Positions 1 to 64,000 of a stretch of 64,000 nucleotides of DNA are shown piece after piece (within the stretch, counting starts at the first letter, position 1; each line of letters begins with the position of its first letter). Source of the stretch: Lytechinus pictus (lineage: Eukaryota). The stretch is from NCBI RefSeq assembly GCF_037042905.1, contig NC_087245.1, positions 16,742,001 to 16,806,000 on the forward strand, written 5' to 3'. The notes beneath the pieces were generated by a model, which was not told the origin of the DNA, ran no database searches, and worked only from the letters and a program-made list of their open reading frames with translations. Made by a program: the position numbers and the translations under genes.

Positions 1-676
1 TATAATCATGATATATGATAGTGTGTGTGTGTATGGGCGACCTAGCACCAGTTTCATAAAGAACTTATAACTGTTGTTACTGTTGTTGCCATATGGCAAG
101 GTTACCATGCTTGCAACTCTTTATGAATCGGGCCCGTGATCGTACAGTCAAATAAGCTTTGTAAGTATTTGTAACAATGTAGTTAATATGTGTCTGGTAG
201 ATGGTGTCCTGTAAAAGAAGATCGATCTCCTGCATGGCAGTCCCTCAAACTGCATGAGATGGATCTCCAGGCAAGATAGGGATGTTAACCGTGTTCATTG
301 TGGGAGAGGGTCAGTGCTCATCGAAATGTTATAAAGTTTCTATAAATAGATTTGCTTTATTCAACAACAAATTTTCCCTTCATATCATGATGATGGTCGT
401 AGCTGAGTGCTACATAGCAAAATCTGTGGTGCCAAACGGCATGAAGGGAGTTCATCGATGACTGTATCGGTCATTTTACATACATGACATAGGTGTTGAA
501 TTCGTGTTTTAAACACCCATTTGTATTAATAAACCATAGCCATTAATAGAGAAAGTTAGGACAACCAATGGGTTACCAACAATGCGAAATTTCTTTTGAA
601 TTGGGTTTGCCAAACAAATCATCATGCGCCATGGTGGCAACCCCGCATTGAAACCGGGTTTGGGCTCTGAGTAAAA

Positions 677-1193
677 CGGTTACACTTCGTAATTCCGAAG
701 GTTCGTAATTCAGAAACACGTAAATTGCCTATACCTCGATGTTCGTTAATCCGAAAACGTAAAAGGGTTCGTTAATCCGAACATTTGTGGCGTTATTCCG
801 ATGGTTCATTATTCCGAATGTTCAATAATCCGAAAACGAAATAAGGTTCGATGTTCCGAAGGTTCGTTAATCCGTAAACAAAATAAGGTTCGTTGTTCCG
901 AAGGTTCGTTAGTCCGAAAACGAAATAAGGTTAGTTAATCATTTCGTTTTCGGACTAACGAACCTTCGGAATTACGAACCTCATTTCTTTTTCGGATTAA
1001 CGAACCTTCGGAATTACGAACCTCACTTCGTTTTCGGACTAACGAACCTTCGGAATTACGAACCTCATTTCGTTTTCGGACTAACGAACCTTCGGAATTA
1101 CGAACCTTCGGAAATACGAACCTTCGGAATAACGAACCTTCGGAATATCCGAACCTTCGGAATAACGAAGCTTCGGAATTACGAATGTATGCG
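677..1193. mobile_element. Small foldback/MITE-like element built from inverted arrays of a short TTCGTAATTCCGAAGG-type repeat
   Basis: 677-930 carries repeats like ttcgtaattccgaagg and 940-1193 their reverse complements (ccttcggaattacgaa). Flanks gagtaaaa (669-676) and gagtagaa (1194-1201) resemble an 8-bp TSD with one mismatch. Confidence 0.7.
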
Positions 1194-3047
1194 GAGTAGA
1201 ACACATTTCAACACTGATTTTGACACCTTAGAATGTGGTCCTCGAAAGACGCCAAATGGTGACATTAGTAGCGTAAATCCGGTCTGAGTAGTGGGGACAT
1301 GATAGCAGTATATTGAGCTAAAAAATTCACATTTTTATCGGCACCCCCACATCAAGGGTTATGTACCGTATACGGGGGCGCATAGACATGGGCATAGTAT
1401 TCTCCTATATCGTATCTGTTGGTGACAGTGAAGGTCTGTCGGAATTTTTAATGGTTGTTTTAATTGTTTTTATTCAGACACATAAACTGTTGTTGAAAGT
1501 ATGGGCTAAAAATGCATATGTTAACATACCAGCGAGCGAGGCGAGCTAGTAAATTTTCAGAAGTTGGAAGACTAAATTGTGTCCAAACCATGTTTCTTTT
1601 TTTAACCAAAACGAAAATCGAATATCAAACAGTCGAAATGTATCCACTAAAAACTAATTTACCTATTTGTTACAGGTGATATGAGAATAGAAGAAGATGT
1701 TGTCATAATTATCAGGAATAAGGGTGCCTTAAGAAAGGAACGATGTACCATCATAGACAACCAAATAACCTTTCCAAAACGTAGAATATAGCACAGTGAG
1801 TCAGATAAAATGAAAAATATTGCTGAAAAGAATGATTTTGAATAGACATTATAACTATACTCAGAGATGGTGCAACATTAAAGATATTCTAAACAAAAGT
1901 TTAGTCACATTGTAAATACCTATTAGATTGTCTTGCCAATAAATGTTAATTGAAGTATATCATATAAAATTGATAAAATCATAAAGACACAGGAAATATT
2001 CTCGTGTTTCAGTAAAGCCATTGATTTGATCAATGTCGACAGTCAGTGGCATAATTATTCAAGCATTTGGAGGAGACCAGGAAAGCATTTCATGAAAGAC
2101 TTGTCAGACGTTATATCAGACAAGTCCTATTCTATCCGACAGTTACCATAGTAACAGTGCTTCTCATCCAATCAAAATCAAGGAAATATGTCAGATCTGA
2201 CAACTTGTCGGACAAAAATGTTGATGAAACGCTCCCCATATATGGATTTTGACTCTTTTTCTACAAAAATCTAACTAAATGATAGATTTTTGTAAAATAA
2301 GATATATCATATTTCCGCCCCCTCATTTGTACGTGAGAGTCATTTGTAAAAATACCTTTGTATATTTCACTTGAAGCATGGGGAAGGCCGACCCCCCTCT
2401 TCCCTAATAATGGTACCAGGATAGGAGGGATAGGACCCCCCTTCACCCCAGTGTACTTAAAGGGTGATCTGATTGGCTTATGATTAAATTTATACCCACA
2501 ATAAAAGTAATTGCAATCAGTCAATTAATAATAACTCGTTATACAATAATTAACGTGATGCAGTGGATATAACGTTTGTAATAAAGCCAAACACTTTAAT
2601 TTGGCAGGGCAGAGGTACGAGAAAGAATGAGCTCGAGAGTGGAGCGACCGCGCGTGAAAATTCGTGTTTTTAGAATACATAGTTGGGTAAAAATTGCAGA
2701 ACTTTTAAGAACATTTAAAGATGAATCTACGCATTAGCAATAGTATTACCATTACGACGATAAAAGAAAAATTGTTTCTCTCTTAGAGGGGGTGGGTGAT
2801 TATAGAGGTCATTCCCCTCTCCGAAAAGTATGGGATATCTCCCCCATCCCCTAGTCTGCAATTAAACCCTTTGCTCGAGTTAAGGGTCTGAAAGTGCAGC
2901 CTACTCATGCCTTGTGTACTGAAGGCCCAATTGAAACAGCAAGTTTTGTATGTGCTAGTCTTTGTGCGGAGACACACTTGTTGATCAAAGTTTCAATCAG
3001 GGTCTGTGCCATGCAGTCTACCCACCCCCCGGGATTTACGCCAATGA

Positions 3048-3108
3048 TGTGAAAGCAGGTTGTTATGACATTCATCGGCAATGAATGTCATAACAACCTG
3101 CTTTCACA
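3048..3108. repeat. Perfect hairpin, 28-bp arms, 5-nt loop
   Basis: tgtgaaagcaggttgttatgacattcat-cggca-atgaatgtcataacaacctgctttcaca. Confidence 0.9.
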
Positions 3109-3435
3109 GTGAAAGGAGTTTCGCTAACAATATCGGACTGGTCAAGTCCAACCTACCAAAAGTTGATTTTACTGAAAAGAAAACAAAATATGCAAATGAG
3201 GGAATCTTATACATCATCCAGGCAATATTTTCTTTTTTAAATGATTAAATATGGAACATTGCAATATTTTTCCTCACTTTAATGTGAAACAAGGTCTGAT
3301 TCACTAGCGTACCTACGGGGGGGGGCAGAGGGGGCAGACTGCCACCCTGACGAGTCACAACCCATGCAAGGGACATATCCCTGCCCCCCCCCCCCCTGGT
3401 ACGCCACTGGTCTGATTCCTCCCTGAACATGTGTC

Positions 3436-3471
<36 letters not shown>

Positions 3472-3514
3472 AAAGTTATACATGTACAACAGCTTTGGCA
3501 ACTCTTTTATTTAA

Positions 3515-3734
3515 ATATTGTAAAGAAATGGATGAAGAGAACAATGGTAGGCGTAGCTTAAATCAAGGTTCCCCAGAGCTATTTACCCTTTGGAAAAATT
3601 GGTGATGCAGAAAAAATGTCTCTGCCGGGACATTTTTTCGGCATCACCAATTTTTCCAAAGGGTAAATAGCTCTGGGGAACCTTGATTTAAGCTACGCCT
3701 ACCATTGTTCTCTTCATCCATTTCTTTACAATAT
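3515..3734. repeat. Near-perfect palindrome, 106-bp arms, 8-nt loop
   Basis: 3515-3620 is the reverse complement of 3629-3734 with one mismatch seen near the loop. Confidence 0.9.
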
Positions 3735-4320
3735 ATATATACATATTGTTATTTGTAGGCCTAAACGTTGTTTTTAGACATCTTATTTTTCCTTTTTTAT
3801 TATTAATATTGAGGTTTTATATGTCATATCTATGTAAGTTTAATTTCGAAAATAACGATCAAAATTTCGGCAAAAGGGTAATTCCTGTTTATTTACTTTG
3901 TAGAAATAGGTTTGACATAAAATTCTACTTGGAAGCCCACACTCTTCTCATAGTCCTTACCCCTCTCTTTTAATTGCTTTAATTTGCTCTTTATAGTCTT
4001 GAAAATGATAAGGGGGTTCACACTCAACTCCCACTATAGACACTGAAAGGCTAATGTTCATTAAAGCCTATAAAACTCATTTAATGTGCCATGTTATCAA
4101 AACATTTCGTTTAAGCCGCAATTTAACAAGAATTGCTCGATGAGACAGCAAAGTGAGAATGTGGAAGGATGACAATGAATATTAATGTTTAGATTGTCAG
4201 GAGCGTTGCTACAATCGATACTTCCACTCGGAAATAGTGGTTAAAGTATAGTCTGCTACCATAGCAAATGTGAAAAAGGTTTATCCTGTAAGTTTTCACA
4301 CACCCAGATATATACCAATA

Positions 4321-5282
4321 TAAACCCCTCAAAAAAAGTTTGGAAATCTGAGTTTGGCCATTAATTTCTCCCAACTTCCAATTTTACACAATGCATGTTT
4401 GATATCATTCAAAAGATCATTTAATCCTCTTTAAAATGATACCATGCTTGCTATGATCATGCCATCACAAAAAGAGCAGGATTCAAAAGTGTTGGATGAG
4501 TTCTGAATTGAAAAGCTGCAAAACGAGCAGAAATAGTCATGAAGGGTCAATACAGATCATGATTCTTTTGTCTGTGTCAATGGAGATGAAAATCCATTCA
4601 AATCATGTTTTGTTGTGGCTTATGTAGTGATGGTTCTGTGAGATAACATGGTTTGAGTCGTGGTTTGAAATACCCATGCATGTTTTTTTTTGTTTGTTAC
4701 GTGTTTGCTTGTGCAGAGGTGTGTTTGATTCAATAATAATGTTGATGTTGAGGTGTATGAAAACAATTAAAAGAAACCGTTGAGAAACTCACTCATCACC
4801 CCGGAAAAAGAACAGTAACTTTCAATATTGTGTCATTTTGCAACTTTTGAATTTTAACCTTGCCCCACATTTCAAGGCACTGCACCTCCATGTGAACCAT
4901 AATCATATCATCTAGGATATCATTTTGAAGAGAATTAAATGATCTATTCGTTGATATTAATTACACATTGATATTTACTAAAACCAAGGAGGGATTATCG
5001 AGCAAAGTCATAAGAAACCGCTGAGAAACTCACTCATCACCACGGAAAAAAGAACAGTGACTTTCAATATTGTGTCATTTTGCAACTTTTGAATTTTGAC
5101 CTTGCCCCACATTTCAAGCCTGAAGGCACTACACCTCCATGTAAACCATAATCATGTAGGGTATAATTTTAAAGAGAATTAAATGATCTATTCATTGATA
5201 TTAATTACACATTGATATTTACTAAGACCGAGGAGGGATTATCGTTCAAAGTCAGATTTCCAAACTTTTTTTGAGGAGTTTA
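4321..5282. mobile_element. Non-autonomous TIR DNA transposon (Tc1/mariner-like, TA ends) with an internal ~240-bp tandem duplication
   Basis: taaacccctcaaaaaaagtttggaaatctga at 4321 matches the reverse complement of 5252-5282 at 30/31 positions. Internal direct duplication ~4771-5011 / ~5012-5250. Confidence 0.75.
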
Positions 5283-5551
5283 GTTAGAAGTTATAGTTCG
5301 TTAGTGCAGCAACGATAAAACATATGTGTGTCTGCACAGTAGGCTAGACCAGTCATCTATTTTCATCAAGAGTTTCGACAAAACACAACAGCACAAAAGG
5401 AAGTTGGAATCCTGTTCTATCCTTTATCAGTTGTGTTGACTAAAAATGTTTAGCTGTACACGAAATTATCAAACTAAGAGTTGCTATAAAATAAGATAAC
5501 TCTGGAGACTGGATAGTAGAACTACCGACCGAATTTGAACAACGCATAATC

Positions 5552-8500
5552 ATGGAAACTATTGGATACATATTGATTCTCTGGGCCTCAATGCAGATAC
5601 GCTGTGGTAAGTGTGTGTTTTTTTTTAAATCTATTTTATACCTATTGTTCAACGTTACGCGGTCTCGCTTTTTTAATTGCAAAGATTATATTAAAATTTA
5701 GCACCAGGCGACATCTAATATTCTTCATTGATTGAATGAATTATATTTGATTATGTGTGTATCAATTCAGGGTGCGCTCCAGAGGGGGGGGGGGGGCTTA
5801 CCCCCTGCCAAAAAACGGGGGAGAAGGAAAAGGGAGAGGAAAAGAAAAGAAAAGGGGACAGATAAAGAAGAGAGAGGGGAACAAAAGGAAGAGAGAGAGA
5901 GAGAGAAATGTGTGAATTAATTCAAGGCGCAGATCAGTAGGGGCCAAAAGCAATTTGCCCACCCCCCCCCCCTCATTAAAAATGGGGGAGAAGGGAAATA
6001 GAGATGTGAAAGAAAAGGAAGGGGAAAGAGAGAGAGCGAGATAGGGAAGGCGACGGGGGGAGAGGGAGGAAAAAAGGAGGGGGAAGAGGAAAAAAGAGAT
6101 GTCAAAGAAGAAAAAGGGATATGCAGTAGAGGAAAAACGTAAAGGATTAAACTGAGAGAAAAGAAAAATGGGATGGATGTAAGAAAGGAAGTTAAAAGAT
6201 AGATAAACAAGGGGAAATGGAGAGTGCCAAAAGGAAGAGAAAATATGCATGTAGAAAAACGTAACAAAAGAAGGGAGAGAGGAAAATAGAAAAAATAAAA
6301 AGGGGTCAATAAATGAAATACTTTAATCTCGCGCTTCGCATCCGCATAAATTTGATTCACGAGATATATACCATTTCTTTATTATAAAACATGTCTAAAA
6401 TGAACCGTTTTCAGGTTTGAATATCATTTTTTTTCTACCGCTCCGAGTTCACATTATTTTTTGCATCGAAAGACTCAAATGAAAATCAAGTAGTCAAGGA
6501 CCAACAACCTCATGAAAGTCAGGACCCAGTGCAGACTTGTCCCTTGCAGAAACTAATTTACACCAGCTTTACTGAATTTTTCCCCAGTTGGAATCTTTCC
6601 CAACATATTTCTTTTTTTCATTCAGATATCGTTGGCCTTATCCATATTTTTGTTTAAAATATTCATTTTCTCCTTCAGAAAATATAGAAATTATCTGTGA
6701 GCGTCGATCAGGAACAATTGATTGCCGGGAGGGCCGTATCAACATTCACAGCGCTATATACGGGCGAAATGACAGTACAACCTGCCCCCACAAACAGGTC
6801 TCGGACACAACATGTGGAGTAGATGTGGCGGGTGTGATAGATTCATCATGTAACGGCCAACAGCAATGCACATTGCAAGCCCTTAATAACCTAGCTGGAG
6901 ACCCGTGCGTTGGAACCTACAAGTTTTTAAATGTAACCTACACATGTCAAGGTAACTTTACACATTATGGAAGCTTAAGTGCCACCAAGATGTTCAGATA
7001 TTCATCTTGCTATGGATACATCCCTTAGAAAGAAAAAAATGACCAGATGACGAGATCTCGTATCTCGTCATGTCTACATCCTTTTAGAGAGAATTATGAT
7101 CAGATGGCAAGATCTCAGATCTCGTCATGTCTACATCCTGTGGGAGAGATGATCAAATGGCAAGATCTCAGATCTCATGTCTAGATCCTGTGGGAGACAT
7201 GATCAGATGGCAAGATCTCAGATCTCGTCATGTCTACATCCTGTGGGAGACATGATTAGATGGCAAGATCTCAGATCTCGTCATGTCTACATCCTGTGGG
7301 AGACATGATCAGATGGCAAGATCTCAGATCTCGTCATGTCTACATCCTGTGGGAGACATGATCAGATGGCAAGATCTCAGATCTCGTCATGTCTACATCC
7401 TGTGGGAGACATGATCAGATGGCAAGATCTCAGATCTCGTCATGTCTACATCCTGTGGGAGACATGATCAGATGGCAAGATCTCAGATCTCGTCATGTCT
7501 ACATCCTGTGGGAGAGATGATCAGATGGCAAGATCTCAGATCTCGTCATGTCTACATCCTGTGGGAGACATGATCAGATGGCAAGATCTCAAATCTCGTC
7601 ATGTCTACATCCTGTGGGAGACATGATCAGATGGCAAGATTTCAGATCTCGTCATGTCTACATCCTGTGGGAGACATGATCAGATGGCAAGATCTCAGAT
7701 CTCGTCATGTCTACATCCTGTGGGAGACATGATCAGATGGCAAGATCTCAAATCTCGTCATGTCTACATCCTGTGGGAGACATGATCAGATGGCAAGATC
7801 TCAGATCTCGTCATGTCTACATCCTGTGGGAGACATGATCAGATGGCAAGATCTCAGATCTTGTCATGTCTACATCCTGTGGGAGACATGATCAGATGGC
7901 AAGATCTCAGATCTCGTCATGTCTACATCCTGTGGGAGACATGATCAGATGGCAAGATCTCAGATCTCGTCATGTCTACATCCTGTGGGAGACATGATCA
8001 GATGGCAAGATCTCAGATCTCGTCATGTCTACATCCTGTGGGAGACATGATCAGATGGCAAGATCTCAGATCTCGTCATGTCTACATCCTGTGGGAGACA
8101 TGATCAGATGGCAAGATCTCAGATCTCGTCATGTCTACATCCTGTGGGAGACATGATCAGATGGCAAGATCTCAGATCTCGTCATGTCTACATCCTGTGG
8201 GAGAGATGATCAAATGACAAAATCTTGGATCCATGATCATGATCATCTGATCATCTCTTCTACTGACATGACAAGATACGAAATCATGTCAGATCATCTC
8301 TCTCATGGGATATAGACATGACGAGATCCAGGATCTTGTCATCTGATCATCTCTCAAAAAGGATGTAGACATGGCGAGATCCAAGATCATGTAATTTGAA
8401 CATCTCTCCCACAGAATGTAGACATGACGAGATCGAAGATCTTGTTATATGATCATCTCTCCCACAGGATGTAGATATGACGAGATCCAAGATCTTGTCA

Positions 8501-11500
8501 TTTGATCACCTCATTGCAAATCTAGAGCAAAGCAATTACCCAGTCCAGAATATATAAGGATTATCTACTAACACACAAAGAATGATTATGACACAATGAT
8601 GAATATAATCATGATATCGATGTTCGATTTGCAAGCACGTCGGCACAAAATGATAATGAATCCAACACCTTGTTACAATGTTCAACTTTGTTCAACCAAT
8701 ATTGGCGGATACTGATTTGGGCGCGGACCCCCCCCCCCCAAAAAAAAGGGGGGGGGACAAAGAGAGAAGGTAAAGACATGGAAGGAGGTCCGAGGCCAGT
8801 AATCAAGAGATACACAGGGCCTAAAGGAAAATAGAAAAAAATATGAAATTTGAGAAGGAGGAGAAAGATGGAGAGAAAGAAAGAGATAAAATAAGAGAAA
8901 AATAAAAGAAAGAAAGGAAAAAAAGAGGGGAGACACAAATGAAATAATTGACCGAAAGAGCGAGCGTTTAAGGGAAGGATCAATTGTTAATTATTGTCGC
9001 AGAATTGTGATCTGGGAGCATGAGGAATTGAAATGAAAAGATCTAGGCGGATGCATTGGTAAAAATAATTTACATGTAGTTTGCTCCTTGCACTTTCGTA
9101 AGTTTGTTTGTTTTTATCCGCATCCTGTTCATAATGAAAGAAATGCTTAAAGTTTCCCCTTTTCGTGCTTACATCATGGTTTACTTTGACAGGTATCCTG
9201 TTTGTATTTGAAAAAGAAAACACATTAAACTTTCTATTCTTAGGTAGGCCTATTCATTTCGTGACAAACGTATTACAATGACGACTGCATAAAGTTCTTA
9301 AGATGTTTGTTTTCAGGTAAAATCCTGGATCCACCCAATGATTATTGAAAAATACATATTTCTTCAAAGCATTATATTGTTAATCCAAATTCCACACAAG
9401 TGGACTATCATATTTAAGTTTTTGGCTGTCAGTAGGTTTGATATAATTATTTAAAGGACAAGTCCACCCCTACAAAAAAAGTTGCTTTAAATAAAAGAGA
9501 AAAATGCAACAAGCATAACGCTGAAAATTTCATCAAAATCGGATGCAATATAAGAAAGTTATGACATCTAAAAGTTTCACTCAATTTCACAAAACATTTA
9601 TATGCACATCCTGGTCGGTATGCAAAATAATGAGACTGATGTCGTCACCCACCCAAAATTTCTTTTGTATATATAAATTATGAAATATTCTAACTTTCTC
9701 ATTGTCATGTAAAAAAGGACTAATTCCTCCCTAAACAGTGGAATTGCCATTGTTTTGAGAATATATGGTTCTATCAAGTTGGTCCTTATTTTCTAATTTG
9801 TAAAAATTGAAATATTGTATAATTCTAACAATATAAACAAAACAAATAGTGAGTAAGGGACATCATCGACTGTCTCATTTTCATGTCACTGAGTTGTGCA
9901 TATTACTGTTTTGAGAAAAATAAGCGAAACTTTAACATGTCGTAACTTTCTTATTTTACATCTGATTTTGATGAAATTTTCAGCGTTATGCTTGTTTGAT
10001 TTTTTTCTATATTTATTCAAATCAAAATTTTCTTGGGATAGACTTGACCTTTAAGACCTGGTGATTATGCATTTTCACAATTTCGTCTCAAATACGTTTT
10101 CATTTTTCTCATTATTTCATTAATTCACATTATTCGATTATAATATAATTCATACAGACGATGGGCAGGTGACCGATTCTACAGCGGATGTATGCCCGTC
10201 TTTAGGTGAGTCCCGTCTCTTATCTGTTATCTCTTCCGTATTTTGCTGAAATACACATGGTAGAAGCATGCGGGGGCAGTGCCATGTTTCAGTCACAATA
10301 TATATATATATATAATGTGACTGAAAGATGACGTAATTACTATTTCCTCAAGGGTAACATAAAGATACACGATCCAGTCCTTTCTTCTTCATCCCCTTGC
10401 TTCCCCTACCCTTTTCTTCCCCCTTTTCTGCTCTTTTCACCACAATAATTTGAAATATTGTAGGGGGTGACTTTGCCCCCCCCCCCTGTTGAACAAATTA
10501 ATGTTAAGCAAACACGAGGCGATAAAGTTGCTGTTTATGTTGGAATATTACTAATTTCTAAACACTCGCGTATTGGTAGAATGTTAACCCTAAAAGGACT
10601 GGGCTATTTGAAATGTAATTAGAATTAGAACTGGGGGGGGGGGGGAGGGGGCATCATGCCTTGGCCTCTGTTCGCTCTAATTTGGCACACCTTTTTACCA
10701 CATAAACTACAAGCCAGTATAAAAAAAATCTGAAAATAATAATTATTTTTTATTTTTTATGAATAAATTATGCAAACTTATTCGTGAAAAACATTATTTG
10801 CGTAATTAACACCCATTTTCACAGATTTTTTTTTCCAGATGTCATCTTTGTAATCTAATTGAAAGGTTTCCACAAAGAAAAATTGCGAAAGCCAATTTTT
10901 TCCTTATGTATTTCTGTTTTTTCATCTTTTTGTTTTTCATTGTTTTTTTTTCAATGGAAATTGTTACAGACTATTTAACAACTAATTTAAACCCTAAATT
11001 GATCAAGCAGACCAATTAGAACGAAAAATAATCACCCTATTATGAATTTCATCTCCCATAGACCTTGTACACAAAGTATTTTAAAAAAGAGCAATTTTCG
11101 GCATGACATTGTCTCGTAAAAAGTATGTCGCGAATTTAGTCTCAAAAGTTGCGCGAGACTTCGAAGAAAAAAGTCATAAAATTTTGCGGCGCTATCTTTT
11201 TGTGTTTCGGAAATATCGCGCGAAGCGTCGAGGGGGGGGGTATCATGGGCCCCCAGTCCTTTTAATTTAAGGGGCAGTGGAATTAAAATATCGTGTTTTT
11301 GTCAGGTGCAATATGGTACAAACCTAAAATTTGTATCTTATCCATGCCTTTCTTATACGAACAATGTTTTAAAGTATATCCTAAAATTCAAAACCAGTGT
11401 CAAACAACATGAGATCACATTTAGAGGCTATGGAGGATGTTGATCATTGTCATTATGATGCCTGGTTTTTAAACACACAATATTGATGACATTAGTAAAG

Positions 11501-14500
11501 TGGAAGAAGCACCCCAGCAGATAGGTAGCGACTGTCCCCTATGATTTTCCAAGCAGTGAAAGGGGGTGAGGAAATTGAGAGGGAGAAAAGTATAAACAGA
11601 GAACTCTTGGCCGATATGGTACCCCCATCATTCAATTGGGGAAAGAAAATGACGTCACCGTAAGTACGTTTTTTCCCTTGTATCTGAATATCCTGGCGCC
11701 GCCCGCGTTTTTTTTTGGGGGGGACGCCCCCTTAAATAAAATCCCAATGTTCCATTATATCATTTCTAAATGATGGTACATTTTCTTAATCTTGTTTTAT
11801 ATACAGTTATTGTCCTCTAAAGATTTCAGTATTTTATTACAGAATACGTTTTATATGTATTGTTCATGATGTTATACTAGATGTATTTTCATCCATTTTA
11901 CACCTTGAACATACTAGACTCATCGAAGGATAAAAATAATAGAATCAACTTCCCCTACAGGGATCGATATTTTCCCGGTCCACCCACCTAAGAATATGAT
12001 CTGGATATCCGGATCAACAACAAAAAAAGAATCAAGACAAAAAGTATTGACTGCTCCAGATAAATAACTCAATGACGGGCTCAATGAACATTTGATAGCT
12101 AGATTGACCCAATTAAAACGGATGCTTATCAATCAATAGCATTATGATACCAATGAAAACAAATTTGGATTTCGACAAATCATGCTTATTTTTCAGCTCT
12201 AGGGATAGGATGTCAAACGGATGACATTCATGTAGACTTTAACCGTTCCTTGGTTGTGATAGAGGCGGAATGTCCAATTATTCTAACAGGGGGCCGTGCC
12301 AGGGTTCGTTGTGATGGGGTAAGGTACGGCTCAGAGGAAGTTAGGTGCATGGATGGAGGGATCTGGAACCCCATGTCTGTGGTCTGTCTCAGTAAGTTCA
12401 TCTAAAATGACTTGTAGCTATTCTTTTTGTTTTGATGTGAACAGCCAAAGAAAGTTAATCTCATGACAATATTTGTATTTCTTGCAGGATGTTTTCTATT
12501 CAATTGGAATAGACTTAAGTAGATTTAAGTTTTGATATGAAATATCATGTAATTACGTTTTCGTTCATCTGCCTTATTATATTGGACTACAATTTTTTTT
12601 TAAATTAACCCTTTCAGCATGTGCGGCTGGTCAATTTGTATGTGCATTGAATAAATAAATTAAATGAATAGTCAATTTCGGTGCATGGCATTCTCTTGAT
12701 TTTTTCATTTGCTGGAGAGGATGTTCTTCTTCAAATATTTCCACAGCCCACTTTCCATTCATGAGTCATATATTTTTTCTTCTTAATGTTTTCCTTTCTA
12801 TAAATTCACCCCTTCTAAATTGTTATCCAATTGATTGTTGTCAATTTTACAGAATATGAAACTTTATCCTCTTGGCTTTATTACAGTGGTGTATAGATTG
12901 GGGGCTACGGGGTGCTTCCCCCCAAAAAAAATCACGACCAAGAAAAAAACGGGAAAGAGAGAAGGGTGAAATGTGATATCATTTTCTAATTATTATATTA
13001 AAATTTATTACAAAATTTGATTTTTGTAATGAAGATGGATGTCGAAAATTTTACTCGCTCGCTCGCAACTATACGCCATATATCATCCCCTCAAATTCTT
13101 TGGCTCATAACGCCACTGCTTTTTATTATAATTGGAATTAAAACAATGTTAAAATCACTTACAAGCCATATACCCTTAAAAAGATGAATAAACAAATGAA
13201 TTAATTAATAAAAATATATGTAATGGACAAATTGATATATTGAGGAATAGATGAATACATAGTGATTACTGTATTTGTTCGTATTTTTGTTTTCATTTTA
13301 AAAGTTAGTGGGCCCAATGACTGTATGGAATGAGGGGGGGGGGGGGCAGGTACAGTTCCTCCAGAAATTTGACGAATCACACCTTTTGATATCATTAAGG
13401 ATATTTACCCATACCGGATCGTTAAAAATAAAATCTACAGATACCTCTCAAAACACCAACCAAATAATCAAACCAACAAAAGTCTGACGCTTCATTTCCT
13501 CGCTTACAAAAGTTCATGAATATTTCCCACATTCTTACCAGAACTCCTGTATATAAAAACCGGAGTCATGTTAGTTTGCTCATAAAAAACCAAAACAGTT
13601 TTGAATATATATTTCCTTTATCTACCTTTTCCCATCCCTTGTATAGGAGATGTCCAATGCGGACTTCCAGAAGCTCCTCAGAATGGATACATTATTAATC
13701 TAAGATCAGAATATAATCTATTCGATAGCATCGCGATTAGATGTAATGATGGATTTGATCTGATAGGTTCATCATCAGCCTATTGCCGCCATGATGGATA
13801 CTGGAGTCGAAAAATGCTTCAATGCATACGTAAGTGATGCGTCAAGAGGGAGCACCCGGACCCCTGATTTAATTTGGTTTCTTTAGCATTTAAACTTGCA
13901 GAATAAAAACACTAACATTGTTTGTCGATTAAAGACCAATTCAGTTTTAAAAAGCCCAGGCCCCTCATTACTTAACTCTTTTAATTAATTTTGTCATATA
14001 GAAACAACTTGGCGGAAAGTGGACATTTCGAAATGATCATGCTTTTTAAAGGCGTGCATCAATATGCAGCACGACCATTCAGAAGTCATCGCCATTTCAG
14101 AGGATGATACTTGGGGGGGGGGAAGGTTGTTACACCCACAAATGTAATAATCGCCCACAAATGTAATAACGCCCACAAATGTAATAACACTTTACCCACA
14201 AATGTAATAATTTCACCCACAAATGTAATAATGCACTTTACCAACAAATGTGATAATTTTTGATCGCCCACAAATGTAATAATGGCTTTACCCACAAATG
14301 TAATAAATTTGAAGGGATTTTTGGCGAATCCGTTCTAAACTAAAATCCTATAGTAATACGCTCATATAGCACAAAAGTACAAAGTCTTTTTTCCAGACCC
14401 GGTTCTTTCAAAAACTATAATTTAAGTCCAAAGTCTTTTTTCCAGACCCGGTTATTTCAAAAATTATAATATAAGTCCAAACTAAGATACGATAATGATA

Positions 14501-17500
14501 TTCCAGTAAAATAAAAATGAGAATCGAGCTTAGTCTTTTCTCCAGACCCAGTTAATTAAAACTGGTGGAATTAATGTCTTTGTTGTTGTTTTAACTTATA
14601 TGAATATATACGCTAAGAGTAAATTGAGAATCAAGCATTGTCTTTTCTCCAGACCCGGTAACTAAAGTAATGCCTTCATATAGCACAAAAGTGCAGAGTC
14701 TTTTTTCCAGACCCGGTTATTTCAAAAATTATAATATAAGTCCAAACTAAGATACGATAATGATATTCCAGTGGAATAAAAATGAGAATCGAGCTTAGTC
14801 TTTTCTCCAGACCCAGTTAATTAAAACTGGTGGAATTAATGTCTTTGTTGTTGTTTTAACTTATATGAATATATGCGCTAAGAGTAAATTGAGAATCAAG
14901 CATTGTCTTTTCTCCAGACCCGGTAACTAAAGTAATGCCTTCATATAGCACAAAAGTGCAGAGTCTTTTTTCCAGACCTGGTTAATTCAAAATTCATAAT
15001 ATAAGTCCAAAGTCTTTTTTCCAGACCCGGTTGTTAAAAAAATGATAGTATAAGTCCAAAGTCTTTTTTCAGACCCGGTTATTTAAAAAATAATATTATG
15101 CGCTAAGAGTAAATTGAGAATCAAGCGTAGTCTTTTCTCCAGACCTGGTTGCCTAAAACTAAAACCCTTTACCCACAAATGTAATGATTTTTGATCGCCA
15201 ACAAATGTAAAATGACTTTACCCATAAATGTTATAAATTTGAAGGGATTTTTGGCGAATCTGTTCTAAACTAAAACCCTATAGTAATGCGTTCATATAGC
15301 GCAAAGTCACAGTCTTTTTTCTCCAGACCCGGTTTTATAAAACATTTAAACAATCTTCCAAATAAAGATCCCAAAATTAATTCTTCTTATTGTTGAATAA
15401 CATAGAAGTTTAGCGTAGTCTTTCCTCCAGACCAAAATATTTCAAAGAGCAAATAAAAAATAAAAAATAATAATATAATAAAAAAACAAAGACCCCACGA
15501 TCGTATTAATGTTGAACAAAATATAAAAGCATAGTCTTTCCTCCAGACCCAGTTATAAAATAATAATTCAAAACAAAACAACAACAACGACCAAAAACAG
15601 ACCCTGCAATCTTTTCAACATTGAATAGCTTCTTCTTCTTTCCTTGGTTGGCAACCAGTCATTTTATTTTCTTCTGTTTTCTTTTCTTATTTTTTTTTTC
15701 TTTTTTCTTCATATTTTTTCTTTTTTTCTTTTTTCTCTTTTTTTTATTCTTTTTTTTTTCTTTTCTCTTTTTTCTTTTTATTTATTTTTGTTTCGTTTCT
15801 TTTATTTTGTTCTCCTTTTCTTTTCTTGTTTAATTTTTTTTCCTGCATATTTTTTCTTTTCTTTTCTTCTTATATAGACATATTGGCCCGTATTCTGAAG
15901 TCGGGTTTAACTTAAACTCGGGTTTAAAGTTGTGGTTTAAGTATGGACAGCCAATTGTTACATAAATCACTAACAGTAGATATATCATTTTTCAGCTTAT
16001 TTCGATCTCAAATCATTCATAATTGTCTAGGAAGTATAAATAGATGATTGTCTTCACCATCGATGAATCAGAAAAGAGCACAGTAAACATACAACTTAAT
16101 ACAAATTTTGAAACTTTTGGCTTCCCATAATTTTAGCACAGAGTTAGACCATGGTCTAAGTTAAACCTGACTTCAGAATACGGACCATTGTATTTTTTTT
16201 TCCATTTAAAATGAAAATAGCACCAAAATATGGTGTAGTCTTTGTTCCAGCCCCGGTTATTTCAAAATAGCAAATAATAAAGAACAATATTAACAAAGAG
16301 CGCACAATCTCATTGTTGAATAACTTGAAAATATAGCGTAGTTTTTCTTCAAGACCCAGTTATTCTAAAATAACAAATCATAAAAAAGATATATAATAAT
16401 AATAAAACAAAGGCCCCACAATCTTATTGATGTTAAATAACATGGAAATATAGCGTAGTCTTCCCTCCAGACCCACTTTTTTCACAATTATAAATAAATT
16501 TTTTTAAAGAGTCAACAAGTAACAAAGACCCCGACTATCTTATTAATGTTGAATAACATGGAAATATAGCGTAGTCTTTCTTCCAGACCCAGATCTTTCA
16601 AATAACAAATGAATAATAATAATAATAAATTAATAATAATAAAAAGAACAAACAAAGACCCAAAATCCTATTTATGTTGAATAACGTTGTTGTGTTGTTG
16701 TTAACTTAGGTTTTAAGGCGCGTGTCATTAAGATATGAATATTTACGCTTATGATTATTTTGTCGTTTTTGTGGAAATATAGCGTAGTCTTTCCCCCAGA
16801 TCCAGTTATAAAAATCATTAAAAACACAACAACAACAACAACAAAACAAAGACCCTGCAATCTTATCAACATTGAATAGCGTGAAAATGTGGTGTAGTCT
16901 TTGCTCCAGAACCAGTTATTTCAAAATAGGAAATTATAAGAAACAATAGAAACAAACAAACAATATTAGCAAAGTCCCACAATATCATTGATGTAGAATA
17001 ACGTTGTTGTTGTTATCTTGGGTTTTAAGGCGCGTATCATTCAGATATGAATATTTACGCCTATGATTAATTTGTCGTTTTTGTGGTATGCGTTATCACA
17101 GGGTTTTAATAGTTTGGAAGATGCTGGGGTCTAAGTTTTAAGATAAATGATTCGCTTAATTTGTAGTTTAAGAGAACTGGGTGTGGGGTAAAGACAACAC
17201 TCTAAACCCAAGCATTTTAACTGGGTTTAATTTTGAAGATTGGTCTTAGCTTTGATTTTTTTTCAATATTTGTTTATCTTTCAAATAACCGGGTCTAGAC
17301 GAAAGACTAAGCATAATACTCGTGTTATTCCACAGGAATTGTTTAAATTTCTTTTAAATGACTGGGTCTGGAATAAAGAAAACGCTCTAAACATGTGCTT
17401 TTCTACATGGTCTTAATTTGGAGGATTGTTGGTTCTTAGATTCGTTGTTGGGGGTTGGGTTTTATTGCTTTTTTATTATTGAAGTAACTGTGTCTGGAGG

Positions 17501-20500
17501 AAAGTCTACAATCGATCTTCATGTTATTCCAGTAATTAGATTATTGGGTATTCGTTTTAGAATATTTGTCAAAACTATTTTATTTTTTTCAAATAACAAC
17601 CAAGTCTGGAGAAAGGATGTTTGCTTTACCAATGCATTATTACAATGTTTTGTAGGGGTCTCAGTATTATTAAAATAAAAAAACTGGGTGTGGGGTAAAG
17701 ACATATTTTTTGAAGATTGGTCTTGGATTTGAAGTTTTTTTAAATTCATTTTTTAAATAACCGGGTCTGGAGGAAAGAGTACGTTTCGTGTTATTCCACA
17801 AGAATAAGAATATGATAGGGTCTTACGTTAGAATTTTTTTTTTCTTAATTTTTTTATGATTAGGTCAGGAATAAAGACAACGCTCTAAACCTCTTTATAA
17901 AACAGGTTCTTAGGTTGAAGGATTGTTTGGTCTTAGATTTTGAGTTTTTTTTAATTATTACTATTAGCGTTATTTTGGAAAAAATAACTGGGTCTGGCTG
18001 AAATACTACACTATATGTCAATGTTATCCAGCATTAATAAGATTATGGGGTCTTTATAATGTTTTTGTTGCTGTTGTATTGTTATAATTTTGGAATAACA
18101 GGGTTTGGAGAAAAGACTAAGCTCGATTTTCATTTTCATTATGGTATCTTAGTTTGGACTTATATTATGATTTTGGAAACAACCGGGTCTGGAAAAAAGA
18201 CTCTGCACTTTTGTGCTATATGAACGCATTACCATAGGGTTTTAGTTTTTAGTCACCGGGTCTGGAAAAAAGACTACGCTTGATTCTCAATTTACTCTTA
18301 GCGCATATATTCACAATACGCGCCGTATAAGTTAAAACAACAACAAAGACATTAATTCCACCAGTTTTAATTAACTGGGTCTGGAGTAAAGACTAAGCTC
18401 GATTCTCATTCTTATTCCACTGGAATATCATTATCGTATCTTAGTTTGGACTTATATTATAATTTTTGAAATAACCGGGTCTGGAAAAAAGACTTTGGAC
18501 TTATATATTTTAATTTTTGAAACAACCGGGTCTGGAAAAAAGACTTTGGACTTATATTATAATCTTTGAAACAATCGGGTATGGAAAAAAGACTTTGGAC
18601 TTATATTATAATTTTTAAATTAACCGGGTCTGGAAAAAAGACTTTGCACTTTTGTGCTATATGAACGCATTACTATAGGATTTTAGTTTAGAAAAGATTC
18701 GCCAAAAAACCCTTCAAATTTACTACATTTGTGGGTAAAGTCATTATTACATTTGTGGGCGATCAAAAATTATTACATTTGTGGGTAAAGTGCATTATTA
18801 CATTTGTGGGTGAAATTATAACATTTGTGGGTAAAGTGTTATTACATTTGTGGGCGTTGTTACATTTGTGGGTAAAGTGTTATTACATTTGTGGGCGTTG
18901 TTACATTTGTGGGTGCAACAGGGGTCGAACATAATTTCCATCATATATATTGTTCTTCATTTTATCCGTTTTCATTAACTTATTTTGTGTCACATTTATT
19001 ATGAGTTTATTTTGTGAACATCAATTTCCTGTTTTCATGTCATACCTTATACATAATTAATTTGAACTCAGATGAATTGCGAAACGTAATTATACATTCT
19101 CATGTTGATTTTTTGTATGTTTAAATCTTCTAGAGCTGTCTGGTATTAACATTCAGTTTCCACAAGGTAACTGTCAGCGACGTCTCGTGCCCGATGGCGT
19201 CCTGTATAGTCCTAAACAGAATTCTTATCAACCCGGAATGTCTGTGATCTTTACCTGCGTCAGCCCAAACTACTCTCTGATTGGTCAACCAATTTCAACT
19301 TGCAGAGCACGAGGTTGGGATTCTCAGACACCAAAATGTGTCTGTAAGTATCATTGTATTCTCGTTTGAATTTAAAATTTATAGACCTTTAGTAGAGGCT
19401 TTTAGATTCGCACGTCGTCATATACGACTGCTACGAGATGACCTCATAGTTTGGCCTGCTATAGGCCTATGCATGATATGCGTCACATCCTCACCCTCGG
19501 CGACTAGCAGAATCGAGAACCTCGCCACCTCTATTCTGCCGTTCTCCTAAATCATAGTCGAAGTGCACGAGAGTGACGTCCTTTCAACCGCTCAACCTCC
19601 GTATAAAGATCAACCTTTCCCTTATAAAACACATTGGCAAGCTAACGTGGTTATACATGTATACTCCCTGATTTAATATAACGACACGTTATACTATAAC
19701 CGAAATTTCGTTGTATACACCTTACTGAAATCGGATTGGTATAATCATAAAAAAAAATTATATCTCCGTCATCGTTGTACCATCTTTTCAGAATTTGTTC
19801 CAAGTTTCCAACTGTATGTCTAATGTTGATTTCAGGGACGACAGTTTATAATTATTCTAATAGCGTATGTCTGAATAAAATGTATGGTCATACAAAAGCC
19901 AAAAGTAAATTGTTCCTCTTCTGATTAACAAGAAACACTATGCACCCTCCTATAGGCCTATCAAAGTGGTAACAAGGGATTAAATTCACCCCTTCCCCTC
20001 CCGAAATCATAATAAAGGCCAATTGCATGTAAATGTTGTAAAATTTACATTTTACTTTTTTTAGAACTGCGTACAAAATTGTATTTTTCACATTAGTGAG
20101 ATGTCCTCAACCCACTCCAAGAAGTTACACAACACTTCACCCGAGTGGGCAGGTGGAGTTCCGGCACGAAGATATCATCGTTCTGGAGTGTAATGGTGGA
20201 GCCAAGATTTCAAAATGTGTCAACGGTATATGGACACCTGAACTTGGTTTCTGCTCTCGTAAGCTCACTGTTTGTATAATAATATTCTAATAGCCATGTA
20301 GGGGTGACGCTATAGGGTTTTTAGTTAGGGAGGGATGGGGGTGCAAGATGAGATAGTAGGAGTGGAGTATTAAATAAAAGCCTACACAACCAAGTCCATG
20401 ATTTTCACGCTACAGTTCTTATGTCGTGTGCTTCGTTTTCGCTTTCCCTTCACATGTTTATTTTCCATGATTTAAAATATTATAATTCAAAATAACTTCA

Positions 20501-23500
20501 TGATCACGTGTCCAGGGCCATGTGCATGAACTTAGAGGGAAAATAGATAATTTGTTTTTAAACTATAGTGCAAATAATGAAGCGAAATGGGAGCCTAATT
20601 TTCTACAAGCTCTGCTTTTTATTTAGGCTCCTCACTTTTTTTACATTTAGTAGTGTACCTTATGTTTAAATACTTATGTTACATATTTAATTTGACCATT
20701 GATACACTATGTTTACGAATACACTTGTTATGTATATTATGTTATTTGTTTTAAAAATGGAATCAATAAATGAAATGGAAAAAAGGGGGCGGAGCTGATT
20801 AAGAGGTTTCCCCTTTCGACTTTCGACTTATAGCGATCCGGTGCTAATGCTTGATTAGTGTAACGAAAAATGCAATGAATAGTAGGTTTATGTCAATGAT
20901 TCTCTTTAGTTATTTTTTTAAAGATTTCACCGTGGTTAAGGGACCGGTCAACTCCATCAACTAAGAATCAGCGTGACTGTGTTTGATTTTGTTTGTTTTC
21001 GGTCATTAGAATTCTAACTAAGGTTCTGGCCTACCACACGTAATGATATGAATTTACAGAATATCGATGGTTTAAATATAATTAAATCATTGTCTTAAAA
21101 CAGAGACTGATGTTGATGACTTTACGATGATACCAGCAACCCGGGCAATTAATCGACGAATCGCTATTCTTTTACAGGTTCGTATTTTAAGATCAGAAAT
21201 TCTGTTAAAATTTCATATCAAAGGTAGTGCCAGTGTACCACTGACATATACCATCAGAAGCAACAGTAGGGGCATACTATCGAAGGGGACGGGGCCACGG
21301 GGGGGGGGGGGGGATAATGTCACTTTTGTGAGTGCTTTAAGGAAAGTAGCTCTAACAGTCTAAAGCGAATAGAGACGTGATGATCATCCTTATGTACGTT
21401 GTATAAGTAATTTTCTTCTCCTTTTTTTCTTCTTCTCCATCTTCTTCATCTTCTGTTTCTTCTGCTTCTTCTTCTTCTGTTTCTTCATCATCATCATCTT
21501 CTTTCTTCTTCTTCTTCTGTTTCTTGTTCTTTATCTGCTTCTTCTTCTTCTTCTGATGATGATGATGATTATCATCATCATCATTGACGTAAATCCATGA
21601 CGTCATACTATTCAAGTTGGGGGGTGAAACAATAGATCATCCCCCTGAACATTAGTTTCACCCCTGGGATTTACACATATTTTTCAACATAAATTACCGC
21701 AGCTTCTCCCTGATTATTCACTTTGTTGTGAAGTAACAATTTGTAATCAAATGATAATTTCATCCTTATATGCGCTGCATAAACAATATTTCTTCTTCCT
21801 CTTCTTCTTCTTCTGTTTCTTTTTCTTCTGTTTCTTCTGCTTCTTCTTCTTCTGTTTCTTCATCATCATCATCTTCTTTCTTCTTCTTCTTCTACTGTTT
21901 TTTCTTCTTTATCTGCTTCTTCTTCTTCTGATGATGATGATGATTATCATCATCATCATTGACGTAAATCCATGACGTCATACTATTCAAGTTGGGGGTG
22001 AAACAATAAATCATCCCCCTGAACATTAGTTTCACCCCTGGGATTTACGCTATAGTGATTATCACATATTTTTCAACATAAATTACCGCAGCTTCTCCCT
22101 GATTATTTACTTTGTTGTGAAGTAACATTTTATAATCAAATACTTTCACATTATTTATATCAACTTTGTTATTCCGTTATGCTTAAAAGGTGCATTCAAA
22201 TTTAATAAAAGTGATGGAAATGTTTGATGTATCTCTTTTCAAGGAACCTGTAACGTCTACTTCTATCGATCGTCAGCTTCCATTCCTGATCTCAATCACA
22301 AATTCACCCGATGAAAACATTCTATCAGAAGATGTCAATAATGTGGTCTCATTCCTCGAGAAAATTACAAATCTGAATTCAACTTCTCCAAAGGTAGTCA
22401 TTTATTTGATTTATTTGTCTTTTTTTTTTAATGCATTTATTTTTTATTAATATTTTATTAATATTATTTATTTGGATTTATCAAAATCATTATTTTATTC
22501 AAATTATATTCATCACTATCTCATGATTTTTTATTTTCACCGTTTTGTTAAAAACATTTGAAAACAAATCTTTGAGGTCTTAATATCGTGATTATTTGAA
22601 ATAAAGATTTGGTAAATTTAGGTAGGCACATTTATTGATAGTACGTGTTCTGATATAAAAAAAAATTGGAACAAAAAAAGGTCTTCTACAATATCCAAGA
22701 AAATCCAACACGATTAGTTGGGCGTCCACAGGGGATGTGGGGCCAAAACTTTCAAATTGATATAGCATTACAGAGTTAAGGAAATAAGTCTGATTTTTTT
22801 GTATTAGTTCATAATAACATATTAAATTTCTATACAGGTAACAAACTCGGTTCTGGAAGTTGTCAGTAATCTAATGAATGTCGAAGAAATTGAGTTACAG
22901 ACTGCTCAAGAAGACGACAATGCCACAAATCGAGCTTTAGATATTATAACTCAACAATTGAACATCGTTGATTTATCATCTGAAAATGGAAGTTTCGTCG
23001 TTTCCCATCAAAACCTTGCCGTGCGGGTATGACATTTCATTTTCATTTAGTGCTGTTGATGTGTAATGTTTAAAATGTCATTTGTAATCATTTGTTATGT
23101 CTACATCACATTCTTTATAATATTATTTCATGTCAATCATTTTCACCTTATAATTGCTTCTCAAATTCCATGTAATTTATGCTTAATGTACACTCGCCTT
23201 CCCCTATTCTTTCTTGATGATGTAATATCCAACTTTGTTGTTTAATCCCCGTCCCATAATAAATTTCGTATAATATTTTTGGTCCTCTCACTTGAAGTCC
23301 ATTGATTAAACAATGATTACGCGTAGCATACATATAAATGTACTTTATAAAAAATCACATTTTGGTAATATTCAAGGTTAGTACGACTACAATATCTGAA
23401 AGCGTCGAGGGGTCATCATTTGCCATCTTTAGCCTCGGCGATCAAGGTGAAGATGGTCTCTACAACCGCATTACCTATGGCTCCATCGATGAGGACTTTA

Positions 23501-26500
23501 TAGAGAACGGAATGTTTCAGGCTTCAGTCATTCTTCCAAGTCTCGTCCACTTTGACTCTAAAGTAAGGTAAGAAAGAGCTTCATTGTCATGATTGTGGAG
23601 AGTCATCATATCGAACAACGCTGTACAGTGCCGAAACGAGGACAACCTGTTGAGGACGTGATTTTTTATTAGTACGGTGTATCACTTTTAAAATTTGCGA
23701 ACGAATGAAGCAAACCGGTCCCCCCCCCCGAAAAAAACACTATAACTTGAGTGTTTATACGTTAATTAATGCCTTAATTTGAAAGAGGTCGCGTTTATGG
23801 ACCTGATTTGGTAATAATAGCTTAAGTTTACGCAACTTTACATTACGATTTTTTATCACGAGTTTTGAACACAATACTATGGGTTTTGTTTAACTTTATT
23901 TTGTATAATATAGTTCTTCCGGCAAGGACAGTTTCAGGGTAACATTTGTAGCTTACCAGAAAACATCTCTCTTCGTATCACTCACACTCAAGACCCTGAA
24001 TTCAAGAGAGACATCGTTTCGTCGGAGGCCTCTTACACCGATCATTGCCGCCACCGTTCACGGCATGGATGACGAAATCGATGATAACGACAAATATGTT
24101 ACTTCAACGTTTGATGTCGGCATGGTATGATTAATTTTCCCCACATTTCGCTCCCTTTATATAACTTTGGACTTTATTCCACGCACAGGATCTCTAAATT
24201 TAAAATGAATGCCCCCAACGTACTTTAACGATTCACGCCTTATGAAATTGAAACTTTGGGCAACTCGATTTCCATTTATATGGGGGAAAATAATTCTCTT
24301 TTTTTCTTAAATGTATACAAATATACATTGGTGAAATTTGAACCATTAACGTAGCAATCCAACTTCAAATTTTGTAACGATGGATTACCATAGGGGAGAT
24401 GGTGCGCATATCTCGAGATCAAATGAGGGGCCCTATAAGAAATATCTAAGACAAAAATACATTTATGAAAACTTGATTTACCGATTTATTATTATTTTTT
24501 TTTCCTTCTTGGTATCAGCACGGGAAGAGGTGTTCCGTACGTGTTGGTCTATCACAAACCTCCATGTTTTAGCGTCTGTAGACAACATCAGTCTTTACTT
24601 ATAACTGTCTCTTACACTACCTCTCCCTCAACAGGAGCCTAATATGATAAAGAATGTAGAATGCGTGTATTGGGACGTTAATGGTAACCAGAGGCGAGGT
24701 GACTGGTCTTCAAGGGGGTGCAGACGAGTGCCCGGTTCCTCCAAGACAAGACCGGTCTGCAGGTGTCGAAGATTGGCAAACTTCGCCGTTCTCTTGGTAG
24801 GATCATTAATATTAATATATCAAATCATGAAAAGCATTGGCAATGGAACCTATATCGAAATGGGGTTGGTGGTGACAATGGGCCAGGGTGATGGGCTGGG
24901 GCAAGAATAAAGTGGCATACTAGAAGAAGGCTAACTTCGTATAGATGATATTGACAAACCATGGTTCGAGTCTACGTCGCACCTTTCAAATATTTTTTTT
25001 TAACTTTTAAATACATTTTGTATTCCACATGTTTTAGATTAGAATGACCTTTGTGACATTTGACATAGAAACTGCGACGGAAAACAACAAAAGGACAAAT
25101 GTATATCTATACAATACACACCATTGCCGGAAACCCACACACGCACACACCCATACACACATGCATAAGAAAGCTCGATATCAGAGTGGTAAGGAAACAG
25201 CGAATATATAATTTTTTTCTATCTATAATTTTTCACATTTATATCTTTACCAGGACATATACGATAAAGACTTTCTACCATTAGAGTTTCAATATTTCGC
25301 TCAGGTATTGACCTATGTTGGTTGTGGACTATCAACATGCGGTCTCATTCTCACCATCATCGCTTATTCTTCCTCGTAAGTAATTAATTTGTAATCCATA
25401 CCTTTTCATTCTATTTTTCTATATCCTTTAATTTCCTTGTTTTCTCCTTCTCCTCTCCTTATCCCCTCAATTCATTTTCCGCTAAATCCGCCATGTCTTG
25501 TTCTTATTATCCCTTTTTCTTGTTCTTGTTCTTCTTGTTCCATCCCCCTTTTTATTCCTCCCTCTCTCCTCCTCCTTCCCTGCTTTCTACACCTCTTCCC
25601 CTCGAATAAATTTCATAATGATTAATTCATTCTTCACTCTTTCATCTCCAATTCCTAGCTACCTCCTCATTTTTTTCCTTCTTCATTTTCCAACCCTGCT
25701 CTCACAATAAAGCGATCTACTAGAGGCCAGTGCGGCATAAAATCTTCATAATGTGTTTTATCTCGTTATACATAACATTCGTAACACGAAAATCAAATTC
25801 CTAAATTTCAAAGTAGTCATACAATCTGTTGTCATGGTTGTTGTATTCACATAATGGGCATGTTATTTATCCATCTTTTTCTTCATCCCCCTACACCCCT
25901 ATCCCCTCACCCTTGTAGAAAACTTCGCAACAAGCAACCCAATCAGATTCTCCTCTGTCTCAGCCTATCTCTCCTCGGTCTCTACATCACCTTCATGTTG
26001 GTGATTGGTCTCGGTCCTGTGATGTCCCCCATCCCATGCGGTATCCTAGCAGCTGTTCTTCACTTCTTCGCTTTATCATCCCTTGCATGGATGGGCATCG
26101 AAGGGGTTAATGTCTACCTCCTCTTCGTTCGCATAATCAATTCTTATATTCCAAGGTTTATCCGGAAGGCATCTTTCTTTGGATGGGGTAAGTAGAGTCT
26201 CCTAGTCACACCAGTGAAACCGACTCCAAACCGATTGATGGCATTATTGGCATGTCATTGAAAAAAGTGTAATATTTTGATCGGTCTAGAGTTGTTGGTG
26301 TGACTGAAATATTAGATCCTTACCACAAACCAATATCAATTCCTCTCATTAATTATGAAAATCGTACTATGATCTCCATTTACCCACTGTGTGCCCAATA
26401 ATACCAAGGACCGTAAATAAAAAAAGATGCATTTTTTTCTTCTCTTTTTAAAAAGGTTCTATTTGGCAATCAATCAGAAATAGTTATGATTGATGAAAGG

Positions 26501-29433
26501 GGTATTTTGTGTAATTACAAATCTTTTCTTTTGTTAAGAGCTCGTTTCAAACGATATCCACAAGTTGTAGGCCTATATACCTTCCATATATTATCCTGAT
26601 ATTTATTCCCCAAACCAGTGCAACCATGAATATTCTTGTACCTGGCGATCATGAAAATGCATTTGCCATGATGTTGTCGTTTTTTGTTTCGCCTGCATAG
26701 CAGAGCGAGACGATATATAGGCGCCGCATTTCCGACGGCGGCGCACAGTGGGCCGGGGCGAAACAAAAGTGCGCCAAAAGTCATTTTGGGCAATTTCAGA
26801 TTTTTAATTTTTGTCATGCCCAGCTGAAAGACAACACTTTGAAGAATACTTCAGCAAAATATTTCATTCGGAAATTTGCATAAACGTTGTTAATTTCCTA
26901 CCTCAAATCGTAAAATGTGACATTTTGCGAAATGCCGCGTATATGACAACTTAGTTGAAAACCAAGCCATTTCACATGAGGTTTTTCATGTAGAAATCTG
27001 AAATAGCACCCACATTATCCTGATATATTCTTTTATCGTGTGGAAGGGTTCAAAGTAGATAATAGACACATTTCAGGAGGTTTATAGGATAATTATTCTT
27101 CGAAATAGGCTGATAATCCATGTTTTTTGCATTTATATTAGAAAAGTTTAGATTTCCGTGGATTTCCGTTTAAATTCTATCATCATCATTTTGCTAGATG
27201 TCTAAGCTTTAAGTCGATACCAAATTTAGCTGCCCGTTCTTGCCCGTTTTCATGTTAGAGCCGATTTTACTTGACACAACACCCCCAAAACCTGTTAAAA
27301 AACGGTTATTTTTTATACCGCGCAGTCATCGCAGCGCACCGTGTGGGGTGGATATTGCCGTTCATTTTTGCACGGCGATGGCAATTACCCTTCCATTCCA
27401 TGAAAATGACATGAATTCCGGGCATAATGCAAACAAAATAAAGGTTGATAACGCATATTAGGCCTACCAGCCCCTCTTCCAGAAATAAAAGTTACTTGTA
27501 GAATAATTTCAGCCAAAAACCCTCCTCATAGTAAAACATTCGTGGTGTTATACTCTGCGTTTTACCCAAGTCTACTCTGCTTGATAAAGCACGGTTAATA
27601 TTTTTCAGATTTTTTGTATTTTTTTAAATCTAATGACCATTTCGATGCCATGAAATTATTTTCAGGATCTCATACACACTTTTTAGGCATGTGAGAAGCA
27701 TTAACCAACATTCACTCTGGTCAATCTTAAAGTAACACATTACACAAAGTTTATATACTGCACATTGTTTAGCGTAATTTGTCTTTTCACAAATAGGTTT
27801 TAAGTAGCCAATCAAAATTTGGTATCAAACTGACGTCATATCGGCTTTAAATTATGTTCAGTCGATTCTACGCCCAAAATTACCCTTAATCATCATGTTA
27901 AAGTAAAAATATAACTCGGAATATAATTTTGGCGCAGTTTCAACTCATTCTGGCCCACTGTGCGGCGGCGCCAACATCAAATCTTAACCTAAGGTTAAGT
28001 TTTTTAAATGACATAACTTAGAAAGGCTTAGAAGGTATATGGACTTAGTTCATGAAACTTGGACATAAGGGTAATCAAGTATTTATCACTGAACATCCTG
28101 TGCGATTTTCATGTCACATGACCAAGGTCGAAGGTCATTAAAGGTCGATGAACTTTTTCCATGTTGTAGGTAATTGTTGAAATGCCATAATAACTTTGAA
28201 AGTTTATGGATATACTTAATGAAATGTGGACATAGGGGTAATCCAGTATCATTGCTCATCTTGCACAAGTCGTAGGTCACTTGATCAAGTTCAAATGTCA
28301 TTTAGGGTCAATGAACGTAGTAACATATTATATGATTTTTTTTTTGCAAATAATTATTTTATAGTCATTTTCAAAGTCAGCACTGCTGCTATATTGAATC
28401 GCGTAATGCAGGTAAGACTGCTAGAGACGCTCCACTTGTTTAAATTATAATGACACAAGTTTAATAATATCGTTTGTTATCTTGCCAGGTCTTCCAGCGG
28501 TCGTAGTATTGATTATTGGTTGCATATTTAGAGAGAATTATGCTCGAGGAGATATGTAAGTAAAGGTTTGAATTGATTATATTAAATGATAATGAAAGAG
28601 TGATAATTACAATAAAATGATGACGACTAGTTTGATGATGATAATAGAATTATAACAATAATAAATTATGTTGATGACCATGATGATGATAATAATTTTT
28701 AGATAAGGATGATGATGATTATGATTATCTGATATTGATAATTATTGTAGTGGTATGATCATGAGAACAATAATGATAAGAATAATATTTAGAATGATAT
28801 CAATAGATATATTTATTCTAATATAGGTCTACTGATATTGGTAATTTTATTTATGATTACAATCATCCTGATATATATTATATTATATTCCCATATAGGT
28901 GTTTAATAAAGCAATGGCCCAACATTACAGGTTTGCTCATCCCTGTCGGGCTCATCCTCCTCTTCAACGTCGTCATCTTCATACTCGTCATGAAACGCAT
29001 CAGCTCGACAACGACGGGCAAGATACAAGACAATACACCGACTCGTCATCGTGAGCGAATTCGACGATTACGGAATGCTTTCATCCTCTTGCTCCTCCTC
29101 GGCTTAACATGGGTGTTTGGTTTCCTTGTTAATATCAGAAATGAGGTGCTCATTGCTTTTTCTCAAACTGTTTTCGTCATCTTGAACGCCTTTCAAGGAT
29201 TTTTCATCTTCGTCATTTATTGCGTCAGGCTGCCACAAGCACGGATGCAACTTGCTACATGCTGCCGTTATATCTATTGTCCCTTTGATATAGTTAAGAC
29301 TTCAACCAGTGATCAAAATAAGAACGCTAAGGATTCCAAAGAAATGAGTCATCATGATCAATTAAAACCATTGCCACTTAAAAGGGGTAAAGAGTCGCAA
29401 GCCGAGTCGTTCGATACTGTCTCAACGCCGTAA
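5552..29433 (+). CDS. Adhesion GPCR (secretin-like 7TM) with signal peptide, SUEL galactose/rhamnose-binding lectin domain, sushi/CCP modules and GAIN/GPS; 17 coding exons, ~1031 aa
   Basis: Phase-consistent GT-AG exons: 5552-5606 (METIGYILILWASMQIRC, signal peptide), 6679-6951 (SUEL: AIYGR...GDPCVGTYKFL), 10158-10205, 12197-12391, 13647-13829, 19134(or 19167)-19343, 20097-20258 (CCP-like C..C..W..C), 21104-21177, 22244-22393, 22838-23026, 23377-23567, 23914-24124 (GAIN, FVAYQKTSLF), 24635-24796 (GPS CVYWD...WSSRGC...CRC), 25254-25375, 25919-26187 (LHFFALSSLAWMGIEG), 28489-28555, 28899-29433 (LLLGLTWVFG, NAFQGFFIFVIYC, stop). Joined length is 3096 nt and stays in frame. Confidence 0.88.
6679..6951 (+). 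CDS. Exon encoding the SUEL-type lectin domain of the adhesion GPCR
   Basis: ICE...IDC...AIYGRNDSTTC...C...CNGQQQC...GDPCVGTYKFLNVTYTC pattern. Phase-1 exon flanked by ttcag and gtaac. Confidence 0.9.
7040..8508. repeat. 53-bp minisatellite (~22 forward copies) followed by ~5 diverged inverted copies
   Basis: Unit gatcagatggcaagatctcagatctcgtcatgtctacatcctgtgggagacat over ~7040-8230. Reverse-complement units (gatcatctctcccacaggatgtagatatgacgagatcc) over ~8235-8508. Confidence 0.92.
9455..10050. mobile_element. Non-autonomous TTAA-target TIR element (Kolobok/piggyBac-type target), copy 1
   Basis: ttaa|aggacaagtccacccc ... gacttgacct|ttaa. Homologous along its length to 32862-33448. Confidence 0.8.
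10584..11270. mobile_element. Degenerate piggyBac-like MITE
   Basis: Left end ttaa-ccctaaaaggactggg. Right end cccagtcctttta with a decayed terminus followed by ttaa. Confidence 0.5.
14128..18920. mobile_element. Large (4.8 kb) foldback-type element with modular long inverted repeats, in a GPCR intron
   Basis: Ends tgttacacccacaaatgtaa and ttacatttgtgggtgcaaca. The outer domain is an array of cccacaaatgtaat repeats. The inner domain has dozens of gtcttt(t/c)tccagacc(c)ggtt motifs on the left and their reverse complements from ~17170 rightwards. No credible ORF. Confidence 0.85.
15885..16186. mobile_element. MITE nested in the foldback element (PIF/Harbinger-like, possible 3-bp TSD)
   Basis: TIRs ggcccgtattctgaagtcgggtttaactta and taagttaaacctgacttcagaatacggacc, with att on both flanks. 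Confidence 0.7.
21420..22141. repeat. Tandem duplication of ~350-390 bp including (TTC)n and (GAT)n/(ATC)n microsatellites
   Basis: The block ...attgacgtaaatccatgacgtcatactattcaagttggggg...gtgaagtaaca...aatcaaa occurs twice, ending ~21751 and ~22141. Confidence 0.85.
26686..28438 (+). mobile_element. HINE/DINE-1-like (Helentron-associated) interspersed element, interrupted by a CACAGTG-ended transposon
   Basis: Sits in a T-run. 5' gtttcgcctgcat and subterminal atgcaggtaagac form inverted repeats. Internal catgaccaaggtc subrepeats. A homologous uninterrupted copy starts at 50161. Family assignment is inferred from structure only. Confidence 0.6.
26744..27962. mobile_element. Non-autonomous Transib/RAG-like DNA transposon (1219 bp)
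   Basis: TIRs cacagtgggcc...ggcccactgtg and 5-bp TSD cggcg (26739-26743, 27963-27967). Removing the element plus one TSD restores exactly tccgacggcggcggcgccaa, seen at 50201-50220. Confidence 0.88.
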
Positions 29434-30896
29434 ACGACCCCCCCCCCCCTCCCCGCTATCCCACTCGTTTTGCATACGAATTGTTTCGTCCAAGATTTGT
29501 GTTTCCTCGAAGAGAGCGGTGCTGCCCGGTGTTGTCACTTTATCATTTATTGTCTGTTTTATGGACATACACAGCGGATGAGCAGGGGACAGTTGCCCTC
29601 ACCCCCGTTGCAGATTTATTTTTGTTCTTCTTCTACTTGCAGATCTAAAAATATGCACGGCAATGTGCACCAATCCTTCCTTTCCAACCATGGTCCAATA
29701 TAATTCAAAGATGCCCTTGAGATGACATCGGTGCTTAGCTCTCTCGTTTTATTTCTTTATTTTCATCTTTTTTTATTTCTGCCCTACACTCTCCATGAGA
29801 AAATACTCTACGCATGGCGTTTGGTTGTTTGCTTGTTTTCAGAGCATTTTATTGTTGTTGAATTATATATAATGGAAAAACCAGAGGAGAATACAACTTT
29901 CAACAGGCTCCCAGAAGAAGTTGATCATCTATTTACAAGGATATTGAAATAATGCTTTCTTATTTTGTTTATATTTTTTCTTCTCATCAAGTGAATAAAT
30001 GATGAAATATTGACAACGTGACGTGCAAAATTATTTTTGAAAAGTGATTACATTTCATAACTTTCGATGAAAAATAGTTCAGAATGTTTTATAAAGAATT
30101 ATTATGATGACTCTTTATTATCAACTTACGCGACCGATTTATGTTTACAATAACATGTTCGTGTAAGTGGGAAAGTAAACACCGAACACTCAGTGGTATC
30201 AACAACAAAACAATTGCGAGTCTCTAACCGCCCTTTCACACGGTAAAAAAATCGTAATTTGAATGATGATTCCAGTGAAAAATAAGGCTAATGACGAATA
30301 TTTAGCACGTGTGAAACCAAACTACAACATGACTAGAATCGCGAACGCTAATCACAGTCACGAAAACAATAGCAATCACCATTACAATGATGATTCAAGA
30401 TTCACGTGTGAAAAGGCCCCATGACAACGTTCAGTTTGGATTTCAAAATACATTTCTTTACAAAATAAAGACAGTATTTTTGTATAGACATGGAATCTAG
30501 CTTAGTCGTATTTGTTATTTCATATAATCATGACTTTATACAATGTATTGTGCTAGTTTCTTTAACGAAATGTAGGTAATAATCAGAATGCTAAAGTCGG
30601 GTTAGAATCTATGAGGGGGCACGAACGGTATTGCCCCTGATTTGGTCAAATTTTGTACACTACATTAAGGTACCCTGTGGATGGCCAGTGTCCTTTCATC
30701 CGTGATCCCTGGAAGGGAGGAAGGAAATAGACAAGTCTCTTTTTCGATTAAAAAAAAAAGAAATCCGTCAACATAGCAATGGATGGGAGACCATACAAGG
30801 AGAGGGGTCAGAAGGGATCTTGTTAACTGAGTAAAAAAGCAAGTGTGGAAAGAGGGTGTGCAGTGGAATCATGGAGATAGAGCCTGGGTGGAATGC

Positions 30897-32467
30897 ATAG
30901 GCGGATCCAGGGGGCCGCAGCTCCCTCTGTTGGCGGCCGCGCTCAAAAGGAAAAGAAAAGGAAAAGAAAGAGAAAAAAGGGAAAGTGGAGGAGAAAAAAG
31001 GAAGAGAAAGAAGAGAAGAAATTGAATTATGTAAGGTGAGGGAGAAGTCTTGGACAATAAAAACAGATTTTATGTCACTTTAGAAGTTCACTCGCACTTG
31101 CATTGCATATCTTTCTCAAGAGGCTTCATGGAGCTTAAATTACCAAGTTTTGAAGTCAATGTACCAATCACATTTCAGCTTGGACATGGAGCGTTTTATT
31201 GTATTTTATTCCAAAAATTGTTCAGTAAAAGCCCCGTTTTAAGGTTTGAAAATTGAAAAAGTTTCAGCTCGAGCTGTATGTTCGCATTATTTGATGTGTG
31301 AAGTACCTATATCCTTTTCGTGTATTCCATCAAGTTCTCAATAATCTCCCTTTTTAGGTCTGGCTGTCAAAGGTATATAGCGCTGCGCGCTCATATTTTT
31401 ATTATTGAAATGTTCTAACAAACTGCTTAAAATCCCCTTTTCATGACAATTCTTCAAATTTTTTTCGTTTGTTATAATTACAATAACCCATGGATTATAT
31501 TACAAATAGTGCTTAAATGTTCTGTTTCTGGACCTGTAGAAGAAAAATCGCGCCCTCATTTGATTAATGAGATTCATATCCATGTCATGAATTCCTGCAA
31601 ATAGCCGCCTTTAGATTTTTATCAACAATTTTCAGCTCGCATTTCGGAAGAGGAGGATATCATTTTCTTATGATGACAAATGTGCTTAGATTTCCCAATT
31701 TCTAAGTCTAAATAAAAAAAACACAGCTCCCGCTTCTCGCTCGAATCATTAATTATTAAGAGCGATCCATATCCTCTTCACAATTTTTCCTGCGTATAGT
31801 GCTTATGTTGAATAGTCCTTAAAATAGTCCTTAGTATAAGTTGTCCCTTAAATTTGTGATCGGAATATTAATAATTTTCAGCTCGCGCTTCGCGTTCGCA
31901 TAATTTATGTAGGAAAATGATGACAAATGTGTTTAGAATGATCCGATTTTATGACTAGATCTTTTTAAAAAAGTAAAAGAAAAACATCTCGCGCTTCGCA
32001 ATCGCATGGTTTATTGTTCTTTATTCAAAACGTGCTCAAAATGTTTAGTTTCAGATCGGAATATGAAAACTTTTCTGCTCGCTCTTCGCGCTTGCAAAAT
32101 TATTTTTATAAAATAGGCCTACCAATCCTTTCGATTGAAAAACATGAATAGACTGTCCCAAGATTTGATTGTTGAGATATATATTGTCTTCATGGGTCAC
32201 TGCTCATTTTCAGGTCAGTATTTGAATTATTTCAGCTCGCCCTTCGCGCTCGCATTATGCGCATCTTCCTCCTGATCACGAACATTAAGTTCAATTTTCA
32301 GGACAAACTAAAATTTCATTTTTTTTAGCTCACGCTCGCATTACTTAGCTAAGACTACCCCTTCAAAAAAAAAAAAAAAAATCAGCTTTAAGTGGACAAT
32401 CTGAGAAAATGTGGATGAAAATATTTTTCGCCCCCCCCCCCACTGGCGAAAACTATATCCGCCCCTA
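30897..32467. mobile_element. Interspersed repeat with short TIR-like ends and a periodic ctcgcgcttcgcgctcgca motif
   Basis: Ends ggcggatccagggg ... tatatccgcccct. More than 10 degenerate copies of ctcgcgcttcgcgctcgca between ~31265 and 32340. Confidence 0.5.
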
Positions 32468-32699
32468 GGGCTGGGTAGCGGAGAGAAGGGGCAGGAAATC
32501 GAGGGCCAACAATAAGGATAAAAATCGATTGTCAAAGCTGGACGAGGATAATTATGTTGAACATGTTAAAGGTTATACCTTTATACCGCATCTACTGGAA
32601 AAATACAGTTGTGTCTACAGTCAAGTTTCCAGGTCTGTCTTGTACTGTACGTTGTCTTCCTAGCTTGGACAGCTTGATTGCGTTATGAAATGAGACTTA

Positions 32700-32856
32700 G
32701 GGGGTGTTGCAGGAAAATATTTGCAATTAGTCTCAAATATTCTGTTGCAATATTAAATTAATGGACCTTTTTTTAAGGAAATAAAATTACACTCCTTGAT
32801 GATTAAGGAACCGAAAATAGACTTGTAATTGATCGCAAGTTTCTTGCAACACCCCC
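32700..32856. mobile_element. Small MITE
   Basis: gggggtgttgcaggaa ... ttcttgcaacaccccc inverted ends. Confidence 0.6.
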
Positions 32857-32861
32857 GTTAA

Positions 32862-33448
32862 AGGACAAGTCTACCTCAACAAAAAGTTGATTTGAATAAA
32901 AAGAGAAAAATCCAACAAACATAACACTAAAAATTTCATAAAAATCGGATGTAAAATAAAAAAGTTATGACTTTTAAAAGTTTCGCTTAATTTCACAAAA
33001 GTTATATGCACATCCTGGCTGGTATGCAAATGAGGAGACTATGATGTCATCCACTCACTATTTATTTTGTATTTTATTATATGAAATATGAAATACTCTA
33101 ATTTTCTCCTCAATGTCAAGTGATACATCGATTAATTCCTCCTTGAACATGTGGAATTAGCATTGTTTAATACTATATGGTTCAGTCAAGTTGGTCCTTA
33201 TTGTCAAATCTATAAAAAAAAATACATATTGTATAATTCAAACAATGAAAAACAAAAGAAATAGTGAGTGATGGACATCATTGACTGACTCACCTAGTTG
33301 TGCATATCACTGTTTTGTGAAAAATAAGCGAAACTTTAATATGTCATAACTTTCTTATTTTACATCCAATTTTGATGAAATTTTCAGCACTATGCTAGTT
33401 TGATTTTTCTCTATTCAATTCAGCATTTTCCTGGGGTGGACTTGACCT
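32862..33448. mobile_element. Non-autonomous TTAA-target TIR element, copy 2
   Basis: ttaa|aggacaagtctacc ... ggtggacttgacct|ttaa. Homologous to 9455-10050. Confidence 0.8.
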
Positions 33449-33727
33449 TTAACTCTATTGTATGTAATGATCTTTGTTCACCCAATCAGGAGTGGGAGGT
33501 AAGGCCTGTGGGCCATGGTCATTAAGTTGGCGTAATCCCTACCCAGGCTACCTGGTAGGGTGAGCAAGGGTCTAAAAAATATTTGTATTTTTTGTACTAT
33601 TTTTATGCTTGCATTGTACATGCTGTCTTGTTTTTGTTATTTCTGAAAGTGCTGAATAAAATGATAATATTGATAATTAGTCATCGAGACTTCATTATGA
33701 TTAAGTCAAAGAGATGTGAACTATATA

Positions 33728-33905
33728 CAGGGGCCGCGGAACGGTTTTCAAAGTGGGGGGGGGGGGGGGCTGAGCCAAAAGTGGGGGGCTGACCATGCAA
33801 AAAATCACAATCATATGGTCATTTTTCCGTCTTTGTACACGGTTTTGGAAAAAAAGTTGGGGGGGGGGTTAAGCCCCCCCCCCCCCCCGCTTCCGCGGCC
33901 CCTGC
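33728..33905. mobile_element. Small G/C-tract MITE (hAT-like ends)
   Basis: caggggccgcggaa ... ttccgcggcccctg perfect 14-bp TIR, flanks ctatata and ctataca. Confidence 0.65.
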
Positions 33906-34794
33906 TATACATCAAACCTTCAACCTTGCTCGTGGGCCAAGAAAATGATTAAGATTTCATTTTAAATCAATTTGTTTACCCTTAGTCGAATTAGATTAGT
34001 AACATTACTTCTCTTCGCATCTAAACCTAGTTTCATGTATACTCTTCCACGATCTCTTGCTTGGTTTACTTGGTGAAGTCTGAACAAATTCACGGGAAGT
34101 AACAATAATGAAAATAAAAACTGATGCGGCATCTCGTCTATATAGCCCCCATATTTGGCTTTCTATAGATAAAACAGAATGAGACAACTTAGATATTCAG
34201 TTTAGAATAAACATGTATATATACGATCTTCACTCTCTTCGTGTCAATGGTCAGTCTCTCCATTACCGCACGCAGCCGAGGGGGCGGGGTGGGTAAGTGG
34301 TTCCAAAAGCCTCGAAATTTTGGAAACTCTTACTTTTTACTGAAAATGTTCACAAATTCACCAAGTGTGCACGAAATCCTTCAATTTCACTTAAGAAAAT
34401 GCAACAGCGCCCCAATGAAAGCGCGGTCGCAGTTAAGTTTCTTCGAAAATGTCTACTCATCTTGCGCCACCCGGGGCGCCACCCCCCCCCCCCCCACGGA
34501 ATTTACGTGGGGCGGTACGGCAAATGTCCAATTCTTCCACAGAACGATACTTGTCTCTCATTTTTATTACAGGACACCATACATACAAAATATAATAATA
34601 GTCTGCTAGTTTCGTTTATTTTGTGATTGCGCAATTCGCAACAAGATATACGAGCAAATTCAACTCCAACTCCAAGCAAAGATCGACACGATGAATGACC
34701 TGTAAACCGGATGTTTCTGTTGCAATTTGACGTTGCAATACAACAGCTAATTAACTGAAAGCTTAGGAGCTTTGCATGAGCACATCTTATCTTG

Positions 34795-37700
34795 ATGAAG
34801 TTGCTTCGAATTATACGCAACACTTTGGCTTTGATTGTCCCCAGAGGAAGACACGGTGCACTCGCGTCACTGCAGCCAGCGCCAGCGGGGAGGTCTCTTC
34901 TTGACAAGATGGGGAGGGCTTACGTGAGGTGCGTGGAAGGAGAAGAGCATATGAACATATCCTTTTCATACAGAAACAAACAGAGCAGTTTAAATCGCCC
35001 AATTAATGAAGCTTTAGAAAAATCTCTCACACGCATCCAGAGTACTCTAAAGAAACATTTGGATAAAGAAATGAAGAAAAGAAAGAAAATGAAACTGGAT
35101 GACTCGGCGTCTAGTGTTTTGATGAACGTGGATGAGTTGGATATATCTCTGGTGTCTAATAAAAATGATCCCATTGATGTTGATGTTTTGAATGAAAGTG
35201 CATGGAGAGATGGAGCAGTGCTCTCTGTTGGTGACATTCAGTACGAGGTATGCAGAAATTTTCCAACCATTCAACGACTTCATCTGCCATCGTTTGTATT
35301 AGTCGGTTGTCCTGTGTTTCCACGCATTACGTCAGAGTTTACCAAAGGAGAAGAGTGTAGTTATACTTGGTTTCGTCAAGTTAACAAACAACTGGGTGAT
35401 AAAGATATGAATGACGCTACAGATAATGGAGAGAATCCTAACTGGTTAGAGGTAGGACAGCATAAGACGTACACTCCAACTTCACTGGATGTTGGGTCAA
35501 AGTTGAAACTCTTATGCACTCCGAAGAATGGTGAGAAAGTTGGAGAAGAAAAAGAGTGTGTTACCATGAGAGCAGTCAAGTGCGGGCCGGAAATGTACCC
35601 ATTTCAGAAACGTCATGAGTTCACTAAGGATAGGACTTCACCAGATTGGTAATGATTCTATTTTTAAGATCCTTGCAATGTTTCTTTTCTCATGATTTGG
35701 AAGTACATGTTTTGATATAACTGCATATCCATGAAGGTTTGATTTTTCAGATGTGTAAGCTGTGTTTTTAATTTAAGATAGTTAACACACTTGCATCTAC
35801 TTATTTATTTGTTAAATAACTAAATGAAAAAATGAAGTAAATAAGTAATGAAGGGGATATTCTTGAAACTGCAACAAGTATGATAACTTAAAGGAACTGA
35901 GTTAATCTTTGGAAAAAATACTTTATACAAAACAAAAACATTGAGTTAATCCAAAGAAACTAGTTTTGTCTGTTGCCTACATGTACTTAAAAGTTGGATA
36001 TTTAGAAAGAAGTGTGGACCATATGGCATTATCACTTTGTCAGTGGTGTTAATACAGTATGGCAGTTTTTTAGTTTAAATACCATAATGATCTCAATGAT
36101 GCAAGACCCAAAATTGTAGGCAATTACAATATCCTCACGGAGGCGCTCAGTCGGTAGAGCGGGGGTTTCGGATTCCGGTGACCCGGGTTCGATTCCCAAG
36201 TGGTGCGCTAGTGCCCTTTGCCTTTGGTAAGGCAATTATCCTCATTATACCAGGTCCCTCCGAGAGGACCTTAAGCCGTTGGTCCCCTGGTTGCTTGCTC
36301 ACAGGCATTCGTGCTTTCTTAGCAGTCAGGTAAAACACCTCGGTACATAATAATAATAGACAAAAGATCTTGTAATTTTTACTCTGTCAACATCTCTTGA
36401 CCATTTTTATTGTTGAAATAAGATATTTCTTTAAAGGGTCAATAGTGAATGTCATGTCAAGGAGAATGAAGATTTCATATCAAATCTTTTAATTGCCTTG
36501 ACTCCCAATGACAAATTTACTCCATTCTTTCAGTATAGAATCTATGTGGTCAATGGTTGAAGTGTTGACTTTGATACATCAGGGATATCATATTGCATGA
36601 CTTTTCCTCTTTTTCTTTTGCTTGGCAGTCTACGGATCTTTTCTTACAACATTCTTGCTGACATGTATGCTGATTCAGACTTCTCACGTGACTACCTCTA
36701 CCCTTATTGCTCAACCATATCGCTTGATATTGACTATAGAGAACAGCTTATACTCAAGGAATTATCAGGTAAAATACTCTATAATTCTTTGATAAATGAC
36801 TCAAGGAATTATCAGGTAAAATACTCTATAATTCTTTGATAAATGTGATAGTCAGGAGGATACTGCTGTATCTTGCTTCATTGAACAATGCCTGTCTTAC
36901 ATGCATAAAAACACAGATTTAAAAGAAAATGTTTCCTTCACCCCCTCAAATAAAATATTCTGATATTCTAGGTTATGTGACATGCACCATGTATGTAATA
37001 TTCATCAATAATGACACTAAATCATCACATTCACAGTGAAAGATTGATGTTCCATTCTGTTTCAGGTTACAATGCAGACATTCTTTGTCTTCAGGAGTGT
37101 GGCAAGAAGTTATTTCAGTATAGCTTGGAGCCCGCCCTCAATGACCAGGGATATAAAGGCCTGCTTATCTGTAAGACAAGACAGACACCAGAAGGAGAGG
37201 CACTTTTCTACAAGGAAGATAGATTCAGGTGAGTAGGTCATAAGATAACGATAACGAGATAACGATAGGGTAACGATTGCATGTCTGACATACAGGTGTA
37301 GGAAAAACAATGCACCGTGCTTTCACCAAAACCATACCTCTTCTAATATCTATTTTTTTTCCAACAAATTAGATTTTATTTCTGTTTTCATTGTACTGTT
37401 TCATCCCCCTGAAAGTGGTGCCTCCCTTGCATGAAGAGTTGCATTTAAACATGAGTCAAAAAATCATTTCATTGGTTAAAAATCAAGTTAAAACACACAA
37501 ATTTTTTAGTTGCATTTGATTGCATGTTCTGAGACCTGAAATACAAATTTACAAGGTAATGAAGGACCTGCATGCCGTATTTCGTAGTGCCTTTAATTTT
37601 TAAAGCAACTGATGAATTCAAAGTAGAAGATGATGAATAGAAGTCCCGCTGAAACCCACAGTGAAAAGTGACTCTTTTTTTTTTCAAGGTATACATGTCA

Positions 37701-40700
37701 AGCGAAATTCAAACTTAAATTGCGTGTCAGAGCAGAAATTGGTTTGTAAAAGCTTAACATTCCAAAATACTGCACTGTGTTTGTATCTTTATAGAATATC
37801 AATACTGAAGTCATGTTGTTCCATATTTCTCTCATACTGATACAGGTTGATTGATCAGCATGACATCTCACTAGCTGAAGCTTTCCAGGAGGAACCATCG
37901 AACAAAGACCTGGTAGAAGCAGTCTCAAAATCAAAGGCTATGCTAAACCAAGTTATCACAAGAAGCAGTGTATTGCAGGTATCAAATCCATTCTATTACA
38001 GGGGCCCATTACATATAACTCTAAACAGAGTTTTTTCAGGTAAAAATCACCGGTAAGAGTGAAAACTCCGGTAAAATGTGATAAAGCAGGGTTTTCCTGT
38101 TCCATAAAAAATAACCAGATTTAATTCTGGTTACTTCTGGATCATTTCCATAGAAACTCTTGTTAATTTTACCTTTATTAGTTGTCAACTTGGTGTTTGA
38201 TTAACCACAGATTTTATGAGCACACACATTTCAAGATGGCTACAGTATTACATGCTCTGGAAAATGCAGCATTTAGAAGAGAATGAGTTTTCCTCGACAG
38301 GTTCCATCCCCTTGTCCTATATGATGATCAACAAATGTTTAAGTTATGTTTGATTGATCTACTTTCTGAAAGGCTCCAATATCAAACTAGGAGAAATTAT
38401 GCTCCCCCACCATCCATCCAAGATTGATGTATTTCAATGACAATGAGGTCTCTTGTTTTCACTTGAAAAACATGTTGGGTGCCCTAATGTCTGTTTATAT
38501 TTAAAAGTCATTGCATGTAGCAATACAATGGGCGTCTTCTTAAATGTCTCTGGTCGAGGGTGTGCTTTATAATGAGGGAATGTTTCATGTGTCATAAAGA
38601 AGTTTACATTATTGAAATTGATGATGATGTTGGTCCTGCCCTAGCGGAGACGACCACAACTTCAAAAATGTCTGTGGGTTCGAAGATGGCTGAATAACCC
38701 AATCTTCGTCCGAAAAAGTCTGTTGCCTTGTGGGCAAGCAAAAGCCGGCAGTGGGGCAGGCACAGTGATGGCGCTTGCTCTGATATACTAGTACCTCAGA
38801 AGGGTGCCACCCTTTAAAATCTGAGCACATACAAGTAAATCATGTAGGGTATTGAAAAGTCTAAGCTTAAGAAAAAAACAGAAAGAGTCAAATTCAGTGG
38901 TGATCGATAGAAAGGGCACTTCTCAGATCACACAATTTAAACTATTCTGGTATCAAAATTATAGGTTTATCCTTGCTTATTGTGATATGCAATTCAGAGT
39001 GTAATTTTGGTTAATAATAATCAGCAGTACCATTGGTTGTACCTCCACTGGGCATAGTGGTGTGCACATGTAATCCAAGCCATTTGGGAAATGTCAAATT
39101 GATGCTGAGGTTCAAGGTTCAAGCTTGGTCATGTCTTTCGGATCGTGATGTTAAAGGTCGGTCCCAGACGTAAACAAATATATCAGATTGAGACACGTCT
39201 GTATAAACTCAAACAACACTGTCCTTTGATAATTCCTGCCCTACATGACTGTGTGATACATGTATTTCTTTTGTTCTAAATCTCTAGGTTACTGTATTGG
39301 AAGATATTCATGCTCCAAGACGAAGGATATGTGTAGCCAACACCCATCTGTATTTCCACCCTCGGGCGGGTCATATACGATTGATACAGACCATTACCAT
39401 CTTGAGACATCTCCATAAGATTCAGCAACAGCACTTGGAGAAGGCAAGTCATATTCTCATCCTCAAGTAGTACATTATACATTGTAGTTCTTATAAATGC
39501 CGAGATCCAACCTAGTAAAAATCCATTTGATAGATAAGTGGTTTTTATTGAGTAAAATAACAAAATAAATACATACAGGCTTAGTAGTTAAAAACTGAAA
39601 TTTATGGGAGAAAGTGTAATTTGCTAAATGATTTTTTCAAGTAATGCCAAGTGATTAGCTATTAATTTGATTTTGGTAGCTATGACATTTAGATCAGTCC
39701 TACACAAGAGTGAGAAGGCCCAAAGCTTTATTGCTAATCATCGCATCATTGAGTTGAGAAATGAGTATTGCTCCTGACACCATCATTATGAAATTAGAAC
39801 TTCTGATTCATATTTTGGTTTTGTAATGATGTTAAAGTGAATGATCAATTGCCTCTTTTGCTTCTGTTAGGTTCTATCAAGAAGATAAAAAATAATATAT
39901 CTTCCATTTTGATTATAAGGACAAAAGATCTGATTAACAAAACAAATCTAGCTTTCTTATTGATTGTAATTGTAATATCTCACAGAATCCAGACATCGAA
40001 TTGGCAATGATATTCTGTGGCGATCTGAACAGTTCCCCTACATGTCCTGGCGTGTATGAGCTCATCTCCAAGAAACATATACCAGAGAACCATGTTCAAT
40101 GGTATTGTGGTGAGTACACTTTTCAGTGAAATCTCTCTATATCATATTTCTCTATTATGGTAAGTCTAATGGGGTGTTACAAGAAAATTAAGTTGTCATT
40201 GATTGCAAGTCAATGGCAAATTAGCAGCTGATCGACTGCAAGTAGCAATCAACCGCCAATTAGCTTTGCTAGAAAGAGGCTCGCGATCAAACACAAGTTT
40301 ATTGCAAAGCCTAGTAAGACTTGGGCTTGTCACAGATTTTTAGACTGGCTGAAGGTGTAGTCCACACTCCTGCAACAGTCGAACAGTGAAACCAACTCCA
40401 AAATGAACGATGATATGCAAAATAACATAATAGTTTGATCAGTCCTGAGTCGGCTTCATTGAGTGATTGCACCATTAGATTAAGTTCACTTGAATAAATA
40501 GAATATGTTAGAGACAAGAAAATGTAATCAAAATTAGTTTTTAATTATATGATAATACGCTGTGAAAAACAAGTGTACATAATAATTTCATTTATTGTTT
40601 CAGATAACGAACATTGCATGACGTTTTGCTCTTGCTTACCCATGTCTTCACTTTCGTCTTTCTCTTTACAGGAGGTAAAGAAGAGTTCTGCGGTGGAATG

Positions 40701-40940
40701 ACCCTGACACACTCTCTTGATTTCACCAATGCCTGTACCAGTCAGGAGTACACCAACTTTGTAGCAGGGTTTGTGGCTTCTCTTGACTATGTCCTCATTG
40801 ATAGTAACCACCTGGAAGTCGTCAGGGAAATCCCCATGCCTGATCATGACGATGTCACAGCACACGTTGCTCTACCGAACGACGTATTTCCCTCGGATCA
40901 TCTCGCGATAGGCTGTGACGTCAGGTGGAAGAATTCTTGA
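34795..40940 (+). CDS. PDE12: 2',5'-phosphodiesterase 12 (mitochondrial deadenylase, EEP/CCR4 family); 7 coding exons, ~612 aa
   Basis: Exons 34795-35648, 36629-36768 (SYNILAD...YREQLILKEL), 37066-37228 (GYNADILCLQE), 37846-37978, 39288-39443 (ANTHLYFHP; GC donor), 39986-40109 (CGDLNS), 40672-40940 (LDYV...PSDHLAI). Joined length is 1839 nt in frame. The Arg/Leu-rich N-terminus resembles a mitochondrial presequence. Confidence 0.93.
36138..36358 (+). mobile_element. tRNA-derived SINE in PDE12 intron 1
   Basis: A-box-like gctcagtcggtagagc, B-box ggttcgattcc, unrelated body, (taa)n tail. Confidence 0.8.
39047..39219 (+). mobile_element. Putative SINE with a 7SL/Alu-like 5' head
   Basis: actgggcatagtggtgtgcacatgtaatccaagccatttggga...gctgagg aligns without gaps to the 7SL 5' end, mostly by transitions. 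It is followed by a B-box-like ggttcaagc and a gatgttaaaggtcggtccc segment resembling the core of the SINE at 36138. Confidence 0.55.
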
Positions 40941-41295
40941 TGGACAAGGTTTACCGTTTGAAGCCGTAAGAAGATTGGGTCTCTGCTAATGGATTGAACT
41001 CAATCCTGTACTGCAGTTTATTATTACACGTATCACAAGTAGGCATAAGATTTTGTTTAATAAAATACTTGCCTTTGCAGATGTCTTCAGAAACAATGTT
41101 CATATTAACCAATTAGTTACTATTTGAATTCAACTAGTTAGATTTATGATTTCTATGACTGTTCATCAAAGACTCCTGGAGACCCTGAGTGGGGTTCTCA
41201 AATGTTAAGCTGGAGCCTGGACTAAACAGTTTTTGGTCCACTCTATGGAATGGAAAAGTGCTTTGATATAATGTAAGTTAAAACAAGAATTATGT

Positions 41296-41579
41296 AATAA
41301 TAATAATAGGCATTTGTATAGCTCCATCTATCTAAAAACAATCTATTCCGAGGCGCATTATTATTATTATTATTACCCCGGCTTTAGCTTGAGCTGCCTT
41401 TCAGTGCCTGGGCATTCAAGGAATTAATCCTGCTGGGTACCCATACACCTCACCTGGTTCAAGTACAGCACAGTGTTGATAAATTTCTTGCTGAAGGAAA
41501 ACACGCCATGGCTAGGATTCGAACCCACAACCCTCTGTTTGAAAGGCTAGAGTCAGAACCACTAGACCACGGCACGCCC
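41296..41579 (-). mobile_element. tRNA-derived SINE downstream of the PDE12 stop codon (probable 3' UTR)
   Basis: Minus strand starts gggcgtgccgtggtctagtgg (A box) ... gggttcgaatcc (B box), with simple-repeat tails. A decayed relative lies at ~50985-51130. Confidence 0.78.
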
Positions 41580-44135
41580 ACGAAAATTCATTGAAATTAT
41601 TTTGATGCTTATATTAATTTTCTTCTCATTTCTCTGCAAAGTCTATTTTAGGGTCACTTTTTTTATTGTGTGATTGAATTAACATGTACTTGGAGAATGA
41701 GTTAGCAACAGGCACATGAGAACAGTGCATGTATATAAAGTTATGGAAGTATTGTTAACTAAGTCAATGCTATAAACATGAATAATGTTGTTCATATGTT
41801 TAGGGCTTCTCAATTTGTTGTTCCTTTTTTTTTTTTTTTTTTTTTTTTACATATTTAGATTGTGAAATAATGAGGGTTTTCAAGTAGCAGGTCAATGTAA
41901 TTATTTATCAGTACCATGTGGACAGAATATTTGAAGAACTTGTTTACAATATATTTTAAAATTTCATTGGTAGATTGATATTAGACCTTAAATATTAGAT
42001 CTTGAAGCCTCAAAGTCAAATATCAATATTGTACTTGTAGATGACTTAATCAACATCTATAAAGGAATAACAGTTTTCTTAATAATAACCAGGTAATCGA
42101 TTATACAGTATCCAGAAGAAGTGAATACACCCTCGTGGATATGCTGTTTCAAAAGCATATCTTTATGTAGAGCTTCCTTTGGAAAGAATGCTTTATGATC
42201 ATAATAAAGTAGATATCCTGTCCAATCCTAATAATGTCTAATCCTCTATTCTCTTATTCAAGTTCCAGTTCAAGAAAATATTTTGGTGAAGAGCTGCAAT
42301 AAAAAGCTGATATTTTTTCTCTTGAATACTGTTTGTGCTAATGTTTCATGGATTTATGTCAACTTGGGTACTTCTGCAGTTCATCCAATGCTTCTAAACA
42401 TTATCTGTGTATTTCTATGTAACACCCAATTTTTATCTACAAATGGATTTGATGTTTTCATATAATTAATTATAGATACATGTAGAAATTAAAATAAAAA
42501 AATTATATACTCTTATTTGGTTGCTTTTGATAGCCCTTTTATGGATCTCTATAACTGGTGTTCTGTTGTAACTTGTATTGTATTCATTCATCAGCTTTGA
42601 TACCACAATACACTGTTCCTAACTTTGGGAAACACAAGACCTATCAACGATTGGTCTAGTCAGCCATAAAAGCCAAAAATCACTCACCCAAGCTAAAGTA
42701 TGCCCAACAGGAAAGCAAGAAAGAAAGTTACTTGTGATTTTGCTGTCTCATTCATGAAGCATTTCTACATTCAGAGAATAAAATTTCTTAACCTCCTTGT
42801 AGAGTGGTATTCCCAATGAAACAAAAGGTGACCATTCAATGAAATTTTGGGTGTGAAATTATATTATAATTAGCTCACAAAAAGGTCAAGGTCAGGGTTG
42901 AGCAATAGAGGGTCATCCTCTGCGAATCTGTTGGTGATATATGAAAGGGGACATCTATTGGGATAACATTGACATGCTCAGTTTCCTTATTGAAAATTAA
43001 ATTGATTTCAAATCCGCACACAAACATACTTTGTACCACATATGAAAATAATTGTGACATAATTGTTTGCAATATACATCAATTTTTAGATGATACAGTA
43101 GGAGGTGATATGATGATGAAGAGTTGAAAGTTGTTTTTCTTTATTAAATAGAATAATTGTAACATTTGTAAGATGCGTAATACTGGGGCTTCTATGTGCA
43201 CAATTTTATCTCTTAATTTATTACCAAAATCTGAAAGTTTAATCAATAACTAAATAATTTTTTAGTTCTCAGGGGGAAATGAGACTACAAACAATATGTA
43301 AAAGAAAAGGATCAGGTATTTGGTGTTCTTGCGTGCTGGTTTCATATTTTTTTAGATTGCTATAAGTGAGATTTACAAATGGACAGTACGTATGAGAGGG
43401 GAAAAATGAAAGTGAGTTTTTGTGTTTGAGAGAAAGAGAGTGAGAGAGGGGGGTGGATCAGAGGCACAATTAAGAGTACACTTGCATTGGAAAGTATGTT
43501 TTTATGTTACTATGATTATTTTATTTACAAAGAACCATGGGCGGAAATCTCTCCCCAAAGGTAGGGTGGACCAGGGACGGATCAAGGTTTTTTTCCCTCT
43601 GAAAATTTGACGACAAAAAAAAAAAAGTTATCACCCAAAATTTGACAAGCAACAAAAAAAAGGTTATCACCCAAAATGTAAGGTTGTTTCATCCAAATTG
43701 ATGTATTTGAATTATCATTTTTTTCCATCATTAAAGACCGCAAATAGTAGGGGGGACATTTGATATTGTGTCCCCCCCCCCCTCCCCCTTTCCAACTGGT
43801 AGGGGGACGCTTCCCCCCGGCCCTGACCCCCTGGGATTTCCGCCCATGCAAAGAACAAACAAGTTTGGCTGTTTTGTTGCATTTCAAGTCTAAAATTAAA
43901 GTAAGGCACTTTGGTCAAGTGAATTAGGATCTAATCGGGAATAAAAGCAATCGGTATTGTGGCGAGCTATAAATGCAAAGTGAAAGCACATCTCGATCTT
44001 TTCAGTCTGTGCTTTATTCTTTTGAAGATACCGTATAATATGATGACACTTTTCGAGCTGCGAAGTTTTACAGAGATTAGCACCGCCCATTTTCAGCTGG
44101 TGAGAAAAATCAGAACAACTTATATTCAATAAGAA

Positions 44136-47100
44136 ATGGCTACAGACGCCAGCGAAGTTCGAAAACAGCACCGCTTTGATGAGGAACGTCTTCATGAATA
44201 CCTGAAGGAGAATGTCGCGGACTTTCCTCAAGGATCATCAAAGATTGAAGTCCTTCAATATAGGTACGGTATCGCAATAGCTCCGCCCCAAAAACCGATG
44301 GAGCCTGAGCGAAATCTGGTGGATCGAATGCGGGGGAGCTCATGCGCTTGGCTATGCTAGGGCTAGTGTCATGAAATCGCGGCCGGGCGCCACTGTAGCT
44401 GTGCGGGTTCAGCAAACTGCAAAATACCACTGAACTCACAAAAACACTCTATACATGTACACCACACATTCATAAGCTCACTACCACACTACAAGATCAT
44501 CCAGCGACATGATCTGAACTCAAGTGAATTTGTCAAAATATTATCGAAGGTGCCAAGCCCAAAGGCTTAAGTTAAAGGCTTAAGTTAAAGGCAAAGCCAG
44601 GCATCATTGCCGTAACGTAGTGAGCCAAAGAGTTTGCCAGATATGTCATATTGGGAAAAATTTATGAAAAGTTGTGAGCGAGCAAATATATTACAAAAAT
44701 CCAATTATATTTGTGATAGAGTTTGAAGTACATGTAATTTTCAGAAAATATCACATTTCACCCTTCTCTTTCCTTTTCTCTTTTTTTTTTTTTTGGGGGG
44801 GGGGGAGAGCTAGTGCCCCCAATCTGTATGCCACTGCCAGACATGCAGGGGTAATTTTTCATGATAAGGTGATTAATGAATCTGCTTATCACATTTCTAT
44901 TTACCGCGGCACCAAGGAATCCTTTTGCAGCAAATGTAAACGAAGGAAATTGGTCTCCCAACTGGAGATTGAAGACTCCCCCATGCAACTTTTTCTCTGG
45001 TGATGTAAATAAGGATTTCTGCAGCAATATATGAACCATTGACTTTATTCTCTTAAATGAAAATCAGATCAGTTAACAAATGGAACAAATAAACTTACAT
45101 TGGCCTATTAAGTATAGAACTTCAAAGTTAAACTCATTTTTTCCATTTTTTACTTATATGTCATGTGTCAAATTTCTAATGATATGAGTGATACCCATTT
45201 ATGCTTACTGCTTTTGCTGAGTATGTTTTTTTTTTTGTCCCCTAGAACCTACTTGACACTTTCCAAATTACTTTCTGAAGGGATATCATTTTTTTACTTC
45301 AATTTTTTGTTTATATTCACCTCCGGCTGCTCACAGTTACTAGGGAATGTCTGCCCACAGGTGTACATACTCTATTTAAAAAGAAAAAAAGAAGATTGGC
45401 ATCAGTACTTTAGATGATAGATCTAGTAATATGTCCAATGCAAAAGGTAACAAGTTAGATTGAAAATGGCAAGACTGTTGGTGTACTTTTTTTTATAGAG
45501 AGCGCTATTAAAGTACTAGCAAGAAGGAGAAGGATTTTGAACCTGTGCCATTGCGTCATTGCAGCATAGCATAGAATATAGCTTTGACCACTAGACCACA
45601 AGCACTTGACTGCAAATACTCAGGTGTTCTAAACTTCAAGACTTTATATGGAAATACTATCCCTCCAATTCACTCTATATTTTTTCAATATCCTGGTAGG
45701 ATTCTTGTCAAGTTGAATATTTCTGTGATTTGCAAATGTAGCTGTTCTATCCAATACAGGTCAGGTCAGTCCAACCCAACCTTTTATCTGAAGAAAGATG
45801 GGAGAGAATTGGTGATGAGGAAGAAACCCCCCGGACAGCTTCTGAGGGGAGCTCATCAGGTATTCAATCTCTGATTCAATTTTTTTTTTTTCATAACATA
45901 TTCAGGAGACTAGATTTTTTTGTCTCACATTATAACATGTTATAAGATTACACAAGATATTAAAAATCAAATGTACAGATCCTTAAATATACATGAGGGC
46001 TTTTATATCTTGGTCATTTACATATTGATTAATGTAATTAATGAAATTGGTTGGATGAGCAAATTGAATGTTAAACATGTACTGCATTTCACATTTTTTT
46101 ATACATGGTTACTGGAAAGTGTGTGTGTGTGAATAGGGAGGGGGGCTTCTGAAACTGGTCAGAGAATTATTGTGGAACTAACTTAACTTTAATTTGTTAT
46201 GATATTCTTGATGAACTAACCATTTTTATATTTCTGCCTTTCATTTATACATTTCATTCGTGCTGTTTCATGCAAACCTGTAAATAGCAAAGAGTAACGT
46301 ATTGTAGAAAATTCTTTCTGAAGGAGTTTTTATACAATAGTTACAGCCCACATGGCACATATGACAACCAATATAATTTGTAATTCTAATTTCAGGTTGG
46401 ACGAGAATTTCGAATTCAAAAGGCGTTATTCAGTGCTGGTTTCCCAGTCCCAAAGCCGATTGCTCACTGTGAAGATGTCTCCGTTATTGGCACAGAATTT
46501 TATATCATGGAACATGTTAGGGTAAGTAATAGAGCCAATATCAAGCAATCTTTCAAAGAGTTTCAGAAGATGGTCAACCAAGGTGTACTCAAAATCACTG
46601 TCTCTCTTTCAAAGTGATTACAAACCACATCTACATGTACATGTATGCACTTGAGTTTTCTTGGGATCTCCATTAAAATTCTGCTCATTAATTCTTATTT
46701 TTCCCTGCACTCAGGATTCATTGTTTACTTAAAATTTCTGTAATTTTTCAAATTTTTTCGCGGCCACATAATATTTCATTAACAGATAATGCAATGATAT
46801 TTCTGGCTTGTACCCAGTATCATTCCATTTTACAGGTATTTTAATAACTGTAATTCCATTTCCATAGATTCACTTGACTTTTCTGATTTAATGACAGGGT
46901 CGTATCTTCCGTGATATTGCCTTGCCTGAGCTGACGCCTGGAGAGAGGAAGGATATCTACTTTGCTATGATCAACACCTTAGCTCATCTGCATAGTCTTG
47001 ATTTCAAGACGCTTGGTGTCCAAGGCTTTGGGAAAGAGGGTGGATTCTGTAGGAGACAGGTAAGCCCTTAAATATGATTTAACTCTGTGACATGAAAGAT

Positions 47101-50100
47101 ACAATAAAAGAGTACAACAACTTGTAATTTTAATTCTAGATGGTGAAGTCTAACAGTCACAATCAGTCATAGATATTAATCACAAACACATGAAATCAGA
47201 GGATATATCGGAAGTTTGTTTTATGTTGATTTTGATTATAAGGTTTGTTTGATAAAACATGCTCTGGAATCAGTATAATGGGTAAACAATGCCAAGTCTT
47301 TTTATTATATTTGAATGATTTCTCTTGTAGTTCATAACAAGGTTTGACTATCTTTGAAATTGATTTTAAAATTAATTTTTAAGAATTTTAATTTAGAGAA
47401 TATTGGATGGCCTTGAGTGGGATGCGAAGAAATATTGTACGAGGTGAAGAACAATATTGGATGAGTCGGAGATGAATCCAATATTGTTCTTAAGCGAGTA
47501 ACAATATTTCTATGCATCCCACGAAAATTAATCATCCAATATTATTATTTAGATACCCCCACAAAGCTAAACATAAATTAATAAAGCAAAACAAAGTTTT
47601 TAACTAACCATCATTTATGGCAAGCCTGTAAATCATGAGCATTGCGCCTGAGTATTGTCCGTTTTTAAAAAGAAATCTCTGTAAAGATGCGCTAGCGTAT
47701 AGTGCACGCGCATTTAAATTCAATAAATCGACGCAATCTCGCTCCGTTCCTCCTGCCAACTAATACGCAATGCAATTTCATTGTGACGTAACAGTAGCTT
47801 CATGCGCACAATCATTTATTAGCCAATGATAATCTTGTGGGTGGGGCAAAATATTCATTTCGTCCAATATTTTCAATATTGGATGGTTTTCATAGGCATG
47901 CAGGTTAAAAATCAGTTTCAATATTTTGTCTCTTTGAAACAACCTCGCAAGACATCAAAAAATATCTGCGCCTCTAAAACCCTACATCTAAATAATAATC
48001 AAAATTAATGGACACCCCCAACTTGAGGAGGATACTATTGATCATAGCCTAATATAAACGTTACTAGGAATATACTCCAAGGTATATATCAGTGAATTGT
48101 TTATTATTCATATACTTGTTACTGCCTAATTATATTCTGTCAGAACAGTGTATCCTGTTTAATTAGAAATGAGATAATCTATTCCTTAAAAGTAGCAAGC
48201 TACATTGAGCAAAGAAGCCTTAGTGACAGTGATTTCCCGTTTAGCTGGTAAATAAAACAAATTCTGATTGGTTCTTATACTTTTCATATAAAAATTCATG
48301 GAATTCACCTTTGTGAAACGGAATTTAGGTTTTTGCTGTGTACATTTTCAGTAACAGAACGGAATTTCCATTTTTAGATCAAGCTGAAACGGAATTACAG
48401 ATTTTCAGAAACGGAAGACATTTTTTTGAAACGGAAAATCACTGTCTCTACAAAGTGCAGTTAATGGGGATTTGTTGCATAGGTCGGTTTGGCTGTATCT
48501 CTTTCTTCCTTCAGATCAACACATGGACAAAGCAGTTCCAAGGGGCAATGAAGATAGCCTCTTTGCCAGAAGTCCCATCTGCTACACAACTCTTCCAGTG
48601 GCTGCCCAACAATATCCCAAGGAATACAGAGAGCACTACCATCGTGCATGGAGATTTCAGACTGGAGAATATGATCTTTCATCCTACAAAGGTGACTAAT
48701 GAGCATATTTTGTTCAAGGATTTAATTTTTATCTTTTGATGACCAAGTTTCTAAGATTTCACTCTGATTCAAATTTTTTTCATTGTGTTAAAATTTCAGG
48801 CATCCATATATTGGAATACCAGATTCCGACCTGTATAAAGGCAATGGAATCGTAAAAGAAAAATTTCCATTAGTATTAGTGGTTATTTTCATTTGCCATT
48901 TCACATTTACATTAGAAAACTACAAGAGTGTGACAATATAGGTTACATGATTGAACCCTGAGCTTCAAACATTGTTTTCTCCTTACTTTCTTAAACTGTG
49001 CTTTGTTTTTTCTTCATTCAATCAAGTAATTGAGTGGATTATTGTTAATCAATTTTGACAAATTTTACATTATTTTAAAGCTTAGGAAGTTCTTTTTCCA
49101 ACTAAATGAGCATCTCAAAATGCTTCGTCTACCGAGGTGCCCAAATATGTAACTCTATTGAATAGAAAATTCCCCCTTGTATCACTTTATATTCCTTTAA
49201 AACACATCTAAAAACATGCTCATCCCCCCTCATCCTGATTATTGTTGTTAGCAACGCCTGCATCATTTCCCCCCTCATTTCAATCCCTTAGCCCCTGCTT
49301 GAGTTTAGGTTATCATTAAGTTATTTTCAATTTGCTCTTTCAATTATTGCTTTTATATATATTTTGCTTTTATTATCATATTGTTTTTTTTCTTTTTTTT
49401 TTTTCTTTTCTTTCACCATTATTGTATGTTCTTATGATTTATGTCATATGACTTTGTGTTTTGTCATTACCATGTTTGATTGTATATTGTACATTTTTAT
49501 TGTTGTGTGTATGGACCCCTACGAAAAACAGCATGTGCTGATAGGGTGTTCCATCCCACAAGTGGTAAAAAAATTAAATAAATAAATAAAATTAATTTTG
49601 GTCGATTTATTGTTCGTTTTGGGGTTGCTGGTTAGATATTTTACCATGTGTGAACAAGGCCTCTATTTTCCATGTTACTGCTTTTATAGCCTGTGGTAAT
49701 TGCAGTACTTGATTGGGAGCTTTCAACCTTGGGCGATCCTCTGACTGATCTGGCTTATAATTGTGCTGCCTACTACTGGCCTGAAAACATGGACAACGCG
49801 ATGGGCAACCCTTTAGGTACGTATGTAGCTCCCGCAAACAATACCTTTGATGTCTTGAATGATAATGATATTCCAATTTTGTGTAGCACTTTATACAAAT
49901 CAATGTGATTTTATTTCATCACCATACAATTTTTCTCTACATGTAGGCGTCAGTTTCTTGCTTGCCCACACTCAATGTATGCACTCTCTCCATTCTTTGG
50001 AGAATTATCAGCAAGATCTTTCAAGTTCAAATTGCTAAGTGTACTATAATTGACTTTCACATCATTCCGGATACTCATGGAACACCTGGGTTGCTAGTGG

Positions 50101-53100
50101 CCAAGTGGAGATAGATGCCTTGCCAATTTGATTTTGCAGTAAATTTTTTATTTTTTTATTGTCTCACCTGCAAAGCAGAGTGAGACTATAGGCGCCGCTT
50201 TCCGACGGCGGCGGCGCCAACACCAAATATTAATCAAAGGTTAAGTTTTTGAAATGACAGCATAACTTAGAAAATATATGGACCTAGTTGATTAAACTGG
50301 GACATAAGGTTAATCAAGTATTACTGAACATTCTGCCGGAGTTTCATGTCACATGACCAAGGTCAAAGGTCATTTAGGGTCAATGAACTTTGGCCGAGTT
50401 GGGGGTATCTGTTGAATTACCATCATAACTTTGAAAGTTTGTTGGTCTAGTTCATAAAACTTGAATATAACAGTTATCAATTATCACTGAACATTCTGTG
50501 CAAATTTCAGGTCACATGACCAAGGTCAAAGGCCAATGAACTTTGGCCATGTTGGGGGTATCTGTTGAATTACCATCATAACTTTGAAAGTTTATGGATC
50601 TGATCCATAAAAACTTGGACATGATAATAATCAAGTATCACTTAACATTCTGTGTGAGTTTTAGGTCACATGACTAAGGTCAAAGGTCATTTAAGGTCAA
50701 TGAACTTTGGCCATGTTGGGGGTATTTGTTGAATAACCATCATAACTCTGTAAGTGTATGGATCTAGTTTATAAAATTTTGACATAAGAGTAATCAGGTA
50801 TCACTGAACATTCCATGCGAGTTTCAGGTCACATGACCAAAGTCAAAGGTCATTTTGGAGGTAATTATTAGATTGCTGTAATAACTTTCAAAGGTTATAG
50901 ATAGGCCTATAGTTTATAACATGTGGATATAGGGATAATCAAGTATTACTGACAAGTCTTAGGTCGCATGCTTAAAAAAAGCTTAAGCTGCCGCTTCCAG
51001 TGCATTCATGACATTAATCGTGCCAGGTACCCTCATGAATCTCTCCTGGGTTGAGTGCAGCACAATGTGAGTAAATTTCTTGATGAAGGAATGCATGACA
51101 TTTATAGGATTGGAACTCATGCCCCTCTATTTGGAAGATGAGATAAAACTTAGGTAATACTGATATATATATATATATATATATATAGGCCTACATCCTA
51201 AGAAAGGGCGAAGTCTATGAATGGGTTCATTCTGTCATTATACACATATAGACGTAAAGACGAAGGTAGAGGGCGTTAAGGCGCATTATGAACATTGAAA
51301 GAAGACAACAAAATTTGCCTTAAGCACAGATGAAGAGAAATATATATTTACATTCTGCGTGTTGGACACAGATGAGATAAAATAGGCAAAGAGGTAATGC
51401 AATGTTATAGTTCCAACAAAGTTTATTTCGAAGTCCAAATTTTCGACTAAACCTCCCGTCTCCTTCAGGGATACAATGCTCAAGCAATGCTGTGAGCATT
51501 GCTCAAGCTCAAGCAATTGCTCTATACTCAAGCAATGCTGTGAGCTTTATTGTATCCCTGAAGAAGATGTGAGGTTTACGTCACAAATTTAGACTTGGAA
51601 ATAAACTTTGTTGGAACTATAACAATGCATTACCTCTTTGCCTCTTTTATATATATATATTTACATATAGAGAGAGAGAGAGAATCAGCATTCAGCATTT
51701 CCATAGAAGTGTGGACTATTCCTATCAAGTCAGGATTTAAACCCAAATTTACTACCTTATGGAAAATACATGTCCCACCTGATGTCTTCATGTGATTGAT
51801 TTCTCTTACCAGCTGGAGGAAGCAATGCTCCTGTGAGTTCTGTACCAGGAATACCAAGCAAAGAAGATTACATGAAGGTCTATTGCACCCGTATAGGTGT
51901 ACCTTACCCTATCCAGGACTGGCAGTTCTATTTGGCTTTGGCTTACTTCAGGGCAGCATCTATTTGTGAAGTGAGTTGAATTTGTTATTGTATAACTGTA
52001 CTAGGAAGCAAAGTACGGGCAACTAATCCATGCTTATGTAGTGCCCAGTAGTTACTTTATTACAAGTCCTGAAGCATCTGAAGGGTGCAGCATATTTACC
52101 TTGGCGTTAAGAACAGCTGTAACGTACCCTGATAATTTAATTGAATGAAAGTCTGCCTGATCCCCATGAAGCTCACATCATTTTACTTGCTTTTCTGTAT
52201 GATTTTGTATTCATATGTTATTGTAATTATTGTGTGTGCAGTATGATGGTGGAATAAAAATCATTCAAGACATTCCAAAAGTAATACCAAACCTGCGAAT
52301 ATCATTGTAGGGGTAAGCTAAGATAATTTTCACACTACAAAATGGTTTACTGGTATTGGACAGTGTAACCTTTATCATGATATCTGATGTACATATATGT
52401 TAAAAAATTAGTGAACTGCATTTGGCATTGACTTACTTGGTGGTCCATGTAATTTGTGTACCTTATTAAAGCAAACACAAGTAAGATTTAAGAATAATGT
52501 TTAATTTCTATGAAAAAGATGTTTTAACCTCTTTTTTTTTTTTTGGGGGGGGGCACCAAAGACAACCCTTTTTCTAATATTACTTTTTCAGAGATGCATA
52601 TTTTGTAACCAAATGCATTTCTCAATAAAGTAACATTGATTGATGGTATCCCATTTGGTACTGATGTCATGTTTAGTTAATCTTGATTTGCATTTGATAT
52701 CTCCTTGTAGGATCTATTCATACTTGATCTTGATCTTCACACACACACACACACTTTATTGAGAGATAGTCAACTTTACCAAACAGACAAACATTGATTC
52801 AACTATCTTTACCAATTGTGTGCGAGTGTGAATGCATTTATCATGAACTTTCACACACATACTAGGTGATTTGCCATTTTGCTCACTATCTTCATAGATG
52901 CAATCAATAATTGTACAATTGATAACAACTGTGCATGTGTGGTAAACAATGTTCATATAATTTTAGTTCATTGTTGATATTGATTTTATCTCTTTATGTT
53001 ACAGGGCCTTGACCTGAGGTCCCTTGAAAGACCTTGCTTTGTTTTGTTTGTGTAGTATGAACGCATCTGGCGTGATGATGATCTTTACTCTGAGTACATG

Positions 53101-56100
53101 TATACAATTGATAGCATGTTTGCCTTTTGTTCCGGGTCAATGGATCTTGTCAATGTCATGAAAAAGATCAGTTTCTTTTATTTGGTTCCAATTTATGAAG
53201 AAAAAAAATGGTTATTGTTTGCAAGGCACTATTCCCAGTGAATATACCCATTCCTGTATCAGGAGTGTAAGGTCACAACAAAGACCTTGATAGAGTATGA
53301 ACACATTCAGCTTCCCCAATGGACTTTGCCCCTTGATATCGAGGCGTTGTTTACATTGCTTTATCTTTCCTTTTCATCTGCATTACTAGGGAGTATATGC
53401 TAGATCCAAGCTCGGAAACGCCAGTTCCGAGTCAGCCGAAACATTAGGTTATGTTGCAAGACTTTTAAGTGATGCCAGTCTTCAGATCGCCAAAGGGTTA
53501 GTTGACATTTCTTTGTATTGACCAGGTTTTGTTTTCTCTCTGTGTTGTATTACTAGGGTGTGTATGCTAGGTCAAAACTTGGTAATGCAAGCTCTGAAAC
53601 GGCTGAGACTAGAGGAGCTGCAGCAAAGCTTCTTTCTGATGCTAGTCTGCATATAGCTAAAGGGTACGGTCAGTTTGTTTGCTACACGTAGGTTTACCAA
53701 CAATGTTTTATCACAGTTTGTTAAGTGTTTGAAAAATCTTGGAAATCATGATCACCTGTACATTTCATTAAAAAAGTAGCTGCATGTGATTTTCAATGTT
53801 CAGAAAATACATAATTTGGATCTGTTCATGTATCTGTAAATGTGTGGTTGTTTAACCTGAGGTTCAGTTTTATTTTTGATTCCAACAAGACAATTACAAT
53901 TACTACAAGACAATGGAAAATAGGAAAATTCTGGCTTTTTAAGTTATACATGTACATAGTTTTAAAAATCATTAATGTGGACAATATTGATAGTAAAGAA
54001 ATGATGGAACTGATAATGCCACACTTAACTGTTTGTACATGAATTGAATGAACTAAATTATGATAATGAAAAAATATGGCATATTGCTGCTATGATGTCA
54101 TTGATTCTCATTTGCATACTGACCTCCTTGTGCTTATCAATATTTTCTACCATATGTTAATATCAAATAAAAAATGTTGTTTTTCTGCTTATCAATGGAT
54201 ACATCTCTCTAACCACCAAATTTTTTAATCCACTTCAATCAGCTCGATGTGTGTTATTATTGTTAGTGTTTGTTCTGCCATTTTTATTATTTTTTTGCAT
54301 TTACTTGACTTTAAGTTTCACTCATATTGTCTCATATTTTGGAACAAGTTTTAATCATAGTTCATTGATTTCATTTTACTTCTGTCCTAGATATATTTCA
54401 TCGTCCGAGGTGTCAGTCATTGATTCTTGAAGCAAAAATGTTATGATTGCTGTTGTCTAATTGTTATATCAGTTTATACTTCACCATCTACTTGACTTTA
54501 ATTTTTTTTGGGTACCTATTCTCTGTTTTTAGCTTTGAAATGTTTATGTAACAGTATTTTTACTGGCCTAGATCTGGCTTTAATTACATTTTGACACATT
54601 CCCTCTCCATTATTTGTTGTCAGTCAATATGTCGGTGAATGTTTTTTAAAGCAAAGATAATTAATTTGATACTTTCTTGATTAAACATTTTAGAACTGAT
54701 ATCTGAAGGGGAATGGTGAGTGGAAGGAGGGGGGGGGGGTGTGTCAGATATACCCTACGTAAAATTGTAGTCTATCCCCCCCCCCCCTTCTTCAGTCGAG
54801 TTAATCCAAATTGTATTCATGAATTCATCTTCAGATCCACATCAAATGCCAAGAGACCATTGACAAGTTCTTTAATTGGAGACATCTATCCAGCTCTTGC
54901 CATGCAGCCATTGTCTGATAGGGGGAGGGACCTACTGCAAAAGGTCACCGACTTCGTCAAGAAGGAGATCATCCCTGCAGAACCGGTAAGGGTAGTGTTT
55001 CACCAAATATGAATTGATTTCAAACATTTATGTAACCCCTGAATGCAATGAGACATTTTTTTTTAATTGTTGGAGATAGAAATTGAACCAGAATACACAG
55101 ACATGCCAATGATGAATATTGATTTTATGTATAAACCAAGGGGTGTTTTATGAAGTGAAGTCTTTTGTTGGTGAAACATATCCTATTCTATATTAATATA
55201 ATAAATGAATACGTCTCATTTGATGTATTAATTAAAGGGTTTCCCCTGTCTGCCATTTTCTTATGAATGTCATTGTTGGTTGTAGAACTTCATAATTATT
55301 CTAGGCACTTCTACATTGTTGCACTTTCTCTTCTTGCCTGAAGTATCCTTGGATGACATTTTTCGAACAGTCCATTGCAAATCATTTAGAAAATCGTGCA
55401 AAATTTCCATCAATTCAAATATACAAATTAAATTTGAAAATATTCATAAATGCTGGAAAACTACTAGTATGTCAGAATCGTCACATCCAATCTTCTAATT
55501 CATTTTTTCTATGCTCTTGAACCCTGTCAAAATTGTGGCAATTATTAAGGAAATTATTATTTTACTGCTAGGGATCACCCAAGGCCATTTAGTATGAACT
55601 GTTATGGTCACAAGATGGCATGCTGTAACTAAATTCCGCAAGCTGGCATTCATGGTTGGGTTACTATTAGTATTTGGGAAGAATTTCAAGTTTGTTCATC
55701 TCTTGTTTCATATTTTGTCCAGATATTCGAACATCATATAAAAACAGCAAAGGACCCATGGACGATTCCACCTATAATGGAAGAACTTAAGGTGAGTGAG
55801 TCTATATCAAAAGTATATGAGAAATTCAATGTTTAGGGCCCCATAACACGAAGCTAATTGATTGGCTTTGTAATTGATATGTTTGATTGATTGCTTATAA
55901 TCATCAATACAGGTGATAACAATAAGCCCTACTATCTATCACTATGTGGTTTTTATTACCAAGCCATGATCTGTTGTCTGGTGAACTTTGTTTGTGTGGT
56001 GATATTCTAGAAGTTTTGAACATGTTTAGGGTCAGAGGTCAAGTTCAAGTTGTACTTCAAATGAATATTTATTCTCTTCCATTTCACATCAGATGACTAC

Positions 56101-59100
56101 ATGTCTTTTCAGAGTAAGTGTAAAAGAAGAGAAAAGAAAGAGAAATGATATTTTAAAAAATAGTGGATAAAAATGAAGGAATATACCTATGGGATAAAAA
56201 TGCTTGCCAAAGATCTTTTGCCAAACAGCCTTCCTTAACTAGTTCATGTAGTGCTTGCTCGTTGTATGTACACATATTCTTGAGAGTTCCCTAGAACACA
56301 GCCATGTTCTACTCACAGAATTGGGTCCTGTTTCATAAATACTTGCAATAATAACAAATGCACAATTTCTATAACAAGTTTACTATCAGCCAATCAAATT
56401 TACAATAGCTTCAAACTGTTATTGCAATTTTAACAAGTTTTATGAAATGGGTACCAGGGGCCCGTGACGCAAAGGTTATAAATGATCGTAGAACATTTTT
56501 CTTCAATTGATTCCATTGAATACAATGTACAATCAATCGTAGAAATCAAGGGTATGATTAATCGCTAACCTTTGTGTTACGGGACCCAGATGTTCTTTTT
56601 TTTCTGATTAATATCATGGAAACCTTGGGAATGATGTGGGTGCATGAATGGATTAACTTAGCTCTCTTACAAGTACCTTTGGGTACTGTAGTAAATTGAA
56701 GCCCCCGAATTACTACTGTTCCTTATTTCATTGACACTACTACAGGCCAAGGCTAAATCAGCAGGGTTGTGGAACCTGTTTCTACCATCCGAATCCGGTT
56801 TGACCCAGTTGGAGTATGCGTACATGGCAGAACAGATGGGAAGATCTCCCATAGGACCAGAACCATTCAACTGTGCTGCCCCAGGTAAACTTTCATATGC
56901 CATGTTCCACATATCACCATTGCCTGGCTCAAAACGCACAATAAGTGGGCCAAAATTGATTAATGAGGGGTCATTGGTACAATTCGAAAACAAAGAAATT
57001 CTAAGTTTTTAATAGAACAACTTAAATGATGTGAAGAAGAAATTCAGAGAGAGGTTTGAAGAACAAAAAAAAAATGGGTTGATCAAAGTGTGGTGTTCAC
57101 TGAAGCATTCTTTGTGCATGCTGTCTTTCCTGCGTAATAATCCCACAAGCATCTTTTAATCGCCAACCCTTGCAATTGAAAACATGAGAGAAAGTCAATA
57201 TGAAAAATGCTTAGAGCCTTTGTAGTGGGACTTGTGCTAAAAGATTCAACACATACTATTGGTTAAAGGTGCCTTGATAGCCATATGCATTAAAGACCCG
57301 CTACTGGCATAATGCCATGCTCATCTTGCTAAATCTGAGTAATTTCCCACTTCCCACAAGAATCATTTGGCACATAATTCATAAATCATTTTGTTGGATA
57401 AGGTTAGAAATCATGTTGTGATTGTTACCACGGCTGGCCCTTTTCTATAATGTCTTCAGATACCGGTAACATGGAGGTCCTACACCTGTATGGCACTCCT
57501 GAGCAGAAGGAGAGATGGTTACGTCCTTTACTAGAGGGTCGTATCAGATCATGCTACTGTATGACTGGTAAGTAGTGTATCTTCATAATGAACTTTTTTT
57601 TATAATTTTGTTTTTATTGAAAAACAATCATGAAAAATCACAATATTTGCACGTAATTGTTGCAAGATTAGAGTACAAAATCACAGAAACCAGAAAATAA
57701 AAAGTAATGAAAAATGGCAGAACAGAGACTGAAACGCTTCTCATTCAAGGGTGAAACTCTGGGTTCCGTATTTGATTTAAACCCTAAAAAAATCACTTAT
57801 AGATACATATTTACACTTACCTTCTTCTCTTAGTTTGTTTAATGCTTTATCATATATACTTATATGTCTTTTGCACATTATCAGTTGTTCCCCATTCTTT
57901 TCCTTTTTTCCCCCACTCTTATGCACCAGTTTATTATGCCTTTCTTTGTAACCTGTTTGACCCACCTCTCACTAATTCTCTAGTTATTCATCCCTCTATC
58001 ACTGTTTTGTTCCAGATCCTGTTTGATGTTGCCTGCCTCATTATCTTAATCCCTCTTGGCCTTACTTACACTAACTTCCCTTTGTGTCTGCCTACTCCTT
58101 TTCTTTCATCCCCTTCACTAACCTGATTGGTCTTCTCTACTTACTAATGCCCCTTTTGTCTCCTTGTTTCTAGTGTTGCTGTAGCTTGTTTGTGGTCTAT
58201 ATTATGGTTGTTCCACTTTATATATTTGTCATTTTGCCTCCGACAAAGATTCTGCTAGGATCGAAAGCTTAGGCCCCTTTTTGACTCCCTAAAAAAATAC
58301 AACACTTCCCTTTGATGTGCACAACCTACATTTCTTTGATATCTTGATGATTAACACCCCAACGTATGATGTGATATTATATTTTTCAACTTTTCCCTTT
58401 ATCCTGTTTCCACCATGTGTTATATTTCCTTCTAGAACCTGATGTGGCCTCCAGCGATGCTACTAACATGGAATGCACCTTCACCAGAGAAGGAGATGAG
58501 TATGTCGTCAATGGAAAGAAGTGGTGGAGCAGTGGTAGGTTCATCCCATGAATATGACTACAGGGGTGTGGAGGAATTAGTAAATGCCTTGCTATGAGCA
58601 GTGGGGTTATACATGTATACTCAAATAATGTTGTAATGTTTGTTAAGTGTTTTTGTGCCCCTTATTTTTAACTAATTGAAGAATCATTTTAGGACCACCA
58701 TCATAGTAATAACATGTATACTGATTATCACTTAAAGACAAATGGAAGTAGTTGCAGTCAACACCTGATTTCATGGGAAAGTCTGCAAAACCAAGGTTGT
58801 AACTATATCATCGTCGATATAGATCTGGTACAGTTTTACTAACTGAACTTTTGAAATCCTGAAATCTAATCTGAAAACTATTACACTGAAGATTACCAAC
58901 ACAGATAAACAAGAGTTGGACAGTGTATTATTATTTCTTGGAATAATACTTGACATTTTGCATGAATCCAATTTCTTTTGCCAAGTTCTCAGCAGTGACA
59001 CAGTGTTTTCGAGATTCCTTTCACACGTATCTTTATTCATGTAAACAGACACGTGGGTGGTCATTTGACTGGATTCTATACAAACTCATTTTGAAATCAT

Positions 59101-62100
59101 TACCACAACTGGCATGTATCTTTAAATTCCTAATGGTTGTGGAGATGAATGTAAGAATATGTTAATTTACATGTTGGTTATCACTTGCTTTGTAAAATTA
59201 ATATTTCTTTGAACCTGCAGTACATCAAATGGATGATAAAATTCAAATCTTGTGTAATCCTGGGATACAAATCAAGACACTTACACCTCTAACGGCAATT
59301 GAACTTTGCTTTTCAGGTGTTGGACAGGTAGAAGAAACTAGAATATTGTCATCTGAATGATGGCTTATGCCATGGACTGTTGAAAGTAGTTTGTTTGTGT
59401 GTTAAACAAGTGAAGGAGCTCTTCATCAATACATGTTGGAACAAATGGCCATGATTTACATTAAGGGGGTAACAGGTGTCTCAGCGTTTTGCCTGTATAA
59501 GAAATGCACTGAAATTCTTCAGAAATCATGAATGGAATATGATATGATAATACTGGAATTAATCTTTGAATTAACATAGTGTTTCTGGATGTATTTTCCA
59601 TAGGTGCTGGTGACCCAAGGTTAGGTGTTGCCATAGTGATGGGTCGAACTGGAAATAAAGATTCTGCTACGTAAGTGCATTGATTCATACGTACCTATGT
59701 GTTCTCTTTTTAAACTATTCTGGTATCTAGCTATTATCAAGTCTTCTGTGAATGAAGATGTATGCATCCCTTGGTTTGTCTTATGGGTTTAGACCACAGG
59801 AAGAATTTGCCAGATGTTTTATTTGATGTATCTGACAAAGTCTGTTTTATCCACCAGTTGCTGAATTTAAATTCAGACACCAGTGGTGCTCAGCCAATCA
59901 AAATCAAGGAAAGTTCTCAGTCTACATATGTTGATAAAATCGTATTTAGCTCCATAATGTATTTTCTGTCATTACTTTGTCAAAAATTTAATAAGTATAT
60001 TTTTTATTTCTTTACATAACCTTGTATGTTGTCTTTCTTTCAATATTTGTTTGCATGCACAGTATACATGGCGATTACTTTATGTTCATTTTATTCAATT
60101 GACTATACTGCAGGCATAAGCAACATAGTATGATCATCGTTCCAACTGATGCACCAGGGTTTATCAAAGTGAGGCCTCTATCGGTATTTGGGAACGTAGG
60201 TAAGAATACAGCAAGTATCACTGACCAATTTGTTTATTTTTTTTACCTATTGGTTCTTTCTGGTACTCTCCTATGAAATTTTGTTGTTGTTTAATGTATA
60301 ATATTTTTAGAATGTGGCATAACGAAAAGACATTGGGGGAGGCTCAAAAATTTTGCATCATCACTTGATGGCGTAGTTACTAAAGGGGTATGACATGCTA
60401 ACAATTATATGATTTGAACAGAGACTAAAATCAAACAAAACATTGTTCCACACAAGTTTGGCAGTTCTGTGGATGCTGCAGCCAAGATTTTGCGTTTAGA
60501 TTTGAAAAGCCCCTCATCCACTTTGTATAAAGAACATACATTCTGCAATGCCTGGTTGTCATCTACTCTCAGAGTTGTAATTGCCTTTATAGCAAGGCAA
60601 CAGAGAACATGTAGGCTTCGAAATTGAAATCTGGGTTCTATCTCACCGATAAAGTAGACGGCTTTTCTATAGTAGGCTTCTGGACATCTGTACTGAGCCT
60701 GTTCAACACCCTCATCTATTTGGCGGGGTGGTTTCCTCTTCCTCAGTAATACTGGACCCCTAATCTCGTAGTTTGTATCTTTCAAAGTATTTTTAATTCT
60801 TCAAACTTCTTCCGTTTTTTTGCCACAGCATATTGAAGTCCCTTCATCCGCAGTGTTACAAAATTCCTAGATACAGAATGTACAGTCACCTTGGCATGGA
60901 CTACATCCATATCTGCTCGCTGTAGATATCTGCTGAATGAATCTACCTGGCCAACTTCCAGGACTGTCAGACATACATGAAATCCTGTTAACAAAGTCCT
61001 CTTGCATCAACAGCAACTTTTGGATTCGGGTCATCCTCGATTTCAAGAAGAGCTTGATCAGATTTGGTGAGGTTACGTTATCCACAGTTGCTTTTATAGC
61101 AGAATATCGGCATGACCATCTGATTACACTCTGGCCTTTCAGCTGTTCAGCTCTCTGACCTGGTTCCCTCTGAATCTTTTCCAATGTTTCATGATGCTTG
61201 CAACTTCCTTCAATGAACTTGTAGAGTGACTGTATATAACCAAGGCAGTTTCATAGTTCAGGGTTGCTTGAGATACTCTGCTGTAGCACCAAGTAGAGTC
61301 TGAGCATGGCATTGCAAATAGATTGACTGTGGGGCAACTTTTTTTCATTCTTGGTGCAAGGCCAAGTGTCTTCCCACTCATGTCACTGGTGGTGCCATCA
61401 TGCCCTTCTATGACAAGGTTCAGTAGCTTGAAGCTAAGGGATGAGAGAGTGTCAGTTAATAACTCATAAAGTTGCTCTCTGGTTTGAAATTGTGTATCAT
61501 AAAACCCTATGAAATCTTTCCATCATGCACCATCAATGCAGATTGTCATGCTAACAGATACCTGTACGTTCTGGCTGATATTTGCAGTCTTGTCAACAAT
61601 TACTCCATGGTACTCTGCTTTCTTGGTCTCATGACAAATCCTTTCAATGCATCAATCACCAAGAAGTTTCAGTGGCTCATTTTGAGTTGCTGGAGGAAAC
61701 CAAGCAGGACCATGATCCTTCCTGCTCAGTTTATTCCTTATACCTGACCTGTCACTACATCTAAGAACAAGCATTCCAAGGAAATTTCCCGTTTTTAGCT
61801 GATACATTTGCAACATGCGACCGATCTGTCTGCAAAAAGCAATTTTTTTTTTGCTGCAAAAGGCTAGAGTGTGAATTATTGACTTCAAATTGTGATTGAT
61901 TCTTTTCAACTTCAGCTGTGTGAAGATCACAAGTAGCATTTACTGACAAAACAACCCCTTGCCAGTTCTCCATCTGCACTGCTGAGGTAATGCCTCCCTT
62001 GTACGCCCTATACACTAGTAATACAAATATGTCAGTGTCATCACTGAAGAGCATATGATACAACAGTGACATCAACTTCCTCATGTTCATAGAGGTAATC

Positions 62101-63556
62101 GTTCTGACTGTTCGTGGTTGTTTGATCTCCATAGTCAAACGTTGAGAGGAGAGCAGAGAGTTGTCTCTTGTTCTTATTCTTCATGACCGTTTCTCGGCAA
62201 GGCGGATCTGTCTGAGTGAGGTTGTAATCAGTGGATCCTGCACCACCACGCTGAATTCTTTCCTGGTCCTTTGGGGAAAGCTCTTCATACTGTAGTTGTC
62301 AAACACAAGCACTTTTTGGGAGTCACTGTACTTTTCAAGTCTCCTCCTCATGGATGCTGCCAGAACAGAAACATTACCACTTACGGGCCATACGAGATGG
62401 TATAGGAGGTGATGGTTCACTCTGAGATACACTTAATGGAGTACGGCGGGGTATTAATCACCTTCAGTAATAGTTCTAGATAAACTTGTTTTTGAGACAG
62501 AGGATTGTGTTTTGTTTCCAACTGTATGTTTGTTTCGTGCTTGTTAATTATGTTTTTTACTCATATCATCCTCATCTGGTAATTCATTTCATCTTATATT
62601 TAGGTTCCATGCACACAAATAACATGGCCATTGTCCATGGGTGGTGGAGCAGAGGATTATCTGCCGCCCATGCCATTGTCAATCATAATGCCCTTTTCGT
62701 AAATACTATTATATATCTCTATATAACTCTATATATGTCCACTTTGATTAGTTCATGACACATGTCAATGTCGAAGAACCTAAATTATCCAGATATTAGA
62801 TTTAAACATTTTAACTGAATTATATCTTGAAAAGCCACCCCATGATATAGATTAAATTATGTTAATTAGATATGGAAATGAGAAGAATGTGATGTACTCA
62901 CATCAAAGTACTTGTTCCAAGAGATGAACACCTCATCAGGATGTACATGTAGAAAAGTATGACAGTTTGATATCACAGGGTTATTTTTAAAGACTTCCTT
63001 TTTTTAGGTTGATGATTGATATTTGAAAATATGCTTATCAGGTTCATTTGAATAATGAAATATCTATAATATCAACTTAATTTACATATTAAAATGATAA
63101 TGAGCCTTAAAACTTATTTTCACATATTGTGGACTACACTCATTATGTTCTGTCACCAATATTTTCAGACTTGTTTATATAGATACAATTCATGAGCAAT
63201 ATGCTTATTATCTCATTGTGTTTTTTTATGCTAATTACATCAAATACATTCCTCCCATGGTTACCAAGGTGGCAACCAAGCTAAAACTACTTCAAACCCT
63301 ATCTAGAACACAAATCAACCCCAAAAACCGTGTACCTACCAACTTTTCCGGGTCATGTACATGGCTTATGGGGCTGTCTACTGGACTGAGGATGAAAAAT
63401 GTTTTGTCAAGTTTTCAAAGTAACTTCCTTGTACTTCTTGAATGACTGGCTTTAATTATAGCATATGTATCTCTCTTTGGCTATCAGATGCACCCCATGG
63501 ACATTTTGAAGTGAGATTTGACAATGTTAGAGTGCCTGCCTCCAACATCATTTTAG
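44136..63556 (+). CDS. ACAD11: Acyl-CoA dehydrogenase family member 11-like (APH-type kinase domain + ACAD domain, no N-terminal HAD domain); 3' end lies beyond the window
   Basis: Exons 44136-44263, 45760-45859 (GQSNPTFYL...RKKPPG), 46396-46521, 46898-47059, 48515-48691 (HGDFRLEN), 49690-49816 ([17 protein letters not shown]), 51813-51970, 53390-53496 or 53557-53663, 54835-54985, 55723-55791, 56746-56884 (GLWNLFLP...FNCAAP), 57460-57567 (DTGNMEVL), 58436-58534 ([11 protein letters not shown]...NGKKWW), 59604-59670, 60114-60199, 63488-63556 ([14 protein letters not shown]). All phases are compatible. Confidence 0.9.
50161..50970 (+). mobile_element. Second (3'-truncated) copy of the HINE-like repeat with internal tandem subrepeats
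   Basis: Starts gtctcacctgcaaagcagagtgagactataggcgccgc, homologous to 26686. Repeated tcacatgaccaaggtcaaagg units. Confidence 0.7.
51377..51650. repeat. Inverted pair of ~100-bp Penelope-like terminal fragments, each with a decayed hammerhead motif
   Basis: 51377-51477 is the diverged reverse complement of 51549-51650. Each arm has a tcc-ctgaag(a/g)-stem-gaaa/acaa-attt-(g/a)ga layout. Confidence 0.6.
53390..53496 (+). CDS. ACAD11: ACAD11-like alternative exon 8a (107 nt)
   Basis: ttactag|...|gttagt; encodes [35 protein letters not shown]. Confidence 0.8.
53557..53663 (+). CDS. ACAD11: ACAD11-like alternative exon 8b (107 nt)
   Basis: ttactag|...|gtacgg; encodes [35 protein letters not shown]. 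Confidence 0.8.
56457..56587. mobile_element. Small MITE
   Basis: ggggcccgtgacgcaaaggtta ... taacctttgtgttacgggaccc imperfect TIRs. Confidence 0.55.
58236..58274 (+). ncRNA. Degenerate minimal hammerhead ribozyme motif (Penelope-type)
   Basis: gcct-ccgacaa-agattc-tgcta-ggatc-gaaa-gctt-aggc. Stem I, stem II, GAAA and the palindromic aagctt are present, but the core differs from CUGANGA at two positions. Confidence 0.5.
60400..62700 (-). pseudogene. Frameshifted remnant of a transposon-like coding sequence with PIN/FEN1-XPG-like acidic motifs, in an ACAD11 intron
   Basis: Coding-like composition. Ordered minus-strand motifs in shifting frames: VFDNY (62292-62306), KDQERIQR (62248-62271), HEEVD (62071-62085), [10 protein letters not shown] (from 62045). 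Boundaries are approximate. Confidence 0.5.
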
Positions 63557-64000
63557 GTAAGAAAATGATTTTGTCTTGTTCTTTTTCTTCACCAACCTAT
63601 TGTACTTGTATGTCAATGTATAACACAGAAAATATTTTTTCTGTTTTCTTTTGGTAAAGAATATTTTGTAATGTATGGCCCAGGATGACATGTGTTGATA
63701 TGGTGTGATGTAGCATTTGAAAGTGAGAATGTAGTTAAGTCTGCATAAGTCAAGTTCAAGCCTCCTTCAGTAATAAAAGTAAAAATCACCTGAAATGAAA
63801 TATAAAGCAGTTATTCATATAAGATCATGCAAAACATGTTACTTAATTCTTTTTGCAGGATAGTGCGAGGTCTGGAATTATCTAGAATTTAGATCAAATA
63901 TGGCATTTGGGGCAACTCATTAACATGGGGGGGTTGTATAAAACAAACAATGCATGTGTTCTTGTGCATAGAGGACCTAAATAAAGAACTCTGTGCTCAA

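Follow-up and report, generated by a model that had tools for sequence, protein, structure and literature searches.

The window, the whole 64,000-nt stretch of Lytechinus pictus DNA analysed here, carries a small element that begins and ends with a perfect heptamer, CACAGTG (26744-26750) on the left and, as its complement, CACTGTG (27956-27962) on the right. It is intronic in an adhesion-GPCR-like gene and lies in an older host repeat (Table 1). All strings quoted in the first-pass annotation, the two heptamers included, were found at their places in the window. The span proposed there, 26739..27967, has real boundaries but includes both copies of the target site duplication (TSD), which lie outside the element proper. 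The longest stop-to-stop frame wholly internal to the element encodes 82 aa, and a Pfam search of the element returned no match. Coding capacity was also absent from a 2-kb family with common ends (L051).

Table 1. Features of the element, its insertion site and the unoccupied site (positions in the window).
Feature	Position	Strand	Remarks
Non-autonomous element, whole	26744..27962	+	1219 bp; without coding capacity
TSD CGGCG, left copy	26739..26743	.	5 bp
TSD CGGCG, right copy	27963..27967	.	5 bp
Left outer block CACAGTGGGCC (heptamer + GGCC)	26744..26754	+	same in Transib-N1_SP
Left variable middle GGGGCGAAACA	26755..26765	+	unlike right end; varies between families
Left inner block AAAGTGCGCCAAAA	26766..26779	+	two A-tracts about one helical turn apart; also in Transib-N1_SP
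Left-end-only palindrome CCAAAA-GTCA-TTTTGG	26774..26789	+	
Right 36-bp terminal repeat	27927..27962	-	inward: CACAGTGGGCC-AGAATGAGTTG-AAACTGCGCCAAAA
Host repeat (older), left part	26680..26743	.	element inserted into its CGG tract
Same older host repeat, right part	27963..28254	.	
CGGCG, unoccupied site in paralogous host-repeat copy	50209..50213	.	

The duplication of the target, as claimed earlier, is confirmed by a paralogous empty site in the same window. The left flank of the element aligns to 50155-50213 and the right flank to 50209-50489, and the two alignments share exactly 5 bp, the CGGCG at 50209-50213. A TSD of 5 bp was found in all 31 copies examined, 26 of them perfect and five with 4/5 matching; two of the copies (L003 and L004) represent one insertion duplicated together with its flanks. 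Eight further elements gave six perfect 5-bp TSDs, one with 4/5 and one with 1/5. The target consensus is C-G-N-C-G, in which the first C is present in 31/31 copies, the first G in 27/31, the second C in 28/31 and the last G in 30/31, a GC-rich preference in an AT-rich genome. The same host repeat adjoins eight of the 31 copies, always in its CGG tract. The strict CGNCG target and the hot spot in one host repeat may be of use to annotators of this genome.

The family numbers several hundred copies in the genome, of which at least 41 full-length ones were found, with 90-99% identity. A genome-wide search with the outer 11-mer, 15 unspecified nucleotides and TGCGCCAA gave 741 matching ends, and the reversed control gave 0; these termini are far beyond chance. 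Left-type ends number 242 in the genome, and 338 ends carry the right-type motif AGAATGA. The heptamer CACAGTG is intact in 30/31 left ends and 31/31 right ends. Copies differ from their own consensus by about 3%, and some pairs are only 0.9% apart, which implies that they were recently mobilised by something. The copy in the window is a member of a young subfamily, in which position 26 of the right terminal repeat is C instead of G. Three families with common ends were recognized: the family of the element in the window, a sister family that is 73% identical (L052), and the 2.0-kb family with an unrelated interior (L051). All six consensus ends of these families agree at positions 1-11 and 27-36, and the sole difference within the blocks is an A at position 26 in the left end of the sister family. 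The set of three families sharing ends may help the annotation of this genome.

At each end an outer block of 11 bp is followed by a variable middle of 11 bp and an inner block of 14 bp, at constant distance; positions 31-36 read CCAAAA on both ends in each of the three families. The inner block follows the 11-mer after the standard 15-nt gap in 741 ends and after another gap in 18, of which six are shorter and 12 longer. All 18 are single-copy indel variants of known ends, by 1-10 nt, and no consistent 10-11-nt shift of the inner block was found among them genome-wide. Between families, 3/11 and 6/11 positions of the left middles and 2/11 and 4/11 positions of the right middles differ. The homologous subterminal 94 nt display about 62% identity, which is about equal to that of the middles; since its divergence is close to this subterminal background, the middle behaves as an unconstrained spacer. 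The bipartite terminal repeat described in the first-pass annotation, with spacer middles that differ between the ends and a common inner block, thus holds in the family consensus, and it agrees with the published Transib consensus in passages of PMC1131882. In RSS terms the layout of the family is 23/23-like, not 12/23.

We conclude that the element is very probably a non-autonomous copy of the Transib superfamily, from a sister family of Transib-N1_SP of Strongylocentrotus purpuratus, the purple sea urchin (Kapitonov and Jurka 2005, PMC1131882, Figure S4g, supplement file 1 part 3). Passages of PMC1131882 give 5-bp TSDs and GC-rich targets as Transib hallmarks, and describe a bipartite terminus of about 38 bp composed of a heptamer, a variable spacer of about 23 bp and an A-rich nonamer-like box, with a conserved A at about positions 34-35. 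A CAC heptamer of the CACAATG/CACAGTG kind, namely CACAGTG, is present at both ends here, and the bipartite terminus was found on both ends in three families. No TSD length other than 5 bp was seen in the 31 copies, so the Transib assignment stands. The earlier view that the element, well preserved and non-coding, is a substrate for a transposase of the Transib superfamily is supported. The ends resemble recombination signals because Transib ends normally do, a likeness in print since 2005 in passages of PMC1131882.

Transib-N1_SP has the same outer block of 11 bp, CACAGTGGGCC, and the same inner block of 14 bp, AAAGTGCGCCAAAA, equally spaced at 11 nt. Its duplications (CGGCG/CGACG/CGCCG) are of the same CGNCG type, and it is likewise small and non-coding, with printed copies of about 0.56-0.99 kb compared to 1.2 kb here (PMC1131882). 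Its repeat is identical to the left end of our element at 32/36 positions and, by hand count, to the right end at 27/36 in this copy and 28/36 in the family consensus. However, the ends of Transib-N1_SP form a perfect 36-bp inverted repeat with the middle AGGGAGGAACC on both sides, whereas the two 11-bp middles differ here. The host species also differs, and the likeness concerns ends, TSDs and size. A genome search for N1_SP-like middles gave four matches, all of them variant left ends, and no symmetric N1_SP-like family. The novelty implied by the first-pass annotation is removed, since these terminal blocks are already known from a described family, and the exact family may already be catalogued in Repbase/Dfam. 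Judged by title, no transposon paper was among the matches listed in a full-text literature search for the CACAGTGGGCC 11-mer, and such a terminus is absent from the supplement of PMC9435367. With this element a transposon group that is already well described gains a further sea-urchin family, and in this respect it matters little.

A Transib transposase supplied in trans would bind both blocks on each end, make its cuts through nicking and hairpin formation, as is known of HzTransib and RAG, and integrate with a 5-bp stagger. For HzTransib, nick-hairpin cleavage is described in passages of PMC10629977.

Left and right ends differ systematically, and among the first 100 of the 741 ends listed all 35 pairs are made up of one left-type and one right-type end. 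AGAATGA opens the right middle in all three families, and the palindrome CCAAAA-N4-TTTTGG is confined to left ends in the three families and absent beside right ends. Between families with unrelated interiors, positions 37-130 of left ends match those of left ends and positions 37-130 of right ends match those of right ends, with scores reached in 0/500 shuffles each; left and right subterminal regions do not match each other (154 and 21 of 500 shuffles). These features are consistent with ends that are functionally non-equivalent through end-specific sequence (the palindrome, AGAATGA and the 130-bp subterminal regions) and not through spacer length. We regard such a functional difference as unlikely, since a single parent element with distinct ends, from which all descend, accounts for every one of these features. 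Moreover, the 7/11 identity that AGAATGA gives the middle is the same as the background level in the subterminal DNA, and Transib-N1_SP works with identical 36-bp ends (PMC1131882).

A point against the Transib reading is that no autonomous partner with the family ends was found. The Pfam RAG1 search of the genome gave 22 candidates, all of RAG1L type or fragments thereof. HzTransib scores only 3.6e-5 against RAG1L, and the absence of a Transib transposase means little because this search could not detect canonical Transib transposases. Inspection of CAC...GTG inverted pairs at the RAG1 candidate loci and in 24.6 kb around the intact RAG1L copy on C182 yielded nothing convincing, and no transposase was found at a heptamer-like end beside RAG1L fragments on C9. 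Five end pairs lying 3.2-7.9 kb apart (L048, L049, L058, L059 and L060) were rejected as autonomous copies, being ordinary copies with foreign DNA inserted; the insert of L048 has a Tc1/mariner HTH and that of L049 a marginal GIY-YIG match, below cutoff. The L058 insert contains long ORFs and is non-LTR retrotransposon-like by eye. A match to CACAGTGGG at L042 belongs to a different repeat and is not an end of the family.

It is highly improbable that the elements are mobilised in trans by the urchin's own RAG1L/RAG2L and not by a Transib transposase. The genome possesses RAG1L with intact reading frames (592 and 621 aa), the former with amphioxus RAG1L 6b40 as its best solved relative (E 1.5e-149), together with numerous decayed RAG1L copies. 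The closeness of some element copies (0.9%) points to recent movement, no Transib transposase came out of the search, and passages of PMC4840297 report that sea-urchin RAG1L with RAG2 can start V(D)J-type recombination. However, the search was blind to canonical Transib transposases, as the weak HzTransib score shows, and family ends are missing where RAG1L lies: none of the family-type 9-mer CACAGTGGG was found within 1.5 kb at the 17 RAG1-matching loci (L031-L047), and a search up to 10 kb from the intact C182 copy, with two mismatches allowed, was likewise negative. No convergent RAG1L-RAG2L pair flanked by family ends was present at the loci searched. The 9-10-bp TR2 that follows the heptamer in RAGL ends, and is shared within RAGL-B (passages of PMC10629977), is represented here by only four common bases, GGCC. 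Identical terminal blocks were given to Transib already in 2005 (PMC1131882), and Transib elements whose ends are intact are reported from many echinoderms, with no RAGL element there that is competent for transposition (passages of PMC10629977). PflRAGL-A and BbeRAGL-B/ProtoRAG resemble our element in the RSS-like heptamer and the GC-rich 5-bp TSD; unlike them, it is without internal RAG1L/RAG2L genes and without length asymmetry, PflRAGL-A ends being arranged as heptamer-TR2-asymmetric spacer-nonamer with a 10-bp length asymmetry (passages of PMC10629977). If true, cutting by RAG1L/RAG2L would be the first evidence of RAGL-driven transposition in an echinoderm, and the elements would offer the 'guardian of the genome' idea a natural substrate.

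The first-pass annotation had further read the left end as 12-RSS-like, with ACAAAAGTG separated from the heptamer by 12 nt, and had taken the right end for 23-RSS-like, a pairing of the 12/23 type that would bear on the origin of the rule. The strings quoted for it do occur: on the left end ACAAAAGTG lies at spacer 12 (26763-26771) and CCAAAAGTC at spacer 23 (26774-26782), each matching ACAAAAACC at 6/9, and on the right end CCAAAATTA at spacer 23 scores 5/9 and TTGAAACTG at spacer 12 scores 3/9. The corresponding spacer-12 strings of the three families are ACAAAAGTG, ACCAAAATG and GCAAAAGTG on left ends (6, 6 and 5 of 9) and TTGAAAGTG, GTCAAAGTG and CCCAAAGTG on right ends (3, 3 and 4 of 9). 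Insect Transib families have been claimed as 12/23-like, an idea published in 2005 and repeated in 2021, with RSS12-like 5' and RSS23-like 3' ends in Drosophila Transib5 and Anopheles Transib2_AG and TransibN1-3_AG (passages of PMC1131882, with its Figure 4C, and of PMC8355894). These families share the CAC heptamer, the A-rich second box and the 5-bp TSD with our element, but their second box is claimed, in the same passages, to lie at unequal distances, whereas the distance here is equal on both ends.

Several observations speak against this pairing. The spacer-23 box is present on the left end too, which is therefore not a 12-type end. Six of the nine bases of the putative spacer-12 nonamer (AAAGTG) belong to the inner block, which occurs in the family consensus of both ends at equal position; the string is the first of two phased A-tracts, extended by three left-end spacer bases, and the string quoted at spacer 23 lies on the second tract. 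The asymmetry comes down to these three bases, within a spacer diverging at background rate. Although ACAAAAGTG is indeed conserved at spacer 12, being intact in 29/31 left ends, it is kept because the copies are young and derived from one master, and conservation among copies about 3% from their consensus is uninformative on function. No end in the genome carries the inner block about 11 nt nearer, and a second box spaced about 12 nt from the heptamer at one end and about 23 nt at the opposite end was not found, the 18 exceptions being the single-copy indels. In Transib-N1_SP, whose repeat is perfectly symmetric, both ends have ACCAAAGTG at spacer 12. Since 9-mers scoring at least 6/9 occur at 1.9-2.1% of positions in this DNA and the chance of such a match at spacer 12±1 on either end is about 0.11-0.12, the '12/23-like layout' is within chance expectation. 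The asymmetry does not extend to the conserved parts of the consensus ends, and because these are symmetric the 12/23 resemblance is attributed to chance; a genuine 12-RSS/23-RSS pair is highly improbable. Within this group of families the apparent spacer-12 nonamer is artefactual, produced by two phased A-tracts that lie in a single conserved block, and like flags on other copies can therefore be quickly dismissed.

With the V(D)J RSS the element has in common CACAGTG, an exact match to the consensus heptamer, and, at either end, an A-rich box some 23 nt away (5-6/9 to ACAAAAACC), but it has a transposon end, not a gene-segment signal, and lacks a 12-type partner. Other superfamilies with short TSDs were rejected, since a family previously placed in Transib has terminal blocks identical to these. 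In the sequencing data, where the contigs are dominated by repeats, joints that skip the element extend over only 21-24 nt per side, and these most likely derive from other, empty copies of the host repeat.

The element is a real, well-preserved and recently mobile non-autonomous Transib copy. The window also holds an empty paralogue of the surrounding older repeat (about 50155-50489), on which the alignment of the element's left flank stops at 50213 and that of its right flank starts at 50209, an overlap of exactly five bases, CGGCG. Both termini are of the CACAGTG type, which together with this overlap confirms the well-preserved element with a target-site duplication (TSD) of 5 bp (CGGCG) described in the first-pass annotation. 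A TSD of 2 bp or 8 bp, conceivable in a CGG repeat, is at odds with the empty site. The longest stop-to-stop frame wholly within the element has 82 aa and no Pfam match.

Locations of the features and consensus sequences of the transposon ends (read inward)
Feature	Location	Strand	Remarks
Element proper	window 26744-27962		1219 bp; CACAGTG at start, CACTGTG at finish, CGGCG on either side
Host repeat	window 26680-26743, 27963-28254, 50155-50946		flanks of element and empty paralogue
SUEL lectin piece	window 6576-7025	+	upstream of element
Secretin-type 7TM piece	window 25785-26195	+	profile positions 29-126; one side of element
Secretin-type 7TM piece	window 28822-29433	+	profile positions 161-250; other side of element
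Intact RAG1-like core, L031	G000:C182:14998-19656
Intact RAG1-like core, L032	C233
Intact RAG1-like core, L033	C4:15673407-15678089
Family ends, outer block	positions 1-11		both CACAGTGGGCC
Family ends, middle	positions 12-22		left GGGGCGAAACA, right AGAATGAGTTG
Family ends, inner block	positions 23-36		both AAAGTGCGCCAAAA
Middle, L052 sister family			AGGGCGTAACC / AGAATGAGGTC
Middle, 2.0-kb family			AGGAGAGAGCA / AGAATGAACCC

The scaffold of outer block, middle and inner block is common to two more families, a 1.17-kb sister (L052) that is 73% identical throughout and a 2.0-kb family (L051 and L049) with an interior unrelated to that of the element, both copies of which have perfect 5-bp duplications. 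Positions 1-11 and 27-36 are identical across the six consensus ends of the three families, and the sole block difference among them is A at position 26 at the left end of the sister family; the element's subfamily has C at right-end position 26. The two other families depart from this one at 3/11 and 6/11 middle positions at the left end, against 2/11 and 4/11 at the right. Comparison of these ends indicates constraint on the two blocks and, for the middle, drift close to the background rate. The next 94 nt of the 1.2-kb and 2.0-kb families are homologous left-to-left and right-to-right with about 62% identity, either score being reached in 0 of 500 shuffles, while left and right are unlike. 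The end-by-end homology and the block identity therefore show that the families come from related parental elements whose two ends were distinct. The sequence difference between left and right ends, including a palindrome on the left alone, is explained by common descent and is unrelated to spacer length.

The end geometry is 23/23-like. The ends had been read as a 12-RSS/23-RSS pair, which is contradicted by the equal distance of the second conserved box on both ends. A genome-wide search for CACAGTGGGCC followed by 15 N and TGCGCCAA gave 741 hits, and its reversed control gave 0; the inner box is nearer to the 11-mer in only 6 ends and farther in 12, and each of these 18 can be recognised as a known end that carries a small indel. 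The spacer-12 'nonamer' ACAAAAGTG corresponds to positions 20-28 and so combines three bases of the drifting middle with the six that open the shared block, AAAGTG; the spacer-23 'nonamer' is that block's second A-tract. Both A-tracts are present on both ends, one helical turn apart, the first on the left being merely lengthened by CA. Since 1.9-2.1% of 9-mers in this DNA score at least 6/9 to ACAAAAACC, the chance of such a match at spacer 12±1 on either end is about 0.11. The spacer-12 string is indeed kept in 29 of 31 left ends, but this conservation reflects only the youth of the copies.

Transib ends have been described as a heptamer, a variable spacer of about 23 bp and an A-rich nonamer-like box; insertion sites are GC-rich and duplicated over 5 bp, and the hosts include the purple sea urchin (Kapitonov and Jurka 2005, PMC1131882). 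RSS12-like 5' and RSS23-like 3' ends were already stated there for several insect Transib families, and the 12/23 argument was repeated by Yakovenko 2021 (PMC8355894). Transib-N1_SP from S. purpuratus has CACAGTGGGCC-AGGGAGGAACC-AAAGTGCGCCAAAA at both ends, so that its 36-bp inverted repeat is perfect, and its duplications are CGGCG, CGACG and CGCCG (PMC1131882, Figure S4g). It shares the scaffold of the element, whose left end matches this repeat at 32/36 positions, and at spacer 12 its two ends both show ACCAAAGTG. Relative to this Transib family described in 2005, the element's family is a sister that is either new or uncatalogued. A true 10-bp spacer asymmetry is reported for a hemichordate RAGL-A transposon by Martin 2023 (PMC10629977), where many echinoderm species are also said to have Transib elements whose ends are intact.

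At least 41 full-length copies with 90-99% identity are present in the 812-Mb genome (40 of 546 candidates scored), with 242 left-type ends (at most one mismatch) and the right-type AGAATGA motif in 338 ends. Copies diverge from the consensus by a median of 3.1%. Within the family, the element falls in a younger subfamily (L001-L004) marked by 38 diagnostic sites, and its nearest relative, 0.9% apart, lies at an independent site, likewise with a CGGCG duplication. L003 (C5:38722985-38727206) and L004 (C6:16570305-16574526) are one insertion with shared flanks on two chromosomes, 98% identical across 3.1 kb; at least 1.5 kb of this lies outside the element, and thus a larger segment bearing the copy was duplicated. 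The family is probably common to a related species, because contigs at least 92% like the element also occur in sequencing runs (X10 and others) labelled as a second species, organism B.

TSD and target counts are based on 31 copies excised from 30 loci. L003 and L004, both included, are one duplicated insertion. The TSD is 5 bp in all 31 (perfect in 26, 4/5 in 5), and the five target positions are C in 31/31, G in 27/31, N, C in 28/31 and G in 30/31. Eight of the 31 adjoin the CGG tract of the host repeat, an insertion hot spot. This repeat is extremely abundant, with summed contig depth at 27933-28145 reaching 10-100x that over the element, and is partly tandem at 50209-50946, where its right part appears again, overlapping in register. 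Two tandem copies of the family stand back to back about 8 bp apart at L009 (C2:39658990-39661445), as do a 2-kb-family and a 1.2-kb copy at C2:29472461-29475685, consistent with repeated insertion at CG-rich spots.

An autonomous partner was not found in the genome by a Pfam RAG1 search, a weak blank as the search is blind to canonical Transib transposases. It gave 17 matches at E <=0.001 and 22 at E <=10, in some ten places, which are RAG1L rather than Transib according to tblastn and to the best-scoring relative of solved structure, amphioxus RAG1L 6b40 (E 1.5e-149); HzTransib scored only 3.6e-5 against RAG1L. No ends of the element's family are carried near these matches. The five longer end pairs examined are ordinary copies broken by other DNA. 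Intact RAG1-like core frames of 592 and 621 aa each finish in a CCHC zinc knuckle, and the loci on C182 and C233 agree at 100% of positions across 4659 bp. According to Martin 2023 (PMC10629977), echinoderms have no known RAGL element that is competent for transposition. Decayed RAG1L copies with 34-90% protein identity occur at about eight more places. At G000:C9:18143020-18173215, at least seven C-terminal fragments, several with stop codons, lie on one strand at spacings of about 2.4-8 kb and look like a tandemly amplified pseudogene piece; a heptamer-like end, CACAGTGGGGCC..., is found just upstream (L042:798).

The SUEL lectin and 7TM pieces belong to a latrophilin-like adhesion GPCR gene. 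The element most likely lies within an intron of this adhesion-GPCR-like gene, as judged from its position between two 7TM reading-frame pieces with the SUEL lectin piece upstream; no link was seen between the element and the function of the gene. A 2',5'-phosphodiesterase 12-like N-terminal domain (Pfam PF21171, E 3.5e-16) is encoded at window 34780-35649, followed downstream at about 37062-37229 by an exon-like stretch, a 56-aa piece without Pfam match that by eye resembles an endonuclease/exonuclease/phosphatase fold.

Follow-up and report, generated by a model that had tools for sequence, protein, structure and literature searches.

Tandem duplicated exon substitution, as described in the relevant parts of PMC9741552 and PMC5740500, involves homologous exons of equal length and phase that are used one per mRNA, with a frameshift on double inclusion. 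The exon pair described here, in the ACAD11 gene of the sea urchin Lytechinus pictus, is alike in length, phase and frameshift, and very likely also in its use of one copy per mRNA. As presented in those parts, the MXE catalogues cover human, fly and worm, and convergent tandem exon duplication in orthologous genes is well documented (PMC9741552), whereas the present case concerns a probable convergent event on the same exon in an echinoderm and a cephalochordate. Another similar system is the pair of exons 4a/4b of OGDH (PMC7969005), in which a metabolic enzyme likewise has a duplicated pair with a branch point less than about 50 nt from the upstream donor. The OGDH branch points are given in that account as mapped, 25-41 nt from the upstream donor and distant from the acceptor, whereas in ACAD11 the intron is only 60 nt long and the branch point is predicted. 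Exons 2/3 of alpha-tropomyosin, cited as reference 35 in PMC7969005, are a further comparison case.

At the protein level, the comparison is with mammalian ACAD11 (8v3u/8v3v; PMC12440821, PMC11342911, PMC13596139), which is also a kinase-ACAD fusion with intact motifs. Its substrates, according to the portions of these three papers that deal with them, are 4-hydroxyacyl-CoAs and 1-O-alkylglycerols, and phosphorylation of 4-hydroxyacyl-CoA or alkylglycerol was demonstrated for mammalian and worm enzymes only. The link between the 4-hydroxyacyl-CoA kinase activity and the acetyl-CoA-stimulated alkylglycerol kinase activity is called unclear in PMC13596139, and the crystal structure of a bacterial homologue is described there as having no ligand density. 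The vertebrate clusters hold one version of the exon 8 segment, whereas the urchin has two. RefSeq already contains X1/X2 isoforms of three urchins with the same two exons, one per isoform, as database models only. No paper on the exon pair, its lock or its function was found in a literature search outside of which most subscription journals lay. ACAD11 was absent from the supplements searched of PMC9741552 (one short file, maybe without tables), PMC5740500 (10 files) and PMC5703972 (6 files). The entries for human ACAD10 in the MXE catalogue are intronic candidates unrelated to exon 8. This is a real and conserved exon pair of a known kind, already annotated, and the swap of the corresponding segment in three amphioxus species, probably through a duplication of its own, is what is new. 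The original prediction had mentioned neither the annotation in three urchins nor the amphioxus segment swap.

The window, a 64-kb stretch of L. pictus DNA, contains an ACAD11-like gene on the forward strand. Its coding exons 1-16 (44136..63558, +) encode residues 1-625 of 787, the remainder lying beyond the window, and the duplicated exon is coding exon 8 of the gene model. The coding segments of the window match RefSeq XP_054752621.2 (L. pictus X1) exactly, exon by exon, over residues 1-625. The encoded protein has an N-terminal APH-type kinase followed by an acyl-CoA dehydrogenase and no HAD domain (Pfam APH + Acyl-CoA_dh), with the kinase-ACAD motifs HGD(F/Y)R, DWE and HHCMR and the catalytic Asp intact. 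The L. variegatus orthologue matched PDB 8v3v with E 3.9e-266. The gene is thus ACAD11, a kinase-ACAD fusion without a HAD domain, in agreement with the identity first proposed. When the exon 7 peptide (52 residues) was used as query, two clusters were found among 8 candidates, with members that include equal-length X1/X2 pairs. The L. pictus X1 and X2 proteins differ only at six positions, all in exon 8. Upstream on the same strand lie a PDE12-like gene (PF21171; 34822-40937, +) and a secretin/adhesion-type GPCR gene (PF00002; 25300-29430, +).

Exon 8a (53390..53496, +) and exon 8b (53557..53663, +) are each 107 nt long and encode residues 327-362, the former in RefSeq isoform X1 and the latter, with Arg345, in isoform X2. 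They are separated by an intron of 60 nt (53497..53556, +) and are flanked by the constitutive exons 7 (51813..51970, +; donor GTGAGT) and 9 (54835..54985, +), of which the first encodes, at its end, most of helix 310-333 and the second encodes the interdomain linker and the start of the ACAD domain. Each copy opens with a full codon, and its last two bases are the first two of a Gly codon. The acceptor ends in ATTACTAG in both cases, and the donors are GTTAGT for 8a and GTACGG for 8b. The two neighbouring, homologous exons agree in length and phase, their splice sites are valid, and every detail of this arrangement was as the original prediction had given it. The frame is intact through exons 7, 8a and 9 and through exons 7, 8b and 9. 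Reading with both copies, or with neither, runs into stop codons, as had also been anticipated.

The peptides of 8a and 8b share 29 of the 35 residues encoded by full codons, and the six differences (S341T, L345R, Y347A, V348A, R350K and Q358H, 8a to 8b) are exactly those named beforehand. At the nucleotide level 72/107 positions are identical, and 22 of the 29 codons for identical residues are changed synonymously. Nei-Gojobori analysis gave pS 0.875, which is saturated, against pN 0.142 (Fisher p 2.7e-12). Both copies are under purifying selection, as judged from these sequences, and are conserved in relatives; this bears out the selection claim already made. The similarity is not due to chance, the two exons matching each other at E 2.6e-14 with the next-best match in the window at E 0.44. 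No third copy of exon 8 was found within the 64-kb window. An assembly artefact as the origin of the duplicate was rejected, because 35/107 bases differ, mostly synonymously, and the pair recurs in three species. At residue 344 (53441-53443 and 53608-53610), both Lytechinus copies have Thr and both Strongylocentrotus purpuratus copies have Ala, a pattern that suggests parallel change or gene conversion between copies.

Four raw-read RNA runs were mapped to 51750-55049, using about 6% of each of three runs from organism A (X21, X22 and X23) and 25% of one run from organism B (X24). The depth was about 1-10x, and joints were listed from 3 reads with 2 starts upwards. The joint between exon 7 and 8a (51970-53390) was covered by 0/6/1/7 reads in X21/X22/X23/X24 (3/4 runs), that between 8a and exon 9 by 15/5/1/12 reads (33 in total; 4/4 runs) and that between 8b and exon 9 by 0/2/0/6 reads (8 in total; 2/4 runs). 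All listed joints of exons 7, 8a, 8b and 9 are GT..AG. Both copies are spliced into mRNA, and the claimed use of both exons was thus observed directly. The mean depths on 8a/8b were 8.5/0, 8.2/1.4, 3.5/0 and 10.2/8.6 in the same order of runs, 8a being the major and 8b the minor form in the runs sampled. In organism A, 8b accounts for 2/23 joint reads, possibly from one molecule. The share of 8b varies, from 15:0 (8a:8b) in X21 to 12:6 in X24 (Fisher p 0.02, with mates not independent and with species and library both differing). Reads of X24 carry G377E and Y380S, as do the L. variegatus proteins, and X24 therefore appears to be from a second species. Nonsynonymous variants were also seen in this run, namely E340Q and A355V in 8a, G346E in 8b, and others in exon 9.

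Among the four junctions proposed for counting, 51970-53390, 53496-54835 and 53663-54835 were found, but 51970-53557, from exon 7 to 8b, was not listed in any of the four runs at a depth of about 1-10x and with joints under 3 reads hidden. With a mean of 6, a count of 2 reads or fewer has a Poisson probability of 0.06, and X21 has 0 joints between exon 7 and 8a beside 15 between 8a and exon 9; the missing joint is within the noise of these RNA data. The full path 7-8b-9 rests on the RefSeq X2 models. Joints between 8a and 8b or between exon 7 and exon 9 were likewise not listed in the four runs, at the same depth and threshold. At 52970-53010 RNA reads form a short pile in each of the four runs, and in the stranded libraries most of them lie on the opposite strand. 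The pile has various loose ends on either side, its sequence is present once in the window, and it is probably a short dispersed repeat from other transcripts.

In the intron between the two copies, adenosines stand at positions 4, 9, 11, 21, 25 and 28; the sole later ones are at 53, 56 and 59. Between a branch point and the AG, a distance of roughly 18 nt is required. Adenosines 53, 56 and 59 are too near the 8b acceptor, and every adenosine at least 18 nt upstream of it lies 4-28 nt from the 8a donor; a usable branch point is therefore at most 28 nt from that donor, whichever is used. The best candidate is the A at 53521, within one of the two TTGAC motifs, which start at 53502 and 53518 as had been noted. 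The steric threshold between donor and branch point is about 50 nt in the vertebrate work covered by the relevant parts of PMC5740500 and PMC7969005. All other introns of ACAD11 within the window measure at least about 370 nt. The geometry originally proposed, with branch-point candidates very close to the 8a donor, is borne out, all of them falling at 4-28 nt. Because the threshold is a vertebrate one and the branch point is only predicted, we infer a steric lock between the 8a donor and the 8b branch point as a likely device. The frameshift on double or null inclusion is a second filter beside it. With a view to competing base-pairings of the docker/selector kind, the local RNA fold of 53330-53720 was compared with that of shuffled sequences and was no better (z -0.08). 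Within the intron, at 53524-53527 and 3 nt past the best branch candidate, an AG is directly followed by GT; its use as an acceptor would shift the frame.

Mutual exclusivity of 8a and 8b is very likely. In its strict form, this part of the original prediction draws on the logic of the frame, the steric geometry, the RefSeq models and the lack, at low depth, of a listed 8a-8b joint; the joint from exon 7 to 8b was not listed either.

The exon pair is already annotated in RefSeq for three urchins, with X1/X2 (8a/8b) pairs in L. pictus (XP_054752621.2 / XP_054752629.2), L. variegatus (XP_041477024.1 / XP_041477031.1) and S. purpuratus (XP_030830485.1 / XP_030830486.1). The expected conservation of both exons in related species was thus found in L. 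variegatus and S. purpuratus. Full-length X2 models exist in the three species, and those of L. pictus and S. purpuratus appear in two versions of the annotation. RefSeq isoform models usually rest on RNA evidence. The peptides of 8a and of 8b are each identical between L. pictus and L. variegatus, whereas exon 9 differs. In S. purpuratus 9 differences separate 8a from 8b, and T341, R345, A347 and K350 mark 8b in both genera. Between Lytechinus and Strongylocentrotus, 8b has 4 differences and 8a has 7.

The wider distribution was assessed in 19 multi-member groups from protein clusters, with at most 15 members listed per cluster. Two versions of the segment within a species were found, among the members listed, in 3 of the 19 groups (Lytechinus, Strongylocentrotus and Branchiostoma). 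One version was found among the members listed for Diadema, Asterias, two sea cucumbers, a crinoid, a hemichordate, Trichoplax and Acropora, as well as for three vertebrate ACAD11 groups and five ACAD10 groups. The clusters of Patiria, Acanthaster and Amphiura have a single member each, and silence of an annotation is not genomic absence. Among 23 candidate short fragments from other urchins there were 2 matches, neither of them holding exon 8. In amphioxus, equal-length isoform pairs differ at 16-17 residues, all within the segment homologous to exon 8, and this swap was found in B. lanceolatum, B. belcheri, B. floridae and hybrid records, as proteins only. Isoform X3 of B. belcheri and of a hybrid record (P0155, P0146; residues ~419-460) exchanges a further block of 13 residues where the ACAD domain begins, which suggests a second duplicated exon pair in amphioxus ACAD11. 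The urchin exon homologous to that block (56746-56883) was found in one copy only in the window. The Asterias X1 and X2 records (P0019/P0136, P0135/P0137) differ by one serine at residue 361, at the 3' boundary of the exon homologous to exon 8; judging from the proteins, this looks like a tandem splice-site shift.

In a tree of 35 columns both urchin copies grouped with the single Diadema exon (support 98/95). A clade of the two L. pictus copies alone was rejected (p-AU 0.0025), and the duplication therefore predates the split between Lytechinus and Strongylocentrotus. The Diadema split is given as 250 My in the pertinent section of PMC7299941, and the urchin duplication may have occurred before or after it. 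Urchin copies share 25-29 of the 35 residues across types, whereas urchin and amphioxus copies share 13-17. Clades of amphioxus copy 1 with either urchin copy were rejected (p-AU 0.0015 and 0.0016), and a clade of urchin 8b with amphioxus copy 2 was not rejected (p-AU 0.133). A single ancient duplication shared with amphioxus is disfavoured by the two rejections, a view qualified by the short alignment (35 columns) and by the strict way in which a clade was defined; gene conversion could mimic this result. Independent duplications in urchins and amphioxus are the simplest reading of these alignments. The homologous exon was probably duplicated separately in amphioxus, where the exon duplication itself is read from proteins.

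The AlphaFold2 models had a mean pLDDT of 90.2 for the full-length 8a protein and 94.5 for the 8b kinase. In these models the exon 8 segment starts in the final part of helix 310-333, continues through the conserved GNASS loop and takes in the last helix (340/342-360). All six 8a/8b differences fall on this last helix, which runs straight into a low-confidence linker (365-384). The fold of the kinase model matched known structures through residue 363, with 3dxp in the lead (Z 37.4, rmsd 2.3, 324 aligned), followed by 3ats (Z 27.6), the substrate-bound steroid kinase 9fsg (Z 27.2), choline kinases and APH(2'') enzymes. The matches of the full-length fold search were filled by the ACAD domain, and the exon 8 peptide alone gave 0 matches against the PDB. 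In the relevant part of PMC3691515, the helical subdomain of APHs is described as framing substrate recognition and the C-terminal helix as shaping the specificity pocket; a similar picture is given for Cph (PMC10730852, in part). From their order in the model, helices 168-186, 193-204, 310-333 and 340-360 would be the APH helical bundle. The changes would then sit on the last helix of the subdomain that frames the substrate in APH-fold kinases, and the pattern of residues fits a ligand-facing surface.

Residues of this helix were counted over distinct segments from 368 fetched proteins, ten records with an Arg copy being excluded. Basic residues occur in 0/201 segments at position 345 and in 0/197 at 352; in this set, Arg at 345 is confined to urchin 8b and Arg at 352 to amphioxus copy 2. 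The two positions are 20 degrees apart on a helical wheel. In the 164 fused segments other than the Arg copies, R/K occurs 0, 5 and 0 times at 345, 348 and 352. A bacterial stand-alone set was also compiled, comprising 83 kinases from the best 80 of 597 confirmed loci and 82 distinct segments, and here R/K occurs 11, 37 and 2 times, with some segments showing an R-G-A run like that of 8b. A basic residue at any of the three positions is thus found in 45/82 stand-alone against 5/164 fused segments, a contrast that would also fit a face hidden under the linker or the ACAD domain in the fused enzymes. Arg on this helix face occurs in bacterial kinases and is therefore a viable state of the family, not damage. 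D/E was counted 0, 1 and 0 times at 345, 348 and 352 in both sets, and the exposed neighbours (340, 343, 344, 347, 350, 354 and 358) take both charges. Such a hydrophobic-or-basic but not acidic pattern would fit, at about even odds, a surface that faces an amphipathic anionic ligand such as acyl-CoA. The stand-alone kinases are mostly hydrophobic at 345 (52/82) and at 352 (78/83), which suggests that these residues pack within the kinase domain. Mutual information on 137 sequences placed the covariation of 345 and 352 at noise level (z ~3). Columns 185 and 326 covary (z 7.5; urchins have Lys185 and Glu326, the family mostly Gln326), consistent with a contact within the helical subdomain. Fundulus ACAD11 (P0130, P0325) and PDB 3dxp have Lys or Arg at the equivalent of 348, between the two Arg sites. 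The published CoA model, as given in part of PMC12440821, names R86, R176, D220 and N225, none of which is in exon 8. ACAD10 and ACAD11 differ in this helix but handle C6 and C10 alike in vitro, according to the section of PMC11342911 concerned.

These observations may be brought together in one explanation. Exon 8 of urchin ACAD11 was tandem-duplicated, and each of the copies enters mRNA, probably not both in the same molecule. The 60-nt intron would be too short for removal, and binding of U1 to the 8a donor would probably preclude that of U2 to the 8b branch point, and the reverse; double or null inclusion would shift the frame and lead to removal by nonsense-mediated decay. Exon 8a keeps the hydrophobic face of the family at 345/348/352, and 8b places Arg at 345 beside smaller residues. 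This face has about an even chance of lining a groove for an acyl-CoA or lipid substrate. If it does, 8b would be suited to ligands that are shorter or more anionic, or would bind the CoA phosphates in another way, and 8a would prefer a longer hydrophobic ligand. In amphioxus a separate duplication of the exon would have brought Arg to position 352, on the same face but two turns further along, which is considered likely. Tuning of the substrate by the 8a/8b helix, read from sequences and models, might equally be right or wrong, and the same balance applies to the explanation as a whole, that is, a pair with single-copy use in which the helix difference alters binding by the kinase.

Other explanations were weighed against it. 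With the exon pair real and mutually exclusive, the helix face may tune docking or motion (kinase against linker or ACAD tetramer, or closure of the helical subdomain) and not a groove, so that 8b would loosen the kinase from the dehydrogenase and alter the hand-over of the phospho-intermediate. The direct junction of the helix with the low-confidence linker fits this, as do the kinase domains, ordered in one cryo-EM state and unresolved in the other in the structural account of PMC12440821, and the excess of basic residues in stand-alone over fused segments. Yet positions 345 and 352 are mostly hydrophobic in stand-alone kinases, and acidic residues are nearly absent, unlike on an ordinary exposed surface; a docking role is possible but rather doubtful. 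Both copies could also be kept for a partition at the splicing level, by tissue or stage, with near-equivalent proteins in which the arginines are tolerated and not selected. The mere six differences in L. pictus, the tolerance of R/K at 345 in 11/82 bacterial kinases, the nonsynonymous variants segregating in X24 and the shift in 8b share from X21 to X24 would agree with this. Such equivalence is nevertheless judged unlikely, given that the 8b-specific residues are kept in two genera, between which 8b changed less than 8a, and that two lineages put Arg on the face where 0/164 other fused segments are basic at those two positions.

It might further be supposed that 8b is a relic in rare use, or that it mostly joins 8a in unproductive transcripts. 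The joint from exon 7 to 8b is not listed, 8b is absent from X21 and X23, and by the depth arithmetic of X24 one or two reads could have crossed the 60-nt intron. This is highly improbable in view of the saturated synonymous divergence with few replacements, the full-length X2 models (three species, with L. pictus and S. purpuratus each represented by two versions of the annotation), and the near-equal depth of 8b and 8a in X24 with no 8a-8b joint listed.

The splicing device itself is textbook, and the apparent repeated exon duplication in two deuterostome lineages adds a metabolic-enzyme case to the convergent exon duplications. The natural isoform pairs offer ready-made controls: within one helix they differ at 6 residues in L. 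pictus, 9 in S. purpuratus and 16 in amphioxus, the rest being identical, and they point to three positions, 345/348/352, on the ACAD10/11 kinase. On a bolder and rather doubtful reading, urchins and amphioxus may have independently duplicated the specificity-helix exon of ACAD11, each giving one copy an Arg that reaches the same spot, and one gene would then switch between substrate modes by splicing. If true, these modes would be, for example, long-chain or ether-lipid versus short or anionic 4-hydroxyacyl-CoA, which bacteria would keep in separate stand-alone kinases, and positions 345/348/352 would be the determinant that explains the dual activity of ACAD10/11. The apparent convergence on one helix face is the part that deserves the attention of specialists.
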